DNA of 49,865 nt from an uncultured delta proteobacterium (GCA_963803975.1 CAWDOY010000002.1:1-49865), one strand, 5' to 3'. Positions 1-49,865 are shown, numbered from the stretch's first letter. Made by a program: numbers and translations. The notes: generated by a model not told the origin, from the sequence alone.

Positions 1-2
1 CC

Positions 3-446
3 ACAAAAGTGTTAGAAGTTGCCCGGAAAAGATACAGCACCCTTAATACGCAATTCATCTTAATGGATGAATATCAACCGGCCGGATGCTTTGATCTGGC
101 GTTTTGTAACGGGGTATTTCACCATATCGCCCCGGACAAGCGGGCCGAAATCATAGGCTATATCTCTTCTGCTTTATGCAGAAAAGGATTTTTTGCTCTG
201 TGGGAGAACAATCCGTGGAATACGGGAGCACGCTATATCATGAAAAAAATCCCCTTTGATAAGGATGCCACGCCGGTCTCTGCACTGGAAGCGCGACGCT
301 TGCTTCAGGCAGGTGGTTTTGAGATTATAAACACTACCTTCCTATTTGTTTTCCCCAAGGTTCTCAGCTGGTTTCGTATTTTTGAGCCATTTTTGGCGCG
401 GCTCCCATTCGGAGCCCAGTATCAGGTGTTGTGCCGCAAGCCATAA
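3..446 (+). CDS. Class I SAM-dependent methyltransferase (5'-partial)
   Basis: Frame open from window edge; FDLAFCNGVFHHI and 'ALCRKGFFALWENNPWN' are typical class I MTase post-motif segments; motif I lies outside the window. Confidence 0.8.
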   Translation, partial: TKVLEVARKRYSTLNTQFILMDEYQPAGCFDLAFCNGVFHHIAPDKRAEIIGYISSALCRKGFFALWENNPWNTGARYIMKKIPFDKDATPVSALEARRLLQAGGFEIINTTFLFVFPKVLSWFRIFEPFLARLPFGAQYQVLCRKP

Positions 447-486
447 TTACCGCATGCTGTGCAATGTCGGGATATCGTTGTCCAGT

Positions 487-1854
487 CTAAGAGCAGCGCC
501 CGATCTTCTGTGCTGCTTCGAAACCCATCATCATGACTTCATCAATATTTATATATTTGAAAGCGCCCTGCCTGCCTATGCTGTATAGACCATTGAAGCT
601 GTCAATATAGTCCCTGATTTTTGCTAAATTCTCAGCATACGCCAAATCATAGGTGGGGTAAGCGTGTCGTTCCTTAACCACGTGGTAGTTGTCCACCCAC
701 TCCCTTTTTAAATAGCTTTCTTCTTCAGCCTGCTGTATCACTTTTTCATACAGCGCATCATTACTCATGCCCCACAGATTGTCTTTATAATCACAGGGAA
801 TTTCAATGCACACCCCTGCTTTATCCTCGGGACACATAGCCGGGCTGAAATTTTTAAATTCACTTGTCCTCTGGAAAATGCATTCTCTGTCGGGAAAATA
901 AATCCAGTGATTGTCGGTCACGGCTGGCCGGTTAATCTCCAAAAACATAAAAATCACTGATCTGAATTCCAGATTTCCTTTTGGTTTTTTCTCCTGAGAA
1001 TTAGAATCGTTTACCAGCATTTCCTGCAACCCATTTATTGGCATCGTCGAAATCATCTGTTGACCATTAAAGCATTCACCGTTTTGAGAATAGACGCTGA
1101 AACCGGATGCATCGTTAACTATTTTTACCACCTCTGCCTGCAGGACAATCTTGCCCCCCTGCCGGGCAACATAATCAGCCATAAGCTTTGCCAACTGTCC
1201 GATGCCGTATTTTGGATAATAGAAGACCTTCTGATAGGGAGAGTGGGGCAGGTGATAATGATTGCGGAATTTTGCCATATTTTTTGTCACCGCGCTAATC
1301 AATACATCAAACAAATTCTGCACCGCAATGCGCTCCTGTGCACAGATCGCAGCCATCTGGGCAGGCGGTTTGCCCCACACCTTCTGTGTGTAAGGGCCGA
1401 AGTAAATGTCATACATCTTCTTGCCAAAGTGGCTGATAACCCACGATTCAAACGAATCATTCTTTTTCTTTACTACGAGATTGACCAGTGTCTGTCTGCA
1501 GAAATCCAGAAAACATCCCAGTGACACTTTGAGAGGCAGCCCGAATAAGATGTCACTGATTCCCAGAGGATAATTTAAATATTTCCCCAGAAACCAGTGA
1601 CTGGCTTTTTTCTGCGCTATTATCAAGTCATCTTTCAATATTTCATGCAAAAAGCTAATAACCCGCTGATCTTCAGTATGTATTTGGTGAGGCCCCAGAT
1701 CAAAAATGAAACCATTATAGGTAAAACTGCTGCTGAGGCCCCCGAGCACATCGCTTTTTTCAAGAACCACTATATCGGTGCACCCATTCTCAATCAACCG
1801 GTACGCCGCAGACAGGCCTGCTATCCCTGCTCCTATTATTATTACGGTACTCAT
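487..1854 (-). CDS. FAD-dependent oxidoreductase (protoporphyrinogen oxidase / UDP-galactopyranose mutase-like amine oxidase family)
   Basis: IIGAGIAGL dinucleotide fold, GGLSSS..FDLGPH, YPKYGIG, GRQGAFKYINIDE; next to an NDP-sugar epimerase. Confidence 0.85.
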   Translation of the reverse strand: MSTVIIIGAGIAGLSAAYRLIENGCTDIVVLEKSDVLGGLSSSFTYNGFIFDLGPHQIHTEDQRVISFLHEILKDDLIIAQKKASHWFLGKYLNYPLGISDILFGLPLKVSLGCFLDFCRQTLVNLVVKKKNDSFESWVISHFGKKMYDIYFGPYTQKVWGKPPAQMAAICAQERIAVQNLFDVLISAVTKNMAKFRNHYHLPHSPYQKVFYYPKYGIGQLAKLMADYVARQGGKIVLQAEVVKIVNDASGFSVYSQNGECFNGQQMISTMPINGLQEMLVNDSNSQEKKPKGNLEFRSVIFMFLEINRPAVTDNHWIYFPDRECIFQRTSEFKNFSPAMCPEDKAGVCIEIPCDYKDNLWGMSNDALYEKVIQQAEEESYLKREWVDNYHVVKERHAYPTYDLAYAENLAKIRDYIDSFNGLYSIGRQGAFKYINIDEVMMMGFEAAQKIGRCS

Positions 1855-1860
1855 CTTTTT

Positions 1861-2812
1861 TTATACCACCTGCGCAGCTATGGCCTCTGACATCCACCGG
1901 TAGACGCGGGCAATTCCCTTATCCAGCGGCGTTTCCGGCTCCCAGCCAAGTTCTTGTCTTGCCAGCGTGGAGTCCAGGATGTTTGTTTGGACATCACAGC
2001 TTCTATTCGTTTTATAAACAATCCGGGGGCTCTTATCTGTAATGATTCCAATTTTTTTCACAATCTCATTAATTGAATAGCCCCTCCCGCTTCCCACATT
2101 AAAAATTCTTGCATCGCCCGAATACATTAAAATCTTTGCTAAGCACTTCATCGCATCTCTGATATAAATATAATCTCTTACGATTGTGCCATCTCCCCAT
2201 ATCTCAATGGGCTGTTCCCTTGCAAATATTGTACAGAAATGTTGCGATAAGGCCCTGCATGTTATTCCAGTCCTGCCGCTCCCCATATGGGTTTGACAAC
2301 CTAGCAATGCAGTAGTCAATACCGTAGAGATGGCGATAGAGATACAAATACTTTTCTACCATTAACTTTGTGATACCATAGGAACACAGGGGGTAATTAT
2401 TTTCCTGCTCTTTAATCGGCACAGCAGCCAGATTGCCGTAGACCGTTCCCCCGGAAGAAATAAAAATTAATCTGGCCGCTGGTTTATTTTTCAGGCAATA
2501 TAGCATTTTTAAGGTGGAGATAACGTTTGTTTCTATATCATAGCAACAATTAACATTGGACGTCGATGGGATGGTGCTGCAAACCAGGTGAAATATGTAA
2601 TCCACATCTTTTAAAGCGCGCTCCACATCGGTAATGTTTATGAAGTCACCCTCTATAACATCAAGGTCTCCTCTGAGAAAGGATATGTTTTTGTGGGAGA
2701 AGTTCTTTTTGTCAAAAATTCTTATAGAGTACTCACCCAGCAGGGATTCAGCGATGTGTGAGCCAATGAAGCCCCCGCCTCCCAATATAAGAACTTTTTT
2801 TTTCTGTTTCAT
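1861..2812 (-). CDS. NAD-dependent epimerase/dehydratase (NDP-sugar SDR), frameshifted near 2218
   Basis: ORF 2204-2812 has GGGGFIG, SSGGTVYG, YGITK; ORF 1861-2319 continues with IWGDGTIVRDYIY and FNVGSG; removing one G from AAGGGAACAG joins them. Confidence 0.85.
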
Positions 2813-3184
2813 TGCACGGTTCGTTAAACAGGTGTTTTAAGCAGCAACAGCTAATTTTACAAGTCTGCACCCAGTGCGCTGATAGGGTCTTCTTTTATAT
2901 GATTAACACAGGAACAAAAAGTAGTCACCCTAATTGGCAGGAGACTGTAAAATTTAACCAGACAGCACGACAGCTCCATTCCACAGTTTTTATATGCGGC
3001 CGAAAATCATGTGCACCATAAATCGGACATGGTCGATAATGCCACATGCACTATAACACAATCACCTATATTGATAAAATGATAATTCTATTGTAATGTT
3101 TGCAGGGTAACGTGCGCAGAGCACAACCTTATAAAAGCTGTCCGCTCATGGCTGGTGGCTGATAGTTTCTGGTGGAGCATCTTA

Positions 3185-3457
3185 ATGAATATACGTGTTC
3201 ATGTTTTAGTAGAAGGCCGGGTCCAGGGAGTCTTCTTCCGCTCCGAGACGCTCAGTGTGGCCCGGCAATATCATCTTACCGGCTGGGTAAGAAATCTCCC
3301 TGATGGGCGGGTGGAAGCTGTCTTTGAAGGCGAGGAAGAAGATGTCGAGAAAGCGGTCCAGTGGTGTCACAAGGGCCCGCCCCATGCCATGGTAAGACAG
3401 GTGAGCGTGACCAGCGAACCATATCAGGGCGAATTTGAAACCTTTTCTATCACATAG
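3185..3457 (+). CDS. acyP: Acylphosphatase
   Basis: GRVQGVFFR and GWVRNLPDGRVEAVFEG signatures; GGAG RBS before ATG 3185. Confidence 0.95.
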   Translation: MNIRVHVLVEGRVQGVFFRSETLSVARQYHLTGWVRNLPDGRVEAVFEGEEEDVEKAVQWCHKGPPHAMVRQVSVTSEPYQGEFETFSIT

Positions 3458-3462
3458 TATTA

Positions 3463-3566
3463 ACCGCGAGCTCGCAGAGCACGCGGAGCCCAATAGTAGC
3501 GGGAACATTTCAGGTTTTATTTCACAACGCAGAAAATTGCTCAGCGGACCCGGCGCTCTCCGCGGT
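3463..3566. repeat. Intergenic imperfect palindrome built of short CGC(A/G)GAG-type repeats
   Basis: ACCGCGAGCTCGCAGAGCACGCGGAG ... CTCAGCGGACCCGGCGCTCTCCGCGGT; terminal ACCGCG/CGCGGT complementary. Confidence 0.5.
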
Positions 3567-3578
3567 AAATATAACCGA

Positions 3579-5300
3579 ATGAAAATTCTTCTCATCCAGC
3601 CTCCGGTCAGGGATTTTTATCAGACCCCTATCAGAACCCAGCCAATCGGACTGGCATATCTTGCCGCCGCACTCGAACAAACAGGCTGTGACGTCGAGAT
3701 TCTTGACTGCCAGGTCACGGACCAGAAAAAATCGATCCCGGTTCCCGAAAGATTCTCCGGCATAACAGAGTTTTATCCCCGTGGCGATCTGAGCCCGTTC
3801 CGCCTTTACTCAGGCTACCATCACTTCGGGCTCTCCTACGAAGAGATTAAAGAGCGCATTAAACAGAGCAGCGCAGATGTTATTGGCATTTCAAGCCAGT
3901 TCACGCCCTACTGCGAAGAGGCCTGCTACCATTGCTTCCCTGGCAAAAGCGATTAATGTGACAACGCCGGTCATCATGGGTGGAGCGCATGTTTCTGCCG
4001 CACCGGCAGAAGTGCTCAGGCATCCGGCAGTGGATTATATCGTGACCGGAGAGGGGGATGAAACATTCCCGCTTCTGGTAGACTATATTAAACAGGGCCG
4101 GCAGCCGGATGACCTTGACGGGGTTGGCTACCGGGTGAATGGAAAGGCGCACATCAATCCGAAGCGTTTCTTTATAAATGACATTGACGCACTTGCCTTT
4201 CCTGCACGGCACCTGCTCGACTTTTCACGCTACACCATACAGGGCCGGCCCTACACCGTGCTCATCACCAGCCGCGGCTGTCCGCAGGGATGCACCTACT
4301 GTTCTGTCTCTCAGGTCATGGGGAAAACATTCAGAGCACGCTCTGCGGCAACGGTGATTGAAGAAATTAAACGCTGCAGGGAAAAATACGGCATCTCGCT
4401 GTTTGACATCGAAGATGACAATTTCACCCTTGATCAAAAGCGGGCTTTGCAGATTCTAAATCTTCTGATTGAGGAATTCGGCGAAGATGAACTGCAGCTT
4501 TTTGCCATGAATGGCCTTTCAATTTTTTCATTAAATAAAGAGCTGCTGGAAAAGATGAAACGCGCCGGCTTCCACCATCTCGACCTGTCGCTGGGCAGTA
4601 TCTCCCGTCATGCAAGCACGCAGATAAACCGGCCGTATGACCCGGAAAAAACAGCTCTTGTTCTTAACCAGGCAGCGGCATACAGGCTCCCGACAACTAC
4701 GTATATAATATACGGGATACCCGGACACCGCCTGGAGGATATGGTGCAGTCGCTGCGCTATCTTGCGCAGCAGCAGACCCTGATTGGCCCGAGCATCTTC
4801 TATCCGACGCCCGGCACAGCGGTCTATACTGATTTGTTCGGCGATTGCCACGCGCCGGATTTTACCGCGCTGCGCTCAAGCCTGTTCCCCGTGGAGACGG
4901 AGCAGTTTTCGCGGATCGACCTCGTTACGCTGCTCAGGCTTTCACGGTGGATAAACTTTATCAAACAGATACTCTTGCCGGAACTGATGCTAGAAAACAG
5001 ATATCTTTGAATGAGTTGCAGGAGATTAGCGTAAATACCTGGCTGCCTGAGGAGATAAAGGAATCTGGGCAAACCACTTTTTCCCTATTGCAACCGGCGG
5101 CGTTAACAATAGAAGAAGCAGGGAAGATTATGACGGCTATTTTTTTACACAGAAAATCGATGTGGGGATTAAAGCGGCTCCGCTTAAAACAGCAACACAC
5201 CTATACCTACCAAATCTTCCCGCACCAAATCTCACAAAAAGTGCTTCAGCTTTTCTGGGATCACAAAGATGTCTTATCTATTCAGCAGCGGCCTGCATAA
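3579..5300 (+). CDS. B12-binding domain radical SAM protein, frameshifted near 3924 (and probably near 4997)
   Basis: MKILLIQPP..PIGLAYLAA B12-binding N-terminus, GGAHVS, TSRGCPQGCTYC, EDDNFT; pieces 3579-3956, 3877-5010 and probably 4845-5300 (last junction less certain). Confidence 0.8.
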
Positions 5301-5452
5301 GAGCTTTGAGAATCGTTAACTGTCTCGTCACAAAGCCTCTGTTTTTTCTGTCATGCTATTATGAACATCGGAGGGTTCACACGCCCTCCGTCCTCCCCGG
5401 TCAATGCCTCACTCCCAAGCAGATGCGCCCTTGCCTGCCGCACCAAATAAAA

Positions 5453-5482
5453 ACAGCCGCCGGATGATTGTCCGGCGGCTGT
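5453..5482. terminator. Bidirectional rho-independent terminator
   Basis: ACAGCCGCCGGA-TGATTG-TCCGGCGGCTGT perfect 12 bp stem with A-rich and T-rich flanks between convergent genes. Confidence 0.85.
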
Positions 5483-5505
5483 AAATTTTTTTTATTCCAG
5501 AATGA

Positions 5506-6534
5506 CTACTTTTCTATTTCAACTTTTGCCTCTTTTTTAATTTTATCAACATAGTCAGTCATGGGTTTTTGCGCCTTCTGGCTCTTCAGATAGTCTTCAA
5601 TCTTGTCCTTCACATCGGCAAATTTTACTGTATCAGCAGGCTTGCGGTCCATCACTTTGATGATGTGATAACCAAACGGGCTTTCTACCACATCGCTCAG
5701 CTCACCCAATTTAAGCGCAGCAGCGGCTTTCTCAAACTCCGGCACCATCTGGCCCTTGCCGAAGTATCCCAGGTCCCCGCCCTTGGCAGCGCTGGGGCAA
5801 TTTGACTCAGCCTTGGCCACGGCTGCAAAATCCTCTCCTTTTGCAACCCGTTTTCTGATTGCCTCAGCCTTTTCTTTGGCCTTTTTTTTATCCTCGGGGG
5901 TTGCCTTCTGGTCAGCGCTTATAAGGATGTGGCTTGCCTGGGTGCGCTCCGGCATTTTAAATTTATCCGGATTGTCGTCATAGAATTTTTTTGCGTCAGC
6001 CTCGGTGACGGTGATTTTGCTGAACACCTCTTTTTGCATGAGGTTGTCGATGACAATATTTCTCCGGGCAAGGTCTTTGAGTTTATTCTCGGTTATATTT
6101 GCACCTTTGAGGGCTTTTTCAAAGTCTGCCTGTGACGGAAACTGTTTTCTCGTCTGGCCAACCTTCTCATCCACCTTCTGCTCGAGATCCTTTACGGTCA
6201 GCTTTTTGCCTTTTTGATACAGAACCTCAATATTGATAAGCTGATCCAGTGCAGCATTTTCCATCTGCGGCATCATTTCCGGGGTTGGCTGCTGGCCGCC
6301 CCTGCCCCCGCCCTGGGCGAGTATTTCCTGTAAGGCCCGGTCCCGTTCGCCCCTGGTTATGGCTACGCCATTGACTTTTGCGAGCACGGTGCCGGGAGAT
6401 GCTTGTTCCATGGTAGTTCCCTTTTTCTCGGGTGCAGCCTTCTCTTCGCTAAGGGCTGCTGTGGTCTGCACAAGCAGCAGAATGATGGCATAGCAGAGAG
6501 CCTTTGTTGCACTGTTTTGTGAACGGTTTATCAT
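5506..6534 (-). CDS. Peptidylprolyl isomerase, PpiC/SurA/PrsA-type exported foldase
   Basis: Signal peptide, SurA-like N domain, ASHILI, SNCPSAAKGGDLGYF, MVPEFE, FGYHII parvulin motifs; AGGAG RBS. Confidence 0.93.
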   Translation of the reverse strand: MINRSQNSATKALCYAIILLLVQTTAALSEEKAAPEKKGTTMEQASPGTVLAKVNGVAITRGERDRALQEILAQGGGRGGQQPTPEMMPQMENAALDQLINIEVLYQKGKKLTVKDLEQKVDEKVGQTRKQFPSQADFEKALKGANITENKLKDLARRNIVIDNLMQKEVFSKITVTEADAKKFYDDNPDKFKMPERTQASHILISADQKATPEDKKKAKEKAEAIRKRVAKGEDFAAVAKAESNCPSAAKGGDLGYFGKGQMVPEFEKAAAALKLGELSDVVESPFGYHIIKVMDRKPADTVKFADVKDKIEDYLKSQKAQKPMTDYVDKIKKEAKVEIEK

Positions 6535-6891
6535 TTGTTCTCCTTTTTAAATTGTTCCTGTGCTTCATCGCAGCGGAGCGTGCTGCCGTTCCCGTCGTAA
6601 GGGGACAGGGCTCCGGGAAGATAATTAAATAGTATATTAAAAACACACACACCTGGCCCCAAAGCATGAGACCACGAGGCATGAAATCGCCTGGTTCGTT
6701 TTCGGGTATAAGATTTGTTATATGCTATTTAGCATAATAAAACAAGCTTTTATATCGCGGCGTTCGACTGCCGGTCACGGCAGCAGTACTGAATAACCGG
6801 AACATGTGCCGGCAGCTTCATCTAAACATGAGCTTCGCTGGTACCCTCATTCATTCCCGCAGTGACGGTCAGGTCCATATTAAAAAATAAA

Positions 6892-6919
6892 GGCAGAACC
6901 ATAGTGTTATGATTCTGCC
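6892..6919 (-). terminator. Rho-independent terminator of the nuoEFG-like operon
   Basis: Minus strand GGCAGAATCATA-ACAC-TATGGTTCTGCC followed by TTTATTTTTT. Confidence 0.7.
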
Positions 6920-6972
6920 GTACTGTATTAATTTAATGGCAGCTAAGTTTAAACTACGCCGGCTCCAGAGAA

Positions 6973-7662
6973 TTACTGTGAGTACCGGGCGCATTGAAAG
7001 CCCTTGCCCAGCTCGCACCACACGCAGGAATCGGGCCGGTTTTCTGTAATCATCAGCTGCGCCTCGCACTTACCGCAGAGATACTCTTCTCCCGGCCTCA
7101 TGGGCCCTTTACAGGGGGTTATGGTCATGGGGCAAAGCATGGTACAGGAGCCGCAGTGCTTGCAGAAATCTTCCCGTTTGCCCAGAGGAAAATCAACGTG
7201 CCGGTCTTTACCGCGACCGACAAATCCGATGGCCCGGGCCTTCCACATTTCCGTACACACCCGCACGCACCGGCCGCACAGTACACAGTCGCTGTTCCTG
7301 AAGGGGTAGCGCACCTCCTTTACCCCGCAGCGTACCGCGACGTCCTGGATTGCTTTGGAGTTAGGGGCCTGGGCTACCAGCAGTTCTGCGATGTTTCGGC
7401 GCAGTTTTTTTATTTTTTCCGAATTGCTGATTATCGCCATGCCCTCCTGGACATTCAGCGTGCAGGAGGTAGTAACTTTTGACCGGCCATTGCTAATCTG
7501 CTCTACAATGCAAATACGGCATGCGCCAATGTCTGAAAGGTTCGGCACATGGCAAAGGTGGGGAATGCAAATTCCGTATTCAATAGCCGCGTCAAGCACA
7601 CTTGCGCCTTTTGCCGCCCGCACCTGGGCGCCATCAATGGTAAGGGTTACATATTGTTTCAT
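6973..7662 (-). CDS. 2Fe-2S/4Fe-4S protein, NuoG/HydA N-terminal-like (BamI/HoxU-like), no catalytic domain
   Basis: IPHLCH..GACRICIVE..TSC 2Fe-2S motif, CVLCGRCVRVC and CKHCGSCTMLCP; Cys-rich tail; only 229 aa. Confidence 0.88.
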   Translation of the reverse strand: MKQYVTLTIDGAQVRAAKGASVLDAAIEYGICIPHLCHVPNLSDIGACRICIVEQISNGRSKVTTSCTLNVQEGMAIISNSEKIKKLRRNIAELLVAQAPNSKAIQDVAVRCGVKEVRYPFRNSDCVLCGRCVRVCTEMWKARAIGFVGRGKDRHVDFPLGKREDFCKHCGSCTMLCPMTITPCKGPMRPGEEYLCGKCEAQLMITENRPDSCVWCELGKGFQCARYSQ

Positions 7663-7673
7663 ATCTCACCTCA

Positions 7674-9527
7674 TCAGTTGACTGTTACTGCCTGCGTTTT
7701 GCACTCATCCGCGCAGATGCCGCATTTGCTGCACAGCTGGGGATCAATGACGTGGGCCTGTTTTTTTTCTCCTTTAATTGCTCCGAGGGGGCATGCGCTA
7801 AGACACAGTCCGCAGCCCTTGCATTTCTCCGCATCTATCGCATAGGTAATCAAGGGCTTGCAGACCCCGGCGGGACAGCGTTTCTGGTTAATGTGGGCCG
7901 CGTATTCCTCGGGAAAATACCGGAGCGTCGAAAGCACGGGGTTAGGCGCAGTTTTGCCCAGCCCGCACAGAGATGTTTCCCGCACCGTATCTGCCAGTTC
8001 CTGCAGCAGGCCGATGTGCTCAGGCTTGCCCCGGCCGTCGGTGATGCCGGTTATGAGCTCAAGCATCCGGTCAACTCCTAACCGGCAGGGCACGCACTTG
8101 CCGCAGGACTCATCCTGCAGAAACTGGAGGAAGTATTTTGCAACATCCACCATGCAGGTGCTCTCGTCCATGACCACCATGCCGCCCGAACCCACCATCG
8201 AGCCGGCATCATAGAGGGCGTCAAAATCAACCGGAAGGTCAAACTTGCTGACCGGGAGGCAGCCACCAGAAGGTCCCCCGGTCTGGACTGCTTTAATGGC
8301 TTTACCGTTCGTTGCCCCGCCGCCTATACCGTACACAATCGTGCGCAGAGAAGTGCCCATGGCCACTTCCACAAGACCGGTGTTTTTGATGCGGCCGGTG
8401 AGTGCGAGAATTTTAGTTCCTTTACTGTTTTTAGTCCCCTTTGCGGCAAACCACGCTGCGCCGTTTTTAATAATGAACGGCACATTGGCCCAGGTCTCAA
8501 CATTGTTCAGGGTCGTCGGCTTATACCAGAGACCTTCTTCAACCGTGTGCACATCCTTGGGCCGCGGCTCGCCCACTTTACCCTCCAGCGACGCCATCAA
8601 TGCCGTTGACTCGCCACAGACAAAGGCCCCGCCGCCGCGGGCAATCTCAACGTCAAAAGAAAATTGAGACCCTAAAATATTTTCACCCAGAAGACCGTAT
8701 TCCCGTGCCTGCTGTACGGCAATTTTTGCATGTTCGACCGCCAGGGGATATTCCTTGCGTACGTAGATATACCCCTGAGCCGCGCCAATGGCAAAAGCGC
8801 CAATCATCATACCCTCTAATACCAGGTGCGGGTTCCCTTCCAGGACGCTGCGGTCCATGTAGGCACCCGGGTCGCCTTCATCAGCATTGCAGATAACGTA
8901 TTTCTCATCCCCTGGTGCTTCCATGCAGTCCGCCCACTTGCGGCCGGTAGGAAAGCCGCCGCCGCCGCGCCCCCTCAGTCCGGATGTTTTAATTTCATCA
9001 ATCACCCGGCCGGATGTCATCTGGAACAGGGTTTTTGCCAGGGCCGCATACCCTCCTACAGACAGGTAGTCTTCTATAGAGCAGGGGTCAACCAGCCGGT
9101 TCTGTGACAGCAGCTGCCGGTCCTGTGCCTGATAAAATGGAATGTCTGCCTCGGTCTGAATCGTTTTGCCGGAGACCGGATCAACATAGAGCAGGCGCTC
9201 GATGACCACGCCGCTCATGACTGTTTTGGAAACAATGTCCTGGGCATCCTCAGGTTTAATATGACAATAGAAAACATTGCCCGGCTCAATAACCATCAGC
9301 GGCCCCTGCTCGCAGAACCCATGGCATCCCGAGGCGCGCACCGTGACGCTCTTTTCCAGGCCGTTTTTGATCAGCGCATCTTTCACTGCAGCAATGACGT
9401 CACTGCACTGGGATGCCTGACACCCGGTCCCGCCGCACAGGGTAAGTGTTGTGCGTATGCTTTGCCGCTGCGCCTGAATCTGTTTGCGCAGGGCTTCAAG
9501 ATCGTTTGCAGTATTGAGCTTGGTCAT
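7674..9527 (-). CDS. NuoF/HydB-like NAD(H)- and FMN-binding Fe-S subunit
   Basis: N-terminal CGGTGC/GCHGFC 2Fe-2S, SGLRGRGGGGFPTG, NADEGDPGA, GGPSGG, ESCGKCVPCRLG, C-terminal 2x[4Fe-4S] domain. Confidence 0.95.
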   Translation of the reverse strand: MTKLNTANDLEALRKQIQAQRQSIRTTLTLCGGTGCQASQCSDVIAAVKDALIKNGLEKSVTVRASGCHGFCEQGPLMVIEPGNVFYCHIKPEDAQDIVSKTVMSGVVIERLLYVDPVSGKTIQTEADIPFYQAQDRQLLSQNRLVDPCSIEDYLSVGGYAALAKTLFQMTSGRVIDEIKTSGLRGRGGGGFPTGRKWADCMEAPGDEKYVICNADEGDPGAYMDRSVLEGNPHLVLEGMMIGAFAIGAAQGYIYVRKEYPLAVEHAKIAVQQAREYGLLGENILGSQFSFDVEIARGGGAFVCGESTALMASLEGKVGEPRPKDVHTVEEGLWYKPTTLNNVETWANVPFIIKNGAAWFAAKGTKNSKGTKILALTGRIKNTGLVEVAMGTSLRTIVYGIGGGATNGKAIKAVQTGGPSGGCLPVSKFDLPVDFDALYDAGSMVGSGGMVVMDESTCMVDVAKYFLQFLQDESCGKCVPCRLGVDRMLELITGITDGRGKPEHIGLLQELADTVRETSLCGLGKTAPNPVLSTLRYFPEEYAAHINQKRCPAGVCKPLITYAIDAEKCKGCGLCLSACPLGAIKGEKKQAHVIDPQLCSKCGICADECKTQAVTVN

Positions 9528-10003
9528 AGCTGGCCCTCCTCCTTACTGGTGCTGCGTACTGAGTCAATCAGTTTTCTCAGTTTATTGGGGGTCTTGTGGT
9601 GATGGTAGTTGCCGTTATGAACCACGACCGGCCCCAGGGCACAGGCGCCGAGACAGTTAACCCGCTCAACCGTAAAAAAACCGTCCTCGGTGGTTGCTCC
9701 GGGCTGAATACCGAGCTGACCGTGAACCTGGTCAAGCAACTGATGAGCCCCCCTGACATGACAGGCCGTTCCCGTGCAGATGGTTATTACGTGTTTGCCG
9801 CGCGGCTTCAGCGAGAAGGCTTTGTAGAAATTGGCAACCCGGTATACCTCCATGAGCGGGACTCCCAGATCCTTTGAAACGGTCCTCATGGCATCTTCCG
9901 GGACATAGCCAAAGCTCTCCTGGACATCCTGCAGCACTTCGACCAGCTGCTGGGGCTGGCTCCGGCGTCCTTGCAGAATAGAGTCAAGAGTGGTTGGGGA
10001 CAT
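9524..10003 (-). CDS. NuoE/HydC-like 2Fe-2S subunit
   Basis: CTGTACHVRGA and NCLGACALGP; AAAGGAGG RBS before ATG at 10003; 4 nt overlap with the NuoF-like gene. Confidence 0.93.
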   Translation of the reverse strand: MSPTTLDSILQGRRSQPQQLVEVLQDVQESFGYVPEDAMRTVSKDLGVPLMEVYRVANFYKAFSLKPRGKHVITICTGTACHVRGAHQLLDQVHGQLGIQPGATTEDGFFTVERVNCLGACALGPVVVHNGNYHHHKTPNKLRKLIDSVRSTSKEEGQL

Positions 10004-10093
10004 ATGCGCCTCCTTTGTACTGTTAATATTAGATTGACAGGCCACACAGTAACGGGTAATCTTGCCGGTGTAAATACTCTTAAAATACCAATC

Positions 10094-10152
10094 TATTGCC
10101 TATATTATATAGGCAATATCTATCCCAATTTATTGCCTATTTAATGCCTATT
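10094..10152. promoter_or_regulatory. Palindromic operator plus extra half-sites between divergent nuoE-like gene and LuxR regulator
   Basis: TATTGCCTATAT-T-ATATAGGCAATA perfect 12 bp arms (10094-10118); TATTGCCTAT again at 10131-10140 and ATGCCTAT near 10144. Confidence 0.65.
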
Positions 10153-10179
10153 AAATTTTGGCAGGGAGGAGCAGACAGC

Positions 10180-11151
10180 ATGTCACCCGTGCAACCCTCA
10201 TCATCACACAATCCCGACAATAAACACTACAGCGCCAGCGAAGATTTGTCGTTCCTTTGGCGCATCCCGCCCAGCCAGGAAACAGAACCGGCAAAAGTTG
10301 AAATTGCGCTGCGCGAGCGCATCAAGGAATTGAATTGTCTGTACGGGATAGCGCAGCTGGCAGAACGCTATAGCGACTCCATGGATGAACTGCTGCAGCG
10401 GCTGGTAAACTTTCTGCCGCTTTCATGGCAGTATCCGGAAATCACCTGTTCGCGTATAGTCTTTGAGGGAACGATTTATAAAAGCAGGGGATTCAAGGTA
10501 ACCAAGTGGCGCCAATCAGAACAGATACTCTCCTATAATGAGCCGGCGGGAGAAGTTGCAATTTTTTACCGTGAAGAGCGCCCGGCTGCTGATGAGGGGC
10601 CGTTTTTGAAAGAAGAGCGCGCATTGCTGGACGCGGTGGCAGAGCGTATCGGCACCATCGCCATGCGCATATCTGCTGAAAGGGAGTTGCAGGAAATAAA
10701 TAAGCAGCTCACGCTGGAGCGAAAAGCCCTGCAGGAAACCAATGCTGCCCTGCGCACCGTGCTGGCACGAATAGAAGAAGAAAAAAAGGGCATACACAAA
10801 AATATACAGGCAAATGTTGATAAAATATTAATGCCCATTGTGAGCGCCCTGTCTGCGGAGCTGCCGAAAGTTCAGAGAAAATATGTGGAGCTGCTGAGGA
10901 CCAATCTGGAGGAAATTGCTGCGCCGTTCATCAGCCAGCTGTCTCACCAGCATCAGTCGCTGACGCCGACAGAAGTAAAAATCTGCAACATGATTAAAAC
11001 CGGGATGCGCACCAAGGAGATCGCGGAGATTCAGGGGGTTTCCGTCGCTACGGTCAACCGGCACCGGGAGCATATTCGCCGCAAGCTCAAAATCGCCAAC
11101 AGCGAGGTGAATCTGACGACGTACCTGCAGACCAGCATGGGGAAGGCGTAG
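10180..11151 (+). CDS. LuxR-family transcriptional regulator (N-terminal sensory/coiled-coil region + C-terminal HTH)
   Basis: LTPTEVKICNMIKTGMRTKEIA...TVNRHREHIRRKL LuxR HTH; GGAGGAG RBS before ATG 10180. Confidence 0.9.
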   Translation: MSPVQPSSSHNPDNKHYSASEDLSFLWRIPPSQETEPAKVEIALRERIKELNCLYGIAQLAERYSDSMDELLQRLVNFLPLSWQYPEITCSRIVFEGTIYKSRGFKVTKWRQSEQILSYNEPAGEVAIFYREERPAADEGPFLKEERALLDAVAERIGTIAMRISAERELQEINKQLTLERKALQETNAALRTVLARIEEEKKGIHKNIQANVDKILMPIVSALSAELPKVQRKYVELLRTNLEEIAAPFISQLSHQHQSLTPTEVKICNMIKTGMRTKEIAEIQGVSVATVNRHREHIRRKLKIANSEVNLTTYLQTSMGKA

Positions 11152-11637
11152 TTATTTTGTGCCAGACTCGTTCAGGTTCATGCCCATGCGCAGATTGGTC
11201 CGGGAATAGTGAGCACCGGCATCAAGCTGTTCGTGTTTAAAGCCCGCTTTTTCGTAGAGCTTAATGGCCGGCTCAAGGATGCTGTTGCTCTCTAAAAACA
11301 GATAGGTCCCCTCGTGTGCCTTAACCCATTGCACTGCTTCCTCAATCAGCATCCTGCCGATACCTTTCCGTTTCATATCATCCCTGACCGCAAGCTTTGA
11401 CAGTTCATACACCCCGTGCCCGTGGTTAACAACTGCAGTTGTCCCGACCGGCTCAGTATCATGCAGCGCAAAAAAAATCATGCCGCCGGGAGCCAGCACC
11501 CGTTCCCCGGGTTGATCCAGAACCTCCCGGTCAATATCCTCAACTGAAAAATATTGTGTGAGCCAGACCAGATTGAGCTCTTTGAAATACGCGGCGTACC
11601 TTTTTTCATACAACACTATGTGAACCGGTGCGCGCAT
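11152..11637 (-). CDS. GNAT family N-acetyltransferase
   Basis: ELSKLAV..KRKGIGRMLI acetyl-CoA motif A; LESN..AIKLYEKAGF motif B. Confidence 0.9.
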   Translation of the reverse strand: MRAPVHIVLYEKRYAAYFKELNLVWLTQYFSVEDIDREVLDQPGERVLAPGGMIFFALHDTEPVGTTAVVNHGHGVYELSKLAVRDDMKRKGIGRMLIEEAVQWVKAHEGTYLFLESNSILEPAIKLYEKAGFKHEQLDAGAHYSRTNLRMGMNLNESGTK

Positions 11638-11642
11638 ACAAC

Positions 11643-12945
11643 CTACTCTATCTGCAGCAGCCTGAGCGCTTCCTCGTCTATCTCAAACTCCTGCTGCAGC
11701 TGCTCCATATCCATTTGAAAAACCACCCAGCCGGTCAACTCCCCACCCTTCCGCAGCTCAAAGGCGAGCTCCACACTCTTGTTCCCCATGGGGTGCTCAG
11801 GAGTTACATGGTACACGGTGAAAATGCTGGGAGCTGATCCGCCGTTTTTCCTGAAGGTGATGCCTTCATAGGTTCTGCCCGCGATGCTTTTCATGGCAGT
11901 ATCTGTTTTCTGAGAATAGCAGCCGAACACCTTCTTGTCCTTTGTGAGCAGTAATATTCCCCGGTAGGGTGCCGGGCTCTTGCCGTGCATGCGAAAAAAG
12001 TCGTTCATCAGCTGCGCAATTTTTTTTTCGTCCCGGCTGGAAACGGGATCTGCCAGGAGGGATTTCAGCACGAGATAGTCCTTTGCCATCTGATCAGTGA
12101 GCGCCTGCTGTTTGATGCCCAGGATCTGCGACCGCGGATAGAAGAAAAAGAGCACGGCGGCCAGGAGTACCAGGGCGGCCAGGCAGGGAAGCAGCCAGGT
12201 GCGGATGCGGCGGTAGCTGCGTCTCAGGTTTATCGTCTCGGTCACGTCACGGCTGAGCGATAGAAAGCCGGTGACAGTGGCATGACGGTCATAAATCGCT
12301 TTCAGCGTGGTCGATACATAGCGGGTTCCCCTGCCCGGGTGCGTGATCCTGAAGGTTTGCTCCCTGCCGTCCGGCGTCGCCGGCAGGTTTCTCACCAGGT
12401 CCCGGTATGCCGCAGCATCCTGGTAGATATCTTCCGCCGGGCGGTTGTGCAGCTGCTCCCAGTTTGCGCTGAAGAGCTTTTCCGCCGGTTTATTCCAGGC
12501 GATGATTCTGCCTTCGAGCCCGGTCACGATAACGGCTTCCGGCAGCTGATCGCACAGCTCGCTCAATCCCTGGAAGGCCTGGGTTTCCTCATCCAGCCGC
12601 GCGGCCAGTACCCGGGGAATTTTCCATGCCAGTGCTGGAAACTCCTGAAGGAACTGTTCGATCTGATCTTTGGGGATGCAGATTGCGCGACCATCACTGA
12701 CAGCTCTCACGGTTGCCGTTCTTCTGGCTTCGAGCAGAAACGATATCTCCCCGACGGGCGACCCGCTTTCAACAACTTCCGCAACCTTTTTTTGTCCCTT
12801 CAGGACTTCCAGCTTTCCGTCAAGCAGAAGGTACAGGTCTTTTGACTCATCTCCCTCTGCGCACAGAATATCGCCGTTATGAAAATTGACCAGGTACTTT
12901 CTCCAGACCGGGATGTTTGAGAAGGATTTCAGGGGTTGTGTTCAT
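11643..12945 (-). CDS. cNMP-binding + PAS membrane protein with C-terminal extracytoplasmic domain, frameshifted near 12899
   Basis: The 11643-12710 frame extends upstream as YLVNFHNGDILCAEGDESKDLYLLLDGKLEV...GEISFLLEARRTATVRA (cNMP domain); ATG 12945 (MNTTPEILLKHPGLE) joins if one A is removed; then PAS (WNKPAEKLF...SRDVTE) and one TM helix. Confidence 0.8.
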
Positions 12946-13575
12946 GGTTATCTGCGCTCCCGGGAAAAAGGGTGGTGACATGAGAACCACCGGCATGTAT
13001 TCCATGCCTTCATATGTATCGCATCCGAAAGCCGGTGCCCCGGCTTTGATTTAGGCCTCTGCAGCGGGCACGCTCCGGGGAAGTTTAAAAATGACAGGCG
13101 CTGCAATGTCCCTCGATACGGTTCAAATATATTCCTGCCCCTAAAGAGGGTCTATTGTCAATTATATTATTTATTGAATTTTAGAAAATGTGCGTGGTGT
13201 GCATAACGATGGTGTGTCTGAGCAAATTGTAGAATAATCAGTCTGTGCAGGGTTTTACCAGCTGCTTTCTCTGTGCCGGTTTTTTATTATTTCAATTACG
13301 CCGGTATGATTTTTTCACCCCGTCGGGGGAGGATCGGTGGGGGAGGGGTGAACCCGCCAGCCCTCCCCGTGGGGATGAAAAAACAGTGCGTCTTCCGTCA
13401 TTGGTGTGCCGTGCTTAAGCCCCGGGCATACACTCTGCCGAACATTGTGGTTTCTGTTGGAAAAGTGTGCAGTTTCATGCCCCCATCTGCCCAAGCCATA
13501 GCAATTATTGAAATGAAATTACGTGCACGCGCTCAATCGAATTCCTGTGGCCGCTCTGGTCGGTCGCCGAAGAAA

Positions 13576-15064
13576 TTACTTCTGTGTAAGAGCAGCATAC
13601 AGGTTGTTATTGCCCCGTTTAATAAGAAGCAGAACATTTTCCTGCTTCCCGGCGTTCTCAATCTTTGCAACAAAATCATCGACATCTTTGACCGGTTTCT
13701 GGTTCACTCCCTGAATCACATCGCCCGGCTGGATGCCCACATCAGAGGCCGGGCTGCCGGGCTCCACATTGGCAACAACAACACCGCCGGCTTTTTCCAG
13801 GCCAAGCTCCTGCGCGATGTCAGGGGTAATATTCTGCACGGTGAGCCCCAGGGATTCACGGGGGGTATCCAGCGATGCTACTTCCTTCTCCTGCATTTCG
13901 CCGGCGTTCACCTGGCAGGTAATTGTTTTTCCGTTTCTTAAAACTTTAAGAGCTACTGTATCTCCCACCGGGGTGGCGGCCATCATCCGGGGAAGCTCTT
14001 TTGATTCGGCAATATCTTTGCCGTTGAACTGAAGGATAATGTCACCCTGTTCAATACCCGCCTTCTCAGCCGGGCTTGCCTTGAAAACTTCGGCAACAAG
14101 CGCGCCCTTGTTCTTATCCAGGCTGAATGATTTTGCCAGCTCCGGAGTCACCTCCTGGATGCTCACCCCCAGCCATCCCCTGGTGACATGACCCTTCTTT
14201 TGCAGCTGGGGAAGAATCTCGGTTGCCATGTTTATAGGAGTCGCAAAACCGATGCCCTGGGCATTCGGAATGATGGCCGTGTTGATGCCTATTACTTCAC
14301 CGTTCATATTAACCAGCGGCCCGCCGCTGTTGCCGGGGTTGATAGAGGCATCTGTCTGAATAAAATTGTCATACGGCCCGGACCCGATCACCCTGCCCTT
14401 GGCGCTGACAATGCCCACCGTCACGGTCTGCTCCAGGCCGAACGGGCTCCCGACCGCCACCACCCAGCTTCCCACCTTCAGGTTCTCGGAATTGCCCAGC
14501 TTCAGGGGGTGCAGCGCAGCGGCCCCGTCGATCTTTATAAGCGCCAGATCGGTCTTGGGGTCCCGGCCCACAACGCGGGCAGTGAAATCTTTTCCGTCCG
14601 CGAACTTGACCTTGATCCTGTCTGCATCTTCAATCACATGGTTATTGGTTAATATAAAGCCGTCTTCGCTCATGACAAACCCGGAGCCCGACGCCCCGCT
14701 GCTCAAAACCTCTGGGCGAATTCCCTTCGGGAGAAGGACCGAAAAAATCATCGAAAGGATTCCTCCCGCCAAACGGGTTTCCATTGAAATGAGGGGCTCC
14801 GAAGCCGACATTCTTTACTTTTTTAACCACCTGGATGTTGACCACGCCGCTGCGAACCTGTTCCGCAAGGTCGCTGAAGTTTGCCGGAACCATGGGTGTA
14901 CCTGACACCGTTGCCATTGACGCAGCCGGTTGATTATTTGGCGGCAAAGACTTGTCAATGGCGTCAGGCTTCAGCGCCGTTGCCATGCCGTAGCCGAGTC
15001 CCACCATGGCTGCTGCCGCTAACAGGGTAATGAAAATTGTTTTGAATTTTTTTTTCTGTTCCAT
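13576..15064 (-). CDS. DegP/DegQ (HtrA) serine endoprotease with two PDZ domains, frameshifted near 14688
   Basis: N-terminal signal/anchor in 14642-15127 [34 protein letters not shown] and 2 PDZ in 13576-14811; extra G in GTCGGGCTCC. Confidence 0.92.
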
Positions 15065-15126
15065 GAGGTAAACTCCTTTTTGTGATGTAAGGTTTTCGAC
15101 CGGGCCCAGCCGTTCTTTCTGCCTCA

Positions 15127-15180
15127 AGTATACGTGTCACGCTTAACAAGAAGATGACCGTAAAGTTACCGATTGGTAAT
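15127..15180 (-). promoter_or_regulatory. Probable OmpR-family activator boxes and -10 element upstream of the HtrA protease
   Basis: Minus strand GGTAAC-N5-GGTCAT-N5-TGTTAA half-sites at 11 bp spacing, then TATACT at 15132-15127. Confidence 0.5.
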
Positions 15181-15314
15181 GTTGCGGATAGAACGGGTAG
15201 CGCGGGAGAACCGGGGAGTCTTACCGCCGGGGTTGATGCTTTTCGAAGGGCTGAGTAAGCATTGTAAAGCTTTTATTTGGATCACATACGTCACTTTATT
15301 TGCGAATCGAAGGA

Positions 15315-16750
15315 CTAAGCTGTGCGGGTGAGAAAGTCCTGCGGTGCGGTCTTTGGAAGAGTGACCATAAAGGTGCTTCCCTGATTCGGGACGCTTGCGG
15401 CAGTGATGTCTCCTCCGTGAGCGCGTGCTATGGCCCGGGCCAGGCTCAGGCCCAAACCAATGCCGGGTTTTGACCGGCTCTGGTCACACCGGTAGAATCG
15501 CTCAAAAGTCCGGGAAAGGTCAGCCGGAGAAATGCCGCATCCGGTATCTTTTACACGAGACCAGGACCTGGGTATTATTCTCCGAGATGGAAACCGTTAC
15601 CACACCTCCTGCTGCGGTATATTTAATGGCGTTATCGAGAAGGTTGGCGAGCATCCGCTGAAGCATGCGGGCATCTCCTGCCAGCTCACTCACTCCGGGC
15701 ACACTGCAGCTCAGGGTAATACCGTTATCTTCAGCAGAGGGTTCAAACAGTTCGCATGCCTCTTGTACCAGGCCGGCAATGTTCACCTTCTCGCAGGCGA
15801 GTTTATCCACGCCGGTTTCCGTCTTTGAAATCAGCAGCATGGTGTTGATCATGGCGAGCAGGCGGTCGCAGTCTTCGATAATGCTGGCCGCCATGCTCTC
15901 GTATTCATGCAGGGACTTTGCCGTGGTGAGGGTCACTTCTGCGATGCCGCGAATCCGGGTGACCGGGCTTCTCAGGTCATGGGCGATGTTGTCACTCATC
16001 TCCTTGATCTCCGTGAGCAGGATCTGGATGCGGTCCAGCATTTGATTAAAGGTCGTTGCGAGCTGGTCGATTTCATCGCCCCGCTGTTTTACCGGAACCC
16101 GTTCCTCAAGAGAGCCGCCGGTTATCTTCTGCGCTGTCCGCGTGACTGCCTCCACGCCCGACACCGCCCGCCGTGCCATGAACCAGCCGACTCCCGCGGC
16201 AAGCAGTATCAGAAAGGTCATGGTGGCGATAAAGATCCCCTTAAAGGCGTCGAAAAATCGCGAATAGGTTTCCATGGTCTGCCCTACCTGCAGGATGATG
16301 CTCGGGCTGAGCATGGCATAGAGGATACGCACTTCATCCTTGCGGCCCGCAATGGTGATGGTTTCAAACACACGGTCGCTGGCCGTGAAGCAGCTCCTGT
16401 ATGGCGGTTTCGCGGATGGTGATATCCTCCCAGTACGCCATGGTGGAAGAGGAAAACGCCTGCCCGTCCTGGGACAGGAGGCGAAAAAAAACTTTTTTTA
16501 CCCCTGCGGCCTGGGCTTCAATCACGGCGGCATTTTGCACCGACTTGGTCCCCTCTGCGGCAAGCAGCGTTGAAAAGCGGTTGACCTGGCCCATGAGCTC
16601 CTGATCAGTGCGGTCCTGGATTACGGAGGTGATGAGCAGGTAGAATAAAAGAAAGGCAACGCAGGATGAGACGGTGAAGATCCCGGCGTACCAGAGGGTC
16701 AGCCGAAAGGCGAGGGTAGAGCGGCGGCTAAGCAGTTTCCTTAAGGACAT
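15315..16750 (-). CDS. HAMP-domain sensor histidine kinase (CusS/CpxA-like), frameshifted near 16381 and 15552
   Basis: Two TM helices, HAMP, IAHDLRSP H-box, NLLDNAIKY; C-terminal frame reads KDTGCGI..FERFYRCDQSR..GIGLGLSLARAIARAHGG to TAG at 15315. Confidence 0.9.
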
Positions 16751-17405
16751 AGCCCACTCCCCTGACCGTGTGGATCAGCTTTTGTTCAAAATCCCGGTCA
16801 ATTTTATCTCTCAGCCGGCAGATTCTCGCCTCGACCACATTGGTCTGGGGATCAAAATTGTAATTCCACACATGTTCCATGATCATGGTTTTCGAAACAA
16901 CCTGCCCGGCATTGCGCATGAGGTACTCAAGCAGAGAAAACTCGATCGGCTGCAGCTCAATTTTTTTAGCACCTCTGGTCACCTCCCGGGTCAGGAGGTT
17001 CATGGACAAATCCCCTGCGGTAAGACCGGTCGGCTCAGCAAGTCCGCCGGCTCTGCGCATCAACGCCTGTACCCGGGCAAGCAGTTCGGAGAAAGCAAAC
17101 GGCTTGGTGATATAATCATCGCCCCCGGTCTGCAGCCCCTTAACGCGGTCATCAATCGAGCCTTTGGCGCTGAGGATGATGACCGGCGTGCGCAGCTTCG
17201 CGCTGCGCATTCTTTCGATGAGCGCAAGCCCGTCCAGTTTTGGCAGCATAATATCAATGATGGCCGTGTCATAGGGCTCGCTTAAGGCCAGATGAAGGCC
17301 CTCTTCGCCATCGCGGGCATGGTCCACCGCGTAGCCCGCGGCTTTCAGCCCCTTGACAATAAAAGAGGCAATCTTAGCATCATCTTCAACCAGTAATATG
17401 CGCAT
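16728..17405 (-). CDS. OmpR-family response regulator (CusR/CzcR-like)
   Basis: MRILLVEDD, DIMLP, DDYITKPF, winged helix TVRGVGY; overlaps kinase start. Confidence 0.95.
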   Translation of the reverse strand: MRILLVEDDAKIASFIVKGLKAAGYAVDHARDGEEGLHLALSEPYDTAIIDIMLPKLDGLALIERMRSAKLRTPVIILSAKGSIDDRVKGLQTGGDDYITKPFAFSELLARVQALMRRAGGLAEPTGLTAGDLSMNLLTREVTRGAKKIELQPIEFSLLEYLMRNAGQVVSKTMIMEHVWNYNFDPQTNVVEARICRLRDKIDRDFEQKLIHTVRGVGYVLKETA

Positions 17406-17522
17406 AGAAAAAACCTGTCTTAGATTAAAAAAATATCCTTATGCCGGATTCATTAAATTATATTTTTGGCAAACAGTACAACAGCACCAGCCATTTGATT
17501 TTACCCGCTCTGTTGTCACGCA

Positions 17523-19055
17523 TTAAAACCTGAACTGCCGGTCAAGGCTTCGGTACTGGATGGCCTCGGAGATATGGGAAGACTGTATCTGTTCTGCGCC
17601 TTCAAGGTCAGCGATGGTGCGGCTGACTTTCAGGATGCGGGTGTAGGCGCGGGCCGAAAGCCCCAGCCGGTCAAGCGCGGTTTCAAGGAGCCGCTTTGAC
17701 GCTTCATCCACCTGGCAGAAGGCCTTTAAATGCCGGGAGCTCATCTGGGCATTGCAGTGAATTTTCATCCGGCTAAAGCGCTTCTGCTGAATGGAGCGGG
17801 CATGGCTTACCCGCCTCTGTATGTCGGCAGAAGATTCTGTTACCGTATCCCGGGAGAGTTCCTGAAACTTAAGCGCCGGCACTTCCACATGGATGTCGAT
17901 GCGGTCAAGCAGGGGCCCGGAAATTTTAGAGCGGTAGCGCTGGATCATGGGCGCGGTGCAGGTGCATTCATGCTGGGGATCAGCGAAATAGCCGCACGGG
18001 CAGGGGTTCATGGCCGCAACCAGCATGAACCGGGATGGATAGGTGATGGAGGTTGCCGCCCGGGAGATGGTCACTTTGCCATCCTCCAGCGGCTGCCGCA
18101 TCACTTCCAATGCATTCTTTTTAAACTCCGGCAGCTCATCAAGAAATAATACGCCATTGTGGGACAGGCTCACCTCGCCGGGCCGCGGGATGGTGCCGCC
18201 GCCGATCAGGCCGGCATCGGAAATGGTATGGTGGGGAGAGCGAAACGGCCGGTGGACAATCAGCGGTGAGCCATGGCCCAGCAGCCCTGCCACGCTGTGA
18301 ATCTTGGTCGTCTCAATTGCCTCATCAAAGGTGAGCCGCGGCAGAATCGTCGGGATCCGTTTGGCAAGCATGGTTTTACCGGCACCCGGCGGGCCGACCA
18401 TGAGCAGGTTGTGGCCGCCTGCTGCCGCAACCTCGATGGCCCGCTTGGCATGCGCTTGTCCTTTCACGTCTGAAAAATCAATGCCATAGTCCTGATGCGC
18501 ATTAAACAGCTCGTCAAGGTTTACCCGGGCCGGCTTTATCTCCAGCCTGCCGTTTACAAACTCCACCACCTGGGAGAGCGTCTCAATGCCGATAGCATCG
18601 ATCCCCTCGACAATCGCGGCTTCCCGCTCGTTTTCCCGCGGCAGGATAATGCCGCTCAGGCCTTTTTCCCTGCAGGCAACCGCAACCGGAAGCACGCCCC
18701 GCACCGCCTTCACCCGGCCGTCAAGAGACAGCTCCCCGATAAGCACATAGGTGCCGAGCACTTCTTTATTGAGATGGTCTTGCGCGGACAGGATGCCGAC
18801 GGCAATGGGCAGGTCAAAGGCAGAACCCTCTTTCTTGATATCAGCAGGCGCGAGGTTGACCGTAATCCTGGTAGCCGGAAAGTCATACCCCATATTTTTT
18901 ATGGCGGACTTGACCCGGTCTTTACTCTCTTTGACCGCGCCGTCCGGGAGCCCTACGGTTGAAAAGTAGGGAAGGCCCGGGCTGATGTCCACCTCTACTT
19001 CTACCAGGTAGGCATCAATGCCGAGAATTGAGCTGCTGAAAATCCTGGAAAGCAC
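17523..19055 (-). CDS. comM: YifB/ComM family Mg-chelatase-like AAA+ ATPase
   Basis: [66 protein letters not shown]. Confidence 0.95.
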
Positions 19056-19211
19056 CGCTTGCCTTTACCCCCTATTAACAATTATGGTGTATGTAAAGGA
19101 CTACTATCAAAAACCGGAAGTAATGACAATGAGATTTTAGTCATCAGCAAACAGCTCCTGGCATACAAATAGTTTATAAAAACGCGCCCAGTTTCCGGGG
19201 TTATAATTTGC

Positions 19212-19240
19212 TTGACGCTCACTAACATATAATTTACTAT
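19212..19240 (+). promoter_or_regulatory. Sigma-70 promoter for moaC-dksA region
   Basis: TTGACG-17 bp-TACTAT upstream of moaC ATG. Confidence 0.55.
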
Positions 19241-19283
19241 GTAAAGATACAATACTTAAAAATAATGCAGCGCTTTCTTCCCT

Positions 19284-19766
19284 ATGAGCAAGCTGACCCA
19301 TTTTGACAAAACCGGACGGGCACGCATGGTGGATGTGACGCAGAAAAGGCAAACCATGCGGGAAGCGCTTGCCCAGGCGACCGTCTCCATGCAACCGGAA
19401 ACATTGCGCAGAATTATGGATCGCTCACTTGAGAAGGGAGATGTCCTGGGGGCTGCCCAGATTGCGGGCATTATGGCCGCCAAGAAGACCTCTGCGCTTA
19501 TTCCCATGTGCCATCCGCTTAACATAACCGCCGTGGAAATGGCGTTTGAGCCGCGGCAGAAGGAAAGCCGGATTGACGTCCGGGCGCGGGTGAAAATTAC
19601 CGGCAGGACCGGGGTTGAAATGGAAGCCCTGGTGGCAGTAGCAGTGGCATCGCTCACGATTTATGATATGTGCAAAGCAGTTGACCGGGGCATCATTATT
19701 TCCGGCATTAAACTGCTGAAAAAAAGCGGCGGCAAGAGCGGTGTCTATGAGCGATCTCCCATTTAA
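19284..19766 (+). CDS. moaC: Cyclic pyranopterin monophosphate synthase MoaC
   Basis: LTHFD..GRARMVDV, LIPMCHP, TGVEMEAL, YDMCKAVD, KSGGKSG. Confidence 0.97.
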   Translation: MSKLTHFDKTGRARMVDVTQKRQTMREALAQATVSMQPETLRRIMDRSLEKGDVLGAAQIAGIMAAKKTSALIPMCHPLNITAVEMAFEPRQKESRIDVRARVKITGRTGVEMEALVAVAVASLTIYDMCKAVDRGIIISGIKLLKKSGGKSGVYERSPI

Positions 19767-19838
19767 TGCTTTACATTTTAACAGGGGAGTACTATTTTTA
19801 TTTATTAACAACATTCACCCCGGTGGGGGGCTTTTATA

Positions 19839-20201
19839 ATGGATGAAGAAAAATTAGCATATTTCAGATCCCTTCTAAATCAATGGATGGAAGATATCTC
19901 GGAAGGCGCCAAGGATACGGTTGTTGGAATGACCGATGAGGATGATACGTTTCCTGACCCGACTGACCGGGCGACTCTTGAGTCAGACCGCAACTTTGTG
20001 CTGCGCATGCGCGACCGGGAGCGCAAGCTTCGCCCGAAAATCATGAAAGCGCTTGAGCGCCTTGACAATGGCTCCTTTGGCATCTGCGAAGTGTGCGGCG
20101 AGGAAATTTCCGTAGACCGGCTCAAAGTGCGACCGGTAACGACCCTGTGTATCGAGTGTAAAGAACAGCAGGAACAGCAGGAGAAAACCCGCAAGAGCTG
20201 A
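19839..20201 (+). CDS. dksA: RNA polymerase-binding protein DksA
   Basis: DPTDRA coiled-coil tip, RDRERKL, C4 zinc finger CEVC...CIEC. Confidence 0.95.
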   Translation: MDEEKLAYFRSLLNQWMEDISEGAKDTVVGMTDEDDTFPDPTDRATLESDRNFVLRMRDRERKLRPKIMKALERLDNGSFGICEVCGEEISVDRLKVRPVTTLCIECKEQQEQQEKTRKS

Positions 20202-20235
20202 GGCACCAGCATGTTCAGTGCGGATACGCCAGTGT

Positions 20236-22428
20236 ATGAAACACGTCTCGTTCCTCTTCTGTATCCACAACCACCAGCCGGTCGGAAATTTTGATCATAT
20301 CTTTCGCGCCGCCTTTGACCGCGCCTACGCTCCCTTTCTCTCCCTTTTAGAAAAGCATCCTGCGATTAAGACCACGCTCCATTTTTCCGGGCCTTTGCTT
20401 GAGTGGCTTGAAGCAGAGCAGCCTGAGTTTCTCGGGCGCATTAAAAACCTGGTTGATAAAGGGCAGGTTGAACTGCTGGGGGGCGGGTTCTATGAGCCGA
20501 TCTTTTCCATGCTCAGGGAGCGGGATATTCTCGGCCAGATAGGGATGATGAGCGACTTTATCCGGGAAAAATACGGCCGGGCCCCGGCCGGCATCTGGCT
20601 TGCTGAACGGGTCTGGGAGCCTGAGCTGCCGCGCGTTATAGCGCCCGCCGGGCTCTCCTATACCCTCCTTGACAGCACCCACTTTTTATATGCCGGCCTG
20701 TCGCCCGAAGAAATCCATGGATACTTTGTCACAGAAAAAGAAGGCTATCCCCTGGCCCTGTTCCCCATCGACATGACGCTTCGCTACAGCGTCCCCTTTC
20801 AGCAGCCGGAAAAGACCATCGAATACCTGCTGTTCCGCGCCAGTGACTGCAAGGAGGTGGCTATAACCTACGGCGATGACGGCGAGAAGTTCGGCATGTG
20901 GCCGGGCACCCATGCCTGGGTCTATGAAAAGGGCTGGCTTGAGGCGTTTTTCACCCTTCTGGAGAAAAACCAGAAGACCATCAGCATGGAGCTCTTTTCC
21001 GATCACCAGGCAGCTCACCCGCCGCAAGGCCCCATTTACCTGCCCACCCTTTCTTATGCAGAGATGATGGAATGGGCGCTGCCGGCAGATGCCGGTATCA
21101 GGTATGAAGAACTGGTCGAGCGCCTGCGCAGCCTGCAGATCAGGGATAAGTACGCAGCTTTTTTGCGCGGCGGCTACTGGAACAATTTTATGGTGAAATA
21201 CCCGGAGAGCAATCAGATGCATAAAAAAATGCTGCTGGTGAGTGAAAAGCTCGAGCAGTGGGAACAGTCTGTCGGAGGCCCGGGTGACGCTATCGACATC
21301 AAGGCGGCACAGCGGGAGCTCTATAAAGCTCAATGTAACGGTGCTTACTGGCACGGGCTGTTCGGGGGCATTTATCTCAATTACCTGCGCCATGCCGTCT
21401 ATGAACATCTCATCAGCGCGGAGAATATTATCGATGCCGCCCGGTCCGGCACCGCTCCCTGGATCAGCTACAGCGTGTGCGATTTTGACCGGGATCTGTC
21501 CCGGGAAATTTTAGTATCAGCGCGCTCTTTTAATGCCTATTTTACTCCCCGCTACGGCGGAGCTTTATTTGAGCTTGACTTTAAACCCCGCTCCTTTAAT
21601 CTCACCGATGTGGTGTCACGCAAAATGGAAGCCTACCACCGGAAGCTAAAGCTCCCGGAAGAAAAACTGCCTGCTCCCCGGCCGGGGGACCAGCCGCGTT
21701 CCCTGCACCACAATGCTGCGCCTCAGGCCGACGACGTCCCTGACCAACTCTTCTATGACTGGTACCGGCGCTATTCATTCCTTGACCATTTTCTGGGTGA
21801 AATGACAACGCTGGAAAATTTCTCGCGCTGTCAATACACAGAACGGGGGGACTTTATCAACCAGCCGTACACCATAGAACAGATTGAACAGGCGACCGCT
21901 GCACCGTGTGTTACCCTGACCCTCAAACGGCAGGGGCTGGTGTGGGAAAAAGATCGCCAGATACCGCTCACGGTACGGAAGCAGTTTTCGCTCAATGATG
22001 CGCACCAGACCCTTGCGGCAGCGTACGGCATTACCAATGAGAGTCCCCGGGCCGCAGACCTCTGGTTCGGGATTGAATTTAATTTCACGCTCCTTGCGGG
22101 AAATGATCCGCTCCGGCAGTATACTATCCCTGCTCATGCGGCACCGTGCGCCCTCAATACAACGGGCGCTGTTACGCAGGTGGCACAGCTGGCGCTGAAA
22201 GATGAATGGGCCGGCCTCAGCCTTGACCTGGCACTCTCCCCTGAAGCTGTTGTGTGGCGTTTTCCGCTGGAGACGGTGTCACGGTCAGAGGACGGCCTGG
22301 AAAAAACCTTCCAGGGATCTACCCTTCTGGCACACTGGAAAATCAGGCTCCAGCCCCGGGAGGAAAAGAAATTTTTAATACATTTAAGCTTGCATGAATT
22401 ATTAAAAAAAGCCGATGATAAAGCCTGA
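20236..22428 (+). CDS. GH57 alpha-amylase / 4-alpha-glucanotransferase (DUF1925/DUF1926)
   Basis: HNHQPVGNF, GGFYEP, WLAERVWEP, DDGEKFG, YWHGLFGG. Confidence 0.93.
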   Translation: MKHVSFLFCIHNHQPVGNFDHIFRAAFDRAYAPFLSLLEKHPAIKTTLHFSGPLLEWLEAEQPEFLGRIKNLVDKGQVELLGGGFYEPIFSMLRERDILGQIGMMSDFIREKYGRAPAGIWLAERVWEPELPRVIAPAGLSYTLLDSTHFLYAGLSPEEIHGYFVTEKEGYPLALFPIDMTLRYSVPFQQPEKTIEYLLFRASDCKEVAITYGDDGEKFGMWPGTHAWVYEKGWLEAFFTLLEKNQKTISMELFSDHQAAHPPQGPIYLPTLSYAEMMEWALPADAGIRYEELVERLRSLQIRDKYAAFLRGGYWNNFMVKYPESNQMHKKMLLVSEKLEQWEQSVGGPGDAIDIKAAQRELYKAQCNGAYWHGLFGGIYLNYLRHAVYEHLISAENIIDAARSGTAPWISYSVCDFDRDLSREILVSARSFNAYFTPRYGGALFELDFKPRSFNLTDVVSRKMEAYHRKLKLPEEKLPAPRPGDQPRSLHHNAAPQADDVPDQLFYDWYRRYSFLDHFLGEMTTLENFSRCQYTERGDFINQPYTIEQIEQATAAPCVTLTLKRQGLVWEKDRQIPLTVRKQFSLNDAHQTLAAAYGITNESPRAADLWFGIEFNFTLLAGNDPLRQYTIPAHAAPCALNTTGAVTQVAQLALKDEWAGLSLDLALSPEAVVWRFPLETVSRSEDGLEKTFQGSTLLAHWKIRLQPREEKKFLIHLSLHELLKKADDKA

Positions 22429-22517
22429 TAAAAATCAGCCGGTAGCTTGCAACGGAAATTAATAACGGCTGTTTACCAAGCACTGACAGCGTAACGTTTT
22501 TAATAAGGAGTATCCGC

Positions 22518-23534
22518 GTGCCTGAATTACGCAAAGACCCGGTTATTGGAAGATGGGTTATCATTTCAACTGAACGGGGCAAACGTCCTTCCGATCTGGC
22601 CGTTGAAGCACCGAAAAGTCGGGGCGGATTCTGCCCGCTGTGTCCGGGCAATGAAGACAAAACACCGCCCGAGGTTTTTTCCGTCCGTGAACCGGATACC
22701 CTGCCGGACAAGCCGGGCTGGACCCTCAGGGTAGTGCCCAATAAATTTCCTGCCCTGGTGGGCGAAGGCGACCTCAATAAACGGGGCGACGGGATCTATG
22801 ATCTCATGAACGGGTTTGGCGTCCATGAAGTTATCGTTGAAACGCCGGATCACGCAGCCACCGCCTCAACGCTCACCGTAGAGCAGTTTAAAAATATCCT
22901 GCTTGCCTACCGGCTGCGGATGCTGGAACTGAAACAGGATAAGCGTCTGCGCTACATCGCTATCTTTAAGAACTGCGGCGAAGTAGCCGGCGCCTCCCTT
23001 GAGCACCCTCATTCCCAGCTCATCGCCCTTCCGGTAGTGCCCAAGCGGCCGCTTGAGGAGATGGCGGGGGCTCAGTCCTATTACACCTTTAAAGAGCGCT
23101 GTATCTACTGTGATATCATCCGCCAGGAGCTTTTAAATAAATCCCGGGTGGTGATGGAAAACAGCGACTTTGTGGCCATCGAGCCCTTTGCTCCCCGGTT
23201 TCCGTTTGAGACCTGGGTTCTGCCGCTGGAACACCGCTGCTCATTTGAAACGACCCCGCTGGAAAAATTCTCGGCGCTCGCCGAGCTGTTCAGCACCGTG
23301 CTTAAAAAAATCAACAGCGCCCTGAGCTTCCCGCCGTACAACTATATGCTGCACACCGCACCGCTTGACAGCAGTGATAGTGCCTATGATCACTGGCATT
23401 TTGAAATAATACCCCGGCTCACCAAGGTCGCAGGCTTTGAATGGGGCTCGGGGTTCTACATCAACCCGACGCCGCCGGAGGATGCTGCCATGTATCTGCG
23501 GGAGGCGTATCCGGCAGACACCAGTAACCGGTAG
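22518..23534 (+). CDS. galT: Galactose-1-phosphate uridylyltransferase family protein
   Basis: ELRKDPV, CPLCPGNE, PNKFPAL, GASLEHPHSQ catalytic motif, AGFEWGSG. Confidence 0.93.
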   Translation: MPELRKDPVIGRWVIISTERGKRPSDLAVEAPKSRGGFCPLCPGNEDKTPPEVFSVREPDTLPDKPGWTLRVVPNKFPALVGEGDLNKRGDGIYDLMNGFGVHEVIVETPDHAATASTLTVEQFKNILLAYRLRMLELKQDKRLRYIAIFKNCGEVAGASLEHPHSQLIALPVVPKRPLEEMAGAQSYYTFKERCIYCDIIRQELLNKSRVVMENSDFVAIEPFAPRFPFETWVLPLEHRCSFETTPLEKFSALAELFSTVLKKINSALSFPPYNYMLHTAPLDSSDSAYDHWHFEIIPRLTKVAGFEWGSGFYINPTPPEDAAMYLREAYPADTSNR

Positions 23535-23549
23535 GGCAGGGAGAAGGCC

Positions 23550-23906
23550 GTGAAAAGGATATTAGTCGTAGATGATGAAGAGAGCATCAGGCTCCTGTAC
23601 CAGGAAGAACTGCAGGAACAGGGCTATGAAGTGATTCTGGCCTGCAACGCTGATGAAGCCATTGAGCAATTTACCGCAACCAGTCCCGACCTGGTCATCC
23701 TTGATATCAAGATGCCGGGACGCAGCGGCATTGAAGCGCTGCAGATAATCCGCGAGCAGTCACGTGATGTGCCGGTAATTTTAAGCACTGCCTACGGCGA
23801 GTACAAGCAGAACCTGGAGACCTGGGCCTCTGATGCCTACGTGGTAAAGTCAGCAAACATGGACAACCTGATACAAAAGGTGCGGGAAATACTGTCCCGG
23901 ACATAA
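23550..23906 (+). CDS. Single-domain response regulator receiver
   Basis: ILVVDDE, LDIKMP, STAY, YVVKS; 118 aa without output domain. Confidence 0.92.
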   Translation: MKRILVVDDEESIRLLYQEELQEQGYEVILACNADEAIEQFTATSPDLVILDIKMPGRSGIEALQIIREQSRDVPVILSTAYGEYKQNLETWASDAYVVKSANMDNLIQKVREILSRT

Positions 23907-23966
23907 GCGTTTTATAGCGGGATGCGCGCTCGCGAAACCGGAACCGAAACAGCATAAGGACACCCT

Positions 23967-25358
23967 ATGGCAACAGCCATTGCAGAACACGGGCTGAAGG
24001 AGAAACTCGAGTCATATAAACAGGATCATATCCTTCAATACCTTGACCTCATGCCGGCAGCAGAACAGAAAGCCCTGCTCGAAGACCTGAGCGAAATTAA
24101 TTTTGCACAGCTTGCAGCACGCTATCAGACCTATTTGAGAAGCCTGAGCGCGGGCAGCGGAGAAAAAGTTTTTGACACCGCGGAAATCCTTGCTCCGCCG
24201 TTCAGTAAAAACTTCATCTCCCTGGGAGAAGATTATTTGCGTGAGGGAAAAGTGGGAGTCTTTCTTGTTGCCGGCGGCCAGGGAACACGGCTCGGGTTCA
24301 AGGGCCCCAAGGGATGCTTCCCCCTCTCCCCGGTTAAGAGTAAAAGCCTGTTCCAGCTCTTCAGCGAATCCATACGCGCGCTTGAGCGCCGCTACGGCCG
24401 GCGCCTCTGCTGGTATATCATGACCTCACGGGAGAACGACGCCCAGACCAGGAGCTTTTTCAGCGACAACCAGTATTTCGGTCTCGCGCCTGATCACGTC
24501 TCCTTCCTGGTGCAGGCAGAGCTCCCGTCCCTTGACCGCGAGGGCAAACTGCTGCTGAGCCGTAACCGGCTCGTGTCTAAAAATCCTGATGGGCACGGAG
24601 GAGCGCTCACGGCCATGAACGCGTCAGGGGCTCTCCGGGACATGCAGGAAAAGGGCATAGAAGAGCTTTTCTATTTCCAGGTCGATAATCCCCTTGCCAG
24701 GATTGCTGATCCGGTGTTCATCGGCGCCCACGTTGAGCATCAGGCGGAGATGTCAACCAAGGTGGTGGAGAAGACCGACCCTTTAGAGCGGGTCGGCATC
24801 ATCGGGAAAATAAACGGGCGCATGGGCTGTATTGAATACAGCGAACTCACCCCTGCGGAGACGGCAGAGAAAAAGGCAGACGGCACCTTGCGCTTTGCCA
24901 GCGCCAATACTGCCATCCACATGCTGAAGCGCAGCTTTATAGAAAAGCTGACCCGGGACCAGGGCTCGGCCCTGCCCTGCCATATCGCCGTGAAGGATAT
25001 AGAATGCCTCGCCGTGCAGGGCGGCACGCTCATGCCAATGACCGGGAAGGGAATTAAATTCGAAATGTTTATCTTTGATGCCCTGGGTTTTGCGAAACGC
25101 TCGGTGACCATGCAGGTGAAACGCGAGGAGGAGTTCTCTCCGGTGAAAAATTTTGACGGGGTTGATTCGCCGAAGACCGCGAAGAGGGCCATGATACAGC
25201 TTTTCACCCAATGGCTTAAAAATTCCGGGAAAGCTCCCCAATGCCCGGATGACCTGGTTATAGAAGTAAGCCCGCTGTACGCTCTTGATGAAGCTGAATT
25301 CCGGAAAAATTTTACCCCTCCTTCTTCCTTTTCTTCACCGCTTTACCTGGGGCCATAA
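23967..25358 (+). CDS. UDPGP type 1 / UDP-N-acetylhexosamine pyrophosphorylase family protein
   Basis: AGGQGTRLG..PKG, YIMTS, PDGHGG, QVDNP, IEYSEL, KFEMFIFD, EFSPVKN. Confidence 0.92.
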   Translation: MATAIAEHGLKEKLESYKQDHILQYLDLMPAAEQKALLEDLSEINFAQLAARYQTYLRSLSAGSGEKVFDTAEILAPPFSKNFISLGEDYLREGKVGVFLVAGGQGTRLGFKGPKGCFPLSPVKSKSLFQLFSESIRALERRYGRRLCWYIMTSRENDAQTRSFFSDNQYFGLAPDHVSFLVQAELPSLDREGKLLLSRNRLVSKNPDGHGGALTAMNASGALRDMQEKGIEELFYFQVDNPLARIADPVFIGAHVEHQAEMSTKVVEKTDPLERVGIIGKINGRMGCIEYSELTPAETAEKKADGTLRFASANTAIHMLKRSFIEKLTRDQGSALPCHIAVKDIECLAVQGGTLMPMTGKGIKFEMFIFDALGFAKRSVTMQVKREEEFSPVKNFDGVDSPKTAKRAMIQLFTQWLKNSGKAPQCPDDLVIEVSPLYALDEAEFRKNFTPPSSFSSPLYLGP

Positions 25359-25504
25359 CAACAAACCTTGTATCGTGGAATCGGGAACTCACGAAATCGG
25401 GAAATTTTTTACTTTTTTTATTCCTGAGCCCCAGGTTGAACTTCTTTCCGGCGTTGCAGTTACCAATGGTCTCTGATTGACCGTATTGGGATACTAATAA
25501 TTAT

Positions 25505-27949
25505 ATGGCTCACGAACATCTCGTCGAGGTCGCGGTAAACCTTCCCCTGCACAAAAATTTTACCTATCAGCTCCCGCCATCCTATGCCGGCAATGCGCAG
25601 ATAGGCATGCGGGTGATCGTCCCGTTTGGCAAAAAAACCCTCACCGGGTATGTGGTGGGGTTCCCGAAGACGGCACCGCACGAGGCGCTTAAAGAAGTTG
25701 CGGACCTGCTTGATGAGGAGCCGCTCTTCGGCACCGACGATCTCGAGTTTTATCAGTGGATTGCAAGCTACTACTACTGCCCGCTGGGGCAAACCATTGC
25801 CGCTGCCCTTCCCCAGGGCATCAACACCTCCTACAGCCAGCTCTTTTCCATTACTGAGGCGGGGCACGTCGCTCTTCAGAAGGAGTCAGTCTCCGGGGTG
25901 AGCCTCTCGATCCTCCGGGCTCTGGCAGCGGAGAAAGAAACCCCTCTTAAAAAATTAGAAAAAACTATTGGCCGGCGCAACCTCTATTACTCCCTTTCCG
26001 GGCTGCGCAAACAGGGCTTTATCCTCTTTGACGAAAAAAAAGTGCGGACCGGCATCCGGATTAAAAAAGAAACCTGGGCTGCTGCTGCAGAGTCTGACGG
26101 GTGGGAGACTTTAAAGGGAAAGCAGCAGGCCATCTACCGGTTCCTCGCGGAAAACGGCATTGCTTCCCTGCGGGTCATTAATGAACAATTCAAAAACGCG
26201 GGCCCGGCAATCAAATCCCTGGTGGCAAAAGGAGCTGTTGCATGCTCTGAGCGGGAGGTGTTGCGCCGGCCGGCGCCGGTTGAAAATATTTTTCCCGAGC
26301 CAATACATGCCCTCACCGCAGAACAGAAAGACATCCTCATAACCTTACGGAAGGGAATCGCAGAGAGAGTTTTTTTTCCGTTTCTTCTGTACGGCGTGAC
26401 CGGCAGCGGCAAGACTGAAGTGTATCTGCAGGTCATGGAAGAGACCCTGGCACAGGGGCGGCAGTGCCTGCTGCTGGTTCCGGAAATTGCCCTCACCGCC
26501 CAGCTCTGGGACCGCGTGTGCTCGCGCATCAAGGCGAGCGTATCCATGCTGCACAGCAGTCTTTCGGGCGCCGAGCGCTTTGATGCCTGGCGCATGATCC
26601 GCCGCGGCGAGATACAAATCGTCATCGGCGCACGCTCCGCAATATTCGCCTCGTTTAAAGACCTGGGGGCCATAATTGTCGATGAGGAGCATGACCCGTC
26701 CTACAAGCAGGATGGCGCGCCCCGCTACAGCGCCCGGGACCTTGCCCTCATCAAGGGCAGGCTTGCAAGGGCGCTGGTTATCCTGGGCTCTGCAACCCCG
26801 TCTCTTGAATCATATCACAATGCCCTGACAAAAAAGTATCAGCTGGGGCTCCTTCCCCGGCGCATCGAAGACCGGGCACTTCCGCAGATAACCATTGTCG
26901 ATCTGCGGCTGGGCAGTAATGCCGGGGGAGCAGGGCAGAGCATTATCTCTGCGCCCCTGAAGGATGCAATTGCCCGGAGGATGGACAAGGGGGAGCAGTG
27001 CCTGCTCTTTCTGAACCGCCGCGGTTTTGCCCCGCTGTATCTCTGCCAGCAGTGCGGCTATACCTTCCGCTGTCCAAACTGTGATGTCTCCCTCATTCAT
27101 CACTACCGCGACAAGAAGCTTCGCTGCCACTACTGCGACCTTTCAACACCGCTTCCCGAGAGCTGTCCGCAGTGCAAGAGCTTTTTTCTTATACCGCTCG
27201 GGTGGGGGACCGAGCGGCTGGAGAAGGAGATACAGCTTCTGTTTCCTGAGGCGCGCACCGCCCGGATGGACCGCGACACGACTGCAGCCAAAGGCGCAAC
27301 GCGTAATTTACTGAAGCGCATTATACAGGGCGATCTGGACATTCTCATCGGAACGCAGATGATTGCCAAGGGCCATCATCTGCCGGGCGTCACGCTGGTC
27401 GGCGTGTTGTGCGCTGATCATTCGCTTAATTTCCCCGACTACCGGGCCGGCGAGCGCACGTTTCAGCTGCTCACGCAGGTGGCCGGGAGGGCAGGCCGGG
27501 GTGCTGTTCACGGTGCGGTTTATATTCAAACGTACCATCCGGAGCATTACAGCATCATCTGTGCTCGAGAGCACAACTATCAGAAATTTTTCTCTGCGGA
27601 AATGAAGCACCGCCAGGAGCTTGGTTATCCGCCATGCACCAGGATGATTAACTTCAGGCTGGAAGGAAATAATCAGGAGCGGCTTATTAAATATGCCCGT
27701 GATCTGGGAAATGCCGCTGAACAGCTCAGGTCGCAGGGCAGGCTCACGGGCCATGTGGAGATTCTCGGACCGGCACCCGCGCCGTGGGGAAAAATAAAGG
27801 GCAAGTACCGCTATCAGATGCTCCTGAAAAGCCCGCACCTGCAATCACTGCGGCTTCTTGCGTCGCGCATTCTGAACCACGCCCAGCCCCGCCTTAAGGC
27901 AAGCGGCGTCAGCCTCTCGGTTGATGTTGATCCGGTCTTTATTCTATAG
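25505..27949 (+). CDS. priA: Primosomal protein N' (replication restart helicase)
   Basis: GVTGSGKTEVY, VPEIALT, DEEHD, LNRRGF, four CxxC zinc motifs, QVAGRAGR, DVDP end. Confidence 0.97.
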   Translation: MAHEHLVEVAVNLPLHKNFTYQLPPSYAGNAQIGMRVIVPFGKKTLTGYVVGFPKTAPHEALKEVADLLDEEPLFGTDDLEFYQWIASYYYCPLGQTIAAALPQGINTSYSQLFSITEAGHVALQKESVSGVSLSILRALAAEKETPLKKLEKTIGRRNLYYSLSGLRKQGFILFDEKKVRTGIRIKKETWAAAAESDGWETLKGKQQAIYRFLAENGIASLRVINEQFKNAGPAIKSLVAKGAVACSEREVLRRPAPVENIFPEPIHALTAEQKDILITLRKGIAERVFFPFLLYGVTGSGKTEVYLQVMEETLAQGRQCLLLVPEIALTAQLWDRVCSRIKASVSMLHSSLSGAERFDAWRMIRRGEIQIVIGARSAIFASFKDLGAIIVDEEHDPSYKQDGAPRYSARDLALIKGRLARALVILGSATPSLESYHNALTKKYQLGLLPRRIEDRALPQITIVDLRLGSNAGGAGQSIISAPLKDAIARRMDKGEQCLLFLNRRGFAPLYLCQQCGYTFRCPNCDVSLIHHYRDKKLRCHYCDLSTPLPESCPQCKSFFLIPLGWGTERLEKEIQLLFPEARTARMDRDTTAAKGATRNLLKRIIQGDLDILIGTQMIAKGHHLPGVTLVGVLCADHSLNFPDYRAGERTFQLLTQVAGRAGRGAVHGAVYIQTYHPEHYSIICAREHNYQKFFSAEMKHRQELGYPPCTRMINFRLEGNNQERLIKYARDLGNAAEQLRSQGRLTGHVEILGPAPAPWGKIKGKYRYQMLLKSPHLQSLRLLASRILNHAQPRLKASGVSLSVDVDPVFIL

Positions 27950-27973
27950 GCCGTGCTTCAGCACCCGTGAATA

Positions 27974-28065
27974 AGCGGGTAGGCTGCAGGGCTCGCGCCC
28001 TACACCTCCCACACCACCAGACAGAGAACTTCCACCTCCAAGTGTCTGCGCCCTACCGGGCGCAC
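27974..28065 (-). mobile_element. Internally deleted group IIC intron remnant (5' end fused to 3' half of domain V and domain VI)
   Basis: Minus strand starts GTGCGCCCGGTAGGGCG...GGAGGTGGAAGT and ends GGTGGTGTGGGAGG-TGTAGGG-C-GCGA-G-CCCTGCA-G-CCT-A-CCC with bulged branch A and GNRA loop. Confidence 0.65.
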
Positions 28066-28109
28066 AATAGAAAAGAAAGTAGGACGCTGACCCCTTTTCC
28101 CCGTTTTAG

Positions 28110-28494
28110 TGGCTTATTAATAGAACTGCCGCTTCCTCCACCAGAACTGAGGAGGTAGTGGTTGGTTGTCGGCTGCACGGTCGTGGTAGTTGTCGGCACC
28201 AGTGCAAGGTACTGCTGGAGGAAAGTACCGGCGCCAAATCGTGTACCGGATACTGGGGTACAATCAGTGGACTGCTCAGTTTTTGAGCACCTTTGGCACC
28301 ATACATCAACTGCGGTTGGCATAGCAGAGGATCACAGACCCGGGCAGAACAACGGTGTAAGGGATAGATATGCCTGAATGAGTGTCACCGGCAAACTGTT
28401 CTTCAAATGTGGTAATGCTGCCACCATTTTTATTCGCATGAGAGGTAAAACTGACAAAAAATGATGTCCTGCCCTGCCATGGCAGGTGCATCAA
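28110..28494 (-). pseudogene. Decayed fragment of a Thr-rich surface protein paralog (HYR/PKD-like remnant + linker)
   Basis: Broken frames give PTAVD..CTPVSGTRFGAGT (HYR-like) and VPTTTTTVQPTT..SGGGSG; 36 nt are 35/36 identical (inverted) to 29307-29342. Confidence 0.55.
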
Positions 28495-28720
28495 TGGAAT
28501 TTTTAATCAAGCGTTTCTATGTTCGCTTGATTTGGGACAAGCCTATTTTAACTCTTCATTTTCCCGAAATAGGATTCTAAATACGTTAACTGCGCAAATC
28601 CTTTTGAAGCCCCTCTATTACTTGAACTGAGTATGAAATAGAATACTCTACCATCCAAAATTGGCCAGAATATCCCGCCACTTGGGGCGTTGATAGCCGA
28701 ATTCAAGCGTTTTCTTTGGT

Positions 28721-28736
28721 TGGTATAAACTTTGCT
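28721..28736 (+). promoter_or_regulatory. Sigma-54 (-24/-12) promoter
   Basis: TGGTATAAACTTTGCT with GG-N10-GC spacing, ~40 nt upstream of the riboswitch. Confidence 0.6.
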
Positions 28737-28777
28737 TTCGATTTAATATCATTATTAGTAATTATTAACAAATAAAG

Positions 28778-28874
28778 TCGTTACCGAAAAAGGCAAACTA
28801 TCTGAAAAGGTAGGACGCAAAGCCACTGGCCTAAGTCCGTTTCTAAAGGATATGGCAGCAGGGTTGCCGGGCGA
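28778..28874 (+). ncRNA. c-di-GMP-I (GEMM-I) riboswitch
   Basis: GGCAAAC-TATCT-GAAA-AGGTAG-GACGCAAAGCCACTGGCCTAAG...ATGGCAGCAGGGTTGCC matches GEMM-I: GNRA P2 loop, GACGCAAAG junction, CTAA receptor in P3. Confidence 0.9.
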
Positions 28875-28895
28875 ATACAGTACCTCTCAGGGAAT

Positions 28896-30775
28896 GTGTT
28901 TCGCACGGAAATACTTCTGGATGGTACTGTGAAAACATTATCAGACATACAAGCTAATACTCCGACATCCTTATCTGCACGCATATCCTGTAGCATCCCT
29001 TTTTTTCTAGTAATCCCATTATTTCTTATTTTTTGCGTTACTCATGTTTATGCTGGTCAGGTAACATTAGGCTGGGATCAAAATACAGAACCAGACCTTG
29101 CGGGCTATAAAATCTACTATGGTAATTCGTCAGGAAATTATACTCAAAGCAAGGATGTCATAGGCAAGACTGCTACCTCTTGCATTATTACTAATCTAAC
29201 AGAAGGACAGACATATTATTTTGCAGCAACTGCGTATAACAGCAGCCTGGTGGAAAGCAATTATTCTGCAGAAGTTTCTTGTACTATTACCCCTGCAACG
29301 ACCAGCGTGCCGACAACCACCACGACCGTGCAGCCGACAACCTCAAGCAGCACCTCGTCAATTATCCCGACAACCAGCATCCCTACAACCACGACGACGA
29401 TACGGCCGACAACCACCACGACCGTGCAGCCAACAACCTCAAGCAGCACCTCGTCAATTATCCCGACAACCAGCATCCCTACAACCACGACGACGATACG
29501 GCCGACAACCACCGACGGCACCAACACCGTGCAGCCGACAACCTCAAGCAGCACCTCGTCAATTATCCCGACAACCAGCATCCCTACAACCACGACGACG
29601 ATACGGCCGACAACCACCACGACCGTGCAGCCGACAACCTCAAGCAGCACCTCGTCAATTATCCCGACAACCAGCATCCCTACAACCACGACGACGATAC
29701 GGCCGACAACCACCACGACCGTGCAGCCAACAACCTCAAGCAGCACCTCGTCAATTATCCCGACAACCACGACGACGATACGGCCGACAACCACCACGAC
29801 GACGATACGGCCGACAACCACCACGACCGTGCAGCCAACTACCTCAAGCAGCACCTCGTCAATTATCCCGACAACCACCACGACTGTGCAGCCAACTACC
29901 TCAAGCAGCACCTCGTCAATCATCCCGAAACCGACTTGCAACTACCTCGACGGTCATACCCGACAACCACCACTACCAGCAGTGCATCCACGACTACTGC
30001 AGGAGGTGGTGGCGGGGGTGGAGGCGGGGGTGGAGGAACACCAGCGTCAACAACCACAACAACGGTTCAGACGATAACTACCACCACTGCGGTAGAGATA
30101 AGCACAACAACGGTTCCGGTAGAGACAACGACTACCATTAAGATAAACACAAGCCCTGTGGCGAATGCAGGGTATGACCGCAGTGTACAGGCAGGGGATA
30201 CGGTGCTGCTCGACGGTTCCAGTAGCTACGATACCGATGGTAATGTCTTGCAGTATCGCTGGAAACAGATTTCCGGCCTCCAGGTTATCCTGGAAAATGA
30301 GAATGAGGTTATCGCCTCGTTCGTCGCAGAAAGCGAAGGTTTTTATGAATTTGAATTAACCGTATCTGACGGTATCTTTGAAAGTAGCGATATCGTGCTT
30401 ATAGAAATAACAGAAAAAACCATTCAGCTTCTATCACCAGGTAACGGTGAAGTATTTTTCAGTCGCCCAACACTACGCTGGGACGGAAAGGGATGCGACA
30501 GCTTTAAGGTATATCTGTCAAGAGATGGAAAGCGATTTTATGAGGTTGGTGAGACAGCAGAGGAAAACTTTACCGTGCGACCGCTGACGAACTTTTTGTA
30601 TAGCACTAATAAAAAAGATTTTTCACCAATATACTGGAAGGTGTTAGGGAAACAGGACGGAGAGGGAAATATATGGTTAGAGAGCCCAACCTGGCAGTAT
30701 TACAATATAAGAAAAAATGTCCTTATTGAAAATTTCTTTACCTGGCTAACTTCTGTAATTAATGCATCAAAATAG
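28896..30775 (+). CDS. Secreted/surface protein: signal peptide, fibronectin type III domain, Thr/Ser-rich repeat stalk, poly-Gly, PKD-like domain; frameshifted near 29930-29960 (start may be GTG 28929)
   Basis: VYA-GQVTLGWD..DLAGYKIYYG..LTEGQTYYFAATAYN..ES.YS FN3; second frame gives PVANAG..V.LDGSSSYDTDG..YRWKQISG..YEFELTVSDG PKD/REJ-like domain. Confidence 0.85.
29307..29927 (+). repeat. 96-nt tandem repeat (PTTTTTVQPTTSSSTSSIIPTTSIPTTTTTIR) with truncated later units
   Basis: Unit starts at 29310, 29406, 29502, 29607 (previous unit has 9 extra nt), 29703, then partial units. Confidence 0.92.
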
Positions 30776-30821
30776 CCTGCTGACCCAGCCAAGCCCATCA
30801 CCTTTTTAATACCTCTAAGAA

Positions 30822-30862
30822 AAATAGGGACAGCGACCATGTAACAATCGCTGTCCCTATTT
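30822..30862. terminator. Hairpin terminator between surface-protein gene and tRNA-Asn
   Basis: AAATAGGGACAGCGA-N11-TCGCTGTCCCTATTT perfect 15 bp stem. Confidence 0.8.
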
Positions 30863-30869
30863 AATTGTC

Positions 30870-30945
<76 letters not shown>

Positions 30946-30975
30946 ATTATTCTATAGTTTCAATCGAGGCTATAC

Positions 30976-31004
30976 TTTATAAAAGAAAATCGGTTTGTTG
31001 TCAA
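30976..31004 (-). promoter_or_regulatory. Sigma-70 promoter of tRNA-Asn
   Basis: TTGACA-17 bp-TATAAA on the minus strand ~30 nt upstream of the tRNA. Confidence 0.65.
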
Positions 31005-31040
31005 TGGTTTTCAGCGGCGGCTATATGTCGCCGGACCCGT

Positions 31041-32468
31041 TTAAAACATCTCTGCGTCAGTCCAGCGGACCATCTCGCCGAGGCAGGGCAGGCCATCATG
31101 ATGCCACATCATCGAGGGCGTCGGCATCTTGCCCGGCGGGCAGATGCGTGAAACCCCGAGGCGCGCAAACAGATTAAACATCTCCGCGCGCCGCTCCTCT
31201 CCCACCGCAAGCCCGGCATTCTGCATATACCCTTTGATGGGTGCAAGATAATTGACAATATCTTTCAGGTCCGGCAGCGGAACAATGCGGATAAACCGGT
31301 GCAGAGGAGAGGAAAGAAATTCCTTCAGCGGCTCATACACGACGGTCCACGACAGGTTTTCTGCCGCCCGCATTAATACATTCTCTCCCGCAAGCTCCCT
31401 GAGCTCATAGGTATTGTGCAGGTGCCTGAGCACTGCTGCATCTTCAATATTGAGCCGTGCCGGAGGAGCCTTCTGCTCCTGGGTTTTCATTGCCTGCTCC
31501 AGCAGTGGCATAAATTCCTTGGGGCTCACCGCGCCGCCCTCTTCCAGAAAATAGACCTGAGGCGAGATGCAGGCGAACTGGTCAAAGGTGGACACATCAT
31601 AGGCTATTTTTTGCGCAAGCCCGGGGGCAGCTTTTTTATTTAGCGCTTCCCTTCCCACCGCCCCAAAGCCGATCCTGTGGCTGTGGGAGATTACCCTGGT
31701 GCCCGGCGGCACCCGCTTGCACACAGAGGTGCAGGTTGCTTCGCTGCCGTAGACAATAATAACGCTGCAGTGGTTAAAAAGAATTTTTTCAATTTCCTCA
31801 TCGCCGCCATGCCAGGAAAGTATCGCCAGGCAGTTGCCTAGTTCCGGATCAATTTCTTTCAGCGTTTCCGCGTACAGGGGCGGAAATATGGGCTCTTCCC
31901 GCGAAGCCTTTCCCATAATCGGGGCCTTCACCAGAAACGAGCGCATCACGCTCAAATGCGGGAGACCGGGAATATTGGAGGAAAATATGGCAGCTGTCAG
32001 CTCAGGTCCTGTTGCTTTTGAATGGCAGCCGCGCTCTTTTGAATAATGAAACCCGTCGAGAAATGCCGGGTCTCCAAGCTCTGAGCGAAGTGCCCGCAGC
32101 AGGTCGTCCCTGCGGGAGGAGAGATGCTCCACCCTTATGGATTCCCTGACCATCTCGGGAGAAAAGCCGGTAAACAGGGAAATGGCCTCAACCGCAGCAA
32201 CTTTTTTCGGGGATGTATCATCAAGCCATTGCTCTGAAGCCCGGTCCAGAATGTCTGCGATGGTTGCAACCGGCAAAGATTCAAGATAGGCTTTTTTTTC
32301 TTTTAAAAAGGCTATGACCTTCTCCAGGAACCGGGGCGTGACGACAGGAAACTCCACCCGCATAACCGCGTCTTGCTCGGGGAATTCATGAACGGAATAG
32401 CTGAAGCCTGAAATTTCCGCGCGGAGCGGTTCCGGAAGGTAGTAGCCTTTTACCGCGAGCTCTCTCAT
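31041..32468 (-). CDS. Acyl-CoA reductase, LuxC family
   Basis: SSNIPG, K.S.EEP, YGS, H.H.IGF, FDQFACISPQ catalytic Cys, GVSRICPPG..P...WHHDG. Confidence 0.9.
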   Translation of the reverse strand: MRELAVKGYYLPEPLRAEISGFSYSVHEFPEQDAVMRVEFPVVTPRFLEKVIAFLKEKKAYLESLPVATIADILDRASEQWLDDTSPKKVAAVEAISLFTGFSPEMVRESIRVEHLSSRRDDLLRALRSELGDPAFLDGFHYSKERGCHSKATGPELTAAIFSSNIPGLPHLSVMRSFLVKAPIMGKASREEPIFPPLYAETLKEIDPELGNCLAILSWHGGDEEIEKILFNHCSVIIVYGSEATCTSVCKRVPPGTRVISHSHRIGFGAVGREALNKKAAPGLAQKIAYDVSTFDQFACISPQVYFLEEGGAVSPKEFMPLLEQAMKTQEQKAPPARLNIEDAAVLRHLHNTYELRELAGENVLMRAAENLSWTVVYEPLKEFLSSPLHRFIRIVPLPDLKDIVNYLAPIKGYMQNAGLAVGEERRAEMFNLFARLGVSRICPPGKMPTPSMMWHHDGLPCLGEMVRWTDAEMF

Positions 32469-33562
32469 GACTTCTTTGTTATCTCCTCTATAGAAAGCGA
32501 ACAGCCGCGTGCCTCCGAGCCGCGGGCACGGCCGAGAATCTCAAATCCCTGTTCGCAGCGCCGGCCGATGTCATCGGTCTGAATGGCAGCAACCCGCTCC
32601 AGATTCGTCAGGTCAAGATGCCAGAGAACACCTTTTTCACCAAGCGGAACCTCTTTCATGGTGCGTGGGTCAAAAACCAGCGTCCTGGTCCAGGGCGGGT
32701 TTTCCTTGCAGCGTTTATCCGGAGAGCCGTTGAAATGATTTTTAAGGGCATTGTCATAAAATTGTGAGCCAAGCTCGGTCATACCCAAAAGATTAATACT
32801 CATAGCGGGCGGAATCCCCAGGAACCTGCTGCCAAGGGAGAGAAATTCATCCCGCGCTATCTCTCTCTCCTTACCCTTATACCCACCAGCATCAAGCGTT
32901 CTGCTTCCGGCTGGAAGGTTGAAGGCAAGCCCCTGCAGCGCGCAGTAGTCAAAGAAGGTTAAGAATCCAAGCGATGCGCCAATGAGCGCGATTGAAATGT
33001 TTTCGTGCTCAGCGAGCTTCAGCTCTTTTGCCAGCTCCTCGGGAACGAAGCCCCGTTCTCCTATCAGAAAGCGGCTTCCCGGCAGACCATATTTTTTTTT
33101 AAGCTGCTCCATGCCATAGGCCATTATCATGTGCGGTGCTTTTTCCGGGGGCGGGGCAATTATGAGAAAGCGATATTTGCCGCTGTCGGGGAACAGGCAG
33201 CGCCGGGCATTTTCAAGGATCGCGGTATCCATGAGCTCAAGACCTTCTTCAGAAAACAGGGCGCGGCCTTTTTTAACCCCTTGGGTGGTGCCACTGGTGC
33301 TGAAGATCCGCTTTGCTTCAGCCGGCGGTTTTGAAAAAAGCTCAAACAGTTTGAACCCTTCTGTTGAGATGCCGGGAATGTCGCGCCAGGAAGAAACCTT
33401 GCCTGGTGCAGCGCCCCTTTTATCACAGAGTTTCTGATAGATCGGGATATTTGTATACTGGAACGAAAACACTTCAAGCGCCAGTCGGTTGAAGGCGTTC
33501 TCGTCGCGATTTGTAAAAGAGCTTTTAATATATTCTGTTATGCGGTGATAGATAGTCGCCAT
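32465..33562 (-). CDS. Acyl-protein synthetase, LuxE family
   Basis: FSTSGTT P-loop, GGYKG, GMTELGSQ, IQTDDIG, C-terminal GRARGSEARGCS with acyl-accepting Cys; overlaps LuxC-like start. Confidence 0.9.
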   Translation of the reverse strand: MATIYHRITEYIKSSFTNRDENAFNRLALEVFSFQYTNIPIYQKLCDKRGAAPGKVSSWRDIPGISTEGFKLFELFSKPPAEAKRIFSTSGTTQGVKKGRALFSEEGLELMDTAILENARRCLFPDSGKYRFLIIAPPPEKAPHMIMAYGMEQLKKKYGLPGSRFLIGERGFVPEELAKELKLAEHENISIALIGASLGFLTFFDYCALQGLAFNLPAGSRTLDAGGYKGKEREIARDEFLSLGSRFLGIPPAMSINLLGMTELGSQFYDNALKNHFNGSPDKRCKENPPWTRTLVFDPRTMKEVPLGEKGVLWHLDLTNLERVAAIQTDDIGRRCEQGFEILGRARGSEARGCSLSIEEITKKS

Positions 33563-33596
33563 AATGTAATCAAGGCTGAAAGCTGGCCGCTGTGCG

Positions 33597-34856
33597 CTAA
33601 AGATGCAGAGCTACCGCTTTTTTTGTCAGGAGAAATTCGATGAAATCAAACAGCTCGTTTTCTTCCAAAGATTTATCCGCAAGATGCTCCGTGATGGTTT
33701 TAATTCCCGCGCAGGAGTTTAAAAACGCTTCTATACCCTTTCGTTTGACACCGTATTCTGCGGCAATACGCGCGGCATTCTCTGCTGACACAAGCAGTTT
33801 TGGCCGCAGGTTCTTTGCCGGCCGCGGCAGGTCCTTAAAACCCGGCGTGATCTTCACGTCTTGTGCCGCATAGGCAAACAGACAGGGCTCGCAATTGAAT
33901 TTAAGCTTGAAAAGGTGCTTATAGGCGCTGAAGCCGGCAACAATGCCGTCGCCGATTGATCTGCCGACGGTTGCGTAAAGCCCGGTCACATCTCCTGCGG
34001 CATACACACCGGGAAGGCTTGTCTTCATTTCCCGGTCAACTTCAATAAACCCGCGTGCGTCCTTCTTTAAAGCCGCACTGTCAAAATCATAGAGAGGCGA
34101 CAGCTCGTAAGAATTATAATCAAGCAGAACTTTCTTGCAGGGTATAAACCGCTCCTCCCCGCCTTTTAAAAGAACCCGTACCCCTTCGAGCGCTCCTTGT
34201 CCTTCGTAGCGAATAATTTTGCCCTGTAAAACGGACCCGGCAGCAGCAGGAAACGGAGCCTCTGCCGCGTTTGAATCAATCAGATAGATGACCGTGTGCC
34301 GTCCCCTGTTGCAGGCCTCAATCAGGTCAACAAGGTTCCGGGTAAATTCATTGCCCACAATGAGGGCGGTCTGCCTGCCATCCATGCTGAAAAAATTGTT
34401 GAGCAGCTCCTCGAAAAACTCATAGCCCATATAGGTGATGGCGATCTGCTTCAGGTAATCCTGCTCATTGCAGAGGCTGCGAAAACCTGTGGCAATAATG
34501 ACCGCGAGCGTGCGAATTGTTTCCCCCGCGTCGGTATGGATTATTTTAATTGCCCCATCCATCTCAAGTTTAATGACCCGTGACGGGATGAGGGGTATTT
34601 CAAGATCTTCAATATCTTTCCTGAAGCGGCCCACCACATCCGCGCCCATGAGATGAAAAGATGGCCCCGTGAGCATGCAGGAGCGCCACTTGGCAAGACC
34701 GCCGAGCCCTGCTTTATCAAAGATGACCGTGCTGCAGGGCACGGCCTTGTAGCTCTTGACCCAGCGGGTGCGGATGGCCGCGGTCATCCCGGCCGGGCCG
34801 GCGCCGATGACAGCGACATCGTAGTCGTATGGAGCAATAGAGGACATGGTGGACAT
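33597..34856 (-). CDS. TrxB-fold NAD(P)/FAD-dependent oxidoreductase with C-terminal extension
   Basis: VIGAGPAG, IIATG, TSLPGVYAAGD; no CxxC redox pair at the TrxB position; ~100 aa extra C-terminus. Confidence 0.85.
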   Translation of the reverse strand: MSTMSSIAPYDYDVAVIGAGPAGMTAAIRTRWVKSYKAVPCSTVIFDKAGLGGLAKWRSCMLTGPSFHLMGADVVGRFRKDIEDLEIPLIPSRVIKLEMDGAIKIIHTDAGETIRTLAVIIATGFRSLCNEQDYLKQIAITYMGYEFFEELLNNFFSMDGRQTALIVGNEFTRNLVDLIEACNRGRHTVIYLIDSNAAEAPFPAAAGSVLQGKIIRYEGQGALEGVRVLLKGGEERFIPCKKVLLDYNSYELSPLYDFDSAALKKDARGFIEVDREMKTSLPGVYAAGDVTGLYATVGRSIGDGIVAGFSAYKHLFKLKFNCEPCLFAYAAQDVKITPGFKDLPRPAKNLRPKLLVSAENAARIAAEYGVKRKGIEAFLNSCAGIKTITEHLADKSLEENELFDFIEFLLTKKAVALHL

Positions 34857-34870
34857 TTTTAAAGATGTTG

Positions 34871-34942
34871 AGCGTTCAGCTGTCAGCGATCAGCTCATGC
34901 GGCTTACCGGACCTGAAAGCTGAAGGCTGACAGCTTATAGCT
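34871..34942. repeat. Heptamer-repeat inverted element (AGCNNTC / CTGANAG)
   Basis: AGCGTTC AGCTGTC AGCGATC AGCT ... CTGAAAG CTGAAGG CTGACAG CTTATAG CT, arms complementary. Confidence 0.65.
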
Positions 34943-34944
34943 GT

Positions 34945-36558
34945 TTATGTAAACACATCCCGCTTTGCAGGTTTTTTATCAAGGCCTTTTAACTTCCAGT
35001 ACAGAGACCGGTAGGTGCAGTAGACCCGGCCCTTGAACGGCGTATTATATTTCCTGGCATCGGGGTGCAGGAAGCAGAAGTGATCACATTTCAGCTTCTG
35101 CATCTCTTCAGAAAATTCGTGGGCGTTATACTGCTTGTCCGCGCCGGTAAAGAAGGTGTTGTTATAATACCCGAGGGCTGAGTAGGTGTCTGAATCCTGC
35201 CCGCCGTGGGAGCGGTAAAAATCCATGAAGGTTGATCGGTCGCTGACAATGCCGTATTTTTCAGGATGCAGGAACTGCGGGGCCCCCGGCTCGATCTGGA
35301 TGGTCCATACCATCATGCGCTTCAGGATTTTCTTATAGCGCTTGCTGATAGTCGCCATCATCTGCTTGGTCTGCATTGCCTCGTCTATGGTTTCGTGCGG
35401 GATGCCCACGGTAAAAAACATGTCCAGGTAGATATCCCGCTCCTTCATGAAGTCAAGGGTCTCATAGAGCTCCTGGTTGGAGTAGAAGAAGCCCTTGTTC
35501 ATCTTGCGCACACGCTCAGCTGATGATTCAGCGGATATGGCAAGTATTGAGTATTTGCCGGGGAATGTTTCCTTGAACGCTTCCATAAAGCTTTTTGTCG
35601 GCAGGGCCCAGCACTCAAAGTACCAGTCAAGCCCCAGGTTCTTTTTTCTGATCAGCTTGAACAGCTCCTGAAAATAGCGGTCGTCCTTGGGCGTCGGGTC
35701 ATAGCAGACCGACATGGTCTGGTAGCCGTAGGACTTGGCCTGCTCCATCGACTCAACCACCTTCTCCGGCTCTCTGAAGATGACCTTTTTCCGTCCGCTG
35801 ATAATCAGCTGCCCCTCGTAGCTGCCGCCGCAGAATGAGCAGTTCACCGGGCAGCCCCGGCCTATCGCGAGGGGAAAGAGCGAGGTACCGATGGAGTGGT
35901 GCTTGATATTTTTCTCCGGAGAGAAATTTTTCATCCACGCCAGGGGAAAGCTGAAGGAGCGCACATAGGTGGGGTAATTTTTCAGAAGCTTGAGATTCGT
36001 GAAGTTGAGCTCATCAATATCTTTTTTCTCGGCAACATAGCTCAGGGGATTTTCAACAATCTCTGCGCCCCTGCGCCAGGTAAGATTCGGAACCGGGCTG
36101 AAATCAGCGGCATTGCCGGAGAGTGCCTGCATGAGAGCAACGACCGGCCTTTCACCATCGCCCCGCACCACGGCATCAATGCAGGAAAAGTTTTCAAGGA
36201 CCTCTTTGGCAAAAAAGCTTGCGGTAAAGCCGCCGAGAACAATCAGGATATGGGGATAACGCTCTTTAATTTTTTTTGCCACTTCTATGGTATCGTATGC
36301 CTGGTAATGCCAGTGAATGGGCATGCCGATTACCTTCACCTTTTTATCCTTCAGCCACTCAACGAGAGAGAAGGTCTGGTCTTCAATCCATTCGACACCC
36401 AGATGTATAATCTGCGATGAGTAGCCGTTTCTGTTCAGGTAGTCAGACATGGCAAAAATGCCCATGGGCATGAAGGTGATGTTCATGAACTCGCCAAGCG
36501 GCTTGTAGAAGCTGCTTTTCTTGGGTACATGCACAAAAAGAAAATCGATCTGTTCCAC
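34945..36558 (-). CDS. B12-binding domain radical SAM protein
   Basis: PMGIF, LGGFTAS, RGDGE, GRGCPVNCSFC; AGGAG RBS before GTG. Confidence 0.9.
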   Translation of the reverse strand: MEQIDFLFVHVPKKSSFYKPLGEFMNITFMPMGIFAMSDYLNRNGYSSQIIHLGVEWIEDQTFSLVEWLKDKKVKVIGMPIHWHYQAYDTIEVAKKIKERYPHILIVLGGFTASFFAKEVLENFSCIDAVVRGDGERPVVALMQALSGNAADFSPVPNLTWRRGAEIVENPLSYVAEKKDIDELNFTNLKLLKNYPTYVRSFSFPLAWMKNFSPEKNIKHHSIGTSLFPLAIGRGCPVNCSFCGGSYEGQLIISGRKKVIFREPEKVVESMEQAKSYGYQTMSVCYDPTPKDDRYFQELFKLIRKKNLGLDWYFECWALPTKSFMEAFKETFPGKYSILAISAESSAERVRKMNKGFFYSNQELYETLDFMKERDIYLDMFFTVGIPHETIDEAMQTKQMMATISKRYKKILKRMMVWTIQIEPGAPQFLHPEKYGIVSDRSTFMDFYRSHGGQDSDTYSALGYYNNTFFTGADKQYNAHEFSEEMQKLKCDHFCFLHPDARKYNTPFKGRVYCTYRSLYWKLKGLDKKPAKRDVFT

Positions 36559-36616
36559 TGATAGGTCTCCTTTGGCGTTGCGGAGTTTAGGGGTTATGAG
36601 TTCAGGAGCCGGTAAC

Positions 36617-37126
36617 TCAAGAATTTAATTTGTTTTTCATTTCCTCTTCAAGGAACTTCAGCAGCCCGCCTTTTTCCAGCACACGTTGAATATATTCCGG
36701 CAGGGGACTGCAGGGAAGCGCCCAGCCCTGATGCGTGCTTCTTACCTCAAGCTTTTCAAGGTCAATAACAAGCGGCTCTCCCTGAACTGCTTTTTTTGCT
36801 ATGCCCGGACAGGTTATGAGATAAATCCCCTGGTTCGTCAAGTTGCGGAAGAAAATACGGGCGAACGACTCGGCAACTATTGCCCGGATGCCGTTATAGG
36901 CAAATGACCGGGCAGAGGATTCGCGGCTTGAGCCGCAGCCGAAGTTTTTGCCGGCAACGATAATATCATCTTTTGCCATCCGGGAAAAGAAATCCTCTGC
37001 GCCTTTGGACAGCCCCGAAGCAATCCGGTCTTTTTTCAGGCTGAAGTAGTCCGGCGGATGCAGGATGTCCGTATTGACATGGTCGCCCAGCAAAAACGCG
37101 TTTCCAATGAATGATTTTTTTAACAT
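36617..37126 (-). CDS. Homoaconitase / 3-isopropylmalate dehydratase small subunit (HacB/LeuD-like)
   Basis: GDHVNTDIL.P, AGKNFGCGSSRE, AESFARIFFRN, GGLL. Confidence 0.92.
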   Translation of the reverse strand: MLKKSFIGNAFLLGDHVNTDILHPPDYFSLKKDRIASGLSKGAEDFFSRMAKDDIIVAGKNFGCGSSRESSARSFAYNGIRAIVAESFARIFFRNLTNQGIYLITCPGIAKKAVQGEPLVIDLEKLEVRSTHQGWALPCSPLPEYIQRVLEKGGLLKFLEEEMKNKLNS

Positions 37127-37145
37127 GCGTTAGACGTTACCATTG

Positions 37146-37206
37146 GACGCAGATGCCCGCAGATTATAAGTATTTTTATCTGCTCAGATCAGCGTAAATC
37201 CGCGCC
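37146..37206. repeat. 10-nt-period inverted repeat element (CGCAGAT / ATCTGC)
   Basis: ACGCAGATGC CCGCAGATTA ... ATCTGCTCAG ATCAGCGTAA ATCCGCG. Confidence 0.6.
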
Positions 37207-37209
37207 CTG

Positions 37210-38472
37210 TTAACAATATTTTCTCGGGTCAGTAATTTTTCCCTCAATAGCCGAGGCTGCAGCAGTCGCTGTTGAGCTGAGGAAAACCCTGCTGCCCTTT
37301 CCTCCCATCCTGCCGTCAAAATTCCGGTTCGAGGTAGCAAGGCAGGTTTCGCCCTCGGCAATGATGCCTTTATCAATTTTTCCGCACGGGCCGCAGCTCG
37401 GGTTGCAGATGGCAGCGCCGGCTTCTATGAGTGTCTGAATGTAGCCCTTTTCCATGGCCGCAAGATAAATCCTGTTTGAGGAAGGAATTACCACAAGCCG
37501 GCAGTAGGGCGCGGCTTTTTTCCCCTTCAGGATTTCTGCAGCAATCCGCAGGTCTTCAACCCTCCCCCCCGTACAGGAGCCGATATACACCTGATCAACA
37601 TGCTCTCCTGCCACATCGCCGACCGGCACTGCATGGCTCGGATGCGGCGGAATAGCAACCTGCGGAGCAAGAGAGGATACGTCGAGCGTTATCTCCCGTT
37701 CATACACCGGCTGTTCTGGTACGGTGACCGCAGCGTAATTATCAGCACCTTTTTCTTTCAGATAGGATTGCGTTATTGCATCGGGGATAAATATGCCCGC
37801 CTTTGCCCCGCCCTCCACCACCATGTTTGAGATGGAGAAGCGGCTGTCCATGGTGATGCCGTTTTTAGTGCTGTCCGCAAACTCAAGCGACCGGTAGAGC
37901 GCCCCGTCTTCTTCCAGGTCCCCAAGCACTTTTAATATTATGTCTTTGCCGAGGATGAACGGGCCTTGCGTGCCGGTGAAGGTGATTTTAAAACACTCCG
38001 GGACCTTGAGCCAGATAGTGCCGGTAAGGAGGCCATAGAGAACATCGGTTGAGCCCATGCCGGTTGCAAGACAGCCGAGCGCTCCAGCCATAACAGTATG
38101 CGAGTCCGCGCCGATCACGAGCTTTCCCGGAACAATCGCCGGATGCTCAACCAGCAGCTGGTGGCAGATGCCGGAAAAGAGCTCGAGATTTTTAATCTGC
38201 TCTTTTTTGCAGAAGTCGAGAAATTTCTTCAGTATGTTCGCCCGCTCTTCATTAGCAGGCGGCGCAAAATGGTCGGCGGTGACAAGCACCCGGTCCCGGT
38301 CCCAGATTTTTCCCCCGAGGCGGTTGAAATCATCTACGAGCAGCGCGGTGGTGGCATCGTGGCCGAGAATAAAATCGAGATAAAACTCCGCGTAGTCATT
38401 TTCTGCAACAGGCCGGTTGCCGGTCCGATGCTTAAGGAGAATGTGGTGCGTGTAGGTATTAGAGCTTTTCAT
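37210..38472 (-). CDS. Homoaconitase / 3-isopropylmalate dehydratase large subunit (HacA/LeuC-like)
   Basis: DHFAP, GICHQ, GADSHT, IGSCTGGR, PSCGPC (three cluster Cys), TSNRNF.GR.G. Confidence 0.93.
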   Translation of the reverse strand: MKSSNTYTHHILLKHRTGNRPVAENDYAEFYLDFILGHDATTALLVDDFNRLGGKIWDRDRVLVTADHFAPPANEERANILKKFLDFCKKEQIKNLELFSGICHQLLVEHPAIVPGKLVIGADSHTVMAGALGCLATGMGSTDVLYGLLTGTIWLKVPECFKITFTGTQGPFILGKDIILKVLGDLEEDGALYRSLEFADSTKNGITMDSRFSISNMVVEGGAKAGIFIPDAITQSYLKEKGADNYAAVTVPEQPVYEREITLDVSSLAPQVAIPPHPSHAVPVGDVAGEHVDQVYIGSCTGGRVEDLRIAAEILKGKKAAPYCRLVVIPSSNRIYLAAMEKGYIQTLIEAGAAICNPSCGPCGKIDKGIIAEGETCLATSNRNFDGRMGGKGSRVFLSSTATAAASAIEGKITDPRKYC

Positions 38473-38553
38473 GGTGAAGTAAAACCACAAGCACACTGAT
38501 TCTGTCTTGTGGTTTGCGGGTTAATGGTAACTGATCAGCGGCAGCAGCGCGCG

Positions 38554-39834
38554 CTACTCTGTGGCGTACAGAGAGGAGTTGTCTTCAAGATAGCGGGAAG
38601 CCATTCCCTTCTGCTCGCCTTTCCGCGATTGATTGATCACTCTGTTGACGATGTTCCAGAACACGCGCTCATCAAATCCGAGATGCTTCTGGTTGAAGAC
38701 CTCAACGATATTTTTCATGAACTGAAAGGCACCCTTGGAATCGCTCTCCTTTTCCCTTTTAACATCTGCAACAATGCGGTCAATCTCAGATGCCTTGGCC
38801 TCGATCCCCTGTTCCTGCAGCAGGCGCCGCACCAGAGCACGGCCCGAGTGCTTTCCCAGGACAAATGCCCGGTCCCGGCCGACCTCTTCCGGCCGGATAG
38901 GTTCATAGGTTTCGAGATTTTTCAGAATCCCGTCCACGTGGATGCCGGACTCGTGCCTGAACGCGTTGTAGCCGACGACTGATTTATTGGGCGCGACGAT
39001 GATCCCGGAGTAATCTTCCACAAGCTTTGAAAGGGCATAGATCTTGTCGGTATTTACGTGGTGCTTTATTTTAAGCAGGTTTCCTGTTGCCATCACCACT
39101 TCTTCCAGGGATGCGTTTCCTGCCCGCTCGCCTATGCCGTTGACGGTCAGGGTCGGATATTCCACGCCTGCTTCAATGGCTGCGAGCGTGTTGGCGGTGG
39201 CAAGGCCGAAGTCATTGTGGCAGTGAATGCCGAAGCGGATCTTTTCTTTCATCTTCTGCCTGATGGTGAGGCAGAGATCACGTATTCCCTGTGGGGTGAG
39301 AACCGAGACGGTATCGCAGATGATAATTTTATCAGCGCCGGCACGCGCCACCCGGTCAAAGAGCGGAATAATAAAGTCCATGTCAGCCCGGGCCGTGTCT
39401 TCGGCCACAAAATCCACCACCATGCCGTGGCTGACTGCATATTCAACCGACTGGAGGGCCCGCTCTTCCGCCTCTGCACGGGTGGTGCTGAATTTATAGT
39501 TGAGATGGATGTCACTGACCGGCGTAAACAGAAATGCTTCCCGCGCTCCGCAGCTCAGCGCTACATCCACATCCTGTTTTTTGGCGCGAATGGAGACCGC
39601 CAGGTTGATCTTCCATTTTCTACTTAAAATAGTTTTAATATTTTTTGCCTCATTGAGAGAAACGATGGGCAGCCCGACATCTACCGTATCGATGCCTGCT
39701 TCCTCCATCGCCTCAATGAGCCTGATTTTTTCCCTGCAGGAAAAGAAGACTCCGGGAGCCTGCTCGCCGTCGCGAAGGGTCTCATCAATGATATATATTT
39801 CTTTTGCTCTGGTTTCTTCCATAGTATCCCCCAT
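38554..39834 (-). CDS. Homocitrate/isopropylmalate synthase family (NifV/AksA-type, no LeuA regulatory domain)
   Basis: [41 protein letters not shown]; 426 aa. Confidence 0.92.
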
Positions 39835-39885
39835 TGATTTGTAGACACCGGGAACACCGGCTGCGGTTCTGCGTTTCCGGCGGTT

Positions 39886-41277
39886 TCATGGTGCTGCAGC
39901 GTCTATTTTAAATTTTCCGAACTTTGGCGTCCGCGTTACCCGCATCACGTTAAAATACTGCCAGGGATCAAGCGGCGTTGACCAGTGCGGGTATTTTTTA
40001 CACCAGGCCTCTGCCATCTGGAAGTCCTCCCGGGTCAGGTTGTGCGGGTAGTGAAAGGTCGGGCTCAGGTAATCGCCGGAGGGTCCCATAAAGACGATGT
40101 CTTCCGGTTTTGCTACGGCAAAGAGCGGCGTATCAGGATAAATCCGTATGCCGAAGACGGTGAGAATATTGTCCGGCTGCGGCATGCTTTCCAGAAACTT
40201 AAAACCGTCGGCGATGGTCTCCCTGGTTTCCCCGGGACCGCCTAACAGAAGCTGAAATGAGGTGGCAATGCCGGCTTTTTTATAGCAGGCGGAGGCCCGG
40301 GCAATATCCGCCTGGGTGAACCCTTTACCCATCCGCTCCAGCATCTCCTCTGAGGCGACATCAATCCCCACGTCCGCACCGATGCAGCCCGAGCGCGCCA
40401 TGAGCGAGGCCATGTCATCAGAGATGCCCACCGGATTTACGTTGGCGTACCATTTTATTTTTACCTCCCGGCGGATGATCTCTTCACAGATGGCGCAGGC
40501 ATGGTTTGTGGGGAAGTTAAAGACGCTGTCAACAAAGAAAAAATAGTCAAGGTTCCAGAACCGCTGCGCTTCAACGATTTCATCGACTGCTCTCCGGGGC
40601 GATTTCAGACGGTAGGTTTTGCCGTCAATGCGCGGATGCTCGCAGTATATGCACGTAAAGGCGCAGCCCCGCTTGGTCTGGAGGCCGATATAACCTTTTT
40701 TCTGGATATACTTTTCATAATCAAGCAGATCAAACGCTGCCGGCGGCATCATTTCTACATCCGGTATGAGCTGCTGCGGGTTGCAGGTATAGCTCCCGTT
40801 TGTCTGATAGACAAGGCCCGCGATATGCTCATAGGATGAGCCTTCGGTGAGGGCACGAGCCAGCTGCACGCAGGCTATTTCGCCCTCACCCTGGATGCCG
40901 AACTTGAGGCCAAGGTATTTCAATGCTTCTACCGGAAACAGGGAATATCCCGGGCCGCCGACAACAAACGGAACATCGGTGAGCGTCTTTAAAAAAGCAA
41001 CTACTTCCCTGATGTCAGGAAGGTAGTAGCGCAACGCCGACATGCAGGTATTGTCAATATTGCGGATGGACAGCCCCACAAGCTGAGGCTTGAATTCATT
41101 AATTGTTTCCTGAAATATTCTCTGCTCTTCTTTTTGCGAAAAGAGAAACATCCGGTCAATAACCCTGATGTCATGCCCCGCCTTTCTCAGGCTTGAAGCA
41201 ACAAGCGATAGACCGATGGGAGCAGCAGGTATGGGCCAGCGCTCCTGGTTGGTATTTATTAAAAGTATTCTCATCAA
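39886..41277 (-). CDS. B12-binding domain radical SAM protein (resembles the lipid-biosynthesis/ladderane-associated type)
   Basis: MRILLINTN..P.PAAPIGL, SIRNIDN, GGPGYSLFP, QTKRGCAFTCIYC, FVDSVFN, LGGPGET, GIRIYP. Confidence 0.9.
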   Translation of the reverse strand: MMRILLINTNQERWPIPAAPIGLSLVASSLRKAGHDIRVIDRMFLFSQKEEQRIFQETINEFKPQLVGLSIRNIDNTCMSALRYYLPDIREVVAFLKTLTDVPFVVGGPGYSLFPVEALKYLGLKFGIQGEGEIACVQLARALTEGSSYEHIAGLVYQTNGSYTCNPQQLIPDVEMMPPAAFDLLDYEKYIQKKGYIGLQTKRGCAFTCIYCEHPRIDGKTYRLKSPRRAVDEIVEAQRFWNLDYFFFVDSVFNFPTNHACAICEEIIRREVKIKWYANVNPVGISDDMASLMARSGCIGADVGIDVASEEMLERMGKGFTQADIARASACYKKAGIATSFQLLLGGPGETRETIADGFKFLESMPQPDNILTVFGIRIYPDTPLFAVAKPEDIVFMGPSGDYLSPTFHYPHNLTREDFQMAEAWCKKYPHWSTPLDPWQYFNVMRVTRTPKFGKFKIDAAAP

Positions 41278-41473
41278 CGCCCTCTCAGATCCATAAAAAC
41301 CAATAGCGATAAATACTTTACATGTAAACCATTTACATATAAGTAATGGTTTTGCCTTGATTTGTCAACCAAAAACTATTGCATGGATATATGTCTGAAA
41401 TTGCTTGACTTAATACATGTGGCTTGCTGTTGGGGCGGGATACTTTCCCTGCTGTGGGGGGCCGGGAAGGGTT

Positions 41474-42863
41474 TTAATTACCATCTCTGGCCTTGAGAAA
41501 CAGATTGATGAGATTTTTATCAAGCTCTTCTTTGCGGGATATTTTCAACTGTTTTTTAAACTCTGCTAACGAATACCACTGCCCGTGCCATGGAACGGTG
41601 CCCTCCGGCGCTTCCATATTTGCCGAAAGCATGGCGGGTCACCTCTCCGGCATGCTCCACGTACCCCACGTTTCTCACGCAGAGCACAATCTGCTTTTCA
41701 ACAATTCCCGACACTAATGACCACTGAGCATCATCAATCTGCATACAGAAATCTGCCAGCCGCGGAATAATATCTTCCCGCTCCTTCTCTACCCTGCCAA
41801 GGTTAACAAACACGACATTACCTATCAGGCGATGGCTTTTAAGTGCTTTTACAAACAGGCTGATCTCTTCGGGGTTGAGGCGGGGATGCTCCATCTGCAG
41901 AATCATGTGACGATTGGCGAGCGGGTAGATGTGGGTAAACACCTCAATATCAGCTGGATTTATGTCCCGGCCTAAAAAAAGCGTGTCTGTCTTGATACCG
42001 TAGACAAGTGCCGTGGCAAGGCGCTGGCTGATTTTGTGCTCCTGGGCAATCAGGTATTCTGCCAGGATGGTTGAGGTTGCCCCGTAGTGAACCCGGATAT
42101 CACAGAACGGGGCGTCACAGGTTTCCATCCGGGGGTGGTGATCGATAATGATATCTGCCCTGATTTCAGGATCGCCAAAGTAAAAGGGCTGGACATCAAC
42201 CATGGCGATCCGGGAATATTTTTCCAGGTCCGAGGCAGTTATTTTCAGCAGCTGTATGTCCAGAAGCTGCATCATGACCTGATTTTCGTTTCTGGTAACT
42301 TCACCAAAGGTAGCAATAGGCGCTGTTGTGCTGGTCCGGCCCAGAAGCGTCCGCAGCGCCAGCGCGCTGGCCAGGGCATCGGGGTCAGGGTCATGCTGGG
42401 TGAGAATAAGGATGTGCTCATGGCCGCTGGCGAGCTGCTGAAGCGCGGTCGCCTTTTTACGATTTTCTATCTTTACCCAGCATCGGGAAATATTGCCGAC
42501 GATGAGATCAGAGAGGGGAAGAAACGACACAGTATCATGGCGCTCACGTTCAGCAGTTGCGTCATCAGCATCGGTAAGCACCAGTATTGGGACTGCTGCA
42601 CACTGGAAACGCAGCGCTTCCAGCTGCTGGCTCATAGCGGGGGTACCGGAACAATCGAAAATTACCCGGTCCTCGGCAGTGAGTGCCAGTTCTCCGTAAA
42701 ATGTATTTGACAGCTCCATCTGTTTCAGAATGGTAAACTGTTTTTTCTCTACCGGTACCGGCACGGCGGTGTTATTCACGACAATTGCATGGTCCAGGGA
42801 CCGGAGATACCCTTTCAGCAGGGGCACGATATCCGGGTTCTGTAAGATAAGTATAGTGCGCAT
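41474..42863 (-). CDS. DHH family phosphoesterase with N-terminal extension, probable frameshift near 41570
   Basis: HDPDPDALAS, MVD, IIDHH, GIKTDT, GSAGGH; shifted frame continues LAEFKKQLKISRKEELDKNLINLFLKARDGN to 41474. Confidence 0.88.
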
Positions 42864-42925
42864 GGCTGTCCTATGGTGCGAGCTGAAGAACTGCTATGAA
42901 AATATCCATGGCGGCAGGTTATCTG

Positions 42926-43825
42926 TCAGCGAGATCTCTTAACCAGCAGATGAGGCCGTGAGGCCCTGATACTCATTATGGTTTTCCCCGAGCTGAAAAT
43001 TCTGACCGTGCCGGTTGATTCTGACACGGTAATGGCAATGGCATCGGTGCTGGCAGTTATGGCCGCGGCCGCGGCATGCCGGGCACCCAGGCCCCTGAGA
43101 GGAGCGGTTTTGCCGCCGCCGGCGTGCAGATACCTGCCGGCAGACACGACCACGCCGTCATCCCGTATGATGAAAGCGCCGTCTATGAGCGTCAGCTCTT
43201 TAATGCTTTCCTGTACTTTCGGGTCAGAAATCCTTCGCTCATCTTCCGGATAGCCCAGGAACGGATCAAAGATCATGGGCTTGGAAAGCTCATCCACTTT
43301 TTCCGTATCCCCGACCACAAATATGGTGCCCACCGAAACCCCTTCCCGTCCTTCACGGCCAATTTCCACTGCCAGGTTCACCAGAGCATACAGAACCTCA
43401 GTGGGAATATTTTTAGCTATCCGCTTTAAATCGCCCATTGAGATATGGCTGTAATGTTCCTCGCCTTTGACTATCCGCAGGCTGTCAACCAGCTTTGTGC
43501 CTGACAGGCTGTAGAGGCAGATAACCTTCTCGCCCTTTTTCAAGGTGCCCAGTTCCACAGCGGTGCGCAATATATAGTCCAGACGCTCCCGGCGGGCTAC
43601 CCCCTTAAAGTCACAGATAACGGTTTCATGGAAAATGTCTTCGGCAAGTTTTTCCTGTGAGAGGGCAACCAGGAACTGGCACTTTTCGCTGTAGGCAGGG
43701 ATTGTTTTTAAGAGGACTGCTTTTTCGCAGACGATGAGGATCTTTTTTATTTTCAGTTTTTCTGCAATAGCAATGGCTTCTTCAATGAGCACGATGCTTT
43801 CTTTTTCTGCTTTTTCACCGGTCAC
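42926..43825 (-). CDS. Diadenylate cyclase, DacZ-like (DisA_N domain)
   Basis: EGREG..VGTIFVVGD, IDGAFII, GLGARHAAAA, VSESTG; soluble N-terminal domain, no TM helices. Confidence 0.9.
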   Translation of the reverse strand: MTGEKAEKESIVLIEEAIAIAEKLKIKKILIVCEKAVLLKTIPAYSEKCQFLVALSQEKLAEDIFHETVICDFKGVARRERLDYILRTAVELGTLKKGEKVICLYSLSGTKLVDSLRIVKGEEHYSHISMGDLKRIAKNIPTEVLYALVNLAVEIGREGREGVSVGTIFVVGDTEKVDELSKPMIFDPFLGYPEDERRISDPKVQESIKELTLIDGAFIIRDDGVVVSAGRYLHAGGGKTAPLRGLGARHAAAAAITASTDAIAITVSESTGTVRIFSSGKTIMSIRASRPHLLVKRSR

Positions 43826-44220
43826 CGAACGTATCCTCCAGGAAGGTAAACACCAGGAACGTTTATATCGTTTTAGATCGTTTCTTAGCTTTGCATGCTG
43901 CTATAGTATATATGACTGGAGGTGCTTTGGTTGCTATTGTCAGCAGGGTAATCTTATGAGAATTCTGTTACATCAAATAGCCCAAATAGCCGGGAAAATC
44001 TACCATTAATTTGACTGCTGGCTTTTTTGCTGATTCTGCTTGCATCAGCCGGCTTAGTTTTCTATACCTTTTAAAGGATTCATGTGTTCGGCCGCAGCAG
44101 CAATGACAATGCCGGGGAAGACGCGGCAGAAAAAGCGGTCTTCATCCGAACTGCTGACAAACCAACGTTGCCGGAGCAGCAGAAGCGCTGGCAGCTTATA
44201 GTGCCATCAGGAGATCATCC

Positions 44221-45375
44221 ATGTCTACCACAGTCTCAATAGTACGGTGCCCCGAGTACCGGGAAGAGCTGGTCTATAAAAGCATTGTCGAGGCGCTGGA
44301 CCTGCTCGGAGGGATCAAGCATTTTATTTCTCCGGGAGAAAAAGTGCTTTTAAAGCCGAACCTTCTCATCGGCCGGCCTCCTGAAAAATGCGTGACCACG
44401 CACCCCCTGGTGGTGAAAGCAATGGCGCGCATGGTGCGCGAAGCAGGGGCCCTTCCTGTTATCGGAGACAGCCCGCAGCTTGATTCAGCGCAAAAAGCCT
44501 GCGACAAGTGCGGCATCGGCGATGTCGCGCGGGAGCTGGGCGTTGAGATTGTTGAGTTTGAGCCGGTTGACCTGTCCAACCCGGACGGCAGGGTATTTAA
44601 AAACTTCACCATAGGAAAAGTGGTGAAGGAGGTTGATAAAATTATCAACCTGGCTAAGCTTAAGACCCACTCCTTAACAACGCTCACCCTCGCAGTAAAG
44701 AATATGTTCGGCTGCGTGCCCGCCGCGCGCAAAGGTCAGTGGCATGTGCGGACCCACACTGCCGGGAAAGAATATTTCGCCCGGATGCTTCTGGACCTCT
44801 ACTATTTTGTAAAACCAACGCTCACTATTGTTGACGGCATCATCGGCATGGAAGGGCAGGGCCCGGGGTTCGGCGATCCGCGTCCCATCGGGCTGGTGAT
44901 TGCCGGTGCTGACGGTGTGGCAGTGGACCGCGTGATTGCTGAAATCGTGAACATCCCTGCCGAGCAGGTTCCGATTCTCATGGTTGCCCTGAGGGATGGC
45001 TACGGCATTGGCAGGCTTGAAGAAATAGCGGTCCTGGGCGAGAGCATTGAGGGTGTGAAGGTCGCGGACTTCAAGGCACCGCAGTTTCAGGACATGATGG
45101 CAAAAATTCCCGGCCCAATCATGCGCCTGCTTAAAGCCTATCTCACCGCGCGGCCGACGGTTAAAAAAGAACAGTGCGTGGAATGCGAGATGTGCCTGCG
45201 CGCCTGCCCGAGAGAGTGCATTACCCATCCGGCCGGCGCAATCAGGATACATGAAGATGCCTGTATCCAGTGCCTCTGCTGCATGGAGATCTGCCCCCAG
45301 GGTGCCATAGAACTGCGGCCGGGAGCGCTGCTTAAATTCTTTTCCGCTATAAGAAAAATTTTGGGAAAGAGCTGA
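44221..45375 (+). CDS. DUF362 domain protein with C-terminal 2x[4Fe-4S] ferredoxin
   Basis: VLLKPN, TTHP, KLKTH..T.AVKNMFG, DGIIGMEG.GP, CVECEMC..CP and CIQCLCC.EICP. Confidence 0.92.
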   Translation: MSTTVSIVRCPEYREELVYKSIVEALDLLGGIKHFISPGEKVLLKPNLLIGRPPEKCVTTHPLVVKAMARMVREAGALPVIGDSPQLDSAQKACDKCGIGDVARELGVEIVEFEPVDLSNPDGRVFKNFTIGKVVKEVDKIINLAKLKTHSLTTLTLAVKNMFGCVPAARKGQWHVRTHTAGKEYFARMLLDLYYFVKPTLTIVDGIIGMEGQGPGFGDPRPIGLVIAGADGVAVDRVIAEIVNIPAEQVPILMVALRDGYGIGRLEEIAVLGESIEGVKVADFKAPQFQDMMAKIPGPIMRLLKAYLTARPTVKKEQCVECEMCLRACPRECITHPAGAIRIHEDACIQCLCCMEICPQGAIELRPGALLKFFSAIRKILGKS

Positions 45376-45377
45376 AA

Positions 45378-45498
45378 GGCTGGTCAAAAACATTCAGATG
45401 CAGGGCGCGCGGACAGCAGGAGGAATGAGGCGTACTTTGTGGTACGCCGCAAAGACGAGGGCGGAGCGCAACGCGGCGGATGGTTATTTTTCAGCAGT
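45378..45498. repeat. ~120 nt structured intergenic REP-like element between convergent genes
   Basis: GGCTGGTCAAAAA...TTTTTCAGCAG ends imperfectly complementary; inner GGCGTAC-TTTGTG-GTACGCC hairpin. Confidence 0.5.
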
Positions 45499-45501
45499 TT
45501 T

Positions 45502-45993
45502 CTAAAGTTCGTAGAGGGTTTCATCCCGTTTCGGCGCCGGCTTTTTTCCCTTGCCACCGGAGCCGGCAGCGCCCGAAAGTTCAAACGGCTCTTCGCTCTG
45601 CAGCAGGTCCCCCATTTCACTTTCGATCTGGTCAGGGTCTTCCCCCGCCTCCATGCGCTTGAGCGCCTCGTTCATCCCCTCACCAAGCTTAATGCCGGTC
45701 ATCTCGGTTAATTTGCGCATCAGGTTTGCCGCCTGGCGGGGATCATCCTCATTGATGCGGCCTGCTTCAGAAGAGATCATCTGCATGGCCTTTTCCATGG
45801 CGCCTTCATCTATCGGCAGGTTCTCCATGCCGCCCTCCTCTTTGGCCTTACCGGTGCAGGCGAAAACCGACATCTGCTTCTGCAGCTGTTTCTGGCAGCG
45901 CGGGCAGGGGGGCTGCTTGTCCGTGTTCACGGTGCGGGAAAAAAAGTTGAAAAGGGTATTGCAGTCTTCACAGTAGAATTCATATATGGGCAT
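45502..45993 (-). CDS. FmdB-family zinc-ribbon protein
   Basis: MPIYEFYCEDC...CPRC; acidic helical C-terminus EAGEDP. Confidence 0.9.
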   Translation of the reverse strand: MPIYEFYCEDCNTLFNFFSRTVNTDKQPPCPRCQKQLQKQMSVFACTGKAKEEGGMENLPIDEGAMEKAMQMISSEAGRINEDDPRQAANLMRKLTEMTGIKLGEGMNEALKRMEAGEDPDQIESEMGDLLQSEEPFELSGAAGSGGKGKKPAPKRDETLYEL

Positions 45994-45996
45994 GGC

Positions 45997-46497
45997 TCAT
46001 GACCTTTTAAGTTCCTGCATGCATTTTTCGACAAAATGATTGATAAGGTAGACCACGTTATAGATAACGCTTAAGCCCCCGATGAATTTTTCCTTTATCA
46101 TGCCGCGCGGCAGCTCGTCAATAAGCGCCTCAATCTGTTTTATTCCGGCGTATATGCGCTGATAATCTCCGTGCACCTGCTCGCAGCCGTCAGCCTGAAT
46201 GAGGCCGATTATCTTTTCCTCAATGGCATTGAGGCTGTAGAACATGGAGCGATAGATGTTTTTGGTTTTCGGGTCGGTCCCTTCCAGGGCCTTCTCGATG
46301 ACGCAGATCCGCGCCATGGTATAGCCGATCTGCACATGCTGGGTATTGCGCTTGCTGTAGGTTTCCGGATACCGGTCGCAGTAGGCCTGGCCGATCTCAA
46401 GCAGGTCTTCTTTCTCCAGGGGAAAGCTGCTGTCAAGCGCTATGACAGCTTCCCTGAATTCATCCAGATGTTTTTCTGCTTCTGAATATACCGGCAA
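45997..46497 (-). CDS. Hypothetical protein
   Basis: 166 aa ORF filling the gap between galE and the FmdB-family gene in the same orientation; no recognised motif. Confidence 0.7.
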   Translation of the reverse strand: MPVYSEAEKHLDEFREAVIALDSSFPLEKEDLLEIGQAYCDRYPETYSKRNTQHVQIGYTMARICVIEKALEGTDPKTKNIYRSMFYSLNAIEEKIIGLIQADGCEQVHGDYQRIYAGIKQIEALIDELPRGMIKEKFIGGLSVIYNVVYLINHFVEKCMQELKRS

Positions 46498-46519
46498 CTA
46501 CTGAGCTCATGAGCGTACT

Positions 46520-47504
46520 CTACGTTAGTGTTTTGTCAGCCAAACCTTGCTGCCAGGCCCAGGCAGTTCGCACAATGTCTTCAAGGCTGTAGCTGATTTT
46601 CCAGTCTAATACCTTCTGCGCCTTGTCGCTCGATGCGATGAGATAGGCAGGGTCTCCGGGCCGGCGCTCTGTTTCGACCACCTTAAAATCCCGGCCCGTC
46701 ACCCGGCGAACGGTTTCAAGCATTTCCCGCACCGTAAATCCGGAGCCGCTTCCCAGGTTGAAATAACTGGTCACGCCCCCCTCCAAGGAGATAGTCAACT
46801 CCCCGGATGTGGGCATCGGCAAGATCGTTCACATGGATGTAGTCGCGCACGCAGGTGCCGTCTTTGGTCTCATAGTCAGTGCCGAACACTTTAATGCTCT
46901 CCCGCCTCCCCAGTGCCGCGTCAAGGATAAGCGGGATGAGGTGCGTCTCCGGGACATGGGCCTCACCTATTTCCGCGTCAGGGTCGGCGCCGGCCGCGTT
47001 GAAATAGCGGAAGCGGATGCTGCGGAAGCCGTAGGCGGAAGCATAGTCTTCAAGTATCTGCTCGACCATGAGCTTACTTTTACCATAGGGATTGATGGGG
47101 GCTTTGCAATCCTCTTCCGCGATCGGGATTCTCTCCGGCATGCCATAGACTGCGGCAGTTGAGGAAAAGATGAATTTATCCACCCCGTGTTTTCGCATCT
47201 GCTCAAGAAGCGTGATGGTGTTCTGCACATTATTTTTATAATATTTCTCAGGCTCTGCCACTGATTCACCCACCTCGATGAACGCGCAGAAATGCATCAC
47301 CACGTCGATTTTAAACCGGGAAAACACCGAGCTTAAACACTCCGCGTCGCCGATATCACCCTGGATAAACTCTCCCCACTTGGCAAAGGAGCGATAGCCG
47401 TGTATCAGGCTGTCATAGACGACAACGGAGAAGCCTCTTTTGTGCAGGAGCTTGCAGACATGAGACCCGATGTAGCCGGCGCCGCCTGCCACTAAAATGG
47501 CCAT
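46520..47504 (-). CDS. galE: UDP-glucose 4-epimerase, frameshifted near 46785
   Basis: GGAGYIGSH, FSSTAAVYG, YGKSK, RYFNAAGA, ETHLIP, DGTCVRDYIHV; second frame FNLGSG..RRPGDP..AWAW. Confidence 0.93.
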
Positions 47505-47647
47505 ACAGGAATCCTTCGAATAAAAAAATAACCGCAAAGACGCAAAGAAACGCGAAGCCTGCCGAATTGTTTCAGATGTTGCAAGGTAGTATAGGAGAAT
47601 GAAATTTGGATGTCAAATAATAAGCGTATAGACCGGCATGGTGATGA

Positions 47648-48454
47648 TCATTGCGCCTGCGACTCAAGCAGCATCTTCGCCAGCATCACGGCGTTTTTTG
47701 CCGCGGACCCGGCGTGGCAGTTGTTGAAGAAGACAAAGAGCGTACTGGTCTTTGCGCTAAGGTCATGGATCGGGGGCAGGAATTCCTTCAGCTCTTCTTC
47801 GCTGTAGAGGTAATTATAGCGCTCGGAAACCGGGGCATTGAACCAGTTTCTGTTTCTGCCGTGGAGACGGAAATAGCCGATGGCAGATGTTGCGCGGGGC
47901 GCAAAGGGCATGAGCCCTTCGAGCCGCGGCTCATCCACCGCGCAGTAGCCCATGGCGTTTTTCTGCAGGAAGTCAAAGGTCTTTTCTTTAAGCCAGCCGT
48001 GGTTCCTGAACTCAACCACCATGGGAATATCGCCGAGCCGCTCCCGCGCTGTCTTCAGATAGTCGGCGTTCTCCTGCGTGGGATGAAATGAGAACGGGAA
48101 CTGCATGAGGATGCAGGAGAGTTTTTTATCCGTTATGATCGGGCCGAGGGAGAAGAGAAATTTTTCAAACACGTCCTTGTTGTCCAGAATCTTTTTTGTG
48201 GCCTTGTCCCGTATCTCGTGGGTCATGCCCCGGAAGGCCTTCACCACGAATGAGAAATCAGCAGAGGTTTTTCGCGACATGCCCTCAAAGCTTTTCGCTG
48301 ACGGCAGGCTGTAGTAGGTGAAGTTCACCTCCAGGGCCTTGAAGCCAAGCTCCTGCTCGTAGAAGGCGAGCCACTTCTCCTTTGCCAGGCCGGCTGGGTA
48401 GATGGTGCCCTTCCAGTCATCGAATGAAAAACCGCTGGTGCCGATTTTGATCAT
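47648..48454 (-). CDS. DUF72 domain protein
   Basis: IGTSGF, EVNFTYY, QFP.SF, VEFRN, YFRLHGRN, RYNYLYS, FFNN. Confidence 0.95.
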   Translation of the reverse strand: MIKIGTSGFSFDDWKGTIYPAGLAKEKWLAFYEQELGFKALEVNFTYYSLPSAKSFEGMSRKTSADFSFVVKAFRGMTHEIRDKATKKILDNKDVFEKFLFSLGPIITDKKLSCILMQFPFSFHPTQENADYLKTARERLGDIPMVVEFRNHGWLKEKTFDFLQKNAMGYCAVDEPRLEGLMPFAPRATSAIGYFRLHGRNRNWFNAPVSERYNYLYSEEELKEFLPPIHDLSAKTSTLFVFFNNCHAGSAAKNAVMLAKMLLESQAQ

Positions 48455-48609
48455 AAAGAGTTATGGGACGCGGTTCGACCGTTCTACAGGCTCACGGCTC
48501 ACCGCAGGCTGATTTGCGTGGATGAACGCTGATTTTATAAGCTTGAATGAGGGAAGTAAAAAAGGACTGTTGTTTTAAATAGCTACCCCCTCGATATGCC
48601 CCCTGATCT

Positions 48610-48652
48610 GTTACCCTACAAAACTTGTTTTGTTTTAAACATGTAGGGTAAC
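48610..48652. repeat. Palindromic site GTTACCCTACA-N21-TGTAGGGTAAC (left copy)
   Basis: 11 bp perfect inverted arms, 21 bp spacer, separated by one base from the NTase stop codon. Confidence 0.85.
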
Positions 48653-48653
48653 C

Positions 48654-49649
48654 TTACTGTAAGATAGCAACAACCGCCTTTATTGATTCTGCCTCAAGGG
48701 GAAACAGGTCCAAAGATTTGTTTAAAGCGTTTTTAATTAATTTCTTCCAGGTTTTGGGAAATTTCCCCCACTGTTTTTTAAGTTTTGCAAGTTCATTTTT
48801 ATTTGTTAGTACGAATTTACCTGCAATGATTACCTGGCGGAGGTCTTTTTCCATTTTATCTTTTCTTGTTGCACGGGTAGAGAGAAGTAATTTATGAAGC
48901 ATGAAACAGGCTGGAGCGGGGACTTTTACTTTTATCCCACGAGCAATACTGATTGTTATTGGTTCTTCACTTAAAATTTCCAGAAATCGCAATAATTGAG
49001 GGGAAACTGAAATTTGTTTTACATATTCAGTATGCTTTAATCCCTTGCCCTTTTGCGGAGCTAAAAATTCAACTTTTAAAAGGTTGCCACTGTAAAAAAT
49101 CGAGCCGTCCAGATTAAACCGCTCCTCGAACCCAAGCCCTCTTAAAAATAAGGCAAAATCAAACGGTTTCCCTTTATATGGTAAAGGTATGAGAATATCG
49201 AGGTCCTGCGTTTTTAATGGATATTTTTCCACGGCAAGATATTTCTGGTAAAATAAAAAGCACCAGCTGCCAATTATTTCAACCCCGGCATCCCATAGTC
49301 TTTCCTCGGTCAATTTGGCAAGAATATCCCTGATGGGTGATGTTAAATCAGATTCTTTTGAGGGTTTTTCATGTAACAACCGTATAGCTTCACGTGTTTT
49401 TTTAAGGTGTAATTCAAGCTGCTTCTTTTGCTTTTTCTGTTCAAGCAGCCGATCGGGTATCTCCTTGCCTATATATTCATCAATGACCCGGAGGCCTTTT
49501 CTATATTGTAAATAGTAGTATGTTTCACCTTTAATATTTTTTCTTTTTATATTTCCCTTCTGCAGCAGAGCAAGCCTCGAGATAATTGTTTTTTCCTGTT
49601 CCAAATAGAATTCAAGACTCTCTTTTAAAGTGTTTTTTAAATCTTCCAT
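48654..49649 (-). CDS. GSU2403-family nucleotidyltransferase-fold protein with basic N-terminal domain
   Basis: IIGSW and TQDLD (GS/DxD), VEFLAP, P..FMLHKL, KDL.Q; N-terminal KG.TYYYLQYR..YIG domain; visibly more AT-rich than neighbours. Confidence 0.8.
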   Translation of the reverse strand: MEDLKNTLKESLEFYLEQEKTIISRLALLQKGNIKRKNIKGETYYYLQYRKGLRVIDEYIGKEIPDRLLEQKKQKKQLELHLKKTREAIRLLHEKPSKESDLTSPIRDILAKLTEERLWDAGVEIIGSWCFLFYQKYLAVEKYPLKTQDLDILIPLPYKGKPFDFALFLRGLGFEERFNLDGSIFYSGNLLKVEFLAPQKGKGLKHTEYVKQISVSPQLLRFLEILSEEPITISIARGIKVKVPAPACFMLHKLLLSTRATRKDKMEKDLRQVIIAGKFVLTNKNELAKLKKQWGKFPKTWKKLIKNALNKSLDLFPLEAESIKAVVAILQ

Positions 49650-49657
49650 TTTATTAT

Positions 49658-49700
49658 GTTACCCTACAAACAAGATAATTGCAACAGATTGTAGGGTAAC
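49658..49700. repeat. Palindromic site GTTACCCTACA-N21-TGTAGGGTAAC (right copy)
   Basis: Same 11 bp arms and same 21 bp spacing as 48610-48652, 8 nt upstream of the NTase ATG. Confidence 0.85.
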
Positions 49701-49865
49701 TGTAAAATCCAGAGAGAATGTGAAATAGGGGGCAGCTATCCCGATTTTGATCATAGAAGTTTGATGTGCGAGGCTCACGGACCTTCGACGAGCTCAGGTC
49801 GAAGTGCTCACCGCAGACAGATGAACGCGGATAATTTTTTACCTGTCATTGCGAGTCCGCCCAAG

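Follow-up and report, generated by a model that had tools for sequence, protein, structure and literature searches.

What does an operon make that joins a 2-oxoacid condensing enzyme and a HacAB dehydratase to a LuxE/LuxC-type reductase pair and two B12-dependent radical SAM (rSAM) enzymes? The locus lies in a 49,865-nucleotide stretch of an uncultured delta proteobacterium, here called the window. We predict, giving it an even chance, that the operon condenses acetyl-CoA with a bulky 2-oxoacid, reworks the substituted malate via HacAB and a flavoprotein, forms an aldehyde through LuxE/LuxC and methylates it with the B12 rSAMs. The eight contiguous minus-strand genes ending before a tRNA-Asn, as described in the initial annotation, are all intact and real, and their coordinates were confirmed with slight corrections to the starts of rSAM1 and the synthase.

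Table 1 Features of the operon and its boundaries, in window coordinates
Feature	Position	Strand	Remarks
rSAM1, B12-dependent radical SAM protein, TIGR04072-like, family-specific add-on	39886..41277	-	likely start ATG 41274, 462 aa; CAFTCIYC at 204
LeuA/HCS-family acetyl-CoA:2-oxoacid condensing enzyme without regulatory domain, HphA-like pocket	38554..39834	-	likely start ATG 39822, 422 aa
HacA/LeuC-type 4Fe-4S dehydratase, large subunit	37210..38496	-	Pfam, NCBIfam, motifs
HacB/LeuD-type small subunit	36617..37126	-	loop HPPDYFSL, common to flavoprotein-linked archaeal forms
rSAM2, B12-dependent radical SAM protein, TIGR04190-like, core gene	34945..36558	-	three extra invariant C-terminal cysteines
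TrxR-fold FAD protein, unnamed family, C-terminal winged-helix/RRE-like domain	33597..34856	-	no conserved CxxC, no second GxGxxA motif
LuxE-type acyl-protein synthetase	32465..33562	-	TSGTT, invariant Cys354; sole PDB match LuxE 7xc6_E, E 1e-34
LuxC-type acyl-thioester reductase	31041..32468	-	4-bp overlap with LuxE; invariant Cys300; sole PDB match LuxC 7xc6_A, E 3e-45
Perfect TTGACA hexamer, possible operon promoter	41337..41368	-	94 bp upstream of rSAM1; no good -10 match
tRNA-Asn(GTT), downstream boundary, probably outside pathway	30870..30945	-	own TTGACA...TATAAA at 31004; not adjoining LuxC in G003

Gaps between the genes, from rSAM1 to LuxC, are 51, 57, 83, 58, 88, 34 and -4 bp, and the end of LuxC lies 95 bp from the tRNA-Asn(GTT). 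Pfam cut-offs were passed for B12-binding and Radical_SAM (both rSAMs), HMGL-like and HCS_D2, Aconitase, Aconitase_C, Pyr_redox_2, LuxE and LuxC, and NCBIfam assigned a specific function to none of the eight proteins. A promoter scan returned 12 matches, the chance level, and the TTGACA upstream of rSAM1 was not among them. Three sediment metatranscriptomes from a single study contain the stretch, but the contig cover is low and flat and extends into the flanks, and this presence therefore does not establish transcription of the operon. One contig of run X4 (depth 2.2, short side 36 letters) joins 39869 to 41254, skipping rSAM1, and is too weak for use. Recent horizontal acquisition at the tRNA-Asn was rejected: GC3 of the eight genes is 0.56-0.68 against a median of 0.59 (729 long ORFs, 20 contigs), the operon is found in 4/4 genomes of the source family and adjacency to the tRNA is restricted to the genus.

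The identical eight-gene order was found in genome G003, and a seven-gene core (rSAM2, synthase, HacA, HacB, flavoprotein, LuxE and LuxC) in two phyla, which exceeds chance; co-occurrence in relatives, on which the earlier reading of the locus depended, is conserved. Of 13 flavoprotein-bearing genomes in the source phylum, 11 have all seven core genes (the source genome, G000, and 10 of 12 others), as do 9 of 11 in Myxococcota. The contiguous order rSAM2-synthase-HacA-HacB-flavoprotein-LuxE-LuxC is seen in 11 genomes, while G369, G207, G600 and G672 keep all seven genes though spread over two to three loci. Two B12-rSAMs, as initially described, are present here, but the conserved core has only one: rSAM1 and the eight-gene order are specific to the source family, where rSAM1 adjoins the synthase in all four genomes. 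In place of rSAM1, a U32 gene stands next to LuxC in 10 of the 12 other genomes of the source phylum. Membrane-related bacterial neighbors include DedA/VTT (G358 and G129) and MMPL (G207), and neither an aldehyde-consuming enzyme nor an exporter is a constant operon member. Tree-distance correlations for six core genes in 18 genomes, whose kin are not independent, range from 0.54 to 0.89, with no single partner of the flavoprotein standing out. Divergent flavoprotein homologs that stand apart from the module are seen in G637 and in G501, where the gene lies between radical SAM genes. Searches of 181 genomes from the phylum of G430 (Anaerolineales locus) and 181 from that of G432 (Pirellulaceae locus) yielded no member of the flavoprotein family. 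No description of the cluster was found in the literature searched, which comprised main texts and few subscription journals.

Separate housekeeping leuABCD genes are located elsewhere in the source genome, with leuA, leuC and leuD on contig C8 and a leuB-like gene together with cimA on C49. Further, a synthase gene is found next to isocitrate dehydrogenase on C3, and Si-citrate synthase with HacA/B on C54. As leucine, citramalate, citrate and futalosine genes are all encoded elsewhere, the operon represents an accessory pathway. The genome also has two PF00180 genes outside the operon, and its leuB might function in trans. No luciferase-family gene was detected in this genome (98% complete, 0 PF00296 matches; control positive in 9/14 genomes). 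The eight genes are a conserved accessory operon, which agrees with the dedicated pathway originally proposed.

Known 2-oxoacid elongation modules are LeuA/LeuCD/LeuB and the methanogen AksA/D/E/F. The operon resembles them in combining a synthase with a HacA/HacB-type dehydratase, but it lacks LeuB/AksF as well as IPMS or HCS pockets, and the housekeeping set is encoded elsewhere. Elongation, as initially assigned, needs a β-decarboxylating dehydrogenase of the LeuB/AksF type; none was found in the window, the bacterial loci fetched likewise contained none, and true chain elongation is thus not supported. The synthase has the intact DRE and HxH motifs of a DRE-TIM condensing enzyme, which very probably fixes its reaction type, and scores below every NCBIfam cut-off shown. 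Its pocket residues are S81/F101/D141/V143/I171/T228 (numbering of the 426-aa ORF), giving S/D/V/I/T here and S/N/V/F/S in most relatives. The homocitrate-synthase-like label could not be kept: the H/R/T/S/H pocket of HCS is absent and the protein falls below the TIGR02660 and TIGR02146 cut-offs. Isopropylmalate synthase was likewise rejected, as the L/E/S/N/E pocket of IPMS, which the genome's own LeuA on C8 does carry, is absent; neither set was found in any of the 120 nearest synthase homologs. An association of Ile171 with rSAM1 was also discarded, since Ile occurs in 42/120 homologs and is also found in G672, where no rSAM1 adjoins the cluster. HacA carries the intact GSCTGG and CGPC motifs of a two-subunit 4Fe-4S isomerase, and only generic HacA/LeuC and LeuD subfamily models of NCBIfam were passed by HacA/HacB.

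The closest described pocket is that of cyanobacterial Phe/Tyr homologation, where HphA reads A/D/A/M/S and hHphA A/N/A/F/S (Table 1 of PMC12961565). Compared with this residue table rather than by alignment, the window's synthase is similar but not identical, sharing 1/5 residues with HphA with the rest similar, and most relatives share 3/5 with hHphA. Both systems have a LeuA-family synthase with small or neutral pocket residues followed by an isomerase pair; the operon differs in lacking a dehydrogenase, in its additional flavoprotein, LuxE/LuxC and B12-rSAMs, and in having no adjoining NRPS genes. From its pocket, the synthase may use an aromatic substrate, which we rate slightly below an even chance, and another bulky hydrophobic 2-oxoacid is a somewhat less probable candidate. 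Small residues (A/S) likewise occupy the first two pocket positions of the LeuB-linked Thermoplasmata synthases, so that a small residue is not specific to aromatic substrates.

The flavoprotein has FAD motifs and a TrxR fold of two domains, with structural matches reaching Z 24 and Foldseek E 1e-21. A break in scores, from 1e-56 to 1e-15, sets it off as a distinct family of 64 matches. Although fold and FAD motifs are common to TrxR, AhpF, FNR and FFTR, it lacks a conserved CxxC and the second GxGxxA and carries a winged-helix tail. The TrxB-type assignment fails for want of thioredoxin reductase motifs: TYMGYE occupies the CxxC place, any CxxC is found in 2/52 family rows and the second-domain glycine motif in 4/52. 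CEPC at position 322 is not conserved in the family. A locus search on genome and metagenome contigs via the generic FAD motif returned ordinary TrxR-like genes only, and the ESM Atlas gave nothing for the tail.

Four of the core genes (synthase, HacA, HacB and flavoprotein) recur in archaea. Among 19 Thermoplasmata loci picked by rank, the flavoprotein follows synthase-HacAB in 10/19, a LeuB-type gene in 7/19 and both in 0/19, an exclusivity that tracks two synthase clades and is thus not independent evidence. The HacB loop is YFSL-type in flavoprotein-linked forms of bacteria and archaea, and YLT/YLD/YLN in LeuB-linked and LeuD forms. A UbiA-family gene, also membrane-related, lies near 8/10 archaeal loci. 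The archaeal form has a SPASM-type rSAM and no LuxE/LuxC, whereas the bacterial form has a B12-type rSAM and no UbiA.

LuxE and LuxC possess the adenylation motif and both cysteines of the described LuxE/LuxC relay (PMC12041015), the cysteines being invariant, and the fatty acid reductase (PDB 7XC6) is the sole PDB match of both profiles. NCBIfam scores are far under cut-off, at 80 of 750 bits for LuxC and 53 of 550 bits for LuxE. A bioluminescence lux operon was rejected, as the genome has no luciferase family; the operon has no LuxD-like gene. LuxE/LuxC-type reduction in a non-bioluminescence biosynthetic cluster is also seen in tambjamine TabE (10.1101/2025.08.11.669332) and the tetronate route of V. 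cholerae RfbN (PMC4772473); within the parts covered neither has a synthase/HacAB or radical SAM module, and the operon here lacks ACP and glycan genes.

CxxxCxxC is intact in both rSAMs, which score below the cut-offs of their nearest families (rSAM1, 319 of 360 bits for TIGR04072; rSAM2, 247 of 500 bits for TIGR04190). The best PDB match of rSAM1 is TsrM (6WTE, E 1e-41). A TsrM-type non-radical B12 methylase was nonetheless rejected: the Arg aligned with Arg69 is kept but Val replaces Glu273, rSAM1 is below all cut-offs, and the Arg, present in 98/120 homologs, does not mark the TsrM-type reaction.

Under the predicted pathway, the synthase would convert arylpyruvate and acetyl-CoA to 2-(arylmethyl)malate. 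By the chemistry of its family, HacAB would dehydrate this to the arylmethylmaleate, with possible rehydration to the 3-isomer. Occupying the position usually held by LeuB, the flavoprotein would then act on the HacAB product without NAD(P). We favor reduction of the maleate double bond with ferredoxin-type electrons and retention of both carboxyls, though as a tentative and, taken singly, rather unlikely assignment; no TrxR-fold enzyme is known to act on a dicarboxylate. With its motifs in place, LuxE would adenylate one carboxyl and pass it via Cys354 to Cys300 of LuxC, giving a semialdehyde. rSAM2 would carry out the core radical step, most simply a C-methylation; rSAM1 may add a further methyl in the source family, and other lineages add U32 hydroxylase-like genes. 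The product is likely a methylated small-molecule malic-acid derivative with one acid converted to an aldehyde, the aldehyde probably being an intermediate toward a membrane-linked product.

A rival in line with the elongation scheme of the initial annotation is full homologation before reduction. Here the flavoprotein as NAD-free LeuB substitute, or leuB acting in trans, would oxidatively decarboxylate the HacAB product, and the resulting 2-oxoacid, longer by one carbon, would be converted by LuxE/LuxC or later steps. The flavoprotein does take the LeuB slot (10 versus 7 Thermoplasmata loci) and a leuB-like gene is encoded in the genome. However, housekeeping LeuB is not expected to accept a bulky side chain, the fold matches include no TrxR-fold hydroxyacid dehydrogenase, and reducing a 2-oxoacid carboxyl would yield a glyoxal, a chemically awkward outcome. 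Despite the HphA/CD/B precedent (PMC12961565), we regard homologation as unlikely.

Alternatively, the flavoprotein may be only an electron carrier of the ferredoxin/flavodoxin-reductase type for an rSAM or LuxC. The 3-substituted malate itself would then undergo C4 reduction, the reaction proposed for V. cholerae RfbN, and end up on a surface glycan or lipid as an acyl or polyol substituent. Malate is reportedly the substrate in the RfbN route. FNRs and ferredoxin-dependent TrxRs are among the fold matches, and the flavoprotein occurs together with a radical SAM gene in the bacterial form, the archaeal form and G501; yet the partner rSAM changes between domains from B12 to SPASM type while synthase-HacAB-flavoprotein stays constant. 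For a glycan, the G207 flavoprotein lies within a glycosyltransferase/flippase cluster, one member of the rSAM2 family carries a fused polysaccharide pyruvyl transferase, and RfbN, with its LuxE domain, serves O-antigen tetronate synthesis (PMC4772473). Against this, no glycan cluster flanks the core among the neighbors scanned in 20/21 core-bearing bacterial genomes fetched, and the operon has no acyl carrier or acyltransferase, leaving this explanation with a low probability.

Ring closure giving a naphthol- or quinone-type head group, by radical cyclization of a benzylmalate semialdehyde onto its ring, hydroxylation (U32) and, in archaea, prenylation (UbiA), appears very unlikely. The carbon count of arylpyruvate plus acetyl would match hydroxynaphthoate, UbiA-family genes occur at 8/10 archaeal loci, and the tandem U32 genes of G266 and G369 are reminiscent of UbiU/UbiV. 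Neither mqnA/D nor menB is found in 7/20 bacterial operon genomes and 19/19 archaea, but the seven LeuB-type archaea also lack men and mqn genes, and LuxE/LuxC is missing from the archaeal form as UbiA is from the bacterial one. The other 13/20 operon genomes, including G000, carry futalosine or men genes (mqnA/D or menB), so the operon is not a replacement menaquinone route; its occurrence is not complementary to men/mqn.

Highly improbable is RiPP modification, with the tail as an RRE binding a precursor peptide that the rSAMs modify and a malate-derived unit caps: the tail matches the PbtF RRE (Z 7.2, rmsd 2.6, 68 residues) and the G501 homolog adjoins YcaO and a RiPP C-methyltransferase, but common arrangements also score around Z 7, GATOR1 winged helices score higher, the G501 homolog is tailless, the operon has no space for a precursor, no convincing small ORF lies upstream, and peptidase and transporter are absent.

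Returning to the predicted malate-derived aldehyde, the pathway is kept intact across two bacterial phyla, and partly in archaea, even where its genes are scattered, which argues for selection for one product. Three of its enzymes may represent new chemistry: a synthase of the LeuA family whose pocket is new, a flavoprotein of TrxR fold in the LeuB slot without disulfide or NADPH site, and an unassigned B12 radical SAM family. As a speculative extension that we consider improbable, synthase-HacAB-flavoprotein could be an old bacterial and archaeal module turning arylpyruvate into the head group of a membrane-bound cofactor or lipid, with the flavoprotein as a new TrxR-fold enzyme class acting on a dicarboxylate; archaea would prenylate it (UbiA and SPASM rSAM), and in bacteria it would be converted to an aldehyde and closed or methylated through B12 radical reactions, perhaps yielding a naphthol- or quinone-like ring by a route unrelated to men/mqn. 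If the LuxCE pair does act on a branched or aromatic dicarboxylate, the range of known carboxylate reductases would be extended.

The eight ORFs of the operon all lie on the minus strand of the window with intergenic gaps of -4 to 88 bp, tRNA-Asn follows 95 bp beyond the operon end, and the Pfam domain calls were borne out for all eight genes, confirming the gene run as initially annotated. Catalytic motifs are intact throughout, and the only NCBIfam models passed are the generic HacA/LeuC and LeuD subfamily models, none of which is function-specific. Several genes of the source genome (G000; 4.25 Mb, 98% completeness) are broken into two to three pieces, specifically galE, mqnE, a second HacA and a TIGR04190-like radical SAM protein (rSAM) (window 46520-47537; contigs C54 and C42), which suggests that the assembly is indel-prone; the eight operon genes are intact. 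The organisms named for the nearest homologs suggest that G000 belongs to Desulfobacterota. The surface-type gene 3' of the flanking riboswitch is large and contains fn3, Thr/Ser-rich repeats and PKD. The DacZ-like and DHH genes on the other side are likely a c-di-AMP pair; the DHH gene apparently shifts frame close to its 3' end, and the pair is not conserved beside the operon in genome G003.

Operon and flanking features in the window
Feature	Position	Strand	Remarks
c-di-GMP-I riboswitch and downstream surface-type gene	28782-30775	+	Rfam, riboswitch 85 bits; gene split across two frames (28896-30077, 29279-30775)
Eight-gene operon	31041-41277	-	
DacZ-like diadenylate cyclase, then DHH phosphodiesterase-like gene	41556-43825	-	Directly upstream of operon

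Separate leucine biosynthesis genes are found elsewhere in G000: leuA, leuC and leuD on contig C8 exceed their equivalog cut-offs and a leuB-like gene lies on C49 together with cimA, which also passes its cut-off, so the operon is not housekeeping. Another synthase adjoins isocitrate dehydrogenase on C3, while C54 encodes a Si-citrate synthase with a second HacA/B and, for the futalosine pathway, mqnC, a PF02621 gene and an mqnE that is broken into two pieces. No luciferase family member was found in this 98% complete genome.

The flavoprotein is the best marker of the operon, its family comprising 64 matches set apart from ordinary TrxR by an E-value gap from 1e-56 to 1e-15. Its profile matches 13 of 401 genomes in the window's phylum and 11 of 301 in the phylum of G429, identified as Myxococcota because G429 is a Polyangiaceae genome, and none in two further phyla (0/181 and 0/181). 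Besides G000, 10 of the 12 other flavoprotein-bearing genomes of its phylum have a complete seven-gene core; G428 has six of seven genes on a 7-kb contig and G404 four of seven in a fragmented assembly. The core is likewise complete in 9 of 11 flavoprotein-bearing Myxococcota; G637 and G501 encode a divergent flavoprotein without the rest of the module. The contiguous order rSAM2-synthase-HacA-HacB-flavoprotein-LuxE-LuxC is present in 11 genomes, the two halves of the core are swapped in G725, and in G369, G600, G672 and G207 all seven genes are retained but split over two to three loci, the break points being occupied by other genes. A LuxC profile matches 12/401 genomes at E <1e-180, all within the 13 flavoprotein-bearing ones, an agreement that is partly circular as the profile was built from these same loci. 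The initial annotation had proposed a dedicated pathway of 2-oxoacid elongation and methylation, and this holds in part: the accessory conserved pathway stands, its synteny recurring in both phyla, but a full elongation module is not supported, as a LeuB-type gene is absent from all bacterial core loci fetched. The synthase pocket is not that of a homocitrate synthase (HCS).

The window's family has the gene order rSAM1-synthase-HacA-HacB-rSAM2-flavoprotein-LuxE-LuxC. The additional rSAM1 adjoins the synthase in 4/4 genomes (in two pieces in G001) and has about 10 close relatives before identity drops to 41%. In quick trees, rSAM2 of this family groups with Myxococcota copies whereas HacA, flavoprotein, LuxE and LuxC group with their own phylum, a weak hint that rSAM2 may have been replaced at the same time as its positional move. 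Operon GC3 is native to the genome. One low-depth contig from run X4 omits rSAM1 almost exactly (window 39869-41254) and could be a strain without rSAM1 or an artefact. G002 contains two copies of the operon region (C520 versus C574/C425), which match the window at 93% and about 75% DNA identity and reflect either duplication or bin contamination. Instead of rSAM1, 10/12 other phylum genomes have one or two U32-family genes 3' of LuxC; the nearest U32 gene of G000, related to these, lies within a fatty-acid-synthase-type cluster on C12 (L126/L127, about 41000-58000) that also encodes several ketosynthases, a thioesterase, a dehydratase, two split rSAMs and a methyltransferase.

The predicted flavoprotein model (pLDDT 91) shares the TrxR fold but has neither a conserved CxxC nor a second glycine motif. 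R29, K34 and a C-terminal LFAY are among the invariant residues, and a winged-helix domain comes after the LFAY. The synthase profile also matches 108/251 Thermoplasmata genomes, from which 19 loci were fetched (17 of the top 25 and two lower-ranked); of the neighbor genes in these loci, three rSAM, three UbiA and four LeuB genes were scanned for domains. Ten loci are arranged as synthase-HacA-HacB-flavoprotein-rSAM/SPASM, eight of these being joined by a UbiA-family gene in convergent orientation, and seven as synthase-HacA-HacB-LeuB-type; two carry neither flavoprotein nor LeuB, one of which ends at a contig end. Because ten archaeal loci carry it too, synthase, HacAB and flavoprotein are the constant unit across domains, with the flavoprotein occupying the LeuB slot. 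Flavoprotein- and LeuB-type loci track two synthase clades, and the split therefore represents one event, not seventeen. In G501 (L121:1055-7458), a tail-less flavoprotein homolog is found among a RiPP-type C-methyltransferase rSAM passing TIGR03975, a YcaO gene and another B12-rSAM.

Five side-chain positions from the table in PMC12961565 were mapped via 6KTQ, 3RMJ and the LeuA of G000. The synthase pocket consists of S81, D141, V143, I171 and T228, most relatives having S/N/V/F/S, compared with the tabulated H/R/T/S/H for HCS, L/E/S/N/E for IPMS, A/D/A/M/S for HphA and A/N/A/F/S for hHphA (PMC12961565). Neither the HCS nor the IPMS set of that table is present, and the earlier label homocitrate-synthase-like does not fit the pocket. 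Of the 120 nearest synthase homologs, 119 have S or T at position 81, all have T, S or A at position 228, and 110 have Phe at a sixth pocket position, 101. The HacB loop reads YFSL and lacks the Arg that marks homoaconitase. Based on the pocket residues, the synthase would accept neither 2-oxoglutarate nor 2-oxoisovalerate but probably a bulky, hydrophobic substrate. An aromatic one is our best guess; however, the residues at the first two positions are small in LeuB-linked archaeal synthases as well, which counts against it.

The cysteines of the LuxE/LuxC relay, as described in PMC12041015, are invariant in 18 LuxE and 14 LuxC sequences, and the LuxCE complex is the sole PDB match of both proteins. 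RfbN (PMC4772473) and TabE (10.1101/2025.08.11.669332) are noted as enzymes of this type outside bioluminescence. A different cluster type, possibly a signal-synthesis locus, occurs at L192 and L193 (G133, G203): LuxE stands there with a LuxC that is fused to an AMP-binding domain, and with genes for an MFS transporter and HATPase/SpoIIE proteins. The best structure match of rSAM1 is TsrM; the equivalent of Arg69 is kept, family-wide among rSAM1 relatives, while that of Glu273 is absent (roles as given in PMC8992657). The rSAM2 family is large and unassigned (754 representatives at E 1e-30) and includes P0299, P0318, P0340 and P0373, which carry a polysaccharide pyruvyl transferase fusion or three to four radical SAM units per chain, the multi-unit chains being 1500-1900 aa long. 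Three unassigned B12-radical SAM genes occur in tandem on C1 of G000 (L130:5238-9946).

We hypothesize that the synthase would most likely condense an arylpyruvate with acetyl-CoA to an arylmethylmalate, which HacAB would convert to the maleate. The flavoprotein may then carry out a redox step on this product with both carboxyls retained, LuxE/LuxC would yield a semialdehyde, and B12 radical methylation would occur, twice in the window's family. Intact motifs underlie the reaction types proposed for synthase, HacAB and LuxCE; the substrate, the sequence of steps and what the flavoprotein and the rSAMs do are inferred. The initial annotation had the acid released as an aldehyde; membrane-related neighbors (UbiA, DedA, MMPL) suggest that the pathway continues beyond the aldehyde. 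A naphthoquinone route replacing men/mqn was ruled against by mqnA/D or menB in 13 of 20 bacterial operon genomes. The component families are known; no description of the cluster, the combination or the flavoprotein family was found in the literature searched. The operon is a variant of the recruited LeuA/LeuCD module.
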